The position numbers and the translations under genes were made by a program. Below, one piece after another: positions 1 through 64,000 of a stretch of 64,000 nucleotides of DNA. Positions within the stretch are counted from its first letter, which is position 1. Each line of letters starts with the position of its first letter. Under the pieces are notes generated by a model. It was not told the DNA's origin and did not search any database. It saw only the letters and a list, made by a program, of their open reading frames with translations. Origin of the DNA: Pyrinomonadaceae bacterium (GTDB lineage: Bacteria > Acidobacteriota > Blastocatellia > Pyrinomonadales > Pyrinomonadaceae). The stretch is from NCBI GenBank assembly GCA_036560225.1, contig DATBRN010000027.1, forward strand, positions 531 to 64,530, given 5' to 3'.

Positions 1-720
1 CTCCGGGTGCTTTACCAGAATTCGTCGATTAACGAATTCGATCGTACCTTCGCGCCGCATTGCATTCAAGCGGACAGTGACGCTCTCACGGGTGGATCCC
101 ACGATGGAAGCAATTTCACGGTGAGGCAAGGGGATGTCGATCAGCACGCCCGCTGATTCAGGTACGCCGTAACGGTGCGAAAAATCCGCCAACAATCTAT
201 CAAGCCTGGCAGGGATGGCGTTGAGCGCAAAATCAGCCAGACGCTGTTCCGCATGTTCAAGCCGATGGCCAATGAGACGGAAGGTATAGTCGTGCAGACT
301 GGGAGCCTCCGCCATCGCCAACTTAAACTTTTCCGCAGGAATCTTCAGTAAGGTGCTCGCTTCGTAGGCGACGGCGCAGTTTTCGCGACGACCCGCTGTT
401 GAATAAAGGGCTGATTCGCCGAAAAGAGGACCTTCCGGCAGAATGTCAATCACTGCTTCACGATCGCTATGGGGCTCGAGCCGGCAGAGCTTGATGCGAC
501 CTTTCACTATGGCAAACAAAGCGTCAGCTTGTTCACCCGCACGGTAGACAAAACGCCGTCGCCGAACGTCAATCAACGTGGAGCATTCTGCAAACTGAGC
601 AAGGATTGCTTCGCTAAGGTTGGAAGCAAATTCAAGTTGACGGATAATCGTGGCCCGGTCAGCAGAGGTCAAATCTTGCGCGCGGCGAAGGGACTTTGGT
701 TTCTTGTAGATTTCACTCAT
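1..720 (-). CDS. Crp/Fnr-family transcriptional regulator (cNMP-binding domain plus C-terminal HTH); 3-prime end runs off the window
   Basis: Manual translation of the minus strand from ATG (720-718): MSEIYKKPKSLRRAQDL..FVYRAGEQADALFAIVKGRIKL..GPLFGESAL..REIASIVGSTRESVTVRLNAMRREGTIEF. It is open for all 240 codons down to position 1. It is absent from the ORF track because there is no stop codon inside the window. Confidence 0.8.
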   Translation of the reverse strand, partial: MSEIYKKPKSLRRAQDLTSADRATIIRQLEFASNLSEAILAQFAECSTLIDVRRRRFVYRAGEQADALFAIVKGRIKLCRLEPHSDREAVIDILPEGPLFGESALYSTAGRRENCAVAYEASTLLKIPAEKFKLAMAEAPSLHDYTFRLIGHRLEHAEQRLADFALNAIPARLDRLLADFSHRYGVPESAGVLIDIPLPHREIASIVGSTRESVTVRLNAMRREGTIEFVNRRILVKHPE

Positions 721-1030
721 GGGGATCTCTCATGGGGTTAGAATACGAAACGATTTAGGTTCAGTGCAGGATGCGAAGGTCTTACTCCCCTGGTGGCCCA
801 GTCGCTGGTTAGGTCTGGTAATGTAAGGAAACCTTGATGAAATTGCCCGAAGGTCTGGAACTTCTTCAGCTATTGTTTTGCTCGATAACGAGGCGAGTTA
901 GGCACGCGGACAATTACTGAATGTTCGAACTTTAACATGAAGGCAGTTGGCCGCGCAAGACCCAAAAGGTGCCATAAATTGGGAATTTGATGATTGGATG
1001 AACTCGCTGGCGGCAAGGAACGTACTAAGT

Positions 1031-1157
1031 GCAGAAGGCAGAAAGCAGAAGGCAGTAGGCAGAAGGCAGAAGGCAGAAAGCAGTAGGCAGAAAGCAGAAG
1101 GCAGAAGGCAGAAGGCAGAGGGCGGCAGAAGGCAGAGGGCGGCAGAAGGCAGAGGGC
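1031..1157. repeat. Tandem heptanucleotide array, about 18 copies of GCAGAAG and variants (GCAGAAA, GCAGTAG, GCAGAGG)
   Basis: Direct reading shows a strict 7-nt period. The track ORF 947-1177 ([12 protein letters not shown]..) is only a translation of this array. Confidence 0.9.
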
Positions 1158-1269
1158 AAGAGTCCGAAATCAGATGAAGCTAACTAGATGGGGGCTGAGA
1201 TCTTATCGACATCGAGCACCCTTTTGACCTTTTACACTGAATCTTTGGGTCTGACTATTTACATGCAAT

Positions 1270-1336
1270 CTGACCCTGACCTCTGCCCCCTCTGAACTCT
1301 CTCTTCCGACCGCTGACTTCCGACCTCTGACCTCGG
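1270..1336. repeat. Degenerate heptamer-type tandem repeat (CTGACCT / TCCGACC variants) just upstream of the 1346 CDS
   Basis: ctgaccctgacctctgccccctctgaactctctcttccgaccgctgacttccgacctctgacctcgg. Confidence 0.6.
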
Positions 1337-1345
1337 AAAGGTGTT

Positions 1346-2317
1346 ATGGCTGATTACAAGGAAAAGATAGACGAGTGGCAAAAGACGGTGCGCCGGAAGG
1401 CCCGCGAGCTGGACGAGAAATACGCAATCTCGGATCTGGTGGACGAAGGCTCCCGCCGCGCTGGAGAAGCTGCTAAACGCGGAGCTGAGACGATATCGGC
1501 TGGGGCGGAGAAGCTGCGGTCGGAGGCCGAGCGGCTGGCGGCAGAAGGCGACGTCGCCGATACGACCAGACGAGCCGCGGACGAGGCTGTGCGAGGCGCG
1601 GAGAAGGCTGGAAAGACATTCCGCAAGGCAGCAGGCGATGCCAGCAAAAAGGCCGGTGAAGTATTCGACGATGCGAAGACTTACTACGACCGAGCTTCAC
1701 AGTTTTATGACACCAGCGCCAAGGTTTCCCGTGCTTCAACGGCCGCCACTGCCGGCCTCCTGAAAGCGCGCGAATGGATCAAGGAAAACCCGGGGAAGGC
1801 GACCCTGGTTTCGTTTTCTCTGGTATTGGGCGTCCGCGCCGGCGCGGCCCTTCCGGGTCTGGATGCTGTGATGCTCGGCGTACATCCGCACTGGCTGACC
1901 CATTCTGCGCTGCCGCTTTTTGGAGCGCGAAAACTGAGCGAGAGATTTGATGACTACCTGCGTAAGCAGGAAGAACTTATTGCCAAAGGCGAGCTTGATG
2001 AAGCCGAACGCAAGCGCGTCGAGTTTCAACGCAACCTCACTAAATATGTCGGGGCGCCATTACTCGGAGCTGTTAGTTGCGCAGCGGGTGCAGCGATGTT
2101 CGCCCAAATTCTTCAACCCGGAAGTATTGCCGGCGCGCCCGTGAGCTGGCTGGTGGGCGGAAATCCATTTCTCGGCGGCGTCTGGTTGTTTGCTAATGGG
2201 GTGATCTGTTTCCACGAAGGCTACAAGTTTTTCATGATTGCGCTCGCCGACCAGGATGAAGTGAAACGCGTGGTCCGTGAGATTAAGGGACTCCTACCTG
2301 CGGCTGAAGTTGCGTAG
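1346..2317 (+). CDS. Hypothetical membrane protein: charged Ala/Glu/Lys/Arg-rich helical N-terminal half and hydrophobic multi-TM C-terminal half
   Basis: 323-aa ORF. GGAAAGG lies upstream of the ATG. Composition suggests coiled/amphipathic repeats (AGEAAKRGAE, AEKLRSEAERLAAEG) followed by several hydrophobic segments. I recognise no family. Confidence 0.6.
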   Translation: MADYKEKIDEWQKTVRRKARELDEKYAISDLVDEGSRRAGEAAKRGAETISAGAEKLRSEAERLAAEGDVADTTRRAADEAVRGAEKAGKTFRKAAGDASKKAGEVFDDAKTYYDRASQFYDTSAKVSRASTAATAGLLKAREWIKENPGKATLVSFSLVLGVRAGAALPGLDAVMLGVHPHWLTHSALPLFGARKLSERFDDYLRKQEELIAKGELDEAERKRVEFQRNLTKYVGAPLLGAVSCAAGAAMFAQILQPGSIAGAPVSWLVGGNPFLGGVWLFANGVICFHEGYKFFMIALADQDEVKRVVREIKGLLPAAEVA

Positions 2318-2326
2318 TAATTGCTT

Positions 2327-2389
2327 GAACTAATAACTGGAACCTAATAACTGAGACCACGATACTGGGACCGCGGGCGTCTCGCCCGC
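2327..2389. repeat. Short tandem repeat (CTAATAACTGG-type) followed by the GC hairpin GCGGGCGTCTCGCCCGC (REP-like)
   Basis: The same composite (ATTAAC-type repeats plus the GCGGGCG-NNN-CGCCCGC hairpin) recurs inside lhr at 50618-50810. Confidence 0.75.
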
Positions 2390-2446
2390 AATGAGCGCCC
2401 AGCGCGAACAACTCTATCGCGCGTGACCATAGCCGTCGATTTCCAT

Positions 2447-2963
2447 ACTCAATTACAGAACCGGAAGCGGTATCGATCGGATGCCGCCACTCAACGTCAC
2501 CTGTGACACTCAACTACAGAACCGTGAGCGGTAGCGACCGGATGCCGCCACTCAACCTCACCTGCGACACTCAACTATAGAACCGTGAGCGGTAGCGACC
2601 GGATACCCCCACTCAACGTCACCTGTGACACTCAACTACAGAACCGTGAGCGATAGCGACCGGATGCCCCCACTCAAGTTCTGCGGCCCACGCAATTACA
2701 CTGTGAGCGATATCGACCGCGGACCCGACTCAACTTTGCGTGAGTCGACTCAATACGGAACCGTGAGCGGTAGCGACCGGATACTCCCACTCAACCTAGC
2801 CTGGCCCACTCAACTTCTGCGGCCCACGCAACTACACTGCGAGCGATATCGACCGCGGGCCCCGACGCAACCTCGCGTGGGCCGACACAATACGGAACCG
2901 TGAGCGGCAGCGACCGGATGCCCCCACTCAACCTAGCCTGGTCCACTCAACTACAGAACCGTA
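2447..2963 (+). repeat. Tandem array (about 8-9 units of about 61 bp) of the CACTCAAC..GTGAGCGGTAGCGACCGGAT core, forward orientation
   Basis: Units such as cactcaactacagaaccgtgagcggtagcgaccggatgccgc + cactcaacctcacctgcga repeat head to tail. Variant units carry ..ctgtgagcgatatcgaccgcgg... Track ORF 2625-2903 is a translation of the array. Confidence 0.9.
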
Positions 2964-3090
2964 TGGTCAAAGAGTAAGCTCGATACCTCCTATGCCTTCC
3001 GTCAGTGACCTGTTACTTCTTCGGCTTCACCCCGGGCGCAACCCCTGCCTAGCCCACCGCCGCACAGTTGCAGTTGATTCGCTCAAGCTT

Positions 3091-3698
3091 GGTTCGGTGG
3101 GAGTATCCAGTCGCTATCGCGCGTGAGCTCAGGAAGTTGAGTGGGCCAGGCTAGGTTGAGTGGGAGTATCCGGTCGCTACCGCTCACGGTTCCGTATTGT
3201 GTCGGCTCACGCGAGGTTGAGTCGGGCCGCGTGTCGTTATCGCTCGTAGTGTAGTTGCGGGCCGCAGTAGTTGAGTCGACTAGGCTAGGTTGAGTGGGAG
3301 TATCCGGTCGCTACCGCTCACGGTTCCGTATTGAGTCGGTCCATGTAAGGTTGAGTCGGGCCGCGTGTCGTTATCGCTCACAGTGTGTAGTTGCGTGGGC
3401 CGCAGAACTTGAATGGTGGCATCCGATCGCTACTGCTCCCGGTTCTGTAGTTGAGTGGCGCAGCAGAGTTGAGTGGGGGCATCTGGTCGCAACCGCCACG
3501 GCTCAGTAGTTGAGTGGCACAGGTGAGGTTGAGTGAGGCATCCGGTCGCTACCGCTCACGGTTCTGTAGTTGAGTGGCGCAGCAGAGTTGAGTGGGGCAT
3601 CCGGTCGCTACCGCTCCCGGTTCTGTAGTTGAGCGACGCAGGTGAGGTTGAGTGGGGGCATCCGGTCGCTACCGCTTACGGTTCTGTAGTTGAGTGGT
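3091..3698 (-). repeat. Tandem array (about 10 units) of the same element in reverse-complement orientation (GTTGAGTGG..ATCCGGTCGCTACCGCTCACGG)
   Basis: Read directly. With 2447-2963 it forms a head-to-head pair of arrays around a unique centre of about 130 bp. Confidence 0.9.
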
Positions 3699-3733
3699 GG
3701 GGCGCCTGCGACCTCTAACTACTTTGAGTGGAC

Positions 3734-4753
3734 TTAAGTAAGTGTGATGGGAAAAGGAATGAAGGAGAGCGCAAAAACAGTCAGAGTGATGATTGCCACG
3801 ACAATGCGGCCGCGACCCAATGGTTCCATCTGTTCCGGCGCTGGATGACGCACCTTCAACATGATTGCCAACAGGACCGTATAAAGAAAACCGCTCGGAC
3901 TGCCATGCCAGATGAATCCCAAAACTGACATTACAGCGACTGTGACAAAGGCAAGCCGGCCGATTAGCTGGTGGGCGCGTTCTCCGAATACCGCAAACGT
4001 TCCGTGTCCGCCATCGAGCTGACCTACAGGCATCAAATTCAAGCTAGTCACCAGCAGACCAAGCCAGGCGGCCATGTAAAAGGGATTGGGCAATGCGTCG
4101 GCAAGATTTGCACCCGTGAGTTTTGCAATTATCTGAAAAAGCAACGGGTCGTTAAAAATGATCACCGGACCAGCAGTTCTAGGTGCCGGCTGAAGCGTTA
4201 GTAGTCCCCCCAAAGCGATAGGAAACAAGGCGACGAAGCCTGCCAAAGGTCCGGCGAGGCCGATATCAAAAAGCGCGCGACGTGAGGGAATCGGCGACTT
4301 CATCTTTATGAACGCGCCGAACGTACCGGCCAGGAAAAGCGGTGGAGCGGGAATAAAGAATGGCAGCGTCGCCCTGACGCGGTAATAGCGACAGGCAAGG
4401 TAATGACCCATTTCGTGGGCCGTAAGTATTGTCAGTAGCGCTGTTGAGAAAGCTAATCCCTGTTTGATATAGCTGGGATCGGCAAGAGCTCGCGAGAGAA
4501 GGTCGCCCACAATTCGTACATAGTATTCTGGAATATACAAAACATAACTGAGTAAGCCAGAGAGAGCGGGCGCTGGGGGATCCCCCGCCGGGGCAGCGAT
4601 GACGATTCCCGCGAAAGTAGTAGTGACGAAGGTTAGCAGCAATAGAGTAATGTGCTTTATCCATTCGCGAGCAGTGGGACTTGTCAGAGAACGCGGTGGC
4701 AAAACATTCTGGGCCGGCACAAACGGCGGAATTGTCTGAACTGATTCTGACAT
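3734..4753 (-). CDS. Site-2 protease family (peptidase M50) integral membrane metalloprotease
   Basis: 339 aa, multi-TM, with the HEMGHYLACRYY (HExxH) motif in a TM segment and a downstream NLMPVGQLDGGH motif. Confidence 0.8.
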   Translation of the reverse strand: MSESVQTIPPFVPAQNVLPPRSLTSPTAREWIKHITLLLLTFVTTTFAGIVIAAPAGDPPAPALSGLLSYVLYIPEYYVRIVGDLLSRALADPSYIKQGLAFSTALLTILTAHEMGHYLACRYYRVRATLPFFIPAPPLFLAGTFGAFIKMKSPIPSRRALFDIGLAGPLAGFVALFPIALGGLLTLQPAPRTAGPVIIFNDPLLFQIIAKLTGANLADALPNPFYMAAWLGLLVTSLNLMPVGQLDGGHGTFAVFGERAHQLIGRLAFVTVAVMSVLGFIWHGSPSGFLYTVLLAIMLKVRHPAPEQMEPLGRGRIVVAIITLTVFALSFIPFPITLT

Positions 4754-4992
4754 TAGTCTAAAGCTTTCAGTTTCTTGTGACCTAACTGTTACTTGCGGAC
4801 GGTCGCCGAGGGCATCAATGTCAATTGCAGGCTAACAGCGTGAATGACCATTACCAACTCCTGAGCTTCTTTGCGGCGAAATTTCAATGACATTATCTCG
4901 GCTCTTTCGAGATGAGAGGCCAGAGAGTGGACATCTTGACCGCTGCTCTAGCCTCACGAAGGGAATAGGAAATTTGTAAACTTACAAAAGCG

Positions 4993-5298
4993 CTAATCTT
5001 CCGAATCTGGTTCTGAGTTAATATCGCCGTCTTCACCAACCTGCAAATCTTTTCCCGGTTTGAAGCGAATTGTCTTACCAGAGGGAATTGCTACCTCCTC
5101 TCCGGTTCTCGGATTACGACCCACGCCGCGCTTGCGTGGCTTAACAACAAATACTCCGAAGCCGCGGAGTTCAATTCTTTCTCCGCGCGTGAGCGCTTCC
5201 TTCATGGAATGAAAGAGGGCATCCACAGCTTGCTCAGCCTTCATTTTGGGAACACCGGTCTTTTCTGCCACCCGGTTAATAATGTCTAGTTTGATCAC
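4993..5298 (-). CDS. HU/IHF-family DNA-binding protein (IHF-beta-like) with an acidic C-terminal tail
   Basis: MIKLDIINRVAEKTG..ELRGFGVFVVKPRKRGVGRNPRTGEEVAIPSGKTIRFKPGK matches the bacterial histone-like fold signature. Confidence 0.85.
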   Translation of the reverse strand: MIKLDIINRVAEKTGVPKMKAEQAVDALFHSMKEALTRGERIELRGFGVFVVKPRKRGVGRNPRTGEEVAIPSGKTIRFKPGKDLQVGEDGDINSEPDSED

Positions 5299-5636
5299 GG
5301 CTTACAGCCTCCGTTCGAATCTCAGGGGAGATTTTCGAGCCGAACTTGTAGGCAGCGATGATAGAGAGGCGCAGCAAAGACTGTCAACCGTTACAGCGCA
5401 GTTTGTAGTGGGCAATTAATATGCAAAGACAAACGGCCGCACATTAGCGGTCATTTGGAACTCACGAGTGCCATATGCCTTGCATTTTCGGAGCCGAAAA
5501 ATGGCCGCAACTTATCCTGTTTGACAAGCAACTAACTCGAAGCTAACCTCAAGGATTGTGCGGGGCAGCGTTTTTTGACTATTTGGAATTCTTATCAATC
5601 TACAGGATTAACGGGGGAGCCAGCGCCGGTCATCGC

Positions 5637-6356
5637 ATGTTAGGCATCAGAACTCGTCGTCCTCCGCCATTTGGCGGGATAAATATTAACGACGACAAAG
5701 ACATTCAAATCCATCGCCCGGAACAGGCCTCGCGAAGTAGCCTTTGGGCCGAAGGACGGCTGCTTCTTCGCGATCTAATATTCGCCCTGATGATTGCGGC
5801 GCTGCTAGTCGTTTTCGTGGTGCAGCCCGTGAAAGTAGAAGGCACCTCAATGCTGCCACGGCTGCACGACGGCGAGCGAATCTTCGTTAACAAATTGATC
5901 TATTATGACGAGTACCGCTGGGCGCCAAAGATTGAGCGTGGCGACATCGTGGTATTTTGGTATCCGGAGGATCCTTCTAAAAGTTACATTAAGCGGGTGG
6001 TTGGCCTGCCGGGAGAACTGGTGGAGGTGCGGCAGGGTACCGTGCGCATTAACGGTAGCATTCTCGATGAAAGGTATCTGGATCCCCAGTTGAATCTTTC
6101 GCTGATAAGCGAGCCCCCGGTAACGGTCAAGGCAAACTACTATTTTGTGATGGGTGATAATCGTGATAATTCCAGCGACTCGCGAAGATGGGGATTGGTG
6201 CCCAAAAAGTACATCTATGGCAAGGCGCTATTTCGTTATTGGCCGCTGAGCGCCGCGAGTGTCATCCACCATGAAAACGTGTCGCCCCAACCGGCGCCTC
6301 CTTCCCCATATCAATTGACCCCACAGGAGATGCCGACTATAGCCCCGGAACAATAA
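5637..6356 (+). CDS. lepB: Signal peptidase I
   Basis: TM anchor, then [10 protein letters not shown] (Ser box), KRVVGLPGE, and [14 protein letters not shown]. The start was moved from 5556 to the internal ATG at 5637 and is uncertain. Confidence 0.85.
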
Positions 6357-6380
6357 GTCCGAAGATTTTGAGAACTTGAC

Positions 6381-7691
6381 TTGAACATACTCGATTGGCT
6401 ACGGCTTTTGTTGATGATTTTTTACGCGCCGGGACGCGGCCTTCGTGAAGTTCGCGACCGGGCGCCGCTAGCTCCGGCTGCGCTGGTGGCTCTGATTGCC
6501 CACTCGATCTTCTTCTTCTCGGTTACTCTTATCTATCTCAGATATCTTTATAATCCTCGCAATCCTTCCACAATATTTGGCGTGATCCTGGAGTCGGCGA
6601 GCTCGCTGGTCATCATTGCGTTGGTTTTTTGTCCGCTGGCCCTCTTTTTGTCCAACTTATTCGAACGGCGTGCAAGCTTCCGGCTGCGACTACAACAGGA
6701 TTATGCGCCGCTGGCATCGACAATGTTTTATGCTCTGACCGCCTCCAGTCTGGGCGCTACGGTCCTTACCATTGCAGCAAGTATTAGTGGTGTGCTACCG
6801 ACAATGGCGAACAGCATCCTCGAGCGTATGTTGTCGCAACGCGGTCAACTTCCTCCGGAAATACTGCCCTTGATTGAACAGGGAATAGTCAGACCGGGAT
6901 TGATCGCCACCGTACTTTCGCTAATCGCGTTGCTTGTGATTTTTGGCATCTGGGCAATTGTCGGCGTCCGCCTGGTGTTTCGCTTATCCTGGCTTCAGTC
7001 CGCAATTGTGGTGTTCATTAGCAGCACTCTTCTTATTCCGGCGTATAGATTGATTCCCATAGTCGGCATGTTACTCGCATCGCCGTTTTTGTTGGTCATG
7101 ATTTTTCTTTTGCTGCGAGGATACTTTACCGAAATCACTCGCACTCAACGCGCGCGTGAATCGTTCAAACAGAACCTGGAGGCGGCAACGCTGAATCCGG
7201 CGGACGCTTCGGCCCATTACAATCTGGGGTTGATTCATCAGCAGCGAGGCGAGATCGAAGCAGCGCGCGAGCGGTTCGAACGAGCAATTCAGATCGACGG
7301 CGACGAACTTGATGCCCATTATCAATTGGGACGTATCGCACTGATGCAAAAGCGATTCGCCGACGCCATCAAGAGCTTCGAACAGGTTGTCTCGCGCGAT
7401 CCGGCCCACAGTCAGCACGAGATCTGGCGTGAAGTTGGCGCTACTTACCTCGGCGCAGGTCAGTTTGATGACGCCCGCGATGCGTTGGAACGCTTCCTGG
7501 AGCAGCGGCCGTCTGATCCGGAAGCACTGTATTTAATGGGACGCGCGCACGCGGGTCTCGGCCACCGACGTGAGGCCGCCAGCTTGATGCAAGCCTGCAT
7601 AGAAGCAGTTAAGACCGCTCCGGCTTACAAATACCGCGCCGATAAGCGCTGGCTCAATGAGGCGCAACAATATCTGCGCACTCAGCCTTAG
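6381..7691 (+). CDS. Multi-pass membrane protein with a C-terminal TPR domain
   Basis: 436 aa. The N-terminal roughly 250 aa are hydrophobic. The C-terminus has TPR-like repeats (AHYNLGLIHQQRGEIEAARERFERAIQ, AHYQLGRIALMQKRFADAIKSFEQ). Confidence 0.65.
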   Translation: MNILDWLRLLLMIFYAPGRGLREVRDRAPLAPAALVALIAHSIFFFSVTLIYLRYLYNPRNPSTIFGVILESASSLVIIALVFCPLALFLSNLFERRASFRLRLQQDYAPLASTMFYALTASSLGATVLTIAASISGVLPTMANSILERMLSQRGQLPPEILPLIEQGIVRPGLIATVLSLIALLVIFGIWAIVGVRLVFRLSWLQSAIVVFISSTLLIPAYRLIPIVGMLLASPFLLVMIFLLLRGYFTEITRTQRARESFKQNLEAATLNPADASAHYNLGLIHQQRGEIEAARERFERAIQIDGDELDAHYQLGRIALMQKRFADAIKSFEQVVSRDPAHSQHEIWREVGATYLGAGQFDDARDALERFLEQRPSDPEALYLMGRAHAGLGHRREAASLMQACIEAVKTAPAYKYRADKRWLNEAQQYLRTQP

Positions 7692-7719
7692 ACTTCATGT
7701 AATCCTGTTGATCGAGTAA

Positions 7720-8844
7720 ATGGCCGAAAAGAAACCACCCGCACTTCTTGCACTTGAAGATGGTCGCACATTTCGGGGTCGCTCATGGGCTGCGGAAGGC
7801 GAGAGTGTTGGCGAAATGGTGTTCAACACTTCGATGACCGGCTACCAGGAGGTGCTCACCGATCCTTCCTACGCCGGTCAGATTGTTTGCATGACCTATC
7901 CTCTGATTGGTAATTACGGCGTCAACAGTGAAGACGAAGAATCTGATCGTCCCTGGGTAGAAGGCTTCGTTGTGCGCGAAGCTAGCCGCGTGGCTTCCAG
8001 CTGGCGGTCGGAGGAAACGCTCGATGCGTACCTGAAACGCTGGAACATCGTGGCGCTCGACGGCATCGATACGCGGGCGCTGGTAAGGCATATTCGCGAC
8101 AAAGGGGCGATGCGTGCCTGCATTTCTACAATCGATCTCAAGGAAGAGAGCATAATCGAAAAGGCGCGCCAGTCGCCACCGATGGAGAACCGTGAGCTTG
8201 CGAGTGTAGTGACGACCAAACAGCCTTACGAGGTCGCGCCGGTCGGTGACCAGCGCTTTCATGTGGTCTGTTACGACTTCGGCGTCAAGCGAAATTCATT
8301 GCGTGAGCTCTCGCGACTCGGTTGTCGCATAACAGTGGTGCCGGCTTCAGCAACGGCGGCTGAGGTCATGGCCATGAATCCCGACGGAGTCTTTCTTTCG
8401 AATGGCCCAGGCGATCCAGCCTCGATGAACAGGGAAGTCGAAGAAATCCAGGAGTTGGTCAAGTCAAGCGTGCCCACCTTTGGAATCTGTTTTGGACATC
8501 AGTTGCTGGGCCGCGCCTTTGGTGGCAGAACCTTCAAACTCGTTTTCGGCCATCGTGGCGGAAATCAGCCGGTTAAAAACTTACAACACGGCGAAGTGGA
8601 GATCACCTCACACAATCACGGTTTCGCGGTCCTTGCCGACAGCCTTCCAGCCGACGTGGAAGTAACACACGTGAATCTTAACGACCGCTGCGTCGAAGGC
8701 ATGCGCCACAAGACGCTTCCCATAATCTCCGTTCAATATCATCCAGAAGCGGCGCCCGGTCCTCACGATGCCGAGCACCACTTTCAGCGGTTCATAGATC
8801 TGATGGAACAACGGTACGCACTGAACAATAGATCTTCAGGATGA
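7720..8844 (+). CDS. carA: Carbamoyl-phosphate synthase small (glutaminase) subunit
   Basis: [42 protein letters not shown] and the GICFGHQLL catalytic Cys motif, followed by SVQYHPEA. Confidence 0.92.
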
Positions 8845-9004
8845 TTTATCCTGCCATTGCGCATATTGCCTGGGAACGCATTATTCTCGACTCAGGCAGA
8901 CAAGGTCATCTGGAAACATCGTGGTAAGGGCTGACTCGCCCCTATGCAAGGAAGAATTGTTGGGATTTGCGATGCCAGTTTTAGGGTGGTATAAAGAAGG
9001 ACAA

Positions 9005-9241
9005 ATGTCTACCAATCCCAAAACGTTGGAAGGCGTCTATCGTGACGGCAAAGTTGAACTGCTAGAAGCACCTTCCAATGTTAATGAAGCCCGAGTATTG
9101 GTGACGTTTCTGACAGAAGATGCAGTTAACCTATCAGAGCACGGAATAGAGGAAGATCAAGCGGCTAGCCTGCGCGCGCGCTTGAGCGCGTTTGTGGAAG
9201 ATTGGGACCGACCGGAAATGGGAGCGTACGATGCCTTATAG
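9005..9241 (+). CDS. Type II antitoxin (small DUF104/AF2212-like N-terminal domain)
   Basis: 78 aa from an ATG preceded by GAAGGA: MSTNPKTLEGVYRDGKVELLEAP..ARVLVTFL. It overlaps the downstream PemK/MazF-type gene by 11 nt. Confidence 0.65.
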   Translation: MSTNPKTLEGVYRDGKVELLEAPSNVNEARVLVTFLTEDAVNLSEHGIEEDQAASLRARLSAFVEDWDRPEMGAYDAL

Positions 9242-9576
9242 GCGTGGTGACGTAATACTGGTCCTCTTTCCTGACTCGAATCTTCGTACTGCGAAACGCC
9301 GACCGGCGCTAGTCATACAAGCTGACAATCTAAACACAGATCTTAGGCAGACTGTAATCGCAATGATTACCAGCAACATGTCGCGTGCAGGTCACCCCAG
9401 TCGTGTGAGCTTACTGTTGAATTCTTCTGAGGGCCGAGACACGCATTCTAATGGACTCCGTGATAATGACTGACAATCTTACTACGGTGCGGGAGAATGA
9501 GATTGACCGGAGTCTTGGCAATCTGAAGGATTCGACAAAAGTAGATGCGGCTCTGCGACTAACATTACCGTTATAG
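9231..9576 (+). pseudogene. PemK/MazF-family toxin interrupted by a frameshift near 9440-9446
   Basis: Frame A reads MPYRRGDVILVLFPDSNLRTAKRRPALVIQADNLN..SNMSRAGHPSRVSLLLNSSEGRDT and stops at 9471-9473. The expected C-terminus (ILMDSVIMTDNLTTVRENEIDRSLGNLKDSTKVDAALRLTLPL*) continues in another frame to the TAG at 9574-9576. Confidence 0.7.
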
Positions 9577-9589
9577 TCATATTTTGAAC

Positions 9590-10897
9590 CTAAAACCTAA
9601 AACCCACTCCGGCGCTAAATTCAAAATTGTGAATCGTTTCCTTGGCTGTAGTCGTTGGGTTGAACGGGAAAGGCAACACATTACTGCCGTAGCGGATCAT
9701 CGTGTCGCCGCCGTCGAAACGCGAGACTATTCGCCGCGAAGGATAGAATTCAAGAACACCTCCGAGATCGAACGAGAAATAGGTTCTTCGCTCAAGATGA
9801 AAGATTGGGAACGGGAACGGCTGGCTTGTATCGAAGCCGTCAAACGAGAGTGTCTTGCTGAAACTGACAACACCTGGTCGAGCTTTCCCGAAGAGGCCAA
9901 ACTTCTCGAACCTTTTGCCTAACTTAATTCCTGCCTGCCCCTGAAGGGTTCTACCTCCCGCCCTGGCGTTATTGAACAGCGCGGAATCGCGCGGGAAAAA
10001 ATCTCCCTGCGCCTCTAAAGCAAAGCTTGGTGATACGTTGAAAGTGAATCTGCCGCCAAAACCTGCCTGCGTTTTGGTATCCCGAAAGTCGGGTGCCGAA
10101 AAGAAAGGCTCGGTGCTTGAAATGTGCTCGACCTCGGTAAAACCCAGGGACGAAAACTGGGCTCCCACCTCGAATTTCTGAACCTTTTCCTGCGGAGCCT
10201 GAGTTGTACTCTCAGGCTCTATCGAGCCAAGTCTAAAGCCGATCCCGGCGCTTAGCTGGAAGTTATGACGAACTCCGGGACTCGGAAGCGGGTTTGGACT
10301 GAATGGGAAACCGGAGCCTTTGCCGTAATTGATAATCGTGTCTCCAACATCGATGCGGGTTAGCACCTTTCGCGAGGGATAAAACTCGAGTACGCCACCA
10401 AGGTCCATCGAGAAATACGTTTTCCGTCTGTCGTCGAATACGGGCAGCGTAAGGGGTTGTCCGTTAAAATCGATGGTCGTAGTACCAACGATCGTGAGGA
10501 CCCTGCTGAAACTGGCAAAGCCAGGCCGCGCCTTCGCGAAGATGCCGAAGTTGCGAAATCGTTGGCCCGCTTTGATTCCAAACTGGCCCTGAGTCAGACG
10601 GCCTGCGTTGTTGGGATCAGTAGCACTCTCATGAGGAAAAAAATTTCCCTCAGCTTCGAGCGCGAGATGCTTCGTAAGATTGAACGTGAATCTGCCGCCA
10701 AATCCCGCCTCTGTCCTGCCTCTTTCAATGGTCAGAATAGCGCCTCCTGGTGGAGGCAATGAGCCCAATGACAGTGACGAGAACTGGATGCCAACTTCGA
10801 TCTTCGACGGGGCCTCTTCTTCCTGTGCATGGACCATGTGACCCGAGAGGATTGTAAGCGCCAGTACCGGGCTCGCAAGGAACATAACTTTTTTCAT
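9590..10897 (-). CDS. Outer-membrane beta-barrel protein built from two tandem homologous halves
   Basis: Signal peptide MKKVMFLASPVLALTILSGHMVHA. Both halves contain K(I/F)EVG(I/A)QFSSL.. and AGFGGRFTFN..ALEA(E/Q)G(N/D)FFP. C-terminal GVGFRF. Confidence 0.75.
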   Translation of the reverse strand: MKKVMFLASPVLALTILSGHMVHAQEEEAPSKIEVGIQFSSLSLGSLPPPGGAILTIERGRTEAGFGGRFTFNLTKHLALEAEGNFFPHESATDPNNAGRLTQGQFGIKAGQRFRNFGIFAKARPGFASFSRVLTIVGTTTIDFNGQPLTLPVFDDRRKTYFSMDLGGVLEFYPSRKVLTRIDVGDTIINYGKGSGFPFSPNPLPSPGVRHNFQLSAGIGFRLGSIEPESTTQAPQEKVQKFEVGAQFSSLGFTEVEHISSTEPFFSAPDFRDTKTQAGFGGRFTFNVSPSFALEAQGDFFPRDSALFNNARAGGRTLQGQAGIKLGKRFEKFGLFGKARPGVVSFSKTLSFDGFDTSQPFPFPIFHLERRTYFSFDLGGVLEFYPSRRIVSRFDGGDTMIRYGSNVLPFPFNPTTTAKETIHNFEFSAGVGFRF

Positions 10898-11054
10898 TTG
10901 GGTTTCCGCACCCTTCGTTGTGATTCGTTGGAGGGCTCCAAGCAGGGGGATCTCCCGAGGAATCTACCGAGATGACGACGCGACAGAAGCTGAAGGTGAG
11001 CGCGAGAGAGAAATTTCGGTTCGTGCCGGCCATGCGACACGATTGCTCTCACGA

Positions 11055-12368
11055 TTATTCCTCTTCGGGCATCCTCAATTCACCTGTCGTCAGGTCTGGT
11101 CTTTCACGGGCCATGTCTTCCGGAGTTGTGTTTAGGTCCGGATGAGTGGGCCGCAAATCTTTATCTATGGGAAGAGTAAGATCGTTAGTTGCCACGCCCC
11201 CGGCTGGGCTTGGTTCCAAAAGATCGGCGAGGCCTTCGCTACCGCGATGTTCAAGCCAATGGCGATAGCTGACTGTCAGAATCGCAACTACGGGAATCGC
11301 GAGAAAGATTCCCGCCACGCCGGCAAGCTCTGCGCCCGAGAGGATAGCGATGATTACAGCGAGAGGATGTAAGTGTATTCCCTGGCCAATCAAACGCGGA
11401 TAGACCACGTAGTCTTGAATAATGCGCAGCACTATCAGGAATAAAAGTACCAGGAAAGCGGAGAACAGACCCCCATGCAGCACTGCCGCTACCGCGGCTA
11501 ACACCGCGACCAGCAATGGACCAACGAGAGGAACAAATTCGCAAACGCCGGCGATGATACCCAGGACCAAAGGACTGGGAAGTCCCAGCAGCGTGAACCC
11601 AAGCGCGCAGACGACGCCGATAAAGACGCAGGCGGTTAATTGGGCGCGAATGTAAGCGGCTAGCGTGCTGTTGATGTCCTGAAAAAACTCGTCACCGCGC
11701 CAGCGCCATCGTCCCCGTGGGAGCATCTGTAGAGCGGAGCGGCGAAAGCTTTCCGCGTCTTTCAGAAAAAAGAAACTCAGGATAGGAATAAGAACCAGCC
11801 ACGGAATGTAAAATCCCCAACCGGCGACAATCGTCAATACACCGCTAGCCGTCTGACTGACCTTCTCGATCACACCGGGAATGGCGCGATTGATTGCATC
11901 GAGCAGAGGTGCGGGCATTTGATGCGTGCGGAAGTATTCAACCCAGCTTTGCATCTTAGTGCCGACGGCGGTCCAATAACCGCGCGCCTGCTCAGCAAAC
12001 TCCGGAAACTGGCTTCCCAACCGCGGCGCCAGCACGTAAATGCCAATCACGATTGTCGCGATGATGATGATATAGGAAAGGCCAATGGCCAGGGCGCGCG
12101 GTAGAGAAAATTTCCGTCCGGAGAAACGCCGGGGCCGGCTGAGAAATTCGACCAGAGGGGCGACTAAGTATGCAAAGAAGACGGATAGAATCAACAGCAG
12201 GATGACGCCCGTTAGCTTTACGATTACCCACCGCGCCACTTCGAATAGGTAGTACGTGAGGAGGGCGATAAGAGCTATGCGAAGGATCGCGCGGTTTTGC
12301 AGCCAGTTTGCTTCAGCCGCAACCTTCGCAGCGGTGCGCGCAACATCTTTAGTTTCGTGGCTCGACAC
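11055..12368 (-). CDS. AI-2E family transporter (PerM/UPF0118)
   Basis: 437 aa, about 8 TM segments, with typical FFLKD..F motifs and GLPSPLVLGIIAGVCEFVPLVGPLL. Confidence 0.8.
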   Translation of the reverse strand: MSSHETKDVARTAAKVAAEANWLQNRAILRIALIALLTYYLFEVARWVIVKLTGVILLLILSVFFAYLVAPLVEFLSRPRRFSGRKFSLPRALAIGLSYIIIIATIVIGIYVLAPRLGSQFPEFAEQARGYWTAVGTKMQSWVEYFRTHQMPAPLLDAINRAIPGVIEKVSQTASGVLTIVAGWGFYIPWLVLIPILSFFFLKDAESFRRSALQMLPRGRWRWRGDEFFQDINSTLAAYIRAQLTACVFIGVVCALGFTLLGLPSPLVLGIIAGVCEFVPLVGPLLVAVLAAVAAVLHGGLFSAFLVLLFLIVLRIIQDYVVYPRLIGQGIHLHPLAVIIAILSGAELAGVAGIFLAIPVVAILTVSYRHWLEHRGSEGLADLLEPSPAGGVATNDLTLPIDKDLRPTHPDLNTTPEDMARERPDLTTGELRMPEEE

Positions 12369-12381
12369 TATTGTGAGTGCG

Positions 12382-12741
12382 CTAGTTGTAGAGTCTCCGG
12401 ATTATTCCCCCGACTGCCACTTGATCGGCGGGCGAGATGCTCCGGAATTCCACGCCGAACGTATCTGGAGTAGCGTGATGGACGACCTCACCATGCAACG
12501 TCAACGCGTCTTCGTGATCAACCAGCAGTAGTCCAAGTTGGTCGCCGACTCTCACGTTCCGACATGCCGGAAGGTTGCATACACGAAGTCCACCCAGACT
12601 AATGTCGGCTGGTTCGCCGAGTCCGAGCGACTCCTTTTGACTATCGTCTTCGATCGCCAGAGTAAGCCGGGTGTTGACGTAGTACCGGGGAAACTTGCGA
12701 CGCTCATGATTCGACAAGGCCATCTCGGGCGTGGTCATCAC
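12382..12741 (-). CDS. PilZ-domain protein
   Basis: RRKFPR (RxxxR) and DISLGGLRV (DxSxxG) motifs in a 119-aa protein. Confidence 0.75.
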   Translation of the reverse strand: MMTTPEMALSNHERRKFPRYYVNTRLTLAIEDDSQKESLGLGEPADISLGGLRVCNLPACRNVRVGDQLGLLLVDHEDALTLHGEVVHHATPDTFGVEFRSISPADQVAVGGIIRRLYN

Positions 12742-12752
12742 ACAAACTCCTT

Positions 12753-13172
12753 TTAGTGGGCAAGTACATCTTCCTCATCATCTTCCTCGTCGTCATCTTC
12801 TTCCAGCGACGGCGGAGGTGGAGCGTGAACCCGCGGAGCAGCCGGCTCCCAGATCAATCCTCTCCATTCATCCGTCTCACCAAGAAGTTGAAGCGCCGCT
12901 AGCGGGTGGCCCGGGTTACGCTCGATGCGCAAGACCTCCGCGACTACTTGTAGCGTCTTGCCATCCTCGCCGTGAACTTCGAGGCGCACACGACTGCCAA
13001 CGTCGGGTAACCTTCGCGGTAGATGAACGAGGGTACCTTCCGGCCCCACGTTTTCCGTTGTGCCTTCGGATAAGACATGCGTACCGCCGGGATCGTCCCA
13101 TTCAGCTCGGACTTCGAATGATACTAAATACCTTGGTCCCGAACGAGCTTCAGTTTCTACTTTTTGGGCCAT
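12753..13172 (-). CDS. PilZ-like protein with a poly-acidic C-terminal tail
   Basis: RSGPRYLV (RxxxR) and a degenerate TENVGPEGT second motif. Tail is LEEDDDEEDDEEDV. Confidence 0.55.
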   Translation of the reverse strand: MAQKVETEARSGPRYLVSFEVRAEWDDPGGTHVLSEGTTENVGPEGTLVHLPRRLPDVGSRVRLEVHGEDGKTLQVVAEVLRIERNPGHPLAALQLLGETDEWRGLIWEPAAPRVHAPPPPSLEEDDDEEDDEEDVLAH

Positions 13173-13240
13173 GGTTCACACTCCTTCCGGGGGAAGAGCG
13201 GAGGCAGTTTATAACGTTTTGCGGTCAAAAGTCGTGTCCT

Positions 13241-13390
13241 GCCGAGTTCCGAGTTCCGATGTTAATACTTCTTAACTGATGACGCATCGCGCATCTAGGC
13301 CGAAAGTTGACCAACGGACGATCGGGATTCCATAACCTAACGAGTCGGAACCCGGAACTCGGAAACTCGGAACTCAAAACTCGGAACTGG
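13241..13390. repeat. Inverted pair of heptamer tandem repeats (CGAGTTC x2-3 versus CGGAACT x6-7) around a spacer of about 80 nt
   Basis: gccgagttccgagttccgat at 13241-13260 and cgagtcggaacccggaactcggaaactcggaactcaaaactcggaactgg at 13341-13390. Confidence 0.8.
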
Positions 13391-13392
13391 TC

Positions 13393-15351
13393 TTATTCTT
13401 CTTCTGTCCTTAGTCTTTCCAGGACCGAAAAATCTTCGAGGGTAGTGACATCGCCCGCGACTGTACCGCTGGTCGCAATCTCGCGCAATAGCCGGCGCAT
13501 AATCTTTCCCGATCGCGTCTTGGGCAAGGCATCGGTGAATCGTATTTCATCCGGTCGCGCCAGCGCTCCTATCTCTTTTGTCACATGCGCGCGTAAGTCG
13601 TCATTTAGTTGCGGCGATGGACTGTGCGAACCTTCCAGAGTCACAAAGGCAACTATCGCGGAGCCTTTCAGCTCGTCCGGACGAGCTACCACGGCAGCTT
13701 CAGCCACTGCTTCGTGGGAAACGAGCGCGCTTTCTACTTCGGCAGTGCCCAAACGATGACCACTAACGTTGATAACATCGTCAATGCGGCCCATGATCCA
13801 GAAGTAGCCGTCCTTGTCGCGACGCGCACCGTCACCCGCAAAGTAGATATTTTCGATCTGCGACCAGTACTGCTCTCGATAGCGTTCATCGTCGCCCCAA
13901 ATCGTCCGCAGCATCGAGGGCCAGGGACGTTTGATCACCAGATAACCACCCTCGTTTGCGCCTACCTGCTTGCCGTCGCGCGTCATGACGTCGGCCTCAA
14001 CGCCGGGAAACGGCTTCGTGGCTGACCCAGGCTTCGTAGGAGTCGCACCCGGAAGCGGACTAATCATGATGGCGCCCGTCTCCGTCTGCCACCAGGTATC
14101 GACGATTGGGCAAAGCTCGCGACCTATGACCCGGTGATACCACATCCACGCTTCGGGATTGATGGGCTCGCCGACGGTGCCCAGCAGCCGCAGGCTGGAG
14201 AGATCATGTTTAAGTGTCCACTGCTCACCCCATTTTATGAAGGCCCGAATCGCCGTTGGAGCCGTGTAGAAAACGTTGACGCGATGGCGCTCGATAATGT
14301 CCCAGAAACGATCCGGCTCCGGAAAGTTCGGTGCGCCTTCATACATCACTGCCGTTGCGCCGTTTGAGAGTGGCCCATAGACGACGTAGCTGTGCCCTGT
14401 CACCCAGCCGATGTCGGCAGTGCACCAGTAGATGTCCTCGTCCTTTAAGTCGAAAATCCACTTTGTCGTGAGGTGCACCTGCAAAAGATACCCTGCGGTT
14501 GTGTGCAGAATGCCTTTTGGTTTTCCGGTCGTGCCTGAAGTGTAAAGAATGTAAAGCGGATGCTCACTGTCTAACGGCGCCGCCGGACACTCGGCGTTTT
14601 CGACGGCCATCGACTCGTGCCACCAATGATCGCGGCCGGCTTCCATGTGGATTGGCTTACCCGTACGGCGCACGACGAAGCAGTCTTTCACCGATGGCGT
14701 TTCTTTCAAGGCTTCGTCAACGGCAGCCTTGAGCTTGACTTCGCCACCCCGTCGCCAGCCACCGTCGGCAGTTACTACAACTTTGCAGCGCGCATCGTTT
14801 ATGCGGTCGACTAAGGCCGAACTGGAGAAACCGCCGAAGATGACTGAATGCGTCGCGCCAATTCGTGCGCAGGCGAGCATTGCGATCGCCAGCTCGGGAA
14901 TTAACGGCATGTAAAGGGCGACGCGATCTCCTTGTTCGACGCCGGCGCGCTTGAGGACGTTTGCGAATTTGCAGACTTCAGAATGTAGTTGCTGATAAGT
15001 CAGCGTGCGCTGTTCGCCAGGTTCGCCTTCCCAGATCAAGGCAGCCTTGTTGCGTCGCCATGTCGCTAGATGCCGGTCGAGACAGTTGTAGGAGATATTG
15101 ATCTTGCCGCCGACAAACCATTCGGCATGTGGCGGTTCCCACTTCAAGACAGCGTCCCACTTCTTAAACCAGTAGAGCTCTTCGGCCATGCGCCCCCAAA
15201 ATCCCTCCGGGTCAGTGCTCGCCTCAGCACGCAGTTTGTCCAGTTGCTCCAGCGACTTAATGTGAGCCTTCTCGGAAAAAGTTTGCGGGGGTGGAAAAAC
15301 TCGATCCTCTGTTTGGAGCGATTCAATATTTGTGGTGGTGGTTGATGACAT
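13393..15351 (-). CDS. acs: Acetyl-CoA synthetase (AMP-forming)
   Basis: 652 aa with [11 protein letters not shown], the WWQTETG region, and C-terminal [14 protein letters not shown]. Confidence 0.93.
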
Positions 15352-15410
15352 ACGCTTAGTGGTTCACCAGCAAAAGTTCTTGTATTTTGTAGCAGCCTTG
15401 TGTACCACAG

Positions 15411-15932
15411 ATGTGCTTGACCCGACAACGACTTGTCAGCAAACTTTTCAGGGAGATGAGTTGGAAAGACTTTCTTGAGACAATCTATTATGGAGCTGCA
15501 ACGGTCGCCGCTTTGGGGACACTGATTGCAGGTGTCTTTGCTCTACGCGTTTATCGAAGCAACTCGAGGCTCGAGCGAGCACGATGGGCTTCAGAACTTT
15601 ATAAGAGCTTCTACCAAGAAGGGAAACTGAAGGATATCCGAGACAAATTGGATTGTGCTGCGGGGTCAGATAATGTGAATAAACTTGTAATCGAAGAGGA
15701 TTCTGAGTTTACTGACTATCTGAACTTCTTCGAGTACATCGCATTTTTGAAGAATTCCAAGCAGCTGCACGAGTCGGAAGTTCAGGATCTATTCGGCTAT
15801 TATCTAAGCTGTCTGCGACGTCATGCCAGCGTCCAAGCTTATATCCTGAACTCAGAAAACGGCTACGAGGGGCTCGCGAAGCTTATTGGAACCGTAAAGA
15901 CAGAAAACAGGGAGTTGGAGAACCTAACATGA
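15411..15932 (+). CDS. Hypothetical single-pass membrane protein (N-terminal TM helix plus a soluble helical domain of about 120 aa)
   Basis: TM segment is FLETIYYGAATVAALGTLIAGVFALRVY. An alternative start exists at 15456 (MSWKDF..). The stop overlaps the next start (ATGA). GC is locally low. It may be DUF4760-like, but that is from memory only. Confidence 0.6.
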   Translation: MCLTRQRLVSKLFREMSWKDFLETIYYGAATVAALGTLIAGVFALRVYRSNSRLERARWASELYKSFYQEGKLKDIRDKLDCAAGSDNVNKLVIEEDSEFTDYLNFFEYIAFLKNSKQLHESEVQDLFGYYLSCLRRHASVQAYILNSENGYEGLAKLIGTVKTENRELENLT

Positions 15933-16333
15933 GTAAATATCTCTTCCTCTATGGCACACTTAAGCCAGACATGGCCGATAGCGAAATCGCTGCCATTGTG
16001 GGGAGACTTCGTAGCATAGGTAGAGGTTATGTCCATGGAAAGTTGTATGATTTGGGTGACTACCCGGGCGCCATTGTTGACCCCTCGTCTAGTAGCTTGG
16101 TCAGAGGTCTTTTGGTGCAGTTGCCACCTGATAAGGAGGTACTGGAGGCGCTTGACAGGTACGAGGAATTCGATCCCGCAAACCCCGGCCAGAGTCTTTT
16201 TATCCGCACAAAGACAAAAGTAAGACTTACGGATGGCCGAAATGTACAGGGATGGATTTATGTCTATAACCGAAATCCAGGTGAGGCTCCCGTTATTCGT
16301 GGAGGCCATTACTCAAAGTCAAAGGTGGCCTAA
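15929..16333 (+). CDS. Gamma-glutamylcyclotransferase-like (AIG2/GGACT/YtfP family) protein
   Basis: YLFLYGTLKPDM (YGTL motif), GKLYDLGDYPG, ALDRYEEF (catalytic Glu context), WIYVYN. Confidence 0.75.
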   Translation: MSKYLFLYGTLKPDMADSEIAAIVGRLRSIGRGYVHGKLYDLGDYPGAIVDPSSSSLVRGLLVQLPPDKEVLEALDRYEEFDPANPGQSLFIRTKTKVRLTDGRNVQGWIYVYNRNPGEAPVIRGGHYSKSKVA

Positions 16334-16384
16334 TTTCAAACGTCCTGTGAATCCTCTCACTTTCCATAGTCCTTATTCTTCCTA

Positions 16385-17089
16385 ATGACCCTCTACGTCG
16401 GAACCAGCGGCTACAGCTATAAGGAATGGAAGGGAAGCTTTTACCCGGAAAAGATTCCGGCGAAGGAAATGCTCCGGTTCTATTCAGAAAGGCTGAGCAC
16501 GGTTGAAATCAATGCCACGTTCTATCGCATGCCGCAAACCAGCATGCTGGAAAACTGGAAGGAGCAGGTGCCTGCCACTTTTCGCTTCTCGCTCAAGGCT
16601 CCTCAACGAATCACGCACATCAAGCGACTCAAGGAGACAGATGAAGAGACAAAGTACTTCTTTGAAACAGCTTCAGTGCTCGCAGATGAATTGGGCGTAG
16701 TCCTGTTCCAGCTTCCGCCAAACATGAAAAAGGATCTACCGCGCCTCGAAACTTTTCTTGCGCAGCTGCCAGCGGCCACACCCGCGGCGTTCGAGTTTCG
16801 CCACCCCACCTGGTTCGACAATGACGTACTTGATCTCCTGCGAAGCCAAAACCGCGCGCTTTGCATCTCGGATACTGACGACTTACCCGCTACACACATC
16901 GACAAAACTGCCGATTGGGGCTATTTACGGCTGCGTCGTGTAAATTACTCGGAAGAGAATTTGGCGGATTGGCTGGGCCGCATTCGCGATCAGAATTGGA
17001 AAGAGACGTTTCTATTCTTCAAGCATGAAGACGAAGGAACCGGCCCAAAATTAGCAGCCCAGTTTCTTACTCTCGCTAACATCACTTAG
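16385..17089 (+). CDS. DUF72 family protein
   Basis: LYVGTSGYSYKEWKGSFYP..EINATFYRMP..FEFRHPTWF is typical of DUF72. Confidence 0.8.
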   Translation: MTLYVGTSGYSYKEWKGSFYPEKIPAKEMLRFYSERLSTVEINATFYRMPQTSMLENWKEQVPATFRFSLKAPQRITHIKRLKETDEETKYFFETASVLADELGVVLFQLPPNMKKDLPRLETFLAQLPAATPAAFEFRHPTWFDNDVLDLLRSQNRALCISDTDDLPATHIDKTADWGYLRLRRVNYSEENLADWLGRIRDQNWKETFLFFKHEDEGTGPKLAAQFLTLANIT

Positions 17090-17128
17090 ACGGTTTCGCG
17101 GTTATGTAGAAGCTCCAAGATCTCGTTT

Positions 17129-18517
17129 ATGTTTCAACCCGCCAGGATAACTCGATTGTGCTTGCCAATTCTGTTGCCGCTTGTGCTCGGCGCCAAGTTT
17201 GAGGCCCAAACACAGAATCGGGATTTGATGGAACTGCAGCAAGCCTACGCAATGCGTTTCCTCGAGCCAGAGCCGCACATGGCTTTGGCCAAGTACTACT
17301 TTGACCATGGCAAGCCGCTCGAAGCTTTTCACATACTCGAGGCTGCTCGCCGAAATCGCTTCGAGGAAAAGATATTTAATCTGGCTTTCTATCGCGCCTT
17401 CGATGGTTTTGATAACAGTAAGGCGGCGGAAGACCGCCTGCTCGATGAATACGCGCGCAATCCGAACTCGGTTGAAACCATTGACCGCTTGGCCGATATC
17501 TATATTTCGCGCGAAAACTGGCCCAGAGCCAAGCAATTTCTGCTCATCGCCATTCAGAAGAAACCGGACAATTATAGATTCGTGGCCGGGCTGGCAGAGG
17601 TCCTGAGCCGCGAGGGCAAGCTGGAAGAGGCCGATAAGCTGGAGAATGATTACCTAAAGAAGTATCCCGAATCGGCAATGGGATACGCTATGCGGGCGGA
17701 GGGTATCATGAAAACGAAACCTCTTGAAGCCCGGGCTCTCCTTGCAGAAGCCATCAAACGTTATCCAAACGAAGGACAGCTGTTGTTCGATCTCGGGACT
17801 ATTTACCAAAGTGAGAATAAGCAAAAAGCGGAGGAAGCCTTTGTTAAAGCTGCCGAACTGGCCCCCAGATCCGCACTGATTCAATCGTGGGTAGGACGGT
17901 TCTTTTTCAAGGTGAAGCCAGATGACCGCCGCGCCCTTCGGTATTATCTAAATGCTTACTTTCTCGATCCTCACGCTTACGAGACTGAGTACGTGGAATC
18001 TCGAATCTCAAAGATTGATCTCCGGCTGGCCGCAGCAAGGTTTGATGAACAAACCAAGGCGGGCGTCTCTCTGGTTGGTCTGCTGGATGATCCGAATCCG
18101 ATTGTAGTTGGTTTAGCTTTGGAGCAGATGGAAGCGAAATGGTTACCGAGTTTTGTGGGCCCGGTAGTTCATCTTATGGAGCATGAAGCCCAGGGCGTGC
18201 GGTGGATGGCGACTCAGGCGCTGAAGAAGAACGTCGATCAATCTTTCGATGAGCAACTCAAAGCGCTCTTGAAGGATGAAGACCCGCGGAAACGCGGGCT
18301 TGCTGCCTACATTGCCGTCTATAGATGGAAGAAGGACAGCTTTGGCATCATTAAAAGTCTCTTATCCGAGGAATCACAGCTCGTCAGGTTTGATGCTCTT
18401 TCAGCTTTGCTAATCGAAGGCGGTGTTGAGGGGCGTCAAGTTGCCTTAGAACATGCGGCTCATGAGTCCAATGAAACACTAAAGAAATTAATTAATGCCG
18501 AGGAGCAACGTCAGTAA
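17129..18517 (+). CDS. Secreted TPR plus HEAT-like repeat protein
   Basis: Signal-like N-terminus (LCLPILLPLVLGAKFEAQ), TPR-like helical repeats, and C-terminal HEAT/PBS-lyase-like repeats (DPNPIVVGLALEQM, EAQGVRWMATQAL, DEDPRKRGLAAYI). Confidence 0.6.
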   Translation: MFQPARITRLCLPILLPLVLGAKFEAQTQNRDLMELQQAYAMRFLEPEPHMALAKYYFDHGKPLEAFHILEAARRNRFEEKIFNLAFYRAFDGFDNSKAAEDRLLDEYARNPNSVETIDRLADIYISRENWPRAKQFLLIAIQKKPDNYRFVAGLAEVLSREGKLEEADKLENDYLKKYPESAMGYAMRAEGIMKTKPLEARALLAEAIKRYPNEGQLLFDLGTIYQSENKQKAEEAFVKAAELAPRSALIQSWVGRFFFKVKPDDRRALRYYLNAYFLDPHAYETEYVESRISKIDLRLAAARFDEQTKAGVSLVGLLDDPNPIVVGLALEQMEAKWLPSFVGPVVHLMEHEAQGVRWMATQALKKNVDQSFDEQLKALLKDEDPRKRGLAAYIAVYRWKKDSFGIIKSLLSEESQLVRFDALSALLIEGGVEGRQVALEHAAHESNETLKKLINAEEQRQ

Positions 18518-18544
18518 GAGAAAAGAGGCGCGACCTGCGCCTCT
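18516..18544 (-). terminator. Intrinsic terminator hairpin between convergent genes (best on the minus strand)
   Basis: AGAGGCGC-gacct-GCGCCTCT forms an 8-bp stem. The minus strand then reads UUUUCUCUU. On the plus strand the hairpin directly follows the stop of the 17129-18517 CDS. Confidence 0.6.
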
Positions 18545-18569
18545 CCTCTGATTCAGCAAGGCTGTTAGG

Positions 18570-18722
18570 TTAGAAGTTTCCAGTACACTCCGGGTGGCCA
18601 CAGTCGCAATCGATTTCAACGGTATCGCCAGTGCCCTCGCACGAGGCGCTACAGTATTTGCCGCCTGCTTGAGGAGCACAACCGCAAACCGGGTTCTTAC
18701 AAGTTTCGTTCTCGTCTGCCAT
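18570..18722 (-). CDS. Bacterial metallothionein-like Cys-rich protein (SmtA/BmtA type)
   Basis: 50 aa from an ATG preceded by GGAGGAAG: MADENETCKNPVCGCAPQAGGKYCSASCEGTGDTVEIDCDCGHPECTGNF. The Cys/His pattern CxxxxCxC..YCSxxC..CxCGHxxC resembles SmtA. Confidence 0.6.
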   Translation of the reverse strand: MADENETCKNPVCGCAPQAGGKYCSASCEGTGDTVEIDCDCGHPECTGNF

Positions 18723-18836
18723 ACTTCCTCCTTGATGGTTTAGGTCTGTGGAAACACAGAGTAGCACATCTCGGACGACGATGACTGGGTGATTTCACCT
18801 TCCGGTAGTCTTTGTTTACTATGCAGTACGGTAGCC

Positions 18837-20180
18837 CTACTCCTCCTCCTCTTCAACTTGAGCTACGGTTTCCATCGCCCCTTTTGATTTCAGAAACCTG
18901 ACGACGGCAGCATGATCGTTTTCGGCGGCGTAAGCGAGAGCATTCTTCTTATCTTCATCGATCGCGTTGAGATCCGCGCCGGCCAGTACTAACGCCCGCA
19001 CGTTATTTACAAGTCCTTCTGAAGCTGCGAGCATCAGCGCGGTGCGTCCTTGCTTGTCTTTCGCATTTACTTCTGCGCCCGCATCGAGCAACGTCTTCAA
19101 TGCTTCAAGATTATTGGAGACCGCTACCTGCATAAGTGCTGTACTGCCGGAGTCGCTCTTGAGATTCACATCCGCCTTGGCGTTGATCAGGTCCCAGACG
19201 AGATCGGTGGTGGCATCGTCGTCGAGCATCATCAAAACCGTTTCGCCCTCGCGGTTCTTTGCGTTTACGTTCGCGCCCGCAGAAAGCAGCAGTTGCACCA
19301 TCTCACGGTTAGCGTTTTTCACAGCGTGCTCCAGCGCGGTGGTGCCGCTCTCCTTATCGCGCAGGTTAACATCTGTGCCCGCAATCAACTCTGTAAGCGT
19401 CTCGAGATTGTCTTCCTGCGCCGCTCTAATGAAGGGATTTGCGGGTGCAATAAATGCCACCGCACCCCCACCAGATATAAGCCGAACTTCATTGGAACCA
19501 AGATCGACCGTTTCTTCGATCATCGCCACGTTTAAAGTCCGGTCTACACGCGCTTCGCTGTTGGCTTGCACGTAGAATCCATCGGTTTGATCAGCAGCAA
19601 AACCTGGCGCCTCTATGCGGAGTTTGTAGACAGCCGATTGCAGGCTTTCGATCTTGAACTGGCCGTCGAATCCCGAGCTCGCATAAAGAGCGACATTCAA
19701 TTCCTCGTTCCAGAGAGAAATGGTGGCGCCCGAAATGGCCGCTCCATTCTGCCCGGTAATCGTGCCAACAATGCTTGAGCCTGGAACCCACTGAGTGTTT
19801 GGCTGCGTAGCAGCAGGCGGGTTCCAATTGCCTGACTGAGAACCTGCTGAATCCTGGCCAACGGCACTGGTGATGCTCAAAGTGGCCGTGAAGGCGCCGG
19901 CAGCAACTCGGGACACGCGGCGGCCAATGCGATGGAGCTTTTGCCGCACCGGGAGTGTTACCGGCCGGCCCCTCGGGTCTTGATAATAACGAACGCAAAG
20001 GCGGCCATTCGATCGAGCCACGAGCCGCTGCGCCTGGTTGCGCGTCATCTGAGAAAGATTGTGTACCTCAAGACTGCAGTGTTCACAGAAACGCACCTGG
20101 TCGTTGCCGATCATCGAGTCCCAATCGGTGATGCACGGCGAGGGAACGGTCAAATTGTTCAGAAAGTTTTTGGGTGCCAT
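18837..20180 (-). CDS. Protein with an N-terminal Cys-rich motif, a CarboxypepD_reg-like domain and C-terminal ankyrin repeats
   Basis: Start set at the ATG with AAGGAG 6 nt upstream. CEHCSLEVHNL..RLCVRY; GTITGQNGAAISGATISL..GQFKIESL..YKLRIEAPGF; about 5 ankyrin repeats (GTTALEHAVKNANREMVQLLLSAGANVNAKN..). Confidence 0.75.
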   Translation of the reverse strand: MAPKNFLNNLTVPSPCITDWDSMIGNDQVRFCEHCSLEVHNLSQMTRNQAQRLVARSNGRLCVRYYQDPRGRPVTLPVRQKLHRIGRRVSRVAAGAFTATLSITSAVGQDSAGSQSGNWNPPAATQPNTQWVPGSSIVGTITGQNGAAISGATISLWNEELNVALYASSGFDGQFKIESLQSAVYKLRIEAPGFAADQTDGFYVQANSEARVDRTLNVAMIEETVDLGSNEVRLISGGGAVAFIAPANPFIRAAQEDNLETLTELIAGTDVNLRDKESGTTALEHAVKNANREMVQLLLSAGANVNAKNREGETVLMMLDDDATTDLVWDLINAKADVNLKSDSGSTALMQVAVSNNLEALKTLLDAGAEVNAKDKQGRTALMLAASEGLVNNVRALVLAGADLNAIDEDKKNALAYAAENDHAAVVRFLKSKGAMETVAQVEEEEE

Positions 20181-20429
20181 GGTAGGTCTCCTTATCAAGT
20201 AGCGGATTGATTGGAGAGCCTGGGGAGAGAAGCTCGGACGCTTGCGCAGAATTAGACAGCGAGTCCGGCAGGAAGTTCCGGACTCATAAAGTACTGCCTT
20301 TGGACCAAGTCGATCGTTGACCTGGGGAGGAGCCTGTAGATTTACCGCTGAGATGCACCAACTTCATCTCATGGTTGTAAATATTTTCGTACACGCCACG
20401 CGATTTTGAATGAATGCTGAAACCCAACT

Positions 20430-23400
20430 TCATTTGATATCAAACGTCACCGGAACAACCACAGCGCGAGCCTCAGGATTATAGTAATCATAAACAACTG
20501 AGGGCGCTGTCTTCGCAGTTAGCGCGAAGCGAGGACGAAACTTAAAATCAAAGTCGACGCCACCCGCCCGTGGCCAGAGATAAACGACCACACGGTCCGG
20601 CAACACATCATACTGACTGATGGCCCATCCGGATTTCGTCATAGCGCTTTCGAGCGAGGCGCGATCGACATCCGCCCCTGGCGGCAGCCCAATTTCCGCG
20701 AGAATCATCCCATAACCGTAGAAGCCTACACGCTCGGCTTTAACATGACAGGCAATCTCGTCGTTGATCTTGCCCGCCTTTTTCTCGAACGTGGTTGCGA
20801 GACGTAATGAACTGCTTTCACCGATCTTCGTACCGGTGGTTTGCGTTGCCGTAGACACCGACCACGGCACGTAATAGTTTGCTACCAATTGGACCGATGC
20901 GAGCGCCGAACCTGCAGGACGCCGCAATTCAACACGGTTCGCACCAGTTTGCAAAAAACGCGAAATATCGGCGCGAAGCAGGCCGGAGAGTTGATCGCCT
21001 GGTGGCAAGTCCATTGAGGTCGCAAGCTGGCCGTTGATAATGATCTGAACCGAAGCCGCAGTCGTTGCCTTCTTTTCATCGAGAGCTGCGGCGTCAGTGG
21101 CCAGCAACGTCATGAGTGTGTCCAGCACATTAATCGTCGCTTGCGTTGAATACCAAACTCCGTAGCGGTCCTTTTGCCTCAGCAAGAAGAGCAAGCCGCT
21201 GCGAACCAGTGGGTCGCTAGATGGCGCGTTCGGGCTTGCCGTCTGTGACTGGGCCTTTGCAGTTCGTGCCAGGGCTTGAATAGCCAGCGCACTGGTTTCA
21301 ACCCGACCAGCGAGACCCCAACCATAGAAAGGCGTGTTTGTTTCCAACGCCCAATAGCTTGTGTCACCTTCGTTGTGAGCGAGCGTCCGAAGTTTTGCTG
21401 CGGCTCGGGTGGCGCCTTCTTTATCTCCCGCCTCGGTCGCAGCAAGGGCATACGATGCGATTAAATAAGGCTCGTCTATCGCTTCAATTCTCGTTGAGAG
21501 ATACGAAAGCGCGCGCTTGAGTTCCATTGAGACAGAATGGGAAACCTCCTGTTTGGTTGCGGCCGAGTCGTCACGTGCAACGGAGGACTCAGTCATCGCC
21601 AGCACTCGGGCAACAAAAGCCGTCAGTAACGCGGTGCGGCGTTGATTTTCAGGCTCCTGAGCGTAGGAATGGGAATCGGGCCAACTGCCATCTACGAGCT
21701 GCCGTTTGAACAGCCACTCGCGAGCGCCTTTGATTACCTCATCATCGACCGGAATAAACTCTTTAGCGTCGTGCAGGAACCTCAGTGCGTAAGCGGTCAG
21801 CGCGAGATCGGCCTCGCCGCGACCCCAGTATGAAAAGCCGCCATCCTCGGTGCGGTAGTTCAGCAAGCGTTGATAACCCAGTTGAGCGTAACGCTGCGCT
21901 TTCGCGTTTAATCGCGAATCGGATGGTATGTGCTTGTTGCGACGTAGGACCAACAAGCTCGGATAGGTCGATGAAATTGTCTGCTCGCCGCAACCATGCG
22001 GACGTTCGAGAATTCCTTCAACGCTTTCAACTACGTGGCCCATCAGGCTGGGATAAATCTTTAATTCCGCCCGCGTCGAGCCAGGAATCACTGAGGGGGG
22101 AAGATTCATGGTCAGTGTGCCAGCATCGCCAAATACGTCGCTGGCAGTTTGCGTCTTCTCTTCACCGTCAGGATGCACAGTTACCGGTTTTTCAATCGAA
22201 TCACTCGCTTCAGGGCCGCTCGCCGTAACCCTTTGCTTGCCGTCTTTCACTGAGGCCACGGCCTGCAAATCGAACGTTTGTCGCACGGCATCGCCTGCGG
22301 GAACATTCGCGCGCTGCCGTGCCGGTCCCTTAAGCGTGAACCAATTCTCCGGTTTGATTTCCAGATCGACTGTTTGCGAGCGCTCGAGATAGTTTCGCAG
22401 CACTATGGGCAATGAGATCTGATCTCCCTCAGTGAGCACACGCGGGGGATCGTGCTCAACAAAGAAAGGCTGGAACGCCTTAATCTCTGTCTCTGCTGTC
22501 CCCATCTCGCCATCTTCAGTCGAGCCGATCACCGACATCTTCCAGGTAGTGATGTTGTCCGCGAGCTTGAACTTCAATTGCGCGCGACCTTGTTTATCCG
22601 TTTCCAGTGATGGTTGCCACACGAGTGTTTCCGGAAAGTATTCGCGCAGCCGCGGGGTAGCGAGCTGAAGCGCTTGACCGATCGAAATGCGGGTCTTGCC
22701 TTCAGTGACTGTGGTCGATACCTGCGACGAAGTCGTGTTTAATCTGCTTTCGCCTTCAGCCGTCACTGTAACTACCTCGCTTATTGCCCCCGGCTCGAGT
22801 CTAAAATCGACAGTGGTTATGTTTGAAGAACTAACGGGAACCTCCTTGATGATTGCCGATTTGAATCCGGCGGCATCGCAGCGCAACTCATAAAAACCAA
22901 CTGGCAGGTTTCGCAAAATGAATCCTCCAGCCTCGTTGGTTTCGGCCTCGAATTCCATTGACGAGTTCTTTAAGGTCGCCTTTACTTTGGCGCCTGCTAC
23001 CACTGCGTCACTTGGATCAATAACAGTGCCCTTTATGGCGCCTTTTGCGCCCGCAAAGAAAATCGGTTGCACTGTTGTGTGATCGCGGCTGGTTTGTTCA
23101 ACTGTTAGCCTGGAAAACTTTGCTACCTCGAAATCGTCCGCAGTACCTTCCTTGCCGTCCTCCCCGGCAGAGCGCAGGTAAATAGAACTGATCTGTTGCG
23201 TGACAGGCGTAATCTTCGCGTGTCCTTGCGCCTGTTGATTGTAGGTCGAGACGCTCTGAAGAATTGCCCGGTCGGCGAAACGAAACTCAGTCTTGAAGTT
23301 AGCGTAGTAGCGATGACCCCAGGGATCGTGCAACTTCTCCTGGTCGACGCCTTCAGAGACAAGTACACGCTGCAGGTCGCGATCCTCCTGGGGCAGGGTA

Positions 23401-26400
23401 TCAGTCTGCTTGAAGTAATCTGCTAAGGCTTTTTCAATTCGAGCGCGCGTCTCGCGGAGGTAGTCGATGCTTGATATCCAAATGATGAAGTCGTCTGATT
23501 TGGATGTCTTGTTCGGACCACTGCTTTGTACATAAATGTGGAAGCTGTTCTGCTTGATAGCGAAGCTGAGATCGTAAGGCTGGCCCCAGGGATCGCGTAA
23601 CGAGTCGAAGTTGATCCCTTCCGACTCTAGTTCGGTTTTCAAAGTGGCAGCATCACGAATGAAGCCGCCGGTGCGCACGTGAAAAGCTTCGACAGCGCGA
23701 TTGATTGCCTCCCCGGTGAATCGAAAATAAGGCCTCGTGATTCGGGTGACGGAGAAATCGTCCTTAGTAGCGAAAATCTTATCGGGCCCGGAGCTAACGA
23801 TCTCGAAGATACTGTTATCTCGATCAATCGAGAATACGTCGTGATAAGGCTCTCCCCATGGATCCCTTATCTGGTCAAAGTCAACTCCTGATTCAAACAA
23901 CAGGCGGCGTAGAGTTTTGCCATCCTCAGGACGCATGCCGCTCTCTTTGTATCGGGTCTCCAGGAGATCGACGATAGGTTTTATGTGCCGACCAGTTAGT
24001 TCCGCAAAAACGCGCGCGTGACTCTCATCAAATCCTTCAGCGCTGAATAAGCGGGGCTCAAAGGGTTCGGCGCCAAGAAGTAACTCGGCGACCAGCTCCA
24101 TTCCTTCGGGTAGTGGCCTTGTTAGGTCTATTCGCTGCAGATCCTTCCGAGTTATGCCTCCGATCTGGTTGTCATACCCGCGCCATTGACTGAAACTGCC
24201 ATAAAAACCGAACGTTCCGCCGAAGTCCTGATCGGTGCGAGCCCTTTCTTCGACTGCTCGATCGAAGATGACGACTCCAAGGGCACTATCCGCCGGGCGA
24301 CCGTCAGGAGCAAAGACACGAAAGTCCACTGTTGCGTCCTCGCCAGGCTTGTAGTCGGCATGGTCAAGGCGGAAGTTGAGTTTGAGATCGCGATCTCTCG
24401 GAAACATGACTGTGCAAGAGCCAAACGGAAAGTTATACGAGTAATAATCGGGCGACTTCGAGTAAGCAGAGATACTTACTTCATCTTGAAATTCCGGCCC
24501 GTAATTCAGCGTAAATGTCGCTGCGCCGTTGTGGACCGATAGGTACCGCGATTCGATGATGTTTGATTCGTGAGAGACATCAACAATCATATCCATTTCT
24601 GGCTCGCTGGCTGTAATGTTCACCTTGATTCCCTCGCCGGGACGATAAAGGGCTTTATCAGTCTCCACTCGGATTACCGGCACATACCGGTAGTAGAACG
24701 ACTGGGTGTGATGGCCACTGAAGCCGCTGCCATGGCGGGCGGTGAAGTCGAGGGACCGGTACTGGTCATCGTCATCCACGTCTGGGCCAGGCGGTTTGAT
24801 GCCGGCCACTTTGGCGATGCCATACTTGTTGGTGCGAATAGTTTTCAGAATGGGTGCAGAACGCACACGTTCATCGCTGCTGTGTTGAGATTCGCGAATG
24901 GTCACGTCGCACGAGGCCGGCGTGCCATCGGCATAAGACGTTGCGACGTAAAACTGCATCGGGAGGCCTTTGGCTGGCGCAAAGCGTCCTTCGACTACAT
25001 AGATGTGAATTGCATCCTTGGTTACACGTAGATCAAAGCGTCGTTGTTCGGTGCGGTTGGTTGTCGGATCAGTGAAATAAGCTGCGTAATGAAGATCGTT
25101 AAAGCGGGAGTATTCCTCAGCCGCTAATTCCTGGTGGGCCTTCTTCAAGTCAATGTGGGCCACAAACTGTCCGTCTGCAGCGGTTTCACCTTCATACTCT
25201 TCGCCGGCTTTAATGTCCCACTTCTGTTCGCGAAAATTCCATTCGCGACTTTCTTCGCGAATGACGCGGACATGCCCGCGCTTCACCGGCTGGCCAAAGA
25301 TATAGTCTGCCCGCACCACGACGTCTGCATTTTGGCGAGGCTGATAGTAGGTGCGGTCCGGTTTTACCTTCACCGAAAAGTTTGGCAGATCGTAGCGGCT
25401 GATTTTCACCGTCTCATACCCTTGTGACTCGCCATAGTTCTCGTCATCCAACTCGATCTGGATGCCGTAGTTCCCCAGACGCGTGTTTTCCGGAATGACC
25501 CAGTCGGCAGTCGCGACACCAAAGCGCGAAGTACGGACACTTGTTTGAAAGACGTTCGTGTTTTCAGGATCGGTTATTTTCAGGGTCGCCTGGGCATTTG
25601 CCGCTGCGTGATGAGCGGAATTGAAGACCAGTGCGCGCACGTGAAGCGACTGCCCCGGCTGGTATATAGGTTTGTCGGTGGTGACCATAATCTGAGCACT
25701 GTCAGTTAGATCGACGTCATGGCTGGTCTCTTTGACGTAACCGCCGTGTCTGGCTACGACCTTCAGTTCACACTCATCTGTAGTGAGATTGGCCGGAATA
25801 TTCACGCCAATGACAGCGTAGCCGGCAGCGTCGGTGACGCCGGTTCCCCTTAGTCTTCCGCCTGGCGCATCTTCATCGTCATCAAGCTTGAGCTCAACAC
25901 TGACGTTTACATCTTTCACGGGCTTTCCAGTTATTGGATGGGAGGCGCGAACGTGTGTGTACTGGCGCCCACCAAGATGCGTCACGCGCGCGGTGCTCAT
26001 CTCAATGGCAAAGATGTCTGGTGTGTCGATCTGAGAGAGTGAAATGATTCCAGTGGCTGAGCTGGGTGCGTGCACAGCTTCAGGTGATGGGTCGATCTGA
26101 TAACTCAGCCGATACCAGGGCAGCGTCCGGTCATCGTCTTCATTCAGAGTCTCGGCGCTCAAAGTTAGGGGAATAGTTAGGCTGTTGGTTCCCGGTTGCA
26201 ACGCGACATCGCGAATGGCTGCGGCGCGCATGAGGTCTTTGGTATCGAGAAGTTCGAGTTTTAGATGGACCGGAAGGTTTTGACCTAAAGGATTAACGAC
26301 CTCCAGCACGACGGTCGCGTGGTCCTGAATTAGAAATCTGGTCGCGGACTCATTAACACGTAATCCATCGTTGGCCCTGGTTAGTTGAGCGAAGACAACG

Positions 26401-26444
26401 GCGACCGAGAAACACAAGAGAGAGAGAAGCCATCTGCGGCTCAT
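20430..26444 (-). CDS. Alpha-2-macroglobulin family protein (thioester-containing), 2004 aa, with extra inserted modules
   Basis: AGGAGG RBS, signal peptide, MG-type repeats, thioester motif HGCGEQ (codons at 21981-21995), and a C-terminal receptor-like domain. Inserts are three DPWG(E/Q/H)(P/R)Y modules and one CarboxypepD_reg-like domain. Confidence 0.88.
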   Translation of the reverse strand: MSRRWLLSLLCFSVAVVFAQLTRANDGLRVNESATRFLIQDHATVVLEVVNPLGQNLPVHLKLELLDTKDLMRAAAIRDVALQPGTNSLTIPLTLSAETLNEDDDRTLPWYRLSYQIDPSPEAVHAPSSATGIISLSQIDTPDIFAIEMSTARVTHLGGRQYTHVRASHPITGKPVKDVNVSVELKLDDDEDAPGGRLRGTGVTDAAGYAVIGVNIPANLTTDECELKVVARHGGYVKETSHDVDLTDSAQIMVTTDKPIYQPGQSLHVRALVFNSAHHAAANAQATLKITDPENTNVFQTSVRTSRFGVATADWVIPENTRLGNYGIQIELDDENYGESQGYETVKISRYDLPNFSVKVKPDRTYYQPRQNADVVVRADYIFGQPVKRGHVRVIREESREWNFREQKWDIKAGEEYEGETAADGQFVAHIDLKKAHQELAAEEYSRFNDLHYAAYFTDPTTNRTEQRRFDLRVTKDAIHIYVVEGRFAPAKGLPMQFYVATSYADGTPASCDVTIRESQHSSDERVRSAPILKTIRTNKYGIAKVAGIKPPGPDVDDDDQYRSLDFTARHGSGFSGHHTQSFYYRYVPVIRVETDKALYRPGEGIKVNITASEPEMDMIVDVSHESNIIESRYLSVHNGAATFTLNYGPEFQDEVSISAYSKSPDYYSYNFPFGSCTVMFPRDRDLKLNFRLDHADYKPGEDATVDFRVFAPDGRPADSALGVVIFDRAVEERARTDQDFGGTFGFYGSFSQWRGYDNQIGGITRKDLQRIDLTRPLPEGMELVAELLLGAEPFEPRLFSAEGFDESHARVFAELTGRHIKPIVDLLETRYKESGMRPEDGKTLRRLLFESGVDFDQIRDPWGEPYHDVFSIDRDNSIFEIVSSGPDKIFATKDDFSVTRITRPYFRFTGEAINRAVEAFHVRTGGFIRDAATLKTELESEGINFDSLRDPWGQPYDLSFAIKQNSFHIYVQSSGPNKTSKSDDFIIWISSIDYLRETRARIEKALADYFKQTDTLPQEDRDLQRVLVSEGVDQEKLHDPWGHRYYANFKTEFRFADRAILQSVSTYNQQAQGHAKITPVTQQISSIYLRSAGEDGKEGTADDFEVAKFSRLTVEQTSRDHTTVQPIFFAGAKGAIKGTVIDPSDAVVAGAKVKATLKNSSMEFEAETNEAGGFILRNLPVGFYELRCDAAGFKSAIIKEVPVSSSNITTVDFRLEPGAISEVVTVTAEGESRLNTTSSQVSTTVTEGKTRISIGQALQLATPRLREYFPETLVWQPSLETDKQGRAQLKFKLADNITTWKMSVIGSTEDGEMGTAETEIKAFQPFFVEHDPPRVLTEGDQISLPIVLRNYLERSQTVDLEIKPENWFTLKGPARQRANVPAGDAVRQTFDLQAVASVKDGKQRVTASGPEASDSIEKPVTVHPDGEEKTQTASDVFGDAGTLTMNLPPSVIPGSTRAELKIYPSLMGHVVESVEGILERPHGCGEQTISSTYPSLLVLRRNKHIPSDSRLNAKAQRYAQLGYQRLLNYRTEDGGFSYWGRGEADLALTAYALRFLHDAKEFIPVDDEVIKGAREWLFKRQLVDGSWPDSHSYAQEPENQRRTALLTAFVARVLAMTESSVARDDSAATKQEVSHSVSMELKRALSYLSTRIEAIDEPYLIASYALAATEAGDKEGATRAAAKLRTLAHNEGDTSYWALETNTPFYGWGLAGRVETSALAIQALARTAKAQSQTASPNAPSSDPLVRSGLLFLLRQKDRYGVWYSTQATINVLDTLMTLLATDAAALDEKKATTAASVQIIINGQLATSMDLPPGDQLSGLLRADISRFLQTGANRVELRRPAGSALASVQLVANYYVPWSVSTATQTTGTKIGESSSLRLATTFEKKAGKINDEIACHVKAERVGFYGYGMILAEIGLPPGADVDRASLESAMTKSGWAISQYDVLPDRVVVYLWPRAGGVDFDFKFRPRFALTAKTAPSVVYDYYNPEARAVVVPVTFDIK

Positions 26445-26673
26445 GGCGGCCTCCTAAAGAGCATTTAAGAAACGCACACTTCGAGCCTGGGGAGAAACTC
26501 ATTTGTTTCACCGACTGTTCTTACTGCTGAACTTTGAAGTTGAACTGTGAGCCCGGGGAGAAGCTTTCAGATTTCGACGCTGTGATGCACGAGGGTTGCC
26601 GGTTGGTTGTCAGAATTTCGTAATCGAGTTCAGAAAATCGGATTGACACGGATTTCGAAGAGCGTGAGTTGAT

Positions 26674-27591
26674 CTATTTAGCAAGTGCCGCGGCTATTGA
26701 TGCCGCGATGCGGGCGTTGTTTTCCAGCAAAGCGATGTTTGCCTGTAGCGTTGTGCCTTCGCTAGTCTGGGCCATTCGCGAGAGGAGAAACGGCGTCAAC
26801 TCGCGGCCGGCGATGCCTTGGCGTTCGGCATCCTTTAATGCCGCACTTAGTGTGCGCTCTAGATCCTCAGCCCGAACTTCAAACGTCTGCGGTACGGGAA
26901 CTGTAACCAGCAGAGCACGCTCAATCCCCAAACTTACCTGTGCTTGAAAGATTTGAACGATGTTCTCGGGCGAGTCAATCCGAATGTCTACCGGAAGCGA
27001 ACTGCGGCGCGAGTAAAAGGCCGGCATCTCGTCGCATTGATAACCGACGACGGTAATGCCATGAGTTTCCAGCCACTCGCGCGTAGCTGGCAGGTCCAGA
27101 ACAATCTTCGCGCCGGAACAAACGACTACCAGGCGGGTCGTTGCGAGCGCCGGTAAATCTGCAGAGATGTCCGGTAGTGGACCGCGATGAACGCCTCCGA
27201 TCCCGCCGGTGGCAAATACGCTGATACCCGCGCGGCTGGCGATCCAGCTCGTTGTGGCAACAGTAGTGGCGCCGTTCCACTTTTGCGCGATGGCTATCGG
27301 TAGATCGCGAATGCTGACCTTTCGGATCTCTTTGCTTTCAGCCACGAAACGGACTTGCTCGTCGCTGAGCCCGACGCAAAATTGGCCTTCGAGAATGGCG
27401 ATTGTCGCGGGAGTTGAACCCTCCTCGCGAACAATCTGTTCTAACCGAAGCGCAGTTTGAAGGTTTTGGGGTTGAGGCAAGCCGTGAGCGATCACGGTCG
27501 ATTCAAGCGCTACGACCGGCTTGTTCGCTGCAAGTGCGGACTGGACTTCGGGGCTGTAGTTGAGAAGTTTCGGGTCCATGAATGGCGGCAT
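26674..27591 (-). CDS. psuG: Pseudouridine-5-prime-phosphate glycosidase
   Basis: VVALESTVIAHGLPQPQN, TVATTSWIA..GISVFATGGIGGVHRG, and DISADL are the IndA/PsuG signature. The track start (27633) lies in the repeat array, so the start was moved to MPPFMDPK. Confidence 0.85.
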   Translation of the reverse strand: MPPFMDPKLLNYSPEVQSALAANKPVVALESTVIAHGLPQPQNLQTALRLEQIVREEGSTPATIAILEGQFCVGLSDEQVRFVAESKEIRKVSIRDLPIAIAQKWNGATTVATTSWIASRAGISVFATGGIGGVHRGPLPDISADLPALATTRLVVVCSGAKIVLDLPATREWLETHGITVVGYQCDEMPAFYSRRSSLPVDIRIDSPENIVQIFQAQVSLGIERALLVTVPVPQTFEVRAEDLERTLSAALKDAERQGIAGRELTPFLLSRMAQTSEGTTLQANIALLENNARIAASIAAALAK

Positions 27592-27910
27592 ATACGGAAC
27601 ACGGAGCGGTAGCGACCTGATGCGCCCACTCAACTACGGAACAGGAAGCAGTAGCTGATGCCACACTCAACCTGATACGGAACAGGGAGCGGTAGCGACC
27701 TGATCCGCCCACTCAACTACGGAACAGGGAGCAGTAGCTGATGCCACACTCAACCTGAAAGGAAAATGGCAATACGGAACAGGGAGCGGTAGCGACCTGA
27801 TCCACCCACTCAACTACGGAACAGGAAGCAGTAGCTGATGCCACACTCAACCTGAAAGGAAAATGGCAATACGGAACAGGGAGCGGTAGCGACCTGATCC
27901 ACCCACTCAA
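27592..27910 (+). repeat. Tandem array, forward orientation, of the GGAACAGGGAGCGGTAGCGACCTGAT..CCACTCAAC core alternating with a GGAACAGGAAGCAGTAGCTGATGCCACACTCAAC variant
   Basis: Read directly. It is the same core family as 2447-2963. Track ORFs 27503-27712 and 27713-27910 are translations of the repeats. Confidence 0.9.
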
Positions 27911-27952
27911 CTAGGTCTTACTTTCTTCGAGAGAGTCTTTCGATCTTTTAGG

Positions 27953-28270
27953 TTGATCGTAGCATCAGGTCGCTACCGCTCCCTGTTCTGTAATGAGCTT
28001 ATCCTCGCTCTCATAGTTTCTGCCATCGGGTTTTCGATCCAGTTGAGTGGAGCATCAGGTCGCTACGGCTCCCTGTTCTGTAATGAGCTTATCCTCGCTC
28101 TCATTCTTTCTGCCATCGGTTTCCAATCCAGTTGAGTGGAGCATCAGGTCGCTACCGCTCCCTGTTCTGTAATGAGCTTATCGTCGCTCTCATAGTTTCT
28201 GCCATCGGGTTTCGGGTTTCCGATTCAGTTGAGTGTAGCATCAGGTCGCTACCGCTCCCTGTTCTGTAAT
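27953..28270 (-). repeat. Tandem array (3.5 units of about 89-95 bp) of the reverse-complement core GTTGAGTGGAGCATCAGGTCGCTACCGCTCCCTGTTCTGTAATGAGC plus a conserved spacer
   Basis: Units start near 27953, 28043, 28132 and 28222. The inter-core sequence is itself conserved between units. Confidence 0.9.
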
Positions 28271-28274
28271 ACGC

Positions 28275-28303
28275 CTTTCCGCACTGTGCGGCGGCAAAGC
28301 CGC
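28275..28303. repeat. Solo end of the MITE-like element (CCTTTCCGCACTGTGCGGCGGCAAAGCCGC)
   Basis: Its 23 nt at 28281-28303 are identical to the right terminal repeat of the element at 31498-31660. Confidence 0.8.
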
Positions 28304-28307
28304 AAGA

Positions 28308-31300
28308 CTATCGAGACAGATTCGGCGCGGTGCGCGTCTTCTTCAAAGTAAAAACTGTGCCGCCGCCGTCCACCTTCTCCCAGGAGATCTCCGCATCGAT
28401 CAGGCTGGCGCGCGCACGCATATTCGCGAGACCTCGTCCCTCGAGATTCTTGCGGGCGCTCGGATCAAAGTCTCTGCCGTTGTCTTTCAGCTGCAGCAGA
28501 AAGTCACCGCCGGGTGAGGCCGAGACAGTCATCTTCACATGGCTTGCGCCGGCGTGGCGTAAAATATTGCTCACCGCCTCTTGTACCATCCGGTAGATCT
28601 GCATCTGCACGTTTGGCGGCAGCTGAGCGTGTTCTTCGAGATACTCGTCGCAAACAAGTTCATATTCAAATCTCTGATCCGGCGGCGCGTCCTGCACTGC
28701 ATGGGACAATGCAAACTCCAACGCCGCTGCGAATCCAACATTCTGAAGCACCGACGGACTGAGGTCTTCGCAAATTCTCCGCACCTCCTGAGAGATCGAC
28801 TCTATCTCGGTACGCAGCACCGTCGGGTCAAGTGGCTTGCCGCCATTCGCGTCGCCGTTTGTCGGCAGTTGATCGCTCAACAGCATTAGGTGTCGCAAAT
28901 CAGCCAACGTCTGGTCATGGAGGTCGCGGGCGATGCGGCGGCGTTCGCGCTCGGCTTCATTCGCAAGATTCAAACGCGCATCAGCGAGTTCGTTGTGTGC
29001 TTCAACCAAAGCTGCGCTCGTGCGCACAATTCGGCGCCTTTCCATGATCGCCCAGAGCAAGGCCAGCAGCGCCAAGGCCAACAGAATAGCAAGCGCTGTT
29101 GAAGTCCAGGGGAATGGCGCACTAGCAATACTCAACTCAAACGACAAAGGCTCTGAAGCCACAAGGTCTTTGCTAAACGCACGTGCAGTCACTCGATATT
29201 TACCGGGGCTCAATCCTTCGATCGCAAACTGCGACTCGCGTGAGAGCTTCTGTTTGATGACTGTATTCTTGCCGTCAAGAAGCGTGAATGCATATTGAAA
29301 CTGCTCCGGGAAAGTGCGACTGCTGATTGCCGCCACCTCAAAAAGCAAACTGTTTTGCGGATACTCAAGACTGAGTCCGGTAGCCAATTCGGCCGGCGAG
29401 TGAACGCGTTTACTGATGACGCGCGTAGCATACAAGGTCGGAGTTACGCGTCCAGGCCGGTAGCGAGCGACACCGCGGCTGGTGCCAATCAACAGCAGAT
29501 CGTTTCCTTGTGCGTCGCGTTGCGGTAAGACCGCAAACACGCTTTGCGAAGGCAGACCCTGTTCAGCGTCAAACTGCGAAACTATTGGGCCAAGGCTTCC
29601 GTCCAGCCGGACCTTCAACATCCCGCTATCAGTTGTTGCAAACCAAGCCTCGACGTTGTTTCCGTTGTGATTGGCAAATACTGAACGAGCGTCGACATCT
29701 GCCGCGACCAGCACGCATGCAGCACCTGGCCTGCAGGCGTAGACTCCGCGGCTGGTAGCAAACCACAGCGTGCCATCGTTGCTGCGGTCAATCGCTCTTA
29801 CAACGCTATTCTTCAATGGAGTAAATTGCGCGTCCGGTTCGGTTTTGTGGCCATCGAAGACGTAAAGCTCATCGCGGGTTGTTCCGATCAGCAGGCGCGT
29901 ATCACCATCCGCGTAAAGACTCATGACTTCGCGCTCGTGCGTTACGCTGGTACCATTGGGCCAGACTAAACGCGCACGCGTTCCTTCAATGCGCTCCAGG
30001 CCGCGACCATAAGTTGCGATGTACGTGTTGCCCTGAAACGAAGCAATCGCGCGAACGTTCCCCGAGGCATCAACCTCGCCCGATCCGGATTGGACGCGAG
30101 TAAAGTTTTCGTCCTTGATGCCGGAGCCGGGCGTACTGTGCTGGCCGGCGTAGAATCCGCTTGCCGCGCCCACCAGCAAATGACCACTGCCGTCTTCGGA
30201 GAGCGCGTAGATTGCATTGCGCGAAAGATTGCTTACCGGACGCCAGGCAGCCGCGCTCTCGTCATAAACAAACAGCCCCTGATTCGTTCCGCAAAGCAGA
30301 TAGCCGTCCGCAGTTTGATAGAGCACACGAACGAAATTGCTCTGCGGGTTATCACCTACCTGTTCGACTCGGGGTGCGTCGGGATCGTAGCGGCAAACTC
30401 CTCGGTCGGTACCAAACCAAATCACCCCTTCGCGATCCTGGAAGATCGCGTAGACATGATCGGAGCGCAATCCTCCTGCGGTTCCATCAAAGGTGTATCG
30501 CTGCACCTTCTTGTTGTCGGAAAACAGAAAGACGCCGCGACCATCCGTAGCCGCCCAGATATCTTTGCCGATTGTCTGCAGGGCCGTGACGGTGCCGGTT
30601 GCGGTTTCATTCCGTGCTATTTTGGAAAAACCCGATCCTGTCAATAGTCCTGCTTCGTCTTTTTTGACGCGCGCTCCCAGCCACAGCCTTCCGCTCGGGT
30701 CCGTTTCCAGGGCGCGCACGAAAAACACCGCCGGATGCATTTCCATTTCGCGGGCCAAGCCATCCTCGATTGCCAGCACTCCACGACTTAGTGATCCCAC
30801 AAAAACCTTGTCGTCGATCAGCGCCAGGCTGGTAAGCGTCAGTGGCCCCACATGTTCTCGGTCAGCACTCTGCAACGGTTGTGTCAGAAGCGACTTCGTT
30901 TGCACCGAGCCGTTTTGGTCAACTCGGCATTCAAATACGTTTCCCTGTTCGGTTGTCATCAGCACTCGACCGGATTCTGGCGCGATGATCGCCGAGACTG
31001 CCTGACCGGCGGTCTCTCGTATCACATCAAACCGGCCCCAGATCATTCGTGCCGCGCCAGTCTCAGTGCCAATCCAGATCGAACCCGCCTGATCGCTTTG
31101 CAAAGCCAGAATTCGACCTGGAGGCAAGCCGCTGATGGCCATCGTTTGAGTACGGCGCCCATCGAATTTCGCCAAACCGGCTTCTGTGCCAAACCACATC
31201 GAACCGTCCGGCCCTTGCGCGATCGCATGCACGCGATCAGATGGAAGCCCGTGAAAGAGGGTGACGGCGCCCCATTGATGGAGACCGGTTAGCGGCGTTG

Positions 31301-31424
31301 GCGACGGCGATGGCGAAGGAGTCGGCGTGGGTGATGGCGAAGAGCTGAGTGGCGGCTGCGGTTCTGTTTGGGAAGAGGCAGGAGCAGGCAGCAGGAGCAG
31401 GAAAATACAGAACCCGCCGAACAT
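28308..31424 (-). CDS. Sensor histidine kinase: periplasmic beta-propeller (Reg_prop/Y_Y_Y-type) domain, TM helix, HisKA_3 and HATPase
   Basis: Repeated propeller motifs (IWIGTETG, IWFGTDRGV, LWFATSRGV), RRRIARDLHDQTLADL (H-box, NarX/DesK type), and GRGLANMRARA (G-box). The track N-terminus (31425-31703) is translated MITE sequence. The true start is uncertain and lies within 31424-31470. Confidence 0.82.
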   Translation of the reverse strand: MFGGFCIFLLLLPAPASSQTEPQPPLSSSPSPTPTPSPSPSPTPLTGLHQWGAVTLFHGLPSDRVHAIAQGPDGSMWFGTEAGLAKFDGRRTQTMAISGLPPGRILALQSDQAGSIWIGTETGAARMIWGRFDVIRETAGQAVSAIIAPESGRVLMTTEQGNVFECRVDQNGSVQTKSLLTQPLQSADREHVGPLTLTSLALIDDKVFVGSLSRGVLAIEDGLAREMEMHPAVFFVRALETDPSGRLWLGARVKKDEAGLLTGSGFSKIARNETATGTVTALQTIGKDIWAATDGRGVFLFSDNKKVQRYTFDGTAGGLRSDHVYAIFQDREGVIWFGTDRGVCRYDPDAPRVEQVGDNPQSNFVRVLYQTADGYLLCGTNQGLFVYDESAAAWRPVSNLSRNAIYALSEDGSGHLLVGAASGFYAGQHSTPGSGIKDENFTRVQSGSGEVDASGNVRAIASFQGNTYIATYGRGLERIEGTRARLVWPNGTSVTHEREVMSLYADGDTRLLIGTTRDELYVFDGHKTEPDAQFTPLKNSVVRAIDRSNDGTLWFATSRGVYACRPGAACVLVAADVDARSVFANHNGNNVEAWFATTDSGMLKVRLDGSLGPIVSQFDAEQGLPSQSVFAVLPQRDAQGNDLLLIGTSRGVARYRPGRVTPTLYATRVISKRVHSPAELATGLSLEYPQNSLLFEVAAISSRTFPEQFQYAFTLLDGKNTVIKQKLSRESQFAIEGLSPGKYRVTARAFSKDLVASEPLSFELSIASAPFPWTSTALAILLALALLALLWAIMERRRIVRTSAALVEAHNELADARLNLANEAERERRRIARDLHDQTLADLRHLMLLSDQLPTNGDANGGKPLDPTVLRTEIESISQEVRRICEDLSPSVLQNVGFAAALEFALSHAVQDAPPDQRFEYELVCDEYLEEHAQLPPNVQMQIYRMVQEAVSNILRHAGASHVKMTVSASPGGDFLLQLKDNGRDFDPSARKNLEGRGLANMRARASLIDAEISWEKVDGGGTVFTLKKTRTAPNLSR

Positions 31425-31497
31425 GAGCCATACAAGGCAAACGTAGGCGCGCAGTCCGAGATTGGGTGAGATCAATCTGTTGCTTGGTCGAGCGTTT

Positions 31498-31660
31498 GCG
31501 GCTTTGCCGCCGCACAGTGCGGAAAGGCTGAGCCTTTCCGAGGAACCCCCTGAATCTTTCTGAGGCTGCGCCTCAGAAAAAGACGGAGGCGTAGCCTCCC
31601 CCCGATTAATGAGACGGCGGTGAGGCTGAGCCTCACGGCACTGTGCGGCGGCAAAGCCGC
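31498..31660. mobile_element. MITE-like non-autonomous element, 163 bp, with perfect 23-bp terminal inverted repeats
   Basis: Left end is GCGGCTTTGCCGCCGCACAGTGC (31498-31520). Right end is GCACTGTGCGGCGGCAAAGCCGC (31638-31660). Internal palindromes include ctgaggctgcgcctcag and ggaggcgtagcctcc. There is no ORF. Confidence 0.75.
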
Positions 31661-31716
31661 GAGAGTAGGCCTCATCGCAATCGTTATCATTGGCGGCGGC
31701 CATTCTGTTCTCGCTT

Positions 31717-32490
31717 CTATTTCCTCGCTTTCAATTCTTTTTTCTGCTCCTCGAGAAACTTCTTCCGATCGCGCTCAATCCAAGCCTCCTGTTCTTGTGC
31801 AGCCTTTTCCAATTCATCGTTATTCAGTAGGCCACGGCGCAGGGCTTCGAAGAATGCTCGCGTGCGCACGTTGTAGGCGAGCTTTTCGTAGGCCTCATGT
31901 TCGGTGCCTTCAGCCACCGTCACAAAAAGTTTTTCGTAGAGCGTTGCCAGGCGACTTTCGACACCGCGCAGGCTCAGTGAACATTTGCGCGCGATGGCCC
32001 AATTCGAAAGACCCAGGGCGAGATAATAGAGCGCCTCGGACTCAAATTCCGTGAGCAGGGGTCGCTTGAAGGAATCCTTGAAAGCTGGATCGATCATGTC
32101 GGCCCCGTCTTCGAGCACTGCAGCGACGAAGCGCAGGAAACGCGACTCGGGATTGTTCTTGTGAATGAACCCGTAAGCGGGCGGCGGATCTACTGACTTC
32201 ACAATCTTGCGAATCTCATTGATGTAGATCTCGTGGGGAAACTGAGTCCAGAAGATGATGCGCGCGGAAGGATAGTCGCGCCAGATCGCGCGCGCCGCTT
32301 TCACGCCTGAGAGTTTTGGCATCTGAATGTCAAGAATACAAACCTCAGGCTTGTGCTCCAGCGCCAGCTTCACCGTTGTTTCCCCATCAGCGGCCTCGAC
32401 TATCGGAGCATGAGAAGGAAACTCCTTTTCCAAAATCTCGTGCAGATAGTGGCGTTGGGCGACGTTGTCTTCGGCAATTAGAATTGACAT
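31717..32490 (-). CDS. Response regulator, REC plus LuxR/NarL-type HTH, with a charged C-terminal extension of about 60 aa
   Basis: ILIAEDN..CILDIQMPKLSG (phospho-acceptor Asp), LTEFESEALYYLALGLSNWAIARKCSLSLRGVESRL, and the tail EQEAWIERDRKKFLEEQKKELKARK. The start could also be 32559. Confidence 0.8.
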   Translation of the reverse strand: MSILIAEDNVAQRHYLHEILEKEFPSHAPIVEAADGETTVKLALEHKPEVCILDIQMPKLSGVKAARAIWRDYPSARIIFWTQFPHEIYINEIRKIVKSVDPPPAYGFIHKNNPESRFLRFVAAVLEDGADMIDPAFKDSFKRPLLTEFESEALYYLALGLSNWAIARKCSLSLRGVESRLATLYEKLFVTVAEGTEHEAYEKLAYNVRTRAFFEALRRGLLNNDELEKAAQEQEAWIERDRKKFLEEQKKELKARK

Positions 32491-32586
32491 CACGCTGATG
32501 ATAGCTCGAAAGTGCTTCTCCCGTAATGTGGGTCGCCACACTTTCTCTGGCGGCTTCACCGCCTCATAGGGCGAAATAGAGAAGAA

Positions 32587-32731
32587 CCCCCGCTACCGCG
32601 TGGTGGTACCGAGCGGAACGGCCCGTCAAATGTGCGAAGGTGGTGCGGCGATACACCCGCTGTGCGCACCGTGCGAAAACCCAGATCGTAGTGTCATGAT
32701 GTCAGTACCACCTCGCGGTAGCGGTGGGTCG
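32587..32731. repeat. Inverted pair of REP-like elements (CCGCTACCGCG(A/T)GGTGGTAC..)
   Basis: cccccgctaccgcgtggtggtaccgagcgg at 32587-32616, and the reverse complement of ccaccgctaccgcgaggtggtactgacatcat at 32701-32731. Confidence 0.75.
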
Positions 32732-32761
32732 TTCGACAATCGCTCGTGTGGAGGACCAGAC

Positions 32762-33322
32762 TTGGCCACAGTATTCTCACATAGCATCGCGGCACTAGCG
32801 TTGGGCCAAGCAGTTCCGCTAGAACCTAAGCGTGCGCGATTCTGGGTATTGACTGCTGTCCTTGCGGCGCTACCGGACATTGATGTGCTTGGCTTTGGTT
32901 TCGGAATTCGCTATAGCGACATGCTCGGTCATCGAGGTTTTACACATTCGCTGTCTTTCGCGATTCTTGTTGCTTGCTTAGTCGTGCTGCTTGCGTATGG
33001 AGAGATCGCAACTTTTTCTGCTCGATGGTTTAAGCTGGTCACTTACTTCGCTGTCGTTATCGCTTCGCATGGCGTCCTGGATGCCATGACAAACGGCGGA
33101 TTGGGCGTAGCGTTCTTTGCGCCTTTTAGCAACGAACGCTATTTCTTTCCCTGGCGTCCAATCGAAGTCTCACCATTAGGTGTTGAGCCGTTTCTTAGCG
33201 GGCGAGGCCTGCAAGTTATTATCAGTGAAATAAAGTGGATCTGGATTCCCTCGGCGTTGTTGGCGACAGTGGCGACTGTCTATCGACGAATAAGAAGGTC
33301 GAAGCCAACGCCCCCTGCGTAA
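32762..33322 (+). CDS. Membrane-bound metal-dependent hydrolase (YdjM/DUF457 family)
   Basis: FSHSIAALALG.., GHRGFTHSL, and HGVLDAMTNGG in a 4-5 TM protein. The track start (32600) reads through repeats. TTG at 32762 is proposed as the start, which remains uncertain. Confidence 0.65.
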   Translation: MATVFSHSIAALALGQAVPLEPKRARFWVLTAVLAALPDIDVLGFGFGIRYSDMLGHRGFTHSLSFAILVACLVVLLAYGEIATFSARWFKLVTYFAVVIASHGVLDAMTNGGLGVAFFAPFSNERYFFPWRPIEVSPLGVEPFLSGRGLQVIISEIKWIWIPSALLATVATVYRRIRRSKPTPPA

Positions 33323-33405
33323 AGCCCCAACTTGACGATCGCTCCGCTTCTTTGCACTATGCAGCTGTATTTCCTGCGCTAATACTTTGTTTGAAAGGTG
33401 CAATC

Positions 33406-34752
33406 ATGTATTTCGGAAAGATCCTTAACCAGTCAATTGTCTGCCTTTTATCAATGTCAGTTCTGGACGCATTCACGGCACCCGTCAATGCGGTCAATAA
33501 GAATCGCTCTACTACTGAAGCTGCTCACTCAAATCCGTCAAGGTTCATTCTTCCTGCCGAGCCGCGCGACGAAAAACTTTGGAAAAGAGCTCTCGAGATT
33601 CATCGCAAAGCAATCGTTATCGACACGCACAACGACATAACAACGCCGATGACGAATGATGATTACGATCTTAGTGGCGCGCCACCCGTCCCCTATCGCA
33701 CCAGCATTGAGCGCATGAAAGCGGGTGGACTTACGGCCGAATTCTTTTCGCTTTACGTTAGGCCCTGGTATGTCACGCATGGTGGAGCAGCACGCCGCAC
33801 GCTGGATATGATCGATTCGGTTTATCGCGCGGTTGAGCGTCACCCAAATGATCTAATGCTCGCCACTTCCGCGGCCGACATACGACGCGCGAAGAAGCAA
33901 AAGAAAATTGCCGCATTAATGGGCATCGAAGGCGGCCATGCTATTGAGAACTCTCTTGCCACCTTACGCGAGTTTCACCGGCTCGGAGTTCGTTACATTA
34001 CGCTTACCTGGAACAACACGAACGACTGGGCAGACGCTGCTCGTGGGGAGAAAAAACACCACGGGCTCTCGCCTTTCGGTGAAGAAGTTGTGCGGGAGAT
34101 GAACCGACTGGGAATGCTGGTCGATGTCTCGCACGTCTCTGACGAAACGATGAGCGACGCGCTCGACGTTTCAAAGGCGCCGATCATAGCCTCGCATTCC
34201 TCAGCCAGGGCGCTCAGCAACGTGCCGCGAAACATACCTGACGATCTGTTGCTTCGCATCGCGAAGAATGGAGGCGTAGTGCAAGTGAATTTCTACAGCG
34301 TCTTCGTTGACGCGGCGATCGTATCTCCACAAAGCGAAGCGCGAGACAGGCTTTTGAAGCCGCAGCAGGACGCACTAAACGAAAAATACAAAGACGATCC
34401 GGAGCGACTGGCGGAAGAAGGCGACAAGCTTGAGGCCGCAAATCCATTACCACCACTATCGATTTCGAAGTTGATAGATCATATAGACCATATTGTGAAA
34501 GTGGCGGGCATCGATCATGTTGGGATCGGCGCCGACTTTGACGGAGCTGTCGATATGCCGGAAGAAGCGAAGGACGTCTCGATGTTGCCGAATATCACTT
34601 ATGAACTTTTGAAACGAGGCTATAGCGAAAAAGACATTCGCAAGATCCTGGGTGAAAACTTTCTGCGCGTGTTTGCCGAAGCTGAACGAGTCAGCCGGAG
34701 TCTGAGCAAATCCATCAGCGGCGATGGGAGCCTTCGTCGCATCGGAAGATAA
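33406..34752 (+). CDS. Membrane dipeptidase (peptidase M19, renal dipeptidase family), secreted
   Basis: Signal peptide MYFGKILNQSIVCLLSMSVLDAFTAPVNA; VIDTHNDI; GIEGGHAIENSLATLREFHRLGVRYITLTWNNTNDWAD; VDVSHVSD; GIGADFDG. Confidence 0.88.
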   Translation: MYFGKILNQSIVCLLSMSVLDAFTAPVNAVNKNRSTTEAAHSNPSRFILPAEPRDEKLWKRALEIHRKAIVIDTHNDITTPMTNDDYDLSGAPPVPYRTSIERMKAGGLTAEFFSLYVRPWYVTHGGAARRTLDMIDSVYRAVERHPNDLMLATSAADIRRAKKQKKIAALMGIEGGHAIENSLATLREFHRLGVRYITLTWNNTNDWADAARGEKKHHGLSPFGEEVVREMNRLGMLVDVSHVSDETMSDALDVSKAPIIASHSSARALSNVPRNIPDDLLLRIAKNGGVVQVNFYSVFVDAAIVSPQSEARDRLLKPQQDALNEKYKDDPERLAEEGDKLEAANPLPPLSISKLIDHIDHIVKVAGIDHVGIGADFDGAVDMPEEAKDVSMLPNITYELLKRGYSEKDIRKILGENFLRVFAEAERVSRSLSKSISGDGSLRRIGR

Positions 34753-35903
34753 TGCGGATACAAAAGATGAAAAACGCCGGAGTTTACATTCACATACCGT
34801 TTTGCCGTTCACATTGCTCTTATTGTGATTTCGCCACCGGCATGTACAACGAGGCTACAGCGGAGCGTTACGTTCTCAGTTTAGTTAACGAAATTGAATC
34901 CTGGCGTGAGGTTGAGCCGCCACAAACTGTTGATACGATTTATTTTGGTGGCGGCACGCCATCGTTGCTTTCGCCGGCGCAGTTGGAAATGCTTTTGCAG
35001 GCAGTGCATGCCCAGTTCAAGGTTTCCCCGAGCTCTGAGGTGACGATAGAGATCAATCCCGGTTCGGCAACTTCGGAAGTGCTCGCCGCGTTCCGCGCAC
35101 TCGGAATCAACCGCGCCAGCTTTGGCGCGCAGACATTTGACGACCATGAACTCGCGCGCCTGGGCCGCTCACATACCGCAGATGACACGCGCCGAACGTT
35201 TCGCTACTTGCGCGATGCCGGCTTCGATAACATTAGCTTCGATCTCATTGCCGGTCTGCCCGGGCAAACGATGGCCGGCTGGCGACGTAACCTCGATGAA
35301 GCTTTCTCGCTTCGGCCTGAACATCTCTCTTTCTACCTGTTGGAAGTCCACCAGGGAACACCACTCGCCAATCACATCAAGAGTGGGCTTCAGCCACAAC
35401 CTGATGATGACCTTGCCGCGGCCATGTATGAAGTAATGCTGGACCGGGCAGTCGAAGCGGGCTATGAACACTACGAAATATCAAATCTATGTTTGCCCGG
35501 CTACGAGTCTAAGCACAACACGAAATATTGGACGTCTGAACCCTACTACGGCTTTGGCTGCTCTGCACACTCGTACGATGGCCAGTCGCGGCGCTGGGCT
35601 AATGAAAGGAATATCGATCAATACGTTAACCTAATAGAGAGCGAACGTTCCCCAAGAGTCGAGGATCGCCAGCTTAATGCTGCTGAGTTGCGAGCTGAAG
35701 CGGCTTTCCTGGGGTTGCGAATGATGCGGGGGCTCAACGCCGGCCGGTACAAAGAGAGATTTGGTATTGATATTTACCAGAAACATGCGGCAGATCTGGT
35801 CCGGCTCGTTGAAGCAGGCTTGATCGAGTTGAATGGCGAGTTAATCAAGCTGACCAAAACAGGCGCGCTGCTTTCGAATGAAGTCTTCGTGGCCTTCATG
35901 TAA
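34752..35903 (+). CDS. hemW: Radical SAM heme chaperone HemW / oxygen-independent coproporphyrinogen oxidase-like protein
   Basis: YIHIPFCRSHCSYCDF (CxxxCxxC), GGGTPS, and the HemN_C-like tail. TAATG overlap with the upstream stop. Confidence 0.85.
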   Translation: MRIQKMKNAGVYIHIPFCRSHCSYCDFATGMYNEATAERYVLSLVNEIESWREVEPPQTVDTIYFGGGTPSLLSPAQLEMLLQAVHAQFKVSPSSEVTIEINPGSATSEVLAAFRALGINRASFGAQTFDDHELARLGRSHTADDTRRTFRYLRDAGFDNISFDLIAGLPGQTMAGWRRNLDEAFSLRPEHLSFYLLEVHQGTPLANHIKSGLQPQPDDDLAAAMYEVMLDRAVEAGYEHYEISNLCLPGYESKHNTKYWTSEPYYGFGCSAHSYDGQSRRWANERNIDQYVNLIESERSPRVEDRQLNAAELRAEAAFLGLRMMRGLNAGRYKERFGIDIYQKHAADLVRLVEAGLIELNGELIKLTKTGALLSNEVFVAFM

Positions 35904-35927
35904 CTTCCTGATTCCGGAGTAAGCATA

Positions 35928-36293
35928 TTGAACAGAATCTTCCCCATTCTTACCTTGTGGTTTGTGGTATTGACACTCTGTTCCTGCCAACCCCTTGTCT
36001 TTGCCTCTTCGGATTCTCCGGACTCTCCATACAGATGTGAAGTTTATGAGGGCAAGCCTTCTCTCTTTTGGGGACCAAACTTTCGGTACTATTTCACAAT
36101 CAAGAACAAGTACGCGCCCGATCCGCAGGGCAAAGACTTCGAGTATGAATCTAAACAACAGCTTCGGGTGGAAGACATAAAATTCGAGTGGTCGGGCATG
36201 AAGCTAAGGATCACGATTAACGCAGGTTCGCCGGCGGCGGTTGTCGCCGTTGCCAATTTTGACGACAGGGAGCAGCACTGGGAAAGATTATAG
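35928..36293 (+). CDS. Hypothetical lipoprotein
   Basis: MNRIFPILTLWFVVLTLCSC looks like a lipobox-type signal. I recognise no family. Confidence 0.5.
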   Translation: MNRIFPILTLWFVVLTLCSCQPLVFASSDSPDSPYRCEVYEGKPSLFWGPNFRYYFTIKNKYAPDPQGKDFEYESKQQLRVEDIKFEWSGMKLRITINAGSPAAVVAVANFDDREQHWERL

Positions 36294-36378
36294 TTCGTCG
36301 CAGGCGGATGGGTTCATCACGACGCCGTAGCGGATGGCAGCGCTCGTGCAGAGCCATAGCGGATGCGTTTGGTACATG

Positions 36379-36480
36379 CCCCCCGCTACCGCGAGGTGGT
36401 ATTGACCTCATTGGACCGCGACTTGAGTAATTCGCTGCTCGTACCCACCCGCTGGTAGCGGGTGGTACTGACCTCATTAC
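36379..36480 (+). repeat. Two direct copies of the REP-like element (CCGCTACCGCGAGGTGGTATTGACCTCATT and CCCACCCGCTGGTAGCGGGTGGTACTGACCTCATT)
   Basis: Same family as 32587-32731. The second copy forms a perfect CCACCCGC-tggta-GCGGGTGG hairpin. Confidence 0.8.
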
Positions 36481-36513
36481 ACTTACGGTTTGACTTACTA
36501 TGCTCGGCATACA

Positions 36514-37224
36514 ATGACACGTCCCTTGATAATCGCTATAGATGGACCATCGGGCGCGGGTAAGTCAACGCTTGGGCGGCTGCTGGCGCGCGCTCTTAAC
36601 CTACTCTACATCGACACCGGATCCATGTATCGTGCCGTCGCCCTGGCGGTAATGGAGTCGAGCATCAGCGCCGATGACGACGTGGCAGTGGGCTCCCTGG
36701 CGGCCAGGATTGACATCGATCTGAAGGGCGATCCAGATTCGTTGCGCGTAACACTTGATGGGCGCGATGTGACCGAGCAGATTCGGAGCGAAGAAGTCAC
36801 CGATTTTTCATCAATCATTTCAACAATTCCAGAAGTGCGTCGGGCGATGGTGGCGCGACAAAGGGAAATGGGTAAACGGGGTGCGGTGCTCAATGGCCGC
36901 GACATCGGCACGGTAGTTTTTCCTGATGCCGATGTGAAGTTTTTCTTGACCGCGTTGCCCCAAACTCGCGCAGAGAGACGCTTCAAGGAAGATCGCGCTC
37001 AGGATCCCGAGGTTAGCTTTGAAGAGACTTTTGCTGACATGGCCGAACGGGACGCCCGAGATTCCACGCGCACCGATTCACCGCTCAAAACTGCTGACGA
37101 TGCGATTATTGTCGATTCGACCGGACTAACTATCGATGAAGTCTTGCAGCGAATGATGGCTGCCATTGAGAAGAAGATAGGAGCGAAATCCGCAATCCGC
37201 AGTCCGCAATCTGAAATTGATTAA
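36514..37224 (+). CDS. cmk: Cytidylate kinase
   Basis: [33 protein letters not shown] is the signature. The C-terminal codons (KSAIRSPQS) are a heptamer array. The stop overlaps the ribE ATG (TAATG). Confidence 0.88.
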
Positions 37225-37832
37225 TGTTTACCGGAATCATTGAGGAGCTTGGAAAAGTCAAAAGCGTTGACCAACGTGGCGACAATGCCCGCGTGGTGAT
37301 CGAAGCGCGTCTTGTCACCGAAGACATTCACGAAGGTGATTCGATCGCTGTCAACGGAGTTTGCCTGACCGCACTCGAGGTAAACGAAGGTTCCTTTGCC
37401 GCAGATGTATCGCGCGAGACATTGGATAGATCCACGCTTGGTGGATTAGCTCCTGGCGCGCCCGTAAATCTCGAGCGGTCTGTCACTCCAGCGACGCGGC
37501 TTGGCGGTCATCTGGTCCAGGGTCACGTTGATGCGCGGGGAAGGTTTCTCAGCGCCACAGATCATGGGGGCTCATGGACTGTTCGAATCGCTTATCCGCC
37601 AGAAATCGCGCGTTATCTTGTTTTCAAAGGCTCAGTGGCCGTAGAAGGAATTAGCCTTACCATCGCCGAGCTTACTGACGATTACTTCGAGATCGCCATC
37701 ATTCCCAAGACCTGGGAAGTTACCAACTTTTCTCACCTCCGACCGGGCGATGATGTAAATCTCGAAGCCGACGTAATCGCCAAATACGTCGAGCGGATCT
37801 TAAGCCTTTCCCGAACTCATACTGCGGATTAG
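37224..37832 (+). CDS. ribE: Riboflavin synthase (alpha chain)
   Basis: [12 protein letters not shown].., [12 protein letters not shown], and [12 protein letters not shown] (two lumazine-binding repeats). Confidence 0.9.
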
Positions 37833-38001
37833 AAGGCCCCCGGTTGGTATGGCTCCTGGAACGGAGCTGAGGGTTGGTCCGTCTGGCGCCACTCAGCCAA
37901 ACGCCCTTTTACGCGCCCCAATGCAAAAAGAAGGGTTTTTGGGTTAACATGATTCCCTGAAATTTCGGATCTCGACTTCCGATCTCAGGTGTCAAAAACT
38001 T

Positions 38002-39201
38002 ATGACTTTTACCCCAATTGAAGATGCTGTCGCCGAAATACGCGATGGGCAAATGATCATTATCGTTGACGACGAGGATCGCGAAAACGAAGGCGACCTG
38101 GTCTGCGCTGCTGAGAAAGCAACTCCCGAGATCATCAACTTCATGGCCCGCTACGCGCGCGGTTTGATATGCCTGCCGCTAACCGAAGAGCGATGCGATG
38201 AGTTGCACCTCACTACGCAGGTAGCGGACAACACGTCTTACTTGGGCACCGCCTTCACCGTTTCCATCGACGCTCGTAAAGGAGTGACAACCGGAATCTC
38301 CGCCTCGGACCGGGCGACCACCATTCAGGTTGCCGTCGATCCACAAACCCGCCCTCAAGACTTAGCGCGACCCGGCCACGTTTTTCCTCTGCGCGCGAAG
38401 AAAGGCGGAGTACTCGTCCGTCCCGGCCAGACTGAAGCGAGCGTTGACATTGCGCGTATTGCCGGTCTCTATCCAGCCGCCGTCATCTGCGAGATCATGA
38501 ATGAAGATGGGACAATGGCGCGGCTGCCGCAACTATTTGAGTTTGCCAACGAACACAAACTAAAGATGATTACTGTCGCTGACCTGGTCAGATACCGGAT
38601 CAACAAAGAGACATTGGTGCGGCGCGCAGTGGAGACAAACCTGCCGACGGTTTACGGGCGTTTTCGCGCTGTCGCCTACGAAAACGTCATTAACGGAGAC
38701 GTGCACCTGGCGATGGTAATGGGCGACGTTCAAACGGAGGACCCCGTCCTGGTGCGCGTGCATACAGAAAATGTTACCTGCGACATGTTTGGCTCTCTGA
38801 TCGACGACACCGGGTTCCAACTTCATACCGCACTGGAAAAAATCTCCGCCGCTGGTCAGGGCGTGGTTCTTTACCTGCGCCAGCGCGAACACAGCCTTGA
38901 TCTCGTGAATCAGTTACGCACTTACGCCCTGATGCAAGAGACGAGCGTCACCAAGCGTGAAGCCAGCCTCGAGACCGGCTACGGCGTGGATCGCGACTAT
39001 GGAGTCGGGGCGCAAATACTTCATGACCTTGGCCTTCGTCGTATACAATTGTTGACGAACCATCCCCCCAAAGTTGCAGCTCTTGAAGGGTTCGCGCTTG
39101 AGGTTGTCGGGAATGTGCCTCTGGGACAGCCCGCAAACCCCAAGGATACGCCGGTTGAAGGAAAACAACCGCTGCCGGAGGATAGAGAGCAACGCGCCTG
39201 A
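38002..39201 (+). CDS. ribBA: 3,4-dihydroxy-2-butanone-4-phosphate synthase fused to a degenerate GTP cyclohydrolase II-like domain (RibBX-type)
   Basis: The N-terminal domain has [12 protein letters not shown] and RPGHVFPL. The C-terminal domain aligns with RibA, but where RibA has HSEC..RCDCG this protein reads HTEN..IDDTG. Confidence 0.85.
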
Positions 39202-39380
39202 GCGACTTTGCCATCTGTCTTAAAGTCGTAACTACGGGCCTGATTGAGAATCTCTCTCTTGTCTCAAAGGCTCCATTTTTTCAGGATCTCCTCTCCCATT
39301 TGTGAACTAACTATCACCCCACTCGGGTTGTCCCGCAGGGACGCGGGCAGGTCGCGGCAAAGGCCAACGACGGCTGCTAT

Positions 39381-42300
39381 ATGAGTGTAGACGATAAGGA
39401 TAAGGTTCCCGGCGGAGATTTAACGGATTCGAGGGATTCGTCGTCCAAGGGTATACCTCCGCCCGCCGGCGAGAGTAAGTCCATTCGTGATGCTCTTCGA
39501 TCTGAGACGGACGAACCCCTCCCACCTCTCGCTGAAGCGATCGCTGAGCGCGATGCCCAACGAAAGCACCCGATTACACCTCAGGGACGTCGCCGTCGCT
39601 TTTTGAACAGACGCAATTTGTTAATTGCCACAACGTTCGCCGCACTTGGTGCTATTGCGCTGATTCTGCTGATCTTTCTTGTCTACCGGCTCGGCTATGT
39701 CGACCGGTATGTGGCAGGGCAGATCAAAGATACATTCGCCAAGTATGGTATTCGCGCGGAGATTAAAGAGTTTCACGCGGGCTTTCCGCCGCAAACAGTC
39801 GAAATGTCGGGATTGGAACTCTTCGACTCACAAACTGGTGAGCACCTCGGGAAGATTGATCGTCTATTGGCTACCATTCGGGTCGAAGACCTATATGCCC
39901 TGAACCTTCAGCGGAACATCAATCTTAAAGATCTCAAAATCGAAGGCCTCGAAGCCTGGATAACGTTTGATGAACAAGGCCGCTCGAATTTCCGCAACAT
40001 ACACATCCCTCCGCCCGAACCGAATAGACGAATCCTGTTTGCCTATTCCACCGCGCACGTTGAAATAAAAAGTGGCGTCATCCACTACGGAGATGTGCGT
40101 CACGAGATCTCCGGCGAGGCGCGAAACCTCAACGCAACCATTCAACCAGACGATCCTTCGGCTCCTGCTTCAAGTTGGATGAACGCAGTCGCGCTGTCTA
40201 TCTCAGATTCGACCTTCACTTACGATGGCCGTCCCATTAACAACATCGATGTTCAAGCGCACGGCCGCGTAAATCAAACGGGAGCAGAGATTCAGGAGCT
40301 GGTCCTGCGGTCGCCCGTTGCCGAAGCGCGACTACAAGGGACGATGGACGACTGGCGCGCCCTTCGTTATCAAATGAATATTACTTCGTCGGTGGATCTG
40401 ACGCAGCTTTCCGACGTGCTTCAATCCGGCACAACCCTGCGTGGGACAGGTAATTTTGTAGGCGTAGTCTCGGGGGAAGGCGACAAATACAAGGTTCAAG
40501 GCAGTATTAAATCGGACGCGTTGGCGGCAGATAACATTCGACTGCAGGGCCTGAATGTCACCGCCAGGGGATCGGGCCAGGGAAAGACTTACGACATCAA
40601 CGGCAAGGCCGTCGCCGCGCTTTTGACCGCGGGAGACTTTCAACTTAATAGCGTGCAATTAGTTGGGGGTGTCATGGGAACCGGTTCCGATTTCCGGTGG
40701 GTCGGTGAGTTGCGCGCGGCGGCGGAAAGAAGCTACGGCACAACGATCACTGGTTTGATCCTTCAAGATGCACGAGCGGAGATGAATGATGGCGTACTCA
40801 CAGCCTCTTCAAGCCGGTTTACGGCAGCAAGTCTGATAGCCTCGGGCACCAGGGCAAACGGAATCACCGCCTCGGATCTCAAACTTCGCAGTGATAACAA
40901 TGTTACGACTGCCAGTGTCTCCAAGGTCAGGGCTGGAACAATCGCTAATTCCGACACCAGGGTCAGTGGCGTAACCGCGAATAATGTTGACATCGTTAGC
41001 CGCGAGGGCGTGACGAGTGTCGTAGTTAAGGACGTGCATGTAGGCGCGACCAAAGCTGCGGAAGCGGAAATTGGCAGCATCAGTATTGCCGGGGTACGGT
41101 TGTCCGTTCGCGGCGGGCGCATTGAAGGTTCCACTTCCGACATTAACGCAGGCACTGTGAAGCTCGCTGATGGCCAGGTGGACAACGTGAAACTCGCCAA
41201 GCCGGTGTTCGTTGTAGAGCCTTCAGGTCGTTATCGAGCGAGTGCCGATCTTAGCATCGGCGGTGGGGTATTGGGTCAGATAGATATGGGTCAGGCACGG
41301 GCGCAACTCGTGGCAACCAACAGCGAATTACAACTCAACAATTTCACCGCAGATGTCTTTAATGGTCGCGCCAACGGCAACGCGCGTATTGCGATTGCCA
41401 GGGGCGGCACATCACGTATCGCCGCGACTTTTGATCAAATCGATGTGGCCGGGCCTTTGACGGCGGTTGCCGGATCGGCTGTGCCGCTGTCCGGCAGAGC
41501 GACCGGCAAGATTGATCTCGCGTTTCCCGGTACTAATTTCAAACAGGCTACGGGCACACTCACGACTACCTTCACGGGTGAGGATGTCGCGGTAGCTAAT
41601 GGACGAGTTCCTCTTTCAGGCGTTGTGGCGATTCGTGCGGATCGCGGTCTATTCAATATCGATCGTGTCGACCTGCAAACGACTGCTACCAAACTCACCG
41701 CGACCGGCCAGTTTTCTTTCAACACGGATTCAAATCTCCAGGTTGACTTAAATTCATCAGACGCGGCGGAGTTGCAAACTGTACTCATTTCCTCGGGTCT
41801 GCTTCCAGATGTTGAGGAGCAGATGCGGACGTATGGGCTCGATCTCGCCGGACCGTTGGCTTTCAACGGAACGTTGCGAGGGAAACTCAGCGAACCGGAT
41901 ATCGACGGCAAAATTTCACTGGGCACGCTATTGGTCAACGGAAACGACCTCGGTTCGTTATCAGCTTCGCTCAAAATGACCAAAACCGACCTGAACATTG
42001 CTGATGGTCGTTTGACCGAGAAGGACGGCGGTGGGATGCAGTTTACTCTGAATGCGCCTCGCACCGGCAAAGACAACACAACGCTCGAAGCCACACTTGA
42101 TCGCGTCAACGCCGGCAATTTGATTGCCGCGCTGCCTCTCGGCAAATCAACCCGCGCTCAGCTTGGCGATACACAGGCTGATGCGTCCGGGCATGTAAAA
42201 ATAACCGGCATACCAAACGCAATGGTGGGCAGTGCCGAATTGCGTTTCGGTCCTGGTCGTCTGGCCGGTGAACCGCTCCAGGGCATGGTCGCGACCGCAA

Positions 42301-44378
42301 CTTTTGCGGGTTCGAAAGTAACTGTAGAGAAAGTGGATGCGCAGTTAACGGCTGGTCACATTGTCGCCAGCGGTACGTATGACACAACTAGCAAAGATTT
42401 CGACTTTCAGGGGCGCGCGGAAGGAGTGCAACTTAACCGGCTTTTCGCGCTGACGAAGCAGCCAGGACTTACGGCGGTCTCCGGTACAGCCGACTTTAAC
42501 GCGCATATCTCCGGTAACTCCTCGGCATCGGACTTCTCGGCCTACCAAATTACTTTTGATGGGCAGGGAAAGGACGTGATCATCAATGGGCGCCCCGCAG
42601 GTACCGTCGCCCTCGTTGGAAGAACTGAGAACAAACAACTAAACATCACTCTTACCACCGGTTTGTTTGGTTCCACGCCACAGGTAATCGCAGCGCAAGT
42701 CAACCTGGGTAGTGAAAAGCTGATTGCCAGCGTCGAAACCACTTTCAACAATGCCGACTTGACTGGTCTGCTGAAAATGGTCTTGCCGCAAACCAACGTT
42801 AATATTTCAGGAGTAGCAACAGGCACGCTAAAGACAAATGGCAATCTGCTGGACGAGGACGGATATTTTTCCGCCGCCGGTTTGCAGGGGACAGCAAACC
42901 TTACAAGCCTGAGTTTGAAGGTTGAAGATGTCCAACTCAACGCGACGTCTCCGCTGATAGTGCGCTTCTCACCCAGTGAAGTGACTTTCGAACAGACCAA
43001 ATTTACGGGGCCAGGTACAAACATTGTGCTGGGAGGAACCCTCGCCGTTGGTCCGGAAGGGCATCAGAGCATGACTGCTGATGGTCAACTGAACCTCAGA
43101 GTCTTGAACGGACTGAGTCCTGATGCGTTCTTGTCCGGCACCGCTGAGGTAGCGGTCCGGGTTACAGGTACATACGAACGCCCGCGTCTTAACGGCACGG
43201 CTTCGGTTGCAGGGGGTTCAATCTCGTTGCTGATCGGCAACGAACGTTGGACCGTCACGAACGTAAAATCATTGGTTAGGTTCACATCGGACCAGGCCCA
43301 AATTGATTCCATGACTGGAACGATGGGTGGTGGGCATGTTTCTGTTACCGGCGGTGCGTTACTCGATGGCTTCACGCTTTCGCGCTTTTTGTTCAATGTC
43401 AACGGCGACAATGTCACCGTTCCATATCCGGAAAACTTCCGCACGACGGCCAACATTGATCTTGAAATAAAAGGCACTTCGCGTGAACAACTGATTGGCG
43501 GCGTGGTTAATGTTCGGCGCAGCGAATACACCGAGGACATCGAACTTGCGGACCTCATCAATTTCAGGGCCGGGGAATCGATCGAAGAGGGAGCCGAGGT
43601 TGAATTTGTGCGCACTGCCCTTTTTAACGACTTGCGAGTGGAAGGACGAAACGCGCTCGTCGTCAGAAATAATCTGGCCGATTTGGTGGGATCAGTTTCG
43701 TTAGTGGTCAACGGTCCAGTGAAGGATCCGGTAATCTCCGGGCGAGTCACCGCCACCAGCGGCACGCTGAATTTCCGCAACGATCGCTACGAGATAACCC
43801 GCGCTCTTGTAGATTTGCCCCCACAGCCACAGGCCGATCCAATCATAAACATTCAGGGTGAATCGCAGATTCGCGGTTATCGGGTGACCGTTGGTCTTAA
43901 CGGCCCGCTTTCCCAGCCGCAGGCCATCATAAGTTCTGAACCGGCCTTGCCGCAGGCAGACGTTGTCTCCTTGATTACTACCGGTCAACTTGCAACAGGA
44001 GATACAAGCTCGTCGATACTCTCCCAATCCGGTTTGGGAACTGCGACGAGCCTGTTGACCGATGCACTGATCAACGCGCCGGCGCAGCGCGCCACCAGCA
44101 AGCTTTTCGGATTGAGTCGCTTTGAGATCAATCCGGTCATTGGTGGCTCCGGCTCGTCACCGTCGGCGCGATTGACGCTCGGCAAGAGAATCAACAAAGA
44201 CCTGTCGGTTACTTACTCGACTAACGTAGCGTCCGATCCCAACCAGATCCTGGCCCTTGAGTACCGCGTTTCCGACCGATTGTTTTTCATCGCGGAGTAT
44301 GAGCAGGCATCGACACACCGGTTGACTACGCGCAACAACAATTTCAATTTTGAGATACGGTTCAGAAGACGGTTTTGA
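39381..44378 (+). CDS. tamB: Translocation and assembly module protein TamB (DUF490 C-terminus)
   Basis: 1665 aa with an N-terminal TM anchor (LLIATTFAALGAIALILLIFLVY), a long beta-rich body, and the C-terminal LTLGKRINKDLSVTYSTNV..LEYRVSDRLFFIAEYE. Confidence 0.85.
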   Translation: MSVDDKDKVPGGDLTDSRDSSSKGIPPPAGESKSIRDALRSETDEPLPPLAEAIAERDAQRKHPITPQGRRRRFLNRRNLLIATTFAALGAIALILLIFLVYRLGYVDRYVAGQIKDTFAKYGIRAEIKEFHAGFPPQTVEMSGLELFDSQTGEHLGKIDRLLATIRVEDLYALNLQRNINLKDLKIEGLEAWITFDEQGRSNFRNIHIPPPEPNRRILFAYSTAHVEIKSGVIHYGDVRHEISGEARNLNATIQPDDPSAPASSWMNAVALSISDSTFTYDGRPINNIDVQAHGRVNQTGAEIQELVLRSPVAEARLQGTMDDWRALRYQMNITSSVDLTQLSDVLQSGTTLRGTGNFVGVVSGEGDKYKVQGSIKSDALAADNIRLQGLNVTARGSGQGKTYDINGKAVAALLTAGDFQLNSVQLVGGVMGTGSDFRWVGELRAAAERSYGTTITGLILQDARAEMNDGVLTASSSRFTAASLIASGTRANGITASDLKLRSDNNVTTASVSKVRAGTIANSDTRVSGVTANNVDIVSREGVTSVVVKDVHVGATKAAEAEIGSISIAGVRLSVRGGRIEGSTSDINAGTVKLADGQVDNVKLAKPVFVVEPSGRYRASADLSIGGGVLGQIDMGQARAQLVATNSELQLNNFTADVFNGRANGNARIAIARGGTSRIAATFDQIDVAGPLTAVAGSAVPLSGRATGKIDLAFPGTNFKQATGTLTTTFTGEDVAVANGRVPLSGVVAIRADRGLFNIDRVDLQTTATKLTATGQFSFNTDSNLQVDLNSSDAAELQTVLISSGLLPDVEEQMRTYGLDLAGPLAFNGTLRGKLSEPDIDGKISLGTLLVNGNDLGSLSASLKMTKTDLNIADGRLTEKDGGGMQFTLNAPRTGKDNTTLEATLDRVNAGNLIAALPLGKSTRAQLGDTQADASGHVKITGIPNAMVGSAELRFGPGRLAGEPLQGMVATATFAGSKVTVEKVDAQLTAGHIVASGTYDTTSKDFDFQGRAEGVQLNRLFALTKQPGLTAVSGTADFNAHISGNSSASDFSAYQITFDGQGKDVIINGRPAGTVALVGRTENKQLNITLTTGLFGSTPQVIAAQVNLGSEKLIASVETTFNNADLTGLLKMVLPQTNVNISGVATGTLKTNGNLLDEDGYFSAAGLQGTANLTSLSLKVEDVQLNATSPLIVRFSPSEVTFEQTKFTGPGTNIVLGGTLAVGPEGHQSMTADGQLNLRVLNGLSPDAFLSGTAEVAVRVTGTYERPRLNGTASVAGGSISLLIGNERWTVTNVKSLVRFTSDQAQIDSMTGTMGGGHVSVTGGALLDGFTLSRFLFNVNGDNVTVPYPENFRTTANIDLEIKGTSREQLIGGVVNVRRSEYTEDIELADLINFRAGESIEEGAEVEFVRTALFNDLRVEGRNALVVRNNLADLVGSVSLVVNGPVKDPVISGRVTATSGTLNFRNDRYEITRALVDLPPQPQADPIINIQGESQIRGYRVTVGLNGPLSQPQAIISSEPALPQADVVSLITTGQLATGDTSSSILSQSGLGTATSLLTDALINAPAQRATSKLFGLSRFEINPVIGGSGSSPSARLTLGKRINKDLSVTYSTNVASDPNQILALEYRVSDRLFFIAEYEQASTHRLTTRNNNFNFEIRFRRRF

Positions 44379-44382
44379 GGCA

Positions 44383-47300
44383 ATGGGCCAGCCAGAAGCA
44401 CTCACTGATAATCAGTCCCAACTGAAACAGCGAAGGCAGCGATCTCTTTCAGTGATCGCTCTGACCGCAATAGCCTTTCTCGCCTTGGCTGTGAATGCGC
44501 GAGCCGGCGCTAGCTTTGCGGAATATGAAGGCCGGCTAATCACGGCCGTTGAAATCACTTTTGAAGGTTCGGCCGTCGACCCCGCGGCCGAAGCTGAGTT
44601 CCTATCAATTCTTAGGGTCCTTCCTAACTCCCAGTTCTCCGCCGTTGCCGTACGCGAATCGCTGCAAGCCTTATTCGATTCTGAGAGGGTAGCCAACGCG
44701 CGGGTAGAGGTGTTCGAGGCGGCACCGGGTGCAAGCGGCTCAAATCGTGGCCCTATTCGTCTGCGCTTTGTGATTCAACGCCAGGTGCAGATCGGCGACG
44801 TCAAGTTTCAACTGACTCCGGCAACAGGCACGCCTATCTCCGAAGATGAACTTCGTGCGCGCGTAAACCTGAGCCAGCCCGGCACGCGTCTCTCCAAGCA
44901 GACAGTCTTGCGCAACGCCGATGAACTGCAGGTTTATTTACGGGATCGCGGGTACTTCAACGCTGTGGTTGAGCCTGTCGAGCAACTGGATCCAAGCGGA
45001 ACGAGAGCAACTGTCACCTACCGAATCAATCCCGGTGAGCAGGCACGGGTAGAGTCGTTCAATATCAATATTGCTGGATTTGATCCAGCAGCCGTCAGGC
45101 CTTTGTTGACTCTTCAACCGCAGGCGCCTTTTACGCGTGAAGCACTCGGTTCTGATACTAAGAGAATCCAACAGGCACTCATTGACCAGGGATATCTCGC
45201 TCCGTTGCTTGAAGATCCCAGGGTCGAACGGGACGCGGAACATAACCTCATTTCGATCAGGCTCAACGGCAGCGTTGGACCAAAGGTGAATGTCATCGTT
45301 CCGGACTACCCGATGAGCGAAAAGACTGCCCGCGAGCTTTTGCCGGTGAAGCGGGAAGGCAACATCGACCAGTCGGCAATTATTGAAGGCTCGCGGCGAC
45401 TGCGTAACAAATTGCAGGAGCAGGGCTATTTCTTCGCGGAGGTTACTCCCATCTGCACGGTCACGCCACCAACGCCCCCGGCTGAGAACGGAACCGCCGC
45501 CACCTGTGAGACTCTGAATCCTGAAAGCCTGACTGGTCACACCATAGAGATACGATACGACCTCGAACGCGGGCGCCGTTTCAAGCTCACCGACATTCGC
45601 ATCACGGGCACAAATAAACTTACGTACGAGGATGTTGCTGCCGATCTGAAAACCCAGAAAGCGAGTGCCCTGGGCTTAATTCCATTCTTCGGTTACGGCC
45701 GCGGTTACACAAGTCTGACGTTGCTGGAGCAGGACAAGCGAACAGTCAGAAATTACATGCGCGACATGGGTTATCGGCGCGCGGATGTCGATGTCCTTCA
45801 GGGCGTGTCGATTAACGGTGAAAGTCTGATTATCACTTTTCAGGTTAAAGAAGGACGGCTAACTCGAATAGCGGGCGTTGAGGTTCGCGGCAATACGATC
45901 TACACCGACCAGCGGATTCGCGACGAGTTGAAGACTGTGATCGGCGCTCCCTTCTCGCGTTCTCAGGCCAGGGCGGACGGTGAGCGCGTGCGCGCTCTCT
46001 ATGCGCGCGAAGGTTACGTAAGCGCGCAGATTGAGTTCTCGACGATTGAATTGCCCAGGAAAGGCGACGACGAGCAGGTTAGACTCATTTATTCCATAAC
46101 CAACGAAGGCGATAAGGTCTTCATTAACCGGATCATCGTTAACGGAGTAACTGGCAGCGCTAAAACTCAGCGCACCAAGCGCGATGCAATAATGCGCGTT
46201 ATTCCGATTGCTGAGGGCGACGTGCTGCGCTCGGATCGCATAGCCGACAGCGAGCGAGAACTCTATCTCACTGACGCTTACCGACAAGTGATTATTCGCA
46301 CCGAAGCTGCAGGCGAAACGGCCTCGGGTTTCAAACGCCGTGATGTCCTGATTGATGTCGAGGAAAAGAGGCCTCGCGTAATGGACTACGGCGGCGGGTT
46401 CTCGACCGACTCTGGCCCCTTGGGTCTGTTCGAGCTCAGCAACGTGAATTTTATGAACAAACTGAGACAGGGGGCGATGCGTCTCAGAGCCAGCAGTCGG
46501 CAGCAGCGACTCAGATTCGAATATCTCGATCCGCGTTTTAAGCGCTTCAGCGAGAGTCGATTTATGCCGCTAGCGTTCACGGTGGAGTACCAGCGCGATT
46601 CGACCGTCACGCGTTTTTTCCGCTCGGCGATAGATCAGGGCACAATGGGAATTGTCCAGCGCGTGGACAAAGATGGAAACCCGATCGATGAGTTTGGCGT
46701 GAGGGTCGATGAGCCCACGATTAATCGCTTTACCGTCGCGGTTGAAACGCAGAAAGTACTTAGTCAGAAAACCCATTCGATAATATTTGGGCGTTATAGC
46801 TATGAAGACGTGCGCTTGTTCAATCTTCAAAGTTTGCTTATTAAGCCCGTGCTGCAACCCGATCGCGCTGTTCGCCTATCGCGATTTGGGACGTCTTTTG
46901 TTCGTGATACGCGGGAACGATGCGAGCGTGGTTTGCTGGGCGCTGTTCGCAATCCGGATGAGGAAACGGGAGCTCCCGGTGAAATCTGTCGCTACAACCA
47001 GCTTGATGCCACGCGCGGAGACTTCTTCAACATTGATTACGCGGTGGCTTTGCGCCAACTCGGTGGCAACATCTCTTTCAACCGGTTACAGGCAACTTAT
47101 CGCCGCTATTACAAATTGAGTGCGTTTCGCAGTACGGTGCTCGCGGGAAACGCCATCCTTGGATTGGCGAATGTCTTTAATCCTCGAGATCGCGACGGCA
47201 ATGGCCTGATCGATGAAACTGATCTTACTTTGCCCATCAGCGAGCGGTTCTTTTCCGGCGGCTCGACTACGCTGCGCGGCTTCAATTTCGAGGAGGCCGG

Positions 47301-47784
47301 TCCCCGACTAGTCATAATTCCTCAAGGCATATTTATCGATCAAAATAAGAATCCGGTGATCTTGAATCCCTTTACAGTTCCGTTTGGGGGCAATGCGCTC
47401 GCGATCGTAAACCTTGAAGCACGCATACCAATCACAAAATCGGTCCAGGCCGTTCCTTTCTACGATGGTGGCAATGTTTTCCGGCGTATTGGCGATTTGT
47501 TTGGCAGGCACGTCGATAGACCGGTTCCCCCCGGCGACGTGGTAGCGGCGATAAACGCGGCAAACCTCCGGTCTCACTGGACGAACACGGTGGGGCTGGG
47601 TTTCAGAATTCAAACGCCGTTCGGAGGCGCGCTCGCCGTGGATTATGGTTTCTTATTAAAGCCGCCTGAGTTTCTTATTCCGCAGCGTGGGCCAACTGGA
47701 CTGCCCGATGACTTCAACGGTACGCCGGCAATCTTTCGTTTGAGACGAACGAGGATTCACTTCAGATTTACACAAACATTCTAG
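44383..47784 (+). CDS. bamA: Omp85-family outer-membrane protein assembly factor (BamA-like), unusually long at about 1133 aa
   Basis: Signal peptide, several POTRA-like repeats (I..V.F.G......L), and a C-terminal surface-antigen barrel (FSGGSTTLRGF, GGNALAIVNLEARIPI, VPFYDGGNVF, GLGFRIQTPFG). The start choice (44383 versus 44350) is uncertain. Confidence 0.82.
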   Translation: MGQPEALTDNQSQLKQRRQRSLSVIALTAIAFLALAVNARAGASFAEYEGRLITAVEITFEGSAVDPAAEAEFLSILRVLPNSQFSAVAVRESLQALFDSERVANARVEVFEAAPGASGSNRGPIRLRFVIQRQVQIGDVKFQLTPATGTPISEDELRARVNLSQPGTRLSKQTVLRNADELQVYLRDRGYFNAVVEPVEQLDPSGTRATVTYRINPGEQARVESFNINIAGFDPAAVRPLLTLQPQAPFTREALGSDTKRIQQALIDQGYLAPLLEDPRVERDAEHNLISIRLNGSVGPKVNVIVPDYPMSEKTARELLPVKREGNIDQSAIIEGSRRLRNKLQEQGYFFAEVTPICTVTPPTPPAENGTAATCETLNPESLTGHTIEIRYDLERGRRFKLTDIRITGTNKLTYEDVAADLKTQKASALGLIPFFGYGRGYTSLTLLEQDKRTVRNYMRDMGYRRADVDVLQGVSINGESLIITFQVKEGRLTRIAGVEVRGNTIYTDQRIRDELKTVIGAPFSRSQARADGERVRALYAREGYVSAQIEFSTIELPRKGDDEQVRLIYSITNEGDKVFINRIIVNGVTGSAKTQRTKRDAIMRVIPIAEGDVLRSDRIADSERELYLTDAYRQVIIRTEAAGETASGFKRRDVLIDVEEKRPRVMDYGGGFSTDSGPLGLFELSNVNFMNKLRQGAMRLRASSRQQRLRFEYLDPRFKRFSESRFMPLAFTVEYQRDSTVTRFFRSAIDQGTMGIVQRVDKDGNPIDEFGVRVDEPTINRFTVAVETQKVLSQKTHSIIFGRYSYEDVRLFNLQSLLIKPVLQPDRAVRLSRFGTSFVRDTRERCERGLLGAVRNPDEETGAPGEICRYNQLDATRGDFFNIDYAVALRQLGGNISFNRLQATYRRYYKLSAFRSTVLAGNAILGLANVFNPRDRDGNGLIDETDLTLPISERFFSGGSTTLRGFNFEEAGPRLVIIPQGIFIDQNKNPVILNPFTVPFGGNALAIVNLEARIPITKSVQAVPFYDGGNVFRRIGDLFGRHVDRPVPPGDVVAAINAANLRSHWTNTVGLGFRIQTPFGGALAVDYGFLLKPPEFLIPQRGPTGLPDDFNGTPAIFRLRRTRIHFRFTQTF

Positions 47785-47785
47785 A

Positions 47786-47869
47786 GAACAGAAGACAGAA
47801 AGCAGAAGGCAGAAAGCAGAAGGCAGAAGGCAGAAAGCAGAAGGCAGTAGGCAGGGGCAGACGGCAGGG
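47786..47869. repeat. Heptamer tandem array, GCAGAAG family (about 12 copies)
   Basis: gaacagaagacagaaagcagaaggcagaaagcagaaggcagaaggcagaaagcagaaggcagtaggcaggggcagacggcaggg. Same motif as 1031-1157. Confidence 0.9.
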
Positions 47870-47873
47870 AAAT

Positions 47874-48641
47874 ATGTTACTAAAGACTTCTAGATTGGTA
47901 ATCAACCGATTTTGCGTGGTCCTGCCGACTGCTCCTGCCGCCTGCCGACTGCGGTGCGCCGTCTGCCAACTGCCCCTGCTCTGCCTACTGCTTTCTGCCT
48001 ACTGCTTTCTGCCTTCCGTCGTTCGCGGGCAGCAGGTCATCGACAAAATGGTGGCCACTGTCAACGCCGGCGTTCTGCCCGATTGCCGACAGACTTGCCT
48101 GATAACCTATTCGGATATTCTCTGGCAACTGGCCCTGCAACCGAACACACCACTGGACAATCAGTCTTCAGGTGTCCTGAACCGGGCTATGCGTTTGCTG
48201 ATTGACCAGAGACTAATTCTTCAGGAAGCGGAAAAGCTGCCCTCTATTGCACCGACTTCAGAGGAGGTCAGGAACGCGCGCGATGAACTGGTGAAGGCTT
48301 TTCCTTCGCCGGCAGAATTTCAACAACGACTCCTGAGCGTGGGATTAACGGCCGACAAGCTCGATGAAATTCTCGAGCAGCGCGTCAGGATTGAGAAGTA
48401 TCTTGACTTTCGTTTTCGCAACTTTGTCGTCATTACCCAAAAAGAGATCGCTGATTACTACAGAGATACCTACGTGCCTCGCCTCAAGGCACGTGCCCCC
48501 GGTCAAATCGTCCCCACGGTCGACGAAGCTCGCCCGGAAGTAGAAAAGATACTTACGGAAGCCAAAATTGAGTCGGACACAGACGCTTTCCTCGACAACG
48601 CTCGCGAGCGCGCTGAGATTGTCATACTCAATCCGGTTTGA
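47874..48641 (+). CDS. SurA N-terminal-domain-type periplasmic chaperone (no obvious PPIase domain)
   Basis: VIDKMVATVNAG..ITYSDILWQLAL..LIDQRLILQEAEKL is SurA_N-like. The hydrophobic signal-like N-terminus is encoded by the heptamer array. The start is uncertain. Confidence 0.65.
   Translation: MLLKTSRLVINRFCVVLPTAPAACRLRCAVCQLPLLCLLLSAYCFLPSVVRGQQVIDKMVATVNAGVLPDCRQTCLITYSDILWQLALQPNTPLDNQSSGVLNRAMRLLIDQRLILQEAEKLPSIAPTSEEVRNARDELVKAFPSPAEFQQRLLSVGLTADKLDEILEQRVRIEKYLDFRFRNFVVITQKEIADYYRDTYVPRLKARAPGQIVPTVDEARPEVEKILTEAKIESDTDAFLDNARERAEIVILNPV
47921..48015. repeat. Heptamer tandem array of the complementary motif (CTGCCGA/CTGCCTA/CTGCTTT), an inverted partner of 47786-47869
   Basis: cctgccgactgctcctgccgcctgccgactgcggtgcgccgtctgccaactgcccctgctctgcctactgctttctgcctactgctttctgccttc. 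It lies inside the 5-prime end of the SurA-like ORF. Confidence 0.9.
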
Positions 48642-48657
48642 TCATCTTGCGGCATTT

Positions 48658-48908
48658 GCGGCTCAGCCGGCGCACAGTGCGATAAGGCTATGCCTTACCG
48701 TTGCGTCTATAAGAAATTGGAGGCTACGCCTCGGATTGATCAGGCGCAGCCTGAAAAACAAAGAGCGGAGCGCGCGGAAATTTGGGCTTTCCGCGCGTTT
48801 TCCATACTCCTTGAGGATGCGCCTCATAAATCGGAGGCGTAGCCTCCGGTGAGTTGGGGGCTTCACGGTAAGGCTAAGCCTTACCGCCCTGTGCGGCGGC
48901 AGAGCCGC
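48658..48908. mobile_element. MITE-like element, 251 bp, same family as 31498-31660 with diverged ends
   Basis: Ends are GCGGCTCAGCCGGCGCACAGTGCGATAAGGCTATGCCTTACCG and CGGTAAGGCTAAGCCTTACCGCCCTGTGCGGCGGCAGAGCCGC. Internal modules include ggaggctacgcctc, caggcgcagcctg and ggaggcgtagcctcc. Confidence 0.7.
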
Positions 48909-48957
48909 AGGTGGCAAAATGAAATTAGAGCTCACTCACAGTTCCAGTGTTACCCAA

Positions 48958-51900
48958 TCACGCGGGGCGGCGAAGGTAGGAGCGAAGTTGCGGTGGGGTT
49001 GCCTTGCGCAGCAACGCACTCTTGGCTTTCCATTCCATGGTGCGACTGAGTTCGACCAGAAAGCGCGTTTCTCCAGACTCCAGGATTGTTATCGGTTCGC
49101 CGTTGCGATAAAGGATTCGGTTGGAAGTGTACGCGGTGACACGACCACCCGGGGTTATGATGCCCACCAGATTCAAAGGATCGGCGGCGCTCACCGAGAT
49201 CAAACTTTCCTGGCCCGTACCTCCTTGAGCATCACCGGTAGACTCGTCAGCGCCCTGAGCAGGTGAGCGTAAACCAAAATCCATCGCTCCGGTTCGCGTG
49301 CGTCGTATTGCGCGCAACATTCCCACGGCATCCGGCAAGGCAAACTGCTCGCCGGAAATTCCCGCTACGAAACGCCCTCCGCGAATCTCGCCGCGCGCTT
49401 CCAGTCGATGATAGATCCGCAGCAGCACACGCCAGGGCAACGCTATACCCTCGCGCTCTAGCAGGCGTTTGAAAACTACCCCATAGCGTTTGAGCAGAAT
49501 GCGCGCAATATTCTCGGCAGCCTCTGGATCGATGTTTGAGTCATCCCTCAAACTGCCATCGGGCGACCGCTGCAGCAGCGACCAGCGTCCCGCGCTCGAC
49601 ATTTCGTAGATAGGCTGCCGGTGCTTGCGGCGCGACGCTGCCTGAGTCTTGCGACTACCGGGAGTTAAGAGAGCACGAAGTCCCGCGAAACTATCGGAAA
49701 TAACTAGTCCGTTAGCCACTAATTCGCCCAGCGACTCCTCCACCTGGCTGCGCAACAGTCCTGTGCCTTCGACGATGTCGGTGAAGAAAGAAGCGCCGCG
49801 TGTCCCCAGATAGTCGTGAACCGCGCGAGTAGTTGTTGAGAATTCGACTTCACCCACTGACGGTTGTGGAAACACTGAGTTCCAGATGGCGAAGTTCTTG
49901 CGTCGCAGGAGTGCGATCGGAGTGTTGCGCACGGGAACAGAACCACGCGCTCGCTCTACACCCTTTTCGGAGTTTGCTGCACGTGATGCCGCTGAAGACG
50001 GCGCGGGTGGAGTCAGCCTTGCCCAGACGACTTCACCCGAAAGACATAAAGCATCGAGCCACGCAGGATCGTATTCAAGCAGCCGGCTCGGCAACAGTTC
50101 TCCTTCCCAGGCAGCTGCCGGGGCTTCGAAACCTTCGAGTTGCTCGATGATTGCTCTAACGCTTTCTGGCCCTTCCATTTGATGGTCAGGGGCGACTTTT
50201 TGCCAGGCGAGAAGATAACGCATGAAATCGGCTGTGGAGACTGGCTCGATCTCCTGCCGCAAACGATTGAGTGTGTAACTGTGAATCCGGGCCAGGAGAC
50301 GCCGAGCCGACCATTCAGTTTCCGTACCTCCCGGCGTGAACTGCCCTCGAATTACAAAGCCCTCTGCTTCGAGCTTGAGAAGAGCTGATTCGATGTCATT
50401 CGTGCTGAGGCCAAAGGAGGAGGCAAGCGCGCCGGCCGTTACGGGCCCAAGACCCTCCAAACGTCCGCGCAGGACTTCGACCAGAGCGTCTTCGAAGGTC
50501 CATGCAACTTGCCCGAGACTTTCAGGCGCGACGATTGGCGGTGTCAGCAGGGCAGAGGGGTAAATAGTTTTCAGTTGCGGCAAGCGCTCAGCAGCGACCC
50601 AAAGATTTAGCTTGTCTATTGGGACCGTGTTTACTGGGCCGGTTAATCCTGGGGCCGCGGGCGTCTCGCCCGCACCCGTTGCATTCCCAGGCAAGTCCAA
50701 GTTAACGGGTTGTTCGCGCTCCGCGCTCAGTGCGGGCGAGACGCCCGCGGTCCCAGGATTAAGGGTCCCAGTATTAACTAGTCCAGTATTAACGGTCGCA
50801 GCATTAACTTGAAGAATAGCGGCACGTCGGTCGTTTTGCAGCTCGGTAAAAAACTGCTGCCATTCCGCGCCTTCGGCTGCAGTAATCAAACCTAACTCCA
50901 CGAGTGCGTCATGCAATTCGTCTGGATTTTCGACCCGGGGCCAGGCTTCTTCACGAACGCGATCGATAGCGGCCTGATCGAGTTTGCCCATGTCCTTCGC
51001 GGTTTGTGGGTCGAGCCAGCGTCGCTGTTGCACCGCGCGAGTGCGGCGCTCTTCAAGCGGGGCGTCGTCTAGATAGGCATATGGTCGAGCGTTAAGTATC
51101 TCCTGGGCCAGGGGCGAAGCTTCGATCACATCGCGAGCAAACAGGTTCTTTTCGTTGCGTTCAATCGACGTCAGCAACTTTTCAAGACTGTCAACGTCCA
51201 TCGCTTCCACCAGGCAGTCCTTAACTGTCTGATCGATCAAGGGATGCGCTGGAATCTCGCGTTCCCCACCACCAAGGTTCTCCGCACAAGCCACTTGATC
51301 GGGGAATATCGCAGTCAGCAGGTCCTCTGCATCCATGCGCTGCAATTGCGCAGGAATCTTCTTGCCCCCGCGGCGCCGCAAAACCGCCAGAGAACGAGTC
51401 ACGTTCCAGCGCCAGCGAATATTCCACATCGGCGCGTCAAGCAGTGCCTGGCACAGAAGCTGGCGCACAGTCTTGGAGTTGAGATAGTGAAACACCTCAT
51501 CGAGTGGAAAACTGTGGGTGGGCCCAAGCGAAAGGACGATTGCATCCTCGGTCGCCGCAGCCTGGAGCTCAAAATTAAACTTGCGGCAAAAACGCTTGCG
51601 CAACGCTAAACCCCAAGCTCGATTCAGGCGGCTGCCAAACGGTGAATGCACCACCAACTGCATGCTGCCGCTATCGTCGAAGAAGCGCTCGAGAACGAGG
51701 TTGTCCTGCGTTGGCATGATGCCAAGCACGGCCTTGGCTCCCGCAAGATACTCGACGATCTGTTCCGCCGCCGCGCGGGAGATGCCAACCTCGTCCACTA
51801 GATATTTAGTTGCGGGCTCGAGATTAATCGTGGGCGGAATCATCGGATCTGCTTGCTCGGGAGGTAATGGTTCGTCGCTGACATCAACACGGTTTGCAAC

Positions 51901-53697
51901 CTCTTCGCGCAGGCGCGAGACGGAAACTGAAAGTTCGTGAGTACGGGCCGGCGCTTCACCCAACCAGAATGGAATCGACGGCGGCTGGCCATGTGCATCC
52001 TCAACCCGAACTTTACCCTGCTCGACACGCAACACGCGCCAGGAAGTGTTGCCCAATTGAAAGATGTCGCCCTGCAAACTCTCGATGGCGAAGTCTTCAT
52101 TCACCGAGCCGATTACGAGATCGCTGGGTTCAAGTACAACCGCATAATCCGCCGTGTCGGGAATTGCCCCGCCGGAAGTGATTGCCGAGATGCGGGCATT
52201 GCGACGCCCGCGTATTCGGTGATTTACAGCATCATGGTGGAGGTAGGTTGAGCGGCGTCCGCGCTTTGTGGAAAATCCTTCAGCGAGCATGCGAATGACC
52301 GAATCAAACCTCTCTCTTTCCAGGTTCCGGTAAGGATAGGCATGCCGGACCATCTCAAAAAGAGCTTCTTCGGTCCATTCTTCAGCGGCCGAGGCAGCGA
52401 CAATTTGTTGCGCAAGAATGTCGAGCGGCTGTTCCGGAATGTCGAGACGGTCAAGTTCGCCACGGCGCACGGAATCAATTATTCCAGCGCATTCCACGAG
52501 CTCGTCGCGCGACAGCGGGAAAATTCGTCCTTTGGGAAAACCGGCCACGGTGTGATTTGAACGGCCAACACGCTGTAAGAAACTGGTAATCGAACGAGTA
52601 GAACCGAGCTGGCAAACTAGATTGACGTCGCCGATGTCAATGCCGAGTTCGAGCGAAGCTGTAGCGACCAGCGCGCTTAGTTCGCCGGCCTTCAATCTTT
52701 GCTCGGCGGCCAGGCGTTGTTCACGCGCAAGGCTGCCATGATGCGCGGCAATATTTTCATCGCCGATGCGTTCGCCCAGATGGCGGGATACACGTTCGGC
52801 AAGTCTTCTGGTGTTAACAAAAACGAGGGTTGTTTTGTGTTGGCGAATTAATTGCGCTAACCGGTCGTAAACTTCTTCCCAGACGTCGCCTGACATAACG
52901 GCTTGCAATGGGGATTCAGGAAGCTCGATAGCCAGATCCAGGCGGCGCGTATGTCCGGTGTCGATAATGGTACAGACAGGCGCGCCTCGGGAATCAATGT
53001 TTTGCGTGCCTACGAGAAAACGCGCAACTTCCTCGATAGGGCGCTGGGTTGCCGAAAGGCCGACGCGAACGAGTTTCGAGTTCCGGGTTTCGAGTTTCGA
53101 GTTTTCTGCTTTGTGCTTGGCAACGAGCTGTTCGAGGCGCTCAATGGAAAGTGCGAGATGGGAACCACGTTTGTCGCTGACGACCGCGTGAATTTCGTCA
53201 AGGATAACGGTGCGCGTCGTTTCCAACATGCGACGTCCGCCTTCGCTGGTAAGCAAAATGTAGAGAGATTCCGGCGTCGTCACAACAATATGAGGAGGAC
53301 GCTTAGTCATTGCGGTGCGATCTCCAGCTGGAGTGTCGCCCGTTCTGACAAAGGTCCTGATGTTGACGTCGGGCAAACCCATCGCTTGCAGTTCGTCCCG
53401 AATGCCCGCTAGCGGAAACTGCAAGTTTTTTTGAATGTCGTTGCTCAGCGCTTTAAGCGGCGAGACATAAACAACGTGAGTTGTGTCATCGAGATTCCCG
53501 TCAATTCCGAGGCGCACGAGATCATCAATCGCGGCCAGGAAAGCGGCGAGAGTTTTTCCTGAACCGGTGGGTGCAGCAATCAAAGTGTTCTGATGCTCTT
53601 TGATTGCCGGCCATGCTTGTTGCTGCGGCAGCGTCGGCTCGGGAAAACTCTTCGCAAACCACCGGGCAACCGCTGGATGAAATACCTCGAGATTCAT
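48958..53697 (-). CDS. lhr: Lhr-type large ATP-dependent DEAD/DEAH-box helicase
   Basis: 1579 aa with [13 protein letters not shown] (motif I), VILDEIHAV (motif II), [18 protein letters not shown], and a long Lhr-like C-terminal extension. It carries in-frame repeat insertions at 53070-53106 and 50618-50810. Confidence 0.88.
50618..50810. repeat. Composite repeat inside lhr: ATTAAC-type short tandem repeats flanking two oppositely oriented GC hairpins
   Basis: The hairpins are GCGGGCGTCTCGCCCGC and GCGGGCGAGACGCCCGC. ccgcgggcgtctcgcccgcac (50655-50675) and gtgcgggcgagacgcccgcgg (50730-50750) are exact reverse complements. The composite matches the intergenic element at 2327-2389. Confidence 0.85.
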
Positions 53698-53876
53698 AGG
53701 AGGGGAGATTATAACTGAAATCGAGGAATTTGCACAGATGAAACAGTGGCCTAGCCATGCAAGCTAGCGAGGATGGGACGCAGGATCCGCTGATTACTCA
53801 GATTTCACGGATTTACTGAAAGAACCTGGGGTTTTCTTTTTAAACCTGCGTAATCTCGTAATCTGCGGATTAATCT

Positions 53877-54284
53877 TCAGCGCCAGGCGCCGATGATTGC
53901 GCCCATGATGACGAAGGCCAGGGTCATATAACCGCCATTGATCGCGATGTAAGCCCAGGACCTGTTTTCAAAAACGCCAATGATTGCGATCGACAACGCT
54001 ACCCAACCGAAGCCCGCGAGCGCGCCGGCGGTCATTCCCCAGACGGCATTGGTATTCGGTGCGGCGAGAAACATCGCGAGGTTTAGTGCCATTACTAGAG
54101 AAAACACAAACGACCAGCCAAACATTCGTGCCTTGCTAAACGTTTGCAGATCCTCGTCCGCAAATTTGTTTGCCCGCATCCAGGCTTTGCCGAAAAGCAT
54201 TGGTGAATACCAGAGACCGCCCAGGACAAAAGTTGACACAGCGGCGGCCAGCACGGCGAAGTAGTTGATTTTTGAAAAGTCCAT
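53877..54284 (-). CDS. DUF1761 family membrane protein
   Basis: INYFAVLAAAVSTFVLGGLWYSPMLFGKAWM is the typical DUF1761 N-terminus. The protein has 4 TM segments. Confidence 0.75.
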   Translation of the reverse strand: MDFSKINYFAVLAAAVSTFVLGGLWYSPMLFGKAWMRANKFADEDLQTFSKARMFGWSFVFSLVMALNLAMFLAAPNTNAVWGMTAGALAGFGWVALSIAIIGVFENRSWAYIAINGGYMTLAFVIMGAIIGAWR

Positions 54285-54450
54285 GTCTTGACTCCTTTGG
54301 GGGGTTGCGCCAACGACAGCGGAGTCTAGGCAAAAGAAATACTGCTGTATTGTAAAAAATTAACCTTAGGCGGATTTGTTCAAGCAGTTCGGAGTTCAAA
54401 CTTTAGTTTGCTCGGGTTTGGAAACAATATTCACACCGTCCGAGTGATTA

Positions 54451-54617
54451 CCGCGAAGCGGTTAGGTCCTCCAGCCCAGGGTTGCCGTCGCGGCTACCCT
54501 GGGTGCGCGCGTTCGGGAGAGGACGCAACCCCATCGGGGTTGAGACGGATTGAATTCGCTAGACCCAGGGTAGCCGCAAACGGCAACCCTGGGCTGGAGG
54601 TCGCAACCGCTTAGCGG
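54451..54617. repeat. Long imperfect inverted repeat (arms of about 53 bp, centre of about 60 bp with its own small hairpin)
   Basis: Left arm is ccgcgaagcggttaggtcctccagcccagggttgccgtcgcggctaccctgggt. Right arm is acccagggtagccgcaaacggcaaccctgggctggaggtcgcaaccgcttagcgg. Central hairpin is caacccc-atc-ggggttg. Confidence 0.85.
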
Positions 54618-54625
54618 TACAGGCT

Positions 54626-55441
54626 CTAAGGAAGGGGAATGTAGTTCATGTATTCGCCGCGCATCGTGAGATACGCGGAAGGGTTGAGTCCGGAGAAGTT
54701 ATGAAATTCCTTGATGAAGTGGGCCTGATCGTAGTAGCCACAATCGTAAGCAATGGCTGACCACTCGATTTTCTTCTCCTGCTCGATCAGTCTGAGAACT
54801 TTCTGAAATTTGCAGATTCGAGCGAAACTCTTCGGACGCAAGCCTACAACTTTCTCAAACTGCGAAATCAGATGCTTCTGGGTGATGCCGATCGTGTTTG
54901 CGAGATCCCGGATCGCCAAAAACTGCGGCGAATGTTGCAACTGGTGCACCGCAAACGCAATCAGTCGGTTGGCCTCGAGCGCGCGTCGCGCATGACTCAG
55001 CAAAAACGACTCAAGGCGGACAAGTCTGTCTTCCGTTGTCTCAAGTTCCAGCAGTTGATCGCGAATTTCGTCGACCAGCCTGCCCCAGATTAAGTCCAGG
55101 TCTATAACCGAGTCGTTCAGCTCTGAAATGGGAAAACTAAAAAATGGATAGGCGCCGCCCGGTCGAAAACGGATGCCTATCATGCAAGTGTTTCCTGAGC
55201 CGATGATGATATAGCGGGTCCTTTCGCCTGAAATCCAGGCCTTCCGGCAGAGTCGAAAATGATCGGTGTTTTCATCATCAAAGAGTTTCTTTGGCTCGGG
55301 ATCCAGATCAATGAGTAGCTCGATCGCGCCATCGGGCAAGAGTTTCTCGCGTGTATGTTCGGGATGATTACCGGCAACGTACCAGATATTCTCAACAAAC
55401 TGAGAAAGTGGCGGCTGGGGGAAGTGGAGTTTGTGGATCAT
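54626..55441 (-). CDS. AraC-family transcriptional regulator
   Basis: The C-terminal HTH_18 region is IRDLANTIGITQKHLISQFEKVVGLRPKSFARICKFQ..IAYDCGYYDQAHFIKEF. Confidence 0.82.
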   Translation of the reverse strand: MIHKLHFPQPPLSQFVENIWYVAGNHPEHTREKLLPDGAIELLIDLDPEPKKLFDDENTDHFRLCRKAWISGERTRYIIIGSGNTCMIGIRFRPGGAYPFFSFPISELNDSVIDLDLIWGRLVDEIRDQLLELETTEDRLVRLESFLLSHARRALEANRLIAFAVHQLQHSPQFLAIRDLANTIGITQKHLISQFEKVVGLRPKSFARICKFQKVLRLIEQEKKIEWSAIAYDCGYYDQAHFIKEFHNFSGLNPSAYLTMRGEYMNYIPLP

Positions 55442-55554
55442 CGTGCGTTTAGGATCCGCAGATAAGCAGATAACGCAGATTTAAGCAGGAAAGTTTCCGG
55501 CAATTGCAATGCGAATCGTTTTGTTAAGATCGCCGGTATCTGAGGATTTAACGA

Positions 55555-56211
55555 TCACTCAAACTGTTTCTTGAAACTCTCAAACTGCGTTTTCAGCATT
55601 CCGATGTCGGCTTTCAATGTTTCAACCTCAGCTTCGAGTGCGGCCACTCTGTCGCTGTCCCGGCTGCGGCTTCTGGCTGGGGCAACATCCTGTTGTATGG
55701 CCTCAATTGAAACTTCTCCGGAAAGAAGATGAGCGTAACGAGCCTCTTTCTGACCGGGCTGACGCGGCAAGCGTGTAACCAGCGGGTCTGGCTCCCTGTT
55801 TATCAGTCCATTCAGCGTAGCTTCGACTTCTTCCAGGCCTGAAAACTCATGCAGCCGAAAAGCGCGTGTCGCAAGTTCACCAGTAGTTTGCGGCCCACGG
55901 AGTAGGAGCACACAGATCAGCGCCATCTCCGGGTGGCTCAGATGCATTACCTCAGGCAGGACGTGTTTGTATTTGGGTACCCGGCTTGTGCTGCCATAAA
56001 ACACGTAAGCAAGGTTCTTCTCGCGCAGAGTTTCAATCGCGTGTGCGACTGTTGTCTCGTCGTAAGAAGTGACCGGGGTCCGGTTGTTCTTCTGATTGCA
56101 AGCGAGCGTTAGCGCGTTTAGGGTGAGGGGATAGTATTCCGGTGTCGTCACCTGCTTTTCAACAAGCGATCCCAGTACTCTAGCTTCAACATCAGTTAAT
56201 ATGGTGGTCAA
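55555..56211 (-). CDS. DUF480 (YceH/UPF0502) family protein
   Basis: LTDVEARVLGSLVEKQVTTPEYYPLTLNALTLACNQKNNR.. plus a C-terminal coiled coil. Confidence 0.8.
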   Translation of the reverse strand: MTTILTDVEARVLGSLVEKQVTTPEYYPLTLNALTLACNQKNNRTPVTSYDETTVAHAIETLREKNLAYVFYGSTSRVPKYKHVLPEVMHLSHPEMALICVLLLRGPQTTGELATRAFRLHEFSGLEEVEATLNGLINREPDPLVTRLPRQPGQKEARYAHLLSGEVSIEAIQQDVAPARSRSRDSDRVAALEAEVETLKADIGMLKTQFESFKKQFE

Positions 56212-56228
56212 TTGATCTTGTTCCTGAA

Positions 56229-56642
56229 TCAGTTATCTTGAAAGAATTCCTCGAGTATGCCTGTAAGCTCCGCCGGACTTTGATAGGTGCGGACGGTGGC
56301 AGCTTTGCAGCCTGAAATCATTGCCGAAAGTGAGCGGCCATTTTCCTGGCGATAAAGGCAAAGCACTGGCTTGCCCCATTCCGTGGCTTTACCGATTTCA
56401 TACCCCACTCCAAGGCTGGGAGTTGTAACTTCGGCAACAAGATAGTCGGATTTTTTTAACCAATCCAGATCGCGGTCGTGGATCTTACAATCGCCGATGT
56501 CCTGGCCAAGCACCCTCAATTCAGCGTCTGCCACATGTTCAGTCAAGACTTCGCCGTGTTTTTGCAACAGCCGAACGATGTCGTGGTACAGCGCGGCATC
56601 CTGGCACCCACCCCGGATTGATCCTGCGAAGTAGATTCTCAT
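56229..56642 (-). CDS. DNPH1/Rcl-like 2-deoxynucleoside 5-phosphate N-hydrolase (nucleoside 2-deoxyribosyltransferase fold)
   Basis: MRIYFAGSIRGG..LYHDIV..GEVLTEHVADAEL..DLDWLKKSDYLVAEVTTPSLGVGYEIGKA..LCLYR..SLSAMI is collinear with animal DNPH1 as I remember it. Confidence 0.8.
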   Translation of the reverse strand: MRIYFAGSIRGGCQDAALYHDIVRLLQKHGEVLTEHVADAELRVLGQDIGDCKIHDRDLDWLKKSDYLVAEVTTPSLGVGYEIGKATEWGKPVLCLYRQENGRSLSAMISGCKAATVRTYQSPAELTGILEEFFQDN

Positions 56643-56738
56643 TATCGGGGATCACTTGTAACGCAAAACTGTTACTTTGCGGACGGTTCGTTGCCACTCA
56701 CTTGTGTGTAACCTACCGACGCAAACTAACAGTTTGCT

Positions 56739-58112
56739 TTACACATTCTTCGCGCAGCGGAAGCCCGAAACCATCCAGCGTTCGTGCGCGTGAAAGAAGT
56801 TGCGGTAGGTCGAGCGAATATGGACCCCCGGTGTCGCGTATGAGCCGCCACGCAGGACTTTTTGGTTGACGAACCACTTATCGTTGTACTCTTCAAACTC
56901 CGATTTGAATCCGGGATAGGGCACGTAGTCTGAAGTCGTCCATTCCCACACGTCGCCGATCATCTGTTGACAGCCATACCTGTTTTGTCCTGCCGGAAAG
57001 GCGCCGATTGGCGCGGGTGCCCAGAGGCCGGTCTCAAACAGGTTTGCTTTAGTCTCGTCGATTCCCTCATTGCCCCAGGGAAAAGCGTTCCTCTCATTAG
57101 TGGTTGGGTCGAAGGTGGCGGCTTTTTCCCATTCAGCCTCGGTCGGCAAACGTTTGCCGGCCCATTTTGCGAACGCGGAAGCCTCAAAAAAACTTACGTG
57201 TGAAACGGGTTCGTTCGCCTTGCTTTCAACCGGATGCAGACCAGAAAAGTCGCGAATCATCCAACTTCCGTCGTAGGGTTCCCAGTAGAGTGGCGCCCGC
57301 CACTGTTCACGATTAACAGTCTCCCAGCCTTCGGAGAACCACCAGCGAAAGTTCTGGTAGCCGCTATCCTGGATAAACGCGAGAAAGTCGCCATTGCTGA
57401 CCAATCTTCGATCAAGAGCGTAATCCTGTAAAAAAACCTGGTGGGCTGGCTTTTCGTTGTCAAAGGCGAAGTCGTAGCTAGAAGGACTGTGCACTGTGGA
57501 CTGTCGACTGTGGACTTGTCTGTCGTAACCAAGCCAATAAAGTCCCCCCTCGATCTCAGCCATGCCTTCGACTTTGACAGCAGACACCGGCGCAGGTTTT
57601 ATCGGCGCTTCATATTGGTCGCACAGCAGGTGCTTGATGTCATAGACCAGCAATTCCTGGTGCTGCATTTCGTGCTCGAGGCCAAGCCGCGCGAGTGATA
57701 AGACTTCATCCGCGTTGGCCGTTTCTTCAATTGAATTCAAAAACGCAAGCATTTGCTCATCAACGTGTTTCCGATACGCAACGGTGTCTTTAACCGTCGG
57801 CCGCGATCGGGTCCCGCGCTTCGGTCGCTCTATTCGTTCGCCGAACCCTTCATAATAGGAATTGAAGTAGAAGAGGTACTCCTCAGAGTAAACCCCGTAG
57901 CCGGGCTGGTAAGTTTGCAGTAGAGTCTCGAAAAACCAGGACGTATGGCCGATATGCCAGCGCGGAGGGCTCATAAACTCCGCCGTCTGTATCACGTAGT
58001 CCTCAATCTCCAGAGGCGCAACGATCTGCATTGTCCGCGCACGCACATCCTTGTAGAGTTCGATAATTGAGCGCGTCTTTGGAACAACGATTTCCCCGAT
58101 TGTAGAAGCCAT
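56739..58112 (-). CDS. egtB: EgtB/OvoA-family sulfoxide synthase (DinB-like N-terminal domain plus FGE-sulfatase-type C-terminal domain)
   Basis: [61 protein letters not shown], and GDVWEWT..RGGSY. It contains an in-frame heptamer array at 57484-57525. Whether the substrate is sulfur or selenium is unknown. Confidence 0.8.
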
Positions 58113-58121
58113 TACTCTTTC

Positions 58122-59156
58122 CTATGAATTTACTACGATTGAATGTTCACCACGTTCAATAACACGGCCTATTGTCGCGGCTTGAGGATAATTTTCACGC
58201 AGGCGATCAAGCAAGTCATTCGCACGCTCGGGCGAAACGGAGATCAACATACCTCCAGCTGTCTGTGGATCAAAGAATAGCTTAACCAGGTTCTCGTCCA
58301 CTAACCCGTCGACTGCGATGTCTGCACCAATGTATTCACGATTTGTCTTGTCGCCACTTGTTAACATCCCTGCCGCTGCCAGTTCCGACGCGCCATCGAG
58401 TACCGGTACCTTGTCGGGCTCGATTACTATCGTCACCTTGCTGGCGCAGGCCATCTCCCAGGCATGACCGAGGAGGGCGAAACCAGTTACATCAGTAGCG
58501 CCCTTTACGCCAAACTCGCGCATCGCCTCGGCAGCGTATCTGCCGGGCAGCATCATGGTCGCGACAGAAGAGGCAGCAATTGCAGGTGACGTTTTTTCAA
58601 ACTTGATACCTGTTGAGATAACGCCGGTGCCGATGGGTTTCGTCAAGATAATCACGTCCCCGCGTTGTGCACCGGCGTTAGTGGCAATCTTGCGTGGATC
58701 AATTGTGCCGGTTACCGAGTATCCAAACATGATTTGCTGGTTGTCGACGCTGTGTCCGCCAATCAGCGTGACGCCATACTTATTTAAAGTTTCCAATCCA
58801 CCACGCATGATCTCGCCGAGGATCGCCGGATCGACGCCCTTCTTGGGGAAACACGTGATCGCCAGCGCAGTCAGTGGGGTGCCGGCCATCGCCCAGACAT
58901 CGTTAATTGAATTGAGCGCAGCAATCTGACCATACACGAAAGGATCGTCTACGATGGGCGTGAAAAAATCGAGGGTTTGCACGATCGCGAGGTCGTCGCG
59001 CAATCGATACACTCCGGCGTCGTCGGCAGTGTCGAAGCCGACTAAGACATTCTCGTCCTTGGGCTGTGTTGGTAGCCCGCTCAACACCTGAGCGAGTAAG
59101 CTCGGTGACAGCTTAGCCGCTCAACCAGAGCACGAAACCATTTCCGTCAGTCGCAC
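58122..59156 (-). CDS. selD: Selenophosphate synthetase containing selenocysteine (in-frame UGA at 59123-59121)
   Basis: The track ORF (58122-59087) lacks the catalytic N-terminus. Extending upstream through the TGA gives AAGGAG-N8-GTG: [29 protein letters not shown]... This aligns with E. coli [21 protein letters not shown], placing Sec at the Cys17 position and Lys three residues later. Confidence 0.88.
59092..59123 (-). promoter_or_regulatory. UGA Sec codon plus candidate SECIS hairpin immediately downstream
   Basis: The RNA reads UGA GCGGCUAAGCU-GUCACCG-AGCUUACUCGC. That is an 11-position stem with 9 Watson-Crick pairs, 1 G-U pair and 1 C-C mismatch, and a 7-nt loop. Confidence 0.65.
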
Positions 59157-59254
59157 AAACAGTTCTCCTTCGTGTTAGTTGTTCGAACGGTTCAGCGTCG
59201 CATCCGCGATATACTATTGTCAATCCTTGTAATTTATCGTAAGGAAGGTGAAGT

Positions 59255-60265
59255 TTGAGGAGCAAATTGACCATGCGTACACTGTTTCTTCTTGTTTACT
59301 TCATTGTGCTGGGAACTGTTTTGTTCAGCGCTGCACCATGTCTTGCCCAGAATTCCCGTTTGTCTTCCGACCTAACTCGGCACTTCGACTACGACAGGAA
59401 AGCTCCCCTGGGCATTAAAGAAATCGGCGTCGAACGTCGTGGTGACGTTGCCATCCACGACATCACTTACGCCAGTCCGAAAGGCGGTGTCGTACCCGCG
59501 TATCTGGTTGTGCCAAAAGGGAAGGGACCTTTCGCCGCAGTAATCTGGGGACATTGGTATTGGGGAAACTCGCCGATGCGCAATCGGAAGGAGTTTCTTG
59601 ATGAGGCGGTCGCGCTAGCGCCAGCTGGAGTGGTGTCATTGTTAACTGATGGACCAATCGCGCGTCCAGGTCATGTGCAAAACGATGAGCCCTTGAATGA
59701 GCAACAAAATGTTGACTTGGTACAACAAGTAACTGACATGCGCCGCGGTGTTGATCTGTTATTGGTGCGCAAGGATGTTGACCCTAAGCGGATTGCTTAC
59801 GTCGGACACAGCTACAATGCGGTGGTGGGCGCCATCCTGAGCGGAGTCGAGCGGAGGTTCAAGGCTTTTGTGCTGATGGCCGCCACCATGTCGGACGAAG
59901 TTACCATGAAGACGCCGGAATATCAGCAGTATCGGCAGAAGGTAGGGGCGGAAAAGTTTGACGCCTTTGTCGAGAAGTATTCCTGGACCGATCAGGGCAA
60001 GTATGTTTCGCACGCGGCGCCAGCAGTTGTGTTTCTCCAATATGGATCGCAGGAGAAGTTTTTGACTCCAGAGCGAGCGCGCCTATACGCGGCTGTCGTA
60101 AGCGAACCTAAACAATTTGAGTTGTATGACGCGCCGCATGCACTCAACGCTGCGGCCAGACGCGACCGCATCGCCTTTCTCACCGAGCAGCTGAAACTGA
60201 GGCCCCTACCCGCCGCCGTGATTGCAGCCATTCCTGAACTGTACCAACCGCCCGAGCCGAATTAG
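59255..60265 (+). CDS. Secreted alpha/beta hydrolase (dienelactone hydrolase / acetyl esterase-like)
   Basis: Signal peptide, nucleophile-elbow-like VGHSYNA, and the C-terminal YDAPHAL (His) region. The family assignment is approximate. Confidence 0.55.
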   Translation: MRSKLTMRTLFLLVYFIVLGTVLFSAAPCLAQNSRLSSDLTRHFDYDRKAPLGIKEIGVERRGDVAIHDITYASPKGGVVPAYLVVPKGKGPFAAVIWGHWYWGNSPMRNRKEFLDEAVALAPAGVVSLLTDGPIARPGHVQNDEPLNEQQNVDLVQQVTDMRRGVDLLLVRKDVDPKRIAYVGHSYNAVVGAILSGVERRFKAFVLMAATMSDEVTMKTPEYQQYRQKVGAEKFDAFVEKYSWTDQGKYVSHAAPAVVFLQYGSQEKFLTPERARLYAAVVSEPKQFELYDAPHALNAAARRDRIAFLTEQLKLRPLPAAVIAAIPELYQPPEPN

Positions 60266-60277
60266 TCCGCGCGGCTA

Positions 60278-61186
60278 TTGATGACTGACAAAACACGGAT
60301 ACGCATTGGTCCCGCCGGCTGGTCCTACAAGGACTGGGAAGGAATCGTTTATCCCAGGAAGCCGGGTGCGAAGTTTGACCCGCTCGAATATCTCGCCCGC
60401 TTTTTCAATACTATTGAGATTAATAGCAGTTTCTACCGGCCATTCACAGCTTCCACAGCGAATTCCTGGGCCAGTCGCGTCGCTGCCGCCGCCGATTTCT
60501 TGTTTACCGCAAAACTTCACCGTGTTTTTACACATGAACGCGGCAAGGCGACTGCGGAAGATGAGAAGATGGTACGCGAAGGCATGGATGCGCTCAGGAG
60601 TCAGGAGAGGTTGGGAGCAGTATTAATTCAGTTTCCATGGTCGTTCAAGAATACTGACGAGGACCGCCTCTATTTAGCGAAACTGCTCGACCAGTTCAAG
60701 GACTACCCACTGGTGCTAGAGATCAGGCACTCATCGTGGAACAATCCGCAGATCTATGAATGGCTGGAAGAAGTGGGAGTCGGGATCTGCAATGTGGACC
60801 AACCGCTTTTTTCGAGATCTATTAAACCTGCTGCCATCACGACGGCACAAATAGGCTACGTGCGGCTTCACGGTAGAAACTATCAGGACTGGTTCAGGGA
60901 AAAAGCGCCGCGAGATGACCGTTACAATTATCTATATTCACTCGAGGAGTTGGAGCCGTGGATTACAAGGATCAAGGAGATTGCGGCCAGGACGAAGGAG
61001 GCCTATGTGATCACAAACAACCATTTTCGCGGCCAGGCAGTGGTTAACGCGCTTGAGATAAAGTCTACGTTGACGGAAGAACGGGTTCCAGGTCCTGCCC
61101 CGCTGTTTGAGAAGTATCCGGAACTGATTGAATCGGCCACTCCGGAAAGTGAAGTGTCTGAGTCTGAGCCGACTCTTTTCAGCTGA
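60278..61186 (+). CDS. DUF72 family protein (second paralogue)
   Basis: IRIGPAGWSYKDWEGIVYP..EINSSFYRPF..LEIRHSSW. Confidence 0.8.
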   Translation: MMTDKTRIRIGPAGWSYKDWEGIVYPRKPGAKFDPLEYLARFFNTIEINSSFYRPFTASTANSWASRVAAAADFLFTAKLHRVFTHERGKATAEDEKMVREGMDALRSQERLGAVLIQFPWSFKNTDEDRLYLAKLLDQFKDYPLVLEIRHSSWNNPQIYEWLEEVGVGICNVDQPLFSRSIKPAAITTAQIGYVRLHGRNYQDWFREKAPRDDRYNYLYSLEELEPWITRIKEIAARTKEAYVITNNHFRGQAVVNALEIKSTLTEERVPGPAPLFEKYPELIESATPESEVSESEPTLFS

Positions 61187-61203
61187 GTTGAGCTTCGCGA
61201 ACC

Positions 61204-61339
61204 AGCGGGGGCAAGCCCACCTTCCTAACCCTGAGGTAATCTAGCTTGCTCGGTAGTTTTCCATTGAAAGCTGCTCGATCGGCAAATCAATGCTCAACTT
61301 GAGTTAGCTCAGGGTAGGGAAGGTGGGCTTGCCCCCGCT
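61204..61339. repeat. Inverted repeat with arms of 31-32 bp (one 1-nt indel and one mismatch; AGCGGGGGCAAGCCCACCTTCC(C)TAACCCTGAG) around about 72 bp; MITE-like or a bidirectional terminator
   Basis: agcgggggcaagcccaccttcctaaccctgag at 61204-61235 versus ctcagggtagggaaggtgggcttgcccccgct at 61308-61339, followed by TTTTG. It lies between convergent genes. Confidence 0.8.
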
Positions 61340-61355
61340 TTTGTCCAAACTCACT

Positions 61356-61751
61356 CTAACTCGCTGCTTTCTGCGCGATGGTTTGGGCGAACGCAATGGG
61401 CAATCCATCCGGATCAGTACAAACTGCCAGCCTGATCCCCTCTCCCTCTCTCTCCGCAGGAGGCATCACGAACTTAATGCCCTTGGCTTTCAATTCTTCG
61501 TAGGTCTGGTCCACGTTTTCGACGTTGAAACCAATGGAGCAGCTGCCGGCCTGCTTGGTGGGGTCACCGGTCGGAGGGCCTGTCGGAGCAACGCCTCCAC
61601 CGTGAAGGGCCAGGGTTGTGGTTCCAGTTTGAAATTCAGTCCAATCGGGCGATTGAAACTTCAGAGGTATTCCTAGTCTGTCGCGATAAAACTCTACGGA
61701 ACGTTCCATATCAGAAACGACTACCATCGTATAATCGACTTGCTTAAACAT
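61356..61751 (-). CDS. VOC (glyoxalase/bleomycin-resistance/dioxygenase) family protein
   Basis: VDYTMVVVSDMERSVEFYRDRLGIPLKF.. and ..IKFVMPP..DPDGLPI. Confidence 0.75.
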   Translation of the reverse strand: MFKQVDYTMVVVSDMERSVEFYRDRLGIPLKFQSPDWTEFQTGTTTLALHGGGVAPTGPPTGDPTKQAGSCSIGFNVENVDQTYEELKAKGIKFVMPPAEREGEGIRLAVCTDPDGLPIAFAQTIAQKAAS

Positions 61752-61804
61752 ATCTGGCCTCCCTCTTTTGTTGTCTGATATCGCTTGCGAGCTACGCGTA
61801 GCCG

Positions 61805-62260
61805 CTATTTTTTCCTGCTCTTGCCATCTCCGGTCGCTACGAGTATGTCAAACTCGTCTTTAGTTAACGACATCACGGAAAGTTGCGATTGCCTGATCAA
61901 AGGTAGTTGGCTGAGTCGTTTGTCATAACGAATCGCAGCCAGTGGTACGGGGTTCTTGAGAGCCTTAACCGGCTTCAGATCCACAGCTACCCATTGCTCG
62001 TCATCTGCTGTGGGATCGGGATAGGCGCTTTTGACAACCTCGGCCACACCCACCACAGCTTTATCTTTTCCCGAATGATAGAACAGTACCCGCTCGCCTG
62101 TCTTCATTTCTCGTAGGTTATTGCGTGCCTGATAATTTCTAACACCGGTCCAATCAGTTCCGCCGTCGCTGACAAAATCGCTCCAGGAGTAGGTTTCCGG
62201 TTCCTGCTTAACGAGCCAATGGCTGTCCTTTGGTTTGTTTTTCATCTTCATTAGCCTCAT
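61805..62260 (-). CDS. EVE (PUA-like, DUF55) domain protein
   Basis: WLVKQEPETYSWSDF....WTGVRNYQARNNLREMKTGERVLFYHS. Confidence 0.78.
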   Translation of the reverse strand: MRLMKMKNKPKDSHWLVKQEPETYSWSDFVSDGGTDWTGVRNYQARNNLREMKTGERVLFYHSGKDKAVVGVAEVVKSAYPDPTADDEQWVAVDLKPVKALKNPVPLAAIRYDKRLSQLPLIRQSQLSVMSLTKDEFDILVATGDGKSRKK

Positions 62261-62365
62261 CGTTTCTTGCCGGGGGCGTGGCGAGGGCCTAAAATGTGCG
62301 GCCTTTAATAACTCAGTTGTAAGCTTGCAGCTTGCGTTACTACCCTGGAGAACTGGAGTAAGAAC

Positions 62366-62824
62366 ATGCTCAAAGAAGGAACTGTCGCGCCAAACTTCAC
62401 TGCAAACGATGCAAACGGGAAAACCGTTCGGCTCAAGGATCTGCGCGGCCGAAAAGTAGTTCTCTATTTTTACCCCAAAGACGATACGCCTGGATGTACT
62501 AAAGAGGCTTGCTCATTTCGGGATGCGTTCTCTGACTTCAAGAAACGCGGCATCGAGGTGCTGGGCCTATCTGTGGATAGTGAGGCTTCTCACAAGAAAT
62601 TTGCCGCCAAGTATAAACTTCCTTTCACGCTCCTGGCTGACCCGAATCATTCGATCGCAGACTCTTATGGAGTTTACGGCGAGAAGAAGTTCATGGGCCG
62701 CACTTACATGGGCGTAAAGCGGATAACGTTCCTTATTGATGAAAAGGGCAAAATCAAAAAGGTGTTTGAAAAAGTCAAACCGGAAGAGCACGCGCGAGAA
62801 GTTCTCGAGGCCTTTGAAACTTAG
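62366..62824 (+). CDS. bcp: Thioredoxin-dependent peroxiredoxin Bcp
   Basis: KVVLYFYPKDDTPGCTKEACSFRD and RITFLIDEKGKI. Confidence 0.88.
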   Translation: MLKEGTVAPNFTANDANGKTVRLKDLRGRKVVLYFYPKDDTPGCTKEACSFRDAFSDFKKRGIEVLGLSVDSEASHKKFAAKYKLPFTLLADPNHSIADSYGVYGEKKFMGRTYMGVKRITFLIDEKGKIKKVFEKVKPEEHAREVLEAFET

Positions 62825-62848
62825 GTCCTGGAATTTCTCTCGGCAGAT

Positions 62849-63460
62849 CTAGGCTGCCACCCAGCCGCCAATTTTTTCCGGCTCTCCTCCCTCTGGATTT
62901 CTACCCGGCATTAAACCCTGTATCACGCTGAAGGAACTGGGTACGTCCCCTTTGCGTTGCGGGATGTTGAGCGCCTCTTCACGAATTGGTAATTCTGACG
63001 ACTCGTTTATGAAATAATGCCTGTTGTTATCAACTATTTGCGTCTTGATTTCGCGCGTCCACAGGAGCAGATTTGCGAGGGCGTCGCCGATCTCATCTTT
63101 GCCAAGTCGGGTCTCGTGGGCAATCTCCTTTTGAGTACGCGCTCCTTTTCTAATGGCTTCTCTTACACGTTCAACGGGGGAGAGCTTGCTCAACAGTCGT
63201 GTGTAGTTACTTGAAGAAGAAGAATCACGGTCGAGCAGGGACGTGCCCGAATGTTCCGAGAGGGGTTGGTTGACATATCGCTTGCGAGCCGATCTGTATT
63301 CCTTCAGCGCGCGGCGACTCTCGGTCACTTTCTTGCGGATGCAGCTCTTGCAATAGAGGTTTCTTCCATCTTTCCGTGCGCGGCAAACTCCAAATTCCGA
63401 TAAAGGCAACTGTTGCGAACAAATCGGGCAGTTCTTTCCTTGAACATCAAGTTCTTCCAT
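62849..63460 (-). CDS. Hypothetical protein: N-terminal CxxC..CxxC zinc ribbon plus a possible winged-helix region
   Basis: CPICSQQLPLSEFGVCRARKDGRNLYCKSCIRKKV, then REAIRKGARTQKEIAHETRLGKDEIGDALANLLLW. It borders a gene-free AT-rich stretch of 540 bp. Confidence 0.5.
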   Translation of the reverse strand: MEELDVQGKNCPICSQQLPLSEFGVCRARKDGRNLYCKSCIRKKVTESRRALKEYRSARKRYVNQPLSEHSGTSLLDRDSSSSSNYTRLLSKLSPVERVREAIRKGARTQKEIAHETRLGKDEIGDALANLLLWTREIKTQIVDNNRHYFINESSELPIREEALNIPQRKGDVPSSFSVIQGLMPGRNPEGGEPEKIGGWVAA

Positions 63461-64000
63461 CTTTTCGACGCTCCAATCAGACTTCTGACTTAGGGGATCT
63501 TGCTGGAAGAGACACGGCTCTCTGGACAGGAGCTAAGAGTTTATCTCCCGACCGCGGATGGCGTTGAGTGATTGTTGGCGAAGAGTCCCTATTGCAAAAG
63601 GGAAATCGCCTGGGATTGCCTGAGCTTCTTCACTTAGCGAAGGAGGGCTCACAAAAAACCTGATTAGGAATCGCGTAGCAGGTCAGCGGGGCCATTACAA
63701 AACTGATAAGAGCGAGTAACCTACAAACACAATCAAAAAAATCAGGTCCGACTTCAACGCTTCACAGGACAATCAATCGCTTCCAGTAAGGGAGTCGCAT
63801 TATAGTGATCGACAGATTTTTTGCAACCCCTAATTCGATCTAAAGTGGTCCATTTTTGGCAGGAGTCAAATTCATTCCGTTTGTTAAAACATACCGATTT
63901 TTTTGCAACGCAAACAACTCTAGTGCGAGAGGATAGATGATCGTATAAAGAAGAGTCTTAATCATTGAAATTATCCATCGCCGTCGATTCCCCTTCTTGC

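Follow-up and report, generated by a model that had tools for sequence, protein, structure and literature searches.

Layout of the repeat block

What is the block of mirrored tandem repeats that lies between two convergent genes of an acidobacterium? Is it a regulatory device of its neighbor genes or a piece of selfish DNA? I analyzed a stretch of 64,000 nucleotides (the window; contig C27, positions 531-64530) of a Pyrinomonadaceae MAG (5.58 Mb in 412 contigs, 53.7% G+C, 6.4% contamination), whose relatives are Pyrinomonadaceae (Acidobacteriota, Blastocatellia). Hereafter, C numbers denote contigs of this genome (G000), and the other G numbers denote related genomes. The block occupies positions 2447-3698 of the window, and its parts and flanks are as follows.

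1346-2317, plus strand: left flanking gene (ORF323), a 323-aa conserved protein with no Pfam match
2360-2412: hairpin of a different REP-like family (GCGGGCGTCTCGCCCGC), directly left of the block, with about 84 copies in the genome
2447-2963, plus strand: left arm, in which about 8-9 REP-like units are repeated directly
2452-2487, 2512-2548, 2574-2607, 2635-2669, 2752-2787, and 2889-2922, plus strand: strong units of the left arm (profile HMM)
near 2700-2722 and 2836-2858, plus strand: variant 'GAGCGATATCGACC' units of the left arm
2944-2963, plus strand: truncated unit of the left arm
2964-3090: palindrome centre, about 127 nt
3091-3698, minus strand: right arm, about 10 reverse-complement units in an order mirroring the left arm
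3163-3198, 3297-3332, 3416-3451, 3536-3570, 3595-3629, and 3656-3690, minus strand: strong units of the right arm (profile HMM)
near 3100-3130, 3227-3246, 3361-3380, and 3478-3510, minus strand: degenerate and variant units of the right arm
2725-3222: inner composite (inner units and centre), which recurs alone on C51 without the outer 'CTACAGAACC' units
3734-4753, minus strand: right flanking gene, which encodes an M50-family peptidase of 339 aa

The two flanking genes are convergent, as the preliminary description of this DNA had it, and the gene pair is syntenic across Pyrinomonadaceae (about 60 genomes). The unit numbers given there (about 8-9 direct units at 2447-2963 and about 10 reverse-complement units at 3091-3698) were reproduced by TRF, a search for mirror repeats, and a profile HMM of the family. 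In the left arm, TRF detected a 61-nt period at 2447-2795/2815, which passes into a 137-nt composite period at 2669-2952. In the right arm, it placed the reverse-complement arrays at 3133-3697 and assigned them periods of 59, 119, and 134 nt. The arms are colinear mirror images of each other; 2507-2609 and 3594-3696 are 93% complementary, and 2691-2829 and 3121-3259 are 87% complementary. The HMM found six strong units on the plus strand and six on the minus strand, and the totals of about 8-9 and about 10 are made up of these strong units, two 'GAGCGATATCGACC' variants per arm, and degenerate units.

It had been noticed that the unit falls into at least two sequence variants, and both of those named are present. 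It had also been stated that the block is made only of one core element and that its centre is unique, neither of which is the case. The outer units are of the type 'CTACAGAACC..GGATGCC', while the inner part is a composite 'ATACGGAACC..GGATACTCC' plus a variant. Positions 2725-3222, which include the centre, are 81% identical to C51:37284-37777, and the centre itself has an 80-85% identical copy there. Since the C51 copy lacks the outer 'CTACAGAACC' units, the window block looks composite or nested, and the sequence comparison suggests such an origin. The C51 copy has a further, unrelated palindromic element inside its right arm.

The proposed pairing of the two arms is supported by folding; the inner 701 nt as single-stranded DNA forms a single hairpin of -315 kcal/mol versus -121 kcal/mol for shuffled sequences (z = -44). 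No Rfam family matched anywhere in the 64-kb window at the gathering score. A cyanobacterial origin, at which the heptamer repeats had hinted, was rejected, since HIP1 is not enriched and the taxon is Pyrinomonadaceae. No remnant of a Y1 transposase gene (see below) was detected in the centres of the window loci by tblastn or blastn.

The design of the block recurs in the window at 27592-28270, this time between two minus-strand genes.

27592-27913, plus strand: left arm, four strong units (ACGGAACAGGGAGCGGTAGCGACCTGATCC) alternating with shortened units
27904-27958: centre, 86% identical to the centre of the locus at C387:31792-31846
27959-28270, minus strand: right arm, four units with an 89-nt period

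A dispersed family with strict polarity

The 14-nt core GAGCGGTAGCGACC has 288 matches in the genome with at most one mismatch versus three for the reversed control, and an nhmmer census of the MAG yielded 317 units at 113 loci. The genome-wide count that the preliminary description had proposed thus revealed a dispersed family. The unit is about 40 nt in length, and its conserved part of about 30 nt reads CAGWACCGnRAGCGGTAGCGACCGGMYGC and is bounded by ACTCAAC. Several unit subtypes exist in the genome. The units lie outside genes; within two-sided loci, no crude ORF of at least 100 aa was found except for a Y1 transposase gene.

All 58 two-sided loci have plus units followed by minus units, and none has the reverse order. 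Contigs bear minus units at their 5′ ends and plus units at their 3′ ends, which indicates that the assembly breaks inside the palindromes. Across the family, an arm has one to eight units with no regularity, and the period may be 41, 61, 89, or 137 nt. Unequal arms such as '+-------' and '++++-' occur, and thus both sides change independently. The copy number differs between loci, which is compatible with arrays that expand and contract.

At least seven copies of a minimal element of 185 nt were found, consisting of a unit, a centre of about 100 nt, and an inverted unit. These copies share 78-86% of their residues over the arms and the full-length centre, while their flanks differ; two more sequences match part of the centre. 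The 185-nt element agrees with the definition of a REPIN, that is, two inverted REPs and a spacer replicating together. The window block is a much larger, multi-unit version of this REPIN-like element.

Is the unit itself capable of forming a hairpin? The predicted structure is CCGnGAGC-GGTA-GCGACCGG with two G.A mismatches. The pair -3/14 covaries, being C.G in 197 units versus A.T in 60 units. The unit is thus an imperfect palindrome with a compensatory change, although its fold is weak in this genome (DNA fold z of about -1.2). In relatives, the hairpin with the GGTA loop is kept with other stems, such as GCGC/GCGC in G003 and the CCACC.CGC/GCG.GGTGG stem in G014, whose unit hairpin is stronger (z = -3.7). 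GGTAG is invariant in 278-282 of the 282 units and belongs to the predicted loop rather than to the 5′ foot of the hairpin. In classical REPs, as described in PMC3733652 and PMC2817692, GTAG is located at the hairpin foot and is the cut site of TnpA-REP.

A CRISPR array was considered as another reading of the periodic block and rejected; the 'spacers' are themselves repeated and mirrored. The iteron reading was dropped along with it, as it fits neither the repeated spacers nor the scattering of the family across 113 loci.

Gene context of the arrays

Does the block serve the genes beside it? It might be a cis-acting device of the host under selection, such as a bidirectional terminator, an insulator of convergent genes, or a stabilizer of 3′ untranslated regions. 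Its position between convergent genes and its capacity to fold into a very long hairpin speak for such a role, as do the ordinary terminator-like hairpins that occupy the empty M50/ORF323 sites of relatives. Enterobacterial REPs have been reported to influence termination and mRNA stability, according to the accounts in PMC2817692 and PMC3733652. However, of the 51 two-sided loci with callable neighbors, only eight lie between convergent genes, while 31 have co-directional neighbors and 12 have divergent neighbors and thus lie in promoter regions. These figures, which rest on crude gene calls of the longest ORFs only, are close to the background of 15% convergent, 69% co-directional, and 16% divergent. 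Thus, the idea of a convergent-transcription insulator or terminator, which had been raised for this block, finds no support, as no preference for convergent genes or 3′ ends was observed; the second window locus between minus-strand genes is a case in point.

The orthologous sites argue in the same direction. The M50/ORF323 intergenic region is only 0-120 nt in length in most of about 60 related genomes, and none of the longer regions examined (L005, L012, L015, L021, and L033) has an array of the window kind. Moreover, the number of units per arm is irregular (see above), and some complete genomes of the genus do not have the unit family at all. A host device is therefore improbable.

A Y1 transposase gene between the same facing arrays

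A search of the genome with Pfam PF01797 gave a weak match at C290:10800-11006. It was found that a Y1 (HUH) transposase gene lies there between facing arrays of the window's own unit subtype.

C290:10329-10599, plus strand: five units of the window's own subtype
C290:10698-11207: Y1 (HUH) transposase gene, whose product is P0001 (170 aa)
C290:11428-11663, minus strand: five units of the window's own subtype

The full P0001 sequence passed the Pfam Y1_Tnp cut-off (28.9 bits versus 23). Its best NCBIfam models are REP_Tyr_transpos and an IS200 transposase, both of which score far below their cut-offs (27.9 bits versus 80 for REP_Tyr_transpos). The HUH motif (H100-V-H102) and the catalytic tyrosine (Y160) are conserved among 10 homologues, with H100 in 10/10, H102 in 9/10, and Y160 in 10/10. 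An AF2 model of P0001 has a pLDDT of 77.8. When this model was used as a Foldseek query, the top match was 4er8_A, the E. coli TnpA-REP bound to a REP hairpin (TM 0.50), followed by IS200, ISDra2, and IS608 (2f4f, 2xma, and 2vjv). When the PDB was searched with the sequence of P0001 or with a profile, no transposase was matched; only the fold search matched. The relatives of P0001 fill more than 3000 database clusters and carry the JGI name 'REP element-mobilizing transposase RayT'.

The arrangement is not confined to G000. Homologues of P0001 lie between facing arrays in G001, G003, G005, G006, G014, G015, G018, G019, and G021, where the flanking units either share the core or have a variant core, such as TACAGAACCGAGCGCGGTAGCGCCGGATGCC in G003 and CAGTACCACCACGCGGTAGCGGGTGGGT in G014. 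In G003, the Y1 protein has 22 matches, and at least 12 of these are near full length. In G000, one copy is intact, and remnants lie on C411, C199, and C292. The picture of a single-copy, vertically inherited ('domesticated') transposase does not apply here. The other Y1 genes in the genome (on C48, C100, and C302) are accompanied by facing arrays of unrelated units, indicating that such a layout is common in the lineage. In the REP family that belongs to the C48 Y1 gene, both '+-' and '-+' doublets occur; thus, the strict polarity is specific to the unit family of the window.

Since the same facing arrays flank an IS200-like Y1 gene elsewhere in the genome, the block is a known kind of selfish DNA rather than a new regulatory device. 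It is very probably a non-autonomous element of the REP/RAYT type (REPtron/TIRtron), whose unit flanks a divergent IS200-like, RayT-type Y1 gene of the same genome.

Gene-less arrays and their distribution among relatives

How did the arrays without a gene arise? In C362 and C357, the array centre can be aligned with three collinear parts of the C290 element, and most of the Y1 gene is missing. In C199 and C411, 28-62 codons of the C-terminus of the Y1 gene are retained. These alignments show that some gene-less arrays are internal-deletion derivatives of the gene-bearing element.

Among 41 genomes, a Y1 homologue is present in 11 of the 14 unit-rich genomes versus six of the 27 unit-poor genomes (Fisher p = 8e-4). 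Three genomes, G002, G008, and G026, deviate in being unit-rich with no detectable Y1 homologue, and in five or six others a Y1 homologue is accompanied by few units of the exact core. Within the genus, the distribution is patchy; the number of unit copies ranges from 0 to about 200, and some complete genomes lack the family.

Could the arrays be minisatellite-like tandem repeats, formed by slippage and palindrome formation, with the Y1 gene being there by chance or as a passenger? The unequal arms and the four periods fit slippage or unequal recombination. However, slippage cannot spread a unit to 113 loci or produce the inward polarity of all 58 two-sided loci. In 10 genomes, arrays stand on both sides of the Y1 gene, the unit variants change along with the protein, and whole elements with conserved centres are multi-copy. 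This explanation is thus very improbable.

It is hardly credible that the block is an artefact of short-read assembly, through the collapse or chimeric joining of a repeat. Many contigs of this fragmented, partly contaminated MAG do end within arrays, copy numbers at a 61-nt period are beyond short-read resolution, and Logan contigs show many alternative joints. However, Logan contigs from two independent soil runs contain parts of the block that match exactly, among them the centre and variant units, although these contigs are too short to confirm the exact copy number, and the same doublets and arrays occur in two relatives with Mb-scale contigs, G003 and G008.

Comparison with known systems

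The REP/RAYT-type reading was compared with known systems of mobile DNA. IS200/IS605 elements have one hairpin at each end, on the same strand and not as inverted repeats. The elements described here resemble IS608 and ISDra2 in the transposase fold (Foldseek), the occurrence of deletion derivatives, and the lack of a visible target duplication, and the likely mechanism via single-stranded DNA hairpins would be shared as well. In contrast to the IS200/IS605 family, the ends are inverted and reiterated. The BIMEs of E. coli are composite intergenic clusters of REPs, sometimes beside a RAYT gene, and in this respect they are similar. BIMEs have alternating unit orientation and regular spacing, whereas every unit of an arm has the same orientation at all 58 two-sided loci of the present family. 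Thus, the arrays are not BIMEs.

Close parallels are the REP/RAYT systems (REPtrons) and the REPINs of Gammaproteobacteria (Nunvar 2010, PMC2817692; Bertels & Rainey 2011, PMC3116915; structure 4ER8). The hallmarks of REP/RAYT systems described in PMC2817692 and PMC3733652 are a Y1 transposase gene between inverted units, hundreds of gene-less copies, doublets multiplying as units, repeat clusters that have captured the 3′ end of the gene, and the co-occurrence of repeats and gene. The present family agrees with them in many points. Its repeats are short, extragenic, and hairpin-capable, and they number in the hundreds per genome, well over 100 copies. A Y1/HUH gene is flanked by inverted repeats in C290 and nine relatives, and P0001 has the HUH motif and the catalytic tyrosine. 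In the 185-nt family, inverted doublets multiply together with their conserved spacer, as REPINs do, and remnants of the 3′ end of the transposase gene lie inside repeat clusters. The number of repeats tracks the presence of the transposase gene, and an invariant GTAG is found in the unit core.

There are differences, too. Unlike in REP/RAYT systems, the units form convergent direct tandem arrays of up to about 10 per side, which are neither a BIME alternation nor tandem REPIN doublets. Their hairpin, short and imperfect, has GGTA in its loop; P0001 scores far below the curated RAYT model, and the host is an Acidobacterium. The Y1 gene is multi-copy in G003 and has decayed copies in the window genome.

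TIRtrons, whose transposases are named TIRYT, combine tyrosine transposases with longer inverted repeats and include an Acidobacteria-specific group (Di Nocera 2013, PMC3733652). Compared with their description in PMC3733652, the present system is alike in that inverted repeats of 30-45 nt, which differ from classical REPs, bracket an IS200-like tyrosine transposase of Acidobacteria, and in that the repeats also form dispersed families as dimers or clusters. It appears to be unlike TIRtrons, as that description presents them, in its multi-unit direct arrays and strict polarity.

The preliminary description knew of no named element family with this architecture. REP/RAYT systems (REPtrons, REPINs, and TIRtrons) have it, as far as they are characterized in PMC2817692 and PMC3733652. 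A match to an already described family had been named as what would overturn the first reading of the block; such a match exists at the level of kind (REP/RAYT) and is lacking at the level of sequence, as seen in the Rfam search.

Proposed mechanism and points against it

The Y1 enzyme is predicted to bind the imperfect unit hairpin in single-stranded DNA and may cut and rejoin the strand near the invariant GGTAGCG, like the E. coli TnpA-REP and the IS608 TnpA. Its action would copy units or whole elements in trans. The insertion of units or elements into or beside existing ones, together with slippage and recombination, may then generate direct arrays and mirror symmetry. Effects on the neighbor genes, such as a hairpin at the 3′ end or termination, would be a by-product and not the reason for the existence of the block.

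Several points speak against the REP/RAYT-type reading. P0001 is far from curated RAYTs and has no PDB match by sequence. The multi-copy Y1 gene of G003 suggests an ordinary insertion sequence rather than a single-copy RAYT. The unit hairpin is weak in this genome, GTAG sits in its loop, and three unit-rich genomes have no detectable Y1 homologue. The window's own centre has no remnant of the Y1 gene.

Direct arrays that converge this strictly, and palindromes on the kb scale, are unusual for the REP/RAYT kind. What could have produced such a form? Tentatively, and with considerable doubt, it may be speculated that a divergent RayT-like clade of Pyrinomonadaceae does not form REPIN doublets but inserts units or whole elements on the inner side of existing ones, which would generate convergent arrays and layered, kb-scale near-palindromes, and that these persist as the genus apparently lacks SbcD. 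The apparent absence of this hairpin nuclease may lead to the tolerance of long palindromes, the relation being a correlation only. It offers a simple, testable reason for the survival of long palindromes.

Repeats of this type account for a large share of the 'orphan' intergenic repeats and contig breaks met in the annotation of this MAG, and caution is needed as regulatory meaning should not be read into them. The results extend REP/RAYT-type systems to soil Acidobacteriota. With its convergent direct arrays, whose arms reach 500-600 bp, and its very divergent Y1 enzyme, the system could be useful for testing how such transposases choose and multiply their substrates.

SbcD in the genus

The SbcD model (TIGR00619) was searched against 25 genomes of the genus. 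There was no match at E <= 0.001 in 21 of them, and the other four gave only marginal, partial matches (E of about 1e-4 to 1e-5). The same model matches 14 of 16 genomes of other Blastocatellia families.

Other Y1 transposase genes and their arrays

Besides the Y1 transposase gene on contig C290, three further Y1 transposase genes were found in the metagenome-assembled genome under study (G000).

C48:9100-10470, Y1 transposase gene
C100:39200-40450, Y1 transposase gene
C302:41200-42200, Y1 transposase gene

Each has facing arrays of its own, unrelated type of hairpin unit on either side. About 90 copies of the C48 unit occur on each strand, and its doublets are present in both the '+-' and '-+' orders, unlike those of the family studied here. 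The related genome G003 has 22 matches to the Y1 protein, near full length in at least 12; one copy (L093:900-2350) is flanked by arrays of six and five units with a 40-nt period. The 'RayT' of G003 is a case of IS-like proliferation.

Array sites and persistence of palindromes

In other species, unrelated inserts of 0.6-2.7 kb enlarge the intergenic site that corresponds to that of the block, between the convergent M50 and ORF323 genes. Two of these inserts repeat the final 30 codons of ORF323. The site seems to be a hotspot for insertions.

L012:6228-6317, in an enlarged site
L035:4877-4969, in an enlarged site
L002, L023, L044 and L037, enlarged sites downstream of the M50 gene

On contig C51 of G000, a further palindromic element (37780-38100; arms ATCCCACCCCACGTCAGTGGGTGGAT...) is inserted within the right arm of the array, which is a case of nesting.

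Using the TIGR00619 model of SbcD, an Mre11-type hairpin nuclease, the whole G000 genome and 24 others from its genus were searched. No real match to this model was found across the 25 genomes, including those that are 99-100% complete; 21 had no hit at E <= 0.001, and four had marginal partial hits only. The model was matched in most other Blastocatellia families. The absence of an SbcD match in the genus could be the reason why kilobase-scale palindromes persist.

Three copies of one minimal element in G000 are 91-96% identical.

C132:3596-3732, minimal element
C185:14458-14594, minimal element
C407:24155-24290, minimal element

In at least two cases, the flanking sequences are similar as well. 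Instead of true paralogues, the three copies may be variants from different strains that were binned together in the assembly (contamination 6.4%).

Other repeats in the window

I found a REP-like hairpin (GCGGGCGTCTCGCCCGC) of a distinct family, with about 84 copies in the G000 genome. In contigs from soil metagenomes it reaches a word depth of thousands, and therefore the hairpin family is common to many organisms.

2360-2412, GCGGGCGTCTCGCCCGC hairpin
50657 and 50732, further GCGGGCGTCTCGCCCGC hairpins

At gene boundaries there are several tandem arrays with a strict 7-nt period (GCAGAAG, TCGGAAC, CAGAAGG and others).

1031-1158, 13345-13388, 47789-47867, 53070-53104 and 57484-57516, 7-nt-period arrays

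Follow-up and report, generated by a model that had tools for sequence, protein, structure and literature searches.

Gene content of the locus

The window, that is, the whole 64-kb stretch of DNA that was analysed, carries four minus-strand genes whose coordinates and identities, proposed in a preliminary description from the letters alone, all held under Pfam and TIGR profiles and translation. The selD gene (58122..59156, minus strand) for selenide water dikinase begins with GTG at 59156 and ends with TAG at 58124-58122, and its product contains the Pfam domains AIRS and AIRS_C and, with Cys substituted for Sec, reaches 356.5 bits on TIGR00476 (cutoff 125). After a gap of 9 nt follows egtB (56739..58112, minus strand), which starts with ATG at 58112, stops at 56739 and encodes a 457-aa protein with DinB_2 and FGE-sulfatase domains in Pfam, predicted from TIGR03440, motifs and a structure match to be a non-heme-iron hercynine sulfoxide synthase. 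A gene for a 137-aa DNPH1/Rcl orthologue (56229..56642, minus strand), a predicted 2'-deoxynucleoside 5'-phosphate N-hydrolase on the evidence of PF05014 and the alignment with Rcl, lies 96 nt further on. Another 17 nt separate it from a TTG-initiated gene (55555..56211, minus strand) for a 218-aa DUF480/YceH (UPF0502) protein, which matches PF04337 with 200 bits and the structure of E. coli YceH (5vyv) with 163 bits. Because the gap between selD and egtB is so short and no terminator was found in the window, the two genes are likely co-transcribed in this genome, a coupling that is not conserved in the family.

The selD gene encodes a selenoprotein

The translation of selD contains a single in-frame stop, the TGA at 59123-59121 (59121..59123, minus strand), which specifies Sec at codon 12 within the motif SCSG-U-AAK. 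Of 70 Pyrinomonadaceae species, 69 have TGA at the corresponding position and one (L025) has TGT (Cys); the Sec codon is therefore real. A SECIS-like hairpin that begins at the UGA (59088..59124, minus strand) has a minimum free energy of -26.6 kcal/mol (z = -2.53 versus shuffles), and when 44 unique orthologous sequences were folded to a consensus, paired helices were kept near the UGA, with little covariation and an alternative register. The preliminary description had cautioned that this selD is itself a selenoprotein and thus already has a conventional role, which is correct. As a selenoprotein, SelD is expected to serve Sec decoding.

In the sen cluster of Variovorax paradoxus, senA-senB-senC (Kayrouz et al. 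2022), SenC is a SelD homologue, and by its TIGR00476 score the window selD product is one as well. The two loci also resemble each other in that selD adjoins a gene for an EgtB-family non-heme-iron enzyme, whereas the window selD differs in being a Sec-containing enzyme of the housekeeping type.

The 457-aa protein is a predicted type II EgtB

The 457-aa protein passed the EgtB model TIGR03440 with 471.8 bits (cutoff 360), and it failed both the SenA model NF041186 (342 bits, cutoff 420) and the SenA-type C-terminal signature TIGR04373 (46.3 bits, cutoff 71). For comparison, genuine SenA proteins of relatives reached 487-508 bits against NF041186, and those from L046, L173 and L174 scored 95-100 bits against TIGR04373. 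The EgtB and SenA models separate the two enzymes cleanly, since the adjacent paralogues of L173 scored 462/344 (EgtB) and 336/502 (SenA) against them, respectively. The gene is in fact already named EgtB by NCBI's own models.

The top solved structure was the EgtB of Chloracidobacterium thermophilum (CthEgtB; PDB 6QKI, 6O6L, 8QF6), which typifies the ergothioneine system of just two genes, egtB-egtD, at 326 bits and 48% identity in the alignment, and both proteins share the DinB and FGE fold and pass TIGR03440. The motifs WHxGH, FNSYY, RPxRGxxxRPT, HExQHQE, EYNxK and YRNFF..RW are common to the window protein and type II EgtB. Alignment and motif table showed that the three-His iron triad (His62/His153/His157 of CthEgtB) and the Tyr93/Tyr94 pair, represented by FNSYY in the window protein, are invariant; Arg100/103/106/111 and the hercynine motif EY...YRNFF are likewise shared, the hercynine-binding Y...NF motif being present as EYNDKW...YRNFF. 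The thiol-donor Arg motif RPxRG...RPT is also kept, and its Arg residues are presumably those that bind cysteine. The catalytic role of Tyr93/Tyr94 in CthEgtB has been confirmed (PMC10903977).

Both SenA and OvsA deviate from the window protein at the Tyr-Tyr and Arg motifs. SenA has His in place of the thiol-binding Arg, and its catalytic Tyr is located in the C-terminal domain, within YxxY (10.1101/2022.04.13.486033; PMC11237966). The window protein shows neither feature: it keeps [14 protein letters not shown] at the Arg motif and has FEEY, with Phe where the catalytic Tyr of SenA sits, while the SenA of L105 carries VPHDTRW and PYREY. OvsA, from the ovoselenol cluster ovsA-ovsM-senB-senC (Kayrouz et al. 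2024), is likewise an EgtB-superfamily enzyme encoded near selD and has the FPWG[ND]E loop in common with the window protein, yet wild-type OvsA binds histidine, with M/Q/A replacing the Y/N/F of the hercynine motif that is present here, and the window encodes neither OvsM nor SenB.

In a neighbour-joining tree of this single protein, the window EgtB clade was sister to the Cth-like EgtB-II clade, with SenA and OvsA outside. Two FGE-type loops, of 17 and 9 aa, have been kept in the clade but lost from Cth-like proteins; type I EgtB has both. The window protein is predicted to be a type II EgtB, with a Cys-dependent active-site architecture and ancestral FGE-type loops, and its substrate is assigned from conserved motifs.

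Search for partner genes

Every non-overlapped ORF of 150 aa or more in the 64-kb window was scanned with Pfam, and neither Methyltransf_33 (EgtD) nor an EgtC/EgtE-type gene nor a glycosyltransferase was found. When the window was searched by tblastn with genuine EgtD, SenB and SenA queries, only egtB itself was matched, and neither of two queries for the selenosugar synthase SenB (TIGR04348) gave a match. The EgtD query, validated at 416 bits, also detected no EgtD in 85 related loci. These results confirmed the preliminary observation that neither EgtD nor SenB is encoded in the 64 kb. Absence from the window does not equal absence from the genome, since in one metagenome-assembled genome (MAG) holding a window-like egtB-DUF480 locus (L028), senA-senB was found on another contig (L174), with no selD beside it and on the assumption of correct binning.

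Conservation of the neighbourhood

The synteny comparison covered 80 Pyrinomonadaceae species representatives, 74 of which were informative for selD-egtB; the DNPH1 count covered 68. In all 74, selD lies upstream of egtB, and the conserved block has the order unk203-AhpC-EVE-glyoxalase-DUF72-(hydrolase)-selD-egtB-(DNPH1)-DUF480-(AraC-DUF1761)-Lhr. The adjacency of selD and egtB is not a random coincidence because it is conserved in the family, but the whole surrounding block, about 15 kb of unrelated genes, is equally conserved. The gap between the two genes measures 60 nt or less in 21 of the 74 species, exceeds 300 nt in 34 and exceeds 1 kb in 21; the inserted genes include photolyase-like, Uma2 and lysyl-oxidase-like genes, among others. 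In most members of the family, DUF480 comes after egtB, and the genes inserted between the two can span as much as 3.5 kb. The DNPH1 gene, an accessory gene of the locus, occurs in 14 of 68 species; the other 54 loci, which keep selD-egtB-DUF480, lack it, as do all the EgtB contexts examined elsewhere. Of the gene order proposed for this check, selD-egtB was thus conserved throughout, and the tight spacing and DNPH1 were not. A selective reason for co-expressing selD and egtB is possible, given the upstream position in every informative species and the short gap in 21 of them.

Adjacent egtD (TIGR03438) was found in none of the 80 Pyrinomonadaceae species, whereas 64 of 80 Cth-like type II EgtB loci from metagenomes have EgtD, usually directly downstream. 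Only one of these 80 type II loci (L105) contains selD, in a full senA-senB-senC cluster that abuts egtB-egtD. The nearest out-of-family relatives of the window EgtB clade, from Kapabacteria/Ignavibacteria, share 55% identity, and selD, egtD, DUF480 and DNPH1 were all absent within 10 kb of egtB in three Kapabacteria contexts (0/3). The selD-egtB pairing hence vanishes beyond Pyrinomonadaceae.

Selenoneine genes in a derived subclade

Genuine senA and senB genes were found at the same locus in related genomes. In L046, L171/L172, L173 and L175, the same syntenic block has the arrangement selD-(TIGR04553 selenate-transporter binding protein)-oxidoreductase-egtB-senA-senB, so that the locus order of this subclade is selD-(selenate ABC transporter)-FAD oxidoreductase-egtB-senA-senB. 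An intact egtB stands beside separate senA and senB in three of the four composite loci, and the egtB of L171 is reduced to a 103-aa remnant. Since relatives keep an intact EgtB next to separate SenA and SenB, EgtB is not the selenium enzyme of the family. The preliminary description had taken a tightly coupled selD/egtB-like pair as the hallmark of selenium-for-sulfur small-molecule chemistry; the link to selenoneine finds some support in this subclade, where canonical senA-senB lie at the orthologous locus.

Proposed function and alternative explanations

The four genes are probably lineage-specific neighbours in the genome of a Pyrinomonadaceae bacterium (Acidobacteriota) and not a dedicated new selenium pathway, with selD in a general role and egtB making ergothioneine. 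SelD would act as the general selenophosphate synthetase of the cell, serving Sec decoding and, where a genome has sen genes, feeding SenB as well. EgtB, as an enzyme of the sulfur type, is predicted from its motifs to join cysteine to hercynine by means of the Fe(II) His triad and the Tyr-Tyr pair, and hercynine would be supplied by an unlinked egtD elsewhere in the genome. The DNPH1 orthologue may be a sporadic dNMP N-hydrolase, probably for nucleotide-pool sanitation. The selD-egtB adjacency appears to be old within Pyrinomonadaceae and inherited along with the unrelated flanking genes. One derived subclade would have added canonical senA-senB together with an FAD disulfide oxidoreductase, and in some cases a selenate transporter as well, giving a composite egt/sen cluster in which selD may act as SenC.

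It is unlikely, albeit worth weighing, that selD-egtB forms a functional operon of a split thio/selenoimidazole system, in which senA-senB and egtD lie elsewhere in the genome, selD doubles as SenC and the linkage co-regulates ergothioneine and selenoneine; the chemistry would be known and the adjacency functional. The distribution of sen genes in the MAG with L028 and L174 corresponds to such a split, sen genes were recruited to exactly the selD-egtB locus in the subclade, and the 9-nt gap without a terminator fits co-transcription. Moreover, egt and sen clusters were reported to co-occur more often than expected (PMC11030361). However, close SenB homologues form only about 13 clusters (at least 71% identity) versus more than 120 for EgtB (at least 75%), unrelated genes often interrupt the selD-egtB junction, and a Sec-containing selD needs no extra reason to exist.

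A relic origin, with an ancestral selD-egtB-senA-senB cluster that lost senAB in most lineages including that of the window, is improbable. The four composite loci do share one syntenic block, and the egtB remnant of L171 demonstrates that gene decay occurs there. Nevertheless, the sen-bearing L046 is nested in a derived position near L047 and L048 in the single-protein neighbour-joining EgtB tree, and the basal lineages L081, L083, L084 and L066 have selD-egtB-DUF480 without sen genes. In addition, senAB occurs at the locus in only one of the 80 species representatives, and a search of the other loci revealed no remnants of senA or senB.

Synthesis of selenoneine without SenB, by an EgtB variant that takes a selenium donor directly, such as selenocysteine or a selenophosphate-derived species provided via SelD, is very unlikely. 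The universal selD-egtB linkage in Pyrinomonadaceae and the divergence of an EgtB clade unlinked from egtD would suit this route, and fungal Egt1 sets a precedent by making selenoneine through hercynylselenocysteine (PMC10903977). Contrarily, the active-site motifs are identical to those of cysteine-type EgtB-II, EgtB persists intact beside SenA and SenB in most composite loci, bacterial ergothioneine enzymes were reported to be unable to make selenoneine in vitro (10.1101/2022.04.13.486033), and the adjacency is missing in the nearest out-of-family relatives. The broader proposal that the 'long-loop' EgtB clade of Pyrinomonadaceae and Kapabacteria comprises sulfoxide/selenoxide synthases with a SenB-free selenium donor is equally hard to credit. 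The candidate organoselenium pathway lacking SenB, as put forward in the preliminary description, is accordingly not upheld, given that EgtB fails the SenA models, the spacing is not conserved and relatives use canonical SenA and SenB.

The DNPH1-like protein scores 52.9 bits against Pfam Nuc_deoxyrib_tr (PF05014) and matches rat Rcl with 140 bits and human DNPH1 with 128 bits. In the rat Rcl alignment, the motifs IYFxGSIRGG, DRDL, GVGYE and LSAMI are conserved, so that the catalytic Glu (GYE), Asp (DxDL) and Tyr and the phosphate-binding Ser motifs of the mammalian hmdUMP N-hydrolase are all present, although the window protein is bacterial, sporadic at the locus and of predicted function. 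The further idea that this N-glycosidase uses a dNMP and selenophosphate to make a seleno-(deoxy)ribose phosphate as a new selenium carrier for the EgtB-like enzyme, for which the gene order in the window and 14 related loci with DNPH1 would speak, is extremely improbable, because the gene is missing from most family loci and every other EgtB context examined, its product is closely orthologous to DNPH1 and has its catalytic residues intact, and EgtB has the amino-acid-type Arg motif instead of the sugar-type of SenA and OvsA.

Significance for Pyrinomonadaceae

Nothing points to new selenium chemistry at the window locus. The analysis defines a family-wide linkage of Sec-encoding selD with egtB, together with a sister clade of EgtB-II whose genes, in two phyla, show no linkage to egtD. 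If the 'long-loop' EgtB enzymes did work without SenB, they would give bacteria a second route to selenoneine. A composite egt/sen cluster was found in a subclade of soil acidobacteria; its SenC is a selenoprotein in its own right, and canonical sen genes, along with genes for an FAD disulfide oxidoreductase and a selenate transporter, have been recruited to precisely the selD-egtB locus. These composite loci could guide the search for an ergothioneine/selenoneine reductase and could help in studying the co-organisation of sulfur- and selenium-imidazole antioxidants in abundant soil bacteria.

The four-gene run in the window

Four minus-strand genes occupy 55555-59156 of the window, whose source is a Pyrinomonadaceae metagenome-assembled genome (MAG; Acidobacteriota, Blastocatellia). 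selD starts with GTG at 59156, carries an in-frame TGA at 59123-59121 and ends with TAG at 58124-58122; it is followed after 9 nt by egtB (58112-56739; 457 aa, DinB_2 plus FGE-sulfatase), after a 96-nt gap by a DNPH1-like gene (56642-56229; 137 aa, Nuc_deoxyrib_tr) and after a further 17 nt by a DUF480 gene (TTG start at 56211, end at 55555; 218 aa). Translation, Pfam and NCBIfam bore out the coordinates, gaps and families of the preliminary description, and an NCBI entry identical to the 457-aa protein already carries the name EgtB. No intrinsic terminator was predicted across the four genes on the minus strand, the promoter/terminator scan of the window performed no better than shuffles, and co-transcription of the four genes in this genome is plausible.

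The reported absence of EgtD (the histidine methyltransferase that usually partners egtB), EgtC/EgtE and glycosyltransferases from the 64 kb held up: Pfam detected none among all non-overlapped ORFs of at least 150 aa, and tblastn of the window with genuine EgtD, SenB (selenosugar synthase) and SenA queries returned nothing except egtB itself. tRNA and Rfam scans of the 64 kb found neither a tRNA gene nor, at gathering score, any Rfam family, and the riboflavin genes at 37224-39201 (lumazine-binding RibE-like, RibBA) had no FMN riboswitch in the Rfam scan. The window also holds two DUF72 paralogues (16385-17089 and 60278-61186), one of which belongs to the conserved block beside selD.

Of 70 selD orthologues in related species, 69 read TGA at the catalytic codon and one, that of locus L025, reads TGT (Cys), the well-known alternation of Sec and Cys. 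A stable hairpin was predicted to start at the UGA; the consensus fold of 44 distinct sequences retained helices there but had little covariation. Because a SelD that contains Sec depends on selA, selB and selC, the gene has a conventional role in the window organism, as the preliminary description had cautioned.

Assignment of the EgtB homologue

The window EgtB scored 471.8 bits on the NCBIfam EgtB model TIGR03440 (cutoff 360) and fell under the cutoffs of the SenA model NF041186 (342 bits, cutoff 420) and the SenA-type signature TIGR04373 (46 bits, cutoff 71). The EgtB and SenA models do discriminate, since two adjacent paralogues at the related locus L173 scored 462/344 (EgtB) and 336/502 (SenA) on them. 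Its closest solved structure was the cysteine-dependent type II CthEgtB of Chloracidobacterium thermophilum (326 bits; 48% identity in alignment A1), followed by the ovoselenol enzyme OvsA (209 bits), type I MthEgtB (188) and SenA (133). The Tyr93/Tyr94 pair defines the type II EgtB active site (PMC10903977). In the alignment of the window EgtB with CthEgtB, this pair, the His62/153/157 iron triad, the Arg-rich RPxRG...RPT segment and the hercynine motif EY...YRNFF were all invariant. The Arg residues of RPxRG...RPT in CthEgtB-type enzymes are presumably cysteine-binding, and we infer that cysteine and hercynine are the likely substrates of the window EgtB. In contrast, SenA and OvsA lack the Tyr-Tyr pair, and where the Arg motif would stand they have segments with His. 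SenA also has its catalytic Tyr in the C-terminal part (PYREY), where the window EgtB reads FEEY. A neighbour-joining tree placed the Pyrinomonadaceae EgtB clade as sister to Cth-like EgtB-II, with SenA and OvsA outside.

The sole structural difference was that the window EgtB clade keeps two FGE-type loops (FPWG[ND]E..., FPAGQN...) missing from Cth-like enzymes. Because SenA, OvsA and type I EgtB have them too, these loops are ancestral rather than selenium-specific; a reading of them as a selenium-sugar feature was rejected, since type I MthEgtB aligns across this region without any length difference.

In the linker that joins the DinB domain to the FGE domain (57480-57520), the DNA encoding an 11-residue stretch shows an imperfect 7-nt periodic repeat (AGTCCAC/AGTCGAC/AGTCCAC/AGTGCAC). 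The linker varies greatly in length among orthologues, with a ~44-aa low-complexity insertion in P0068; the EgtB proteins of loci L046 and L175 are also longer (480 and 573 aa). Many EgtB representatives of 735-784 aa (P0128, P0137, P0138, P0151, P0154, P0156 and others) align to the window EgtB along just ~420 residues at one of their ends, and resemble fusions with a second domain, possibly EgtD, in either order.

Conservation of the locus in Pyrinomonadaceae

A genome scan with the window EgtB yielded 80 Pyrinomonadaceae species representatives (EgtB 69-83% identical), onto whose loci the window proteins were mapped. One block recurred everywhere, unk203-AhpC-EVE-glyoxalase-DUF72-(hydrolase)-selD-egtB-(DNPH1)-DUF480-(AraC-DUF1761)-Lhr, and in each of the 74 loci whose flank was long enough selD lay upstream of egtB. 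The tight coupling seen in the window was not general, however: the selD-egtB gap was ≤60 nt in 21 of these 74 species, 61-300 nt in 19 and >300 nt in 34, exceeding 1 kb in 21, compared with ≤300 nt in 98-100% for the AhpC/EVE/glyoxalase junctions, so that the selD-egtB junction is among the more interrupted ones of the block. DNPH1 was present in only 14 of the 68 loci having both egtB and DUF480 and was scattered over the EgtB tree; it is an accessory gene at this locus. The conservation is family-level synteny that gives no evidence of a four-gene functional unit.

The genes that relatives have inserted between selD, egtB and DUF480 are unrelated ones. They encode photolyase-like (under the Pfam cutoff), Uma2 endonuclease, lysyl-oxidase-like and NUDIX proteins, a 1029-aa Peptidase_M14-like protein, a 253-aa protein and other unknowns; the idea that EgtD or SenB might be among them was rejected. 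The 253-aa ORF lies on the opposite strand between egtB and DUF480 in 12 species (L011, L016, L027, L029, L031, L032, L033, L037, L039, L050, L053 and L055) and has no Pfam hit; its HVHAVV-type motif recalls Y1 (IS200/RAYT-like) transposases and thereby suggests a mobile or repeat-associated gene.

The DNPH1-like protein gave 140 bits with rat Rcl and 128 bits with human DNPH1. Its catalytic Tyr, Asp and Glu are conserved in the alignment, as are the Ser motifs that bind phosphate, and it is best read as a dNMP N-hydrolase. The DUF480 protein belongs to the YceH/UPF0502 family, for which structures have been solved; a literature search on DUF480/YceH gave unrelated matches only.

EgtB loci outside the family

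A metagenome scan collected 80 Cth-like type II EgtB loci. EgtD, whose query scored 416 bits on TIGR03438, was detected in 64 of them, typically a few nt downstream on the same strand, while DUF480 and DNPH1 occurred in none of the 80 and selD in one, the GC-rich metagenome contig L105. There a complete senA-senB-senC cluster abuts egtB-egtD (L105:89-5727), and senA(-), senB, the Cys-type senC/selD, egtB and egtD(-) stand back to back as a compact sen plus egt supercluster. Save for this full sen cluster, selD and egtB are paired in Pyrinomonadaceae only.

When cluster representatives were searched exhaustively, the nearest out-of-family kin of the window EgtB came from Kapabacteria/Ignavibacteria (55% identical; L166-L170) and carry the same retained loops. 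They are orphan genes: three egtB contexts from this clade were unlike one another and contained no selD, egtD, DUF480 or DNPH1 within 10 kb. L168/L169 have an Aminotran_5 gene on the opposite strand, two genes upstream of egtB, and the hydrolase beside the Kapabacteria egtB gave no match to that of the window. Lack of linkage to egtD is thus a trait of the wider 'long-loop' EgtB clade, and an egtD of the window organism would lie elsewhere in its genome. A literature search for ergothioneine in Acidobacteria or Pyrinomonadaceae gave nothing.

Selenoneine genes and the role of selD

Unexpectedly, tblastn with SenB over the 80 species loci matched one, L046, where selD(Sec), an FAD pyridine-nucleotide-disulfide oxidoreductase gene, egtB, senA (508 bits) and senB (390 bits) follow on one strand. 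The L046 SenB as query, combined with context look-ups, led to three further loci (L171/L172, L173 and L175) with the same insertion in the same block (EVE-glyoxalase-DUF72-hydrolase-selD...Lhr). L171 and L175 additionally encode an ABC transporter; its binding protein was scored in L171 and passes TIGR04553, the model of a putative selenate transporter. All that is left of egtB in L171 is a C-terminal remnant of 103 aa (8108-8584; 82% identity with the window EgtB), immediately before the intact senA-senB pair, which looks like a recent loss of the sulfur enzyme with the selenium enzyme kept.

Family-wide loss of the sen genes from an ancestral locus was weighed against their gain. In a single-protein neighbour-joining EgtB tree rooted on Kapabacteria, L046 occupies a derived position together with L047 and L048, and the basal lineages have sen-free selD-egtB-DUF480. 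On this tree it is more parsimonious that the sen genes were inserted where selD-egtB already stood. A senA-senB pair (487 and 372 bits) also lies away from selD on L174 (DASXRU010000105), and the same MAG holds a window-like egtB-DUF480 locus, L028 (DASXRU010000090); because senA-senB can be separated from egtB in this way, the absence of SenB from the 64 kb is uninformative on the remaining genome.

The FAD oxidoreductase is RclA/MerA/lipoamide-dehydrogenase-like, under all equivalog cutoffs, and recurs beside egtB or senA-senB in Pyrinomonadaceae (L046:8321-9709, L171:6596-7987, L173:4274-5665, L175:5392-6780 and L174:10482-11864; also L096, L116, L163 and L094), and unrelated metagenome loci have homologues (30-42% identity) close to their egtB-egtD genes. 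The enzyme may be a reductase of oxidised ergothioneine or selenoneine. A Blastocatellia MAG encodes a lone SenB homologue (L176/L177:10001-11047) whose neighbours are RND efflux, DsbB/DsbA and phosphodiesterase genes; neither senA nor selD lies within 10 kb of it.

The suspected link to selenoneine biology holds in part, as regards the locus: a subclade has canonical sen genes at the orthologous position. No support was obtained for the proposed selenium chemistry that would do without SenB and use DNPH1, given the EgtB-II motifs, the sporadic DNPH1 and the use of SenA and SenB by relatives. Selenoneine synthesis in Pyrinomonadaceae, where encoded, relies on canonical SenA and SenB, with EgtB as a separate enzyme next to them, and selD would serve Sec decoding and, where sen genes are present, SenB as well.
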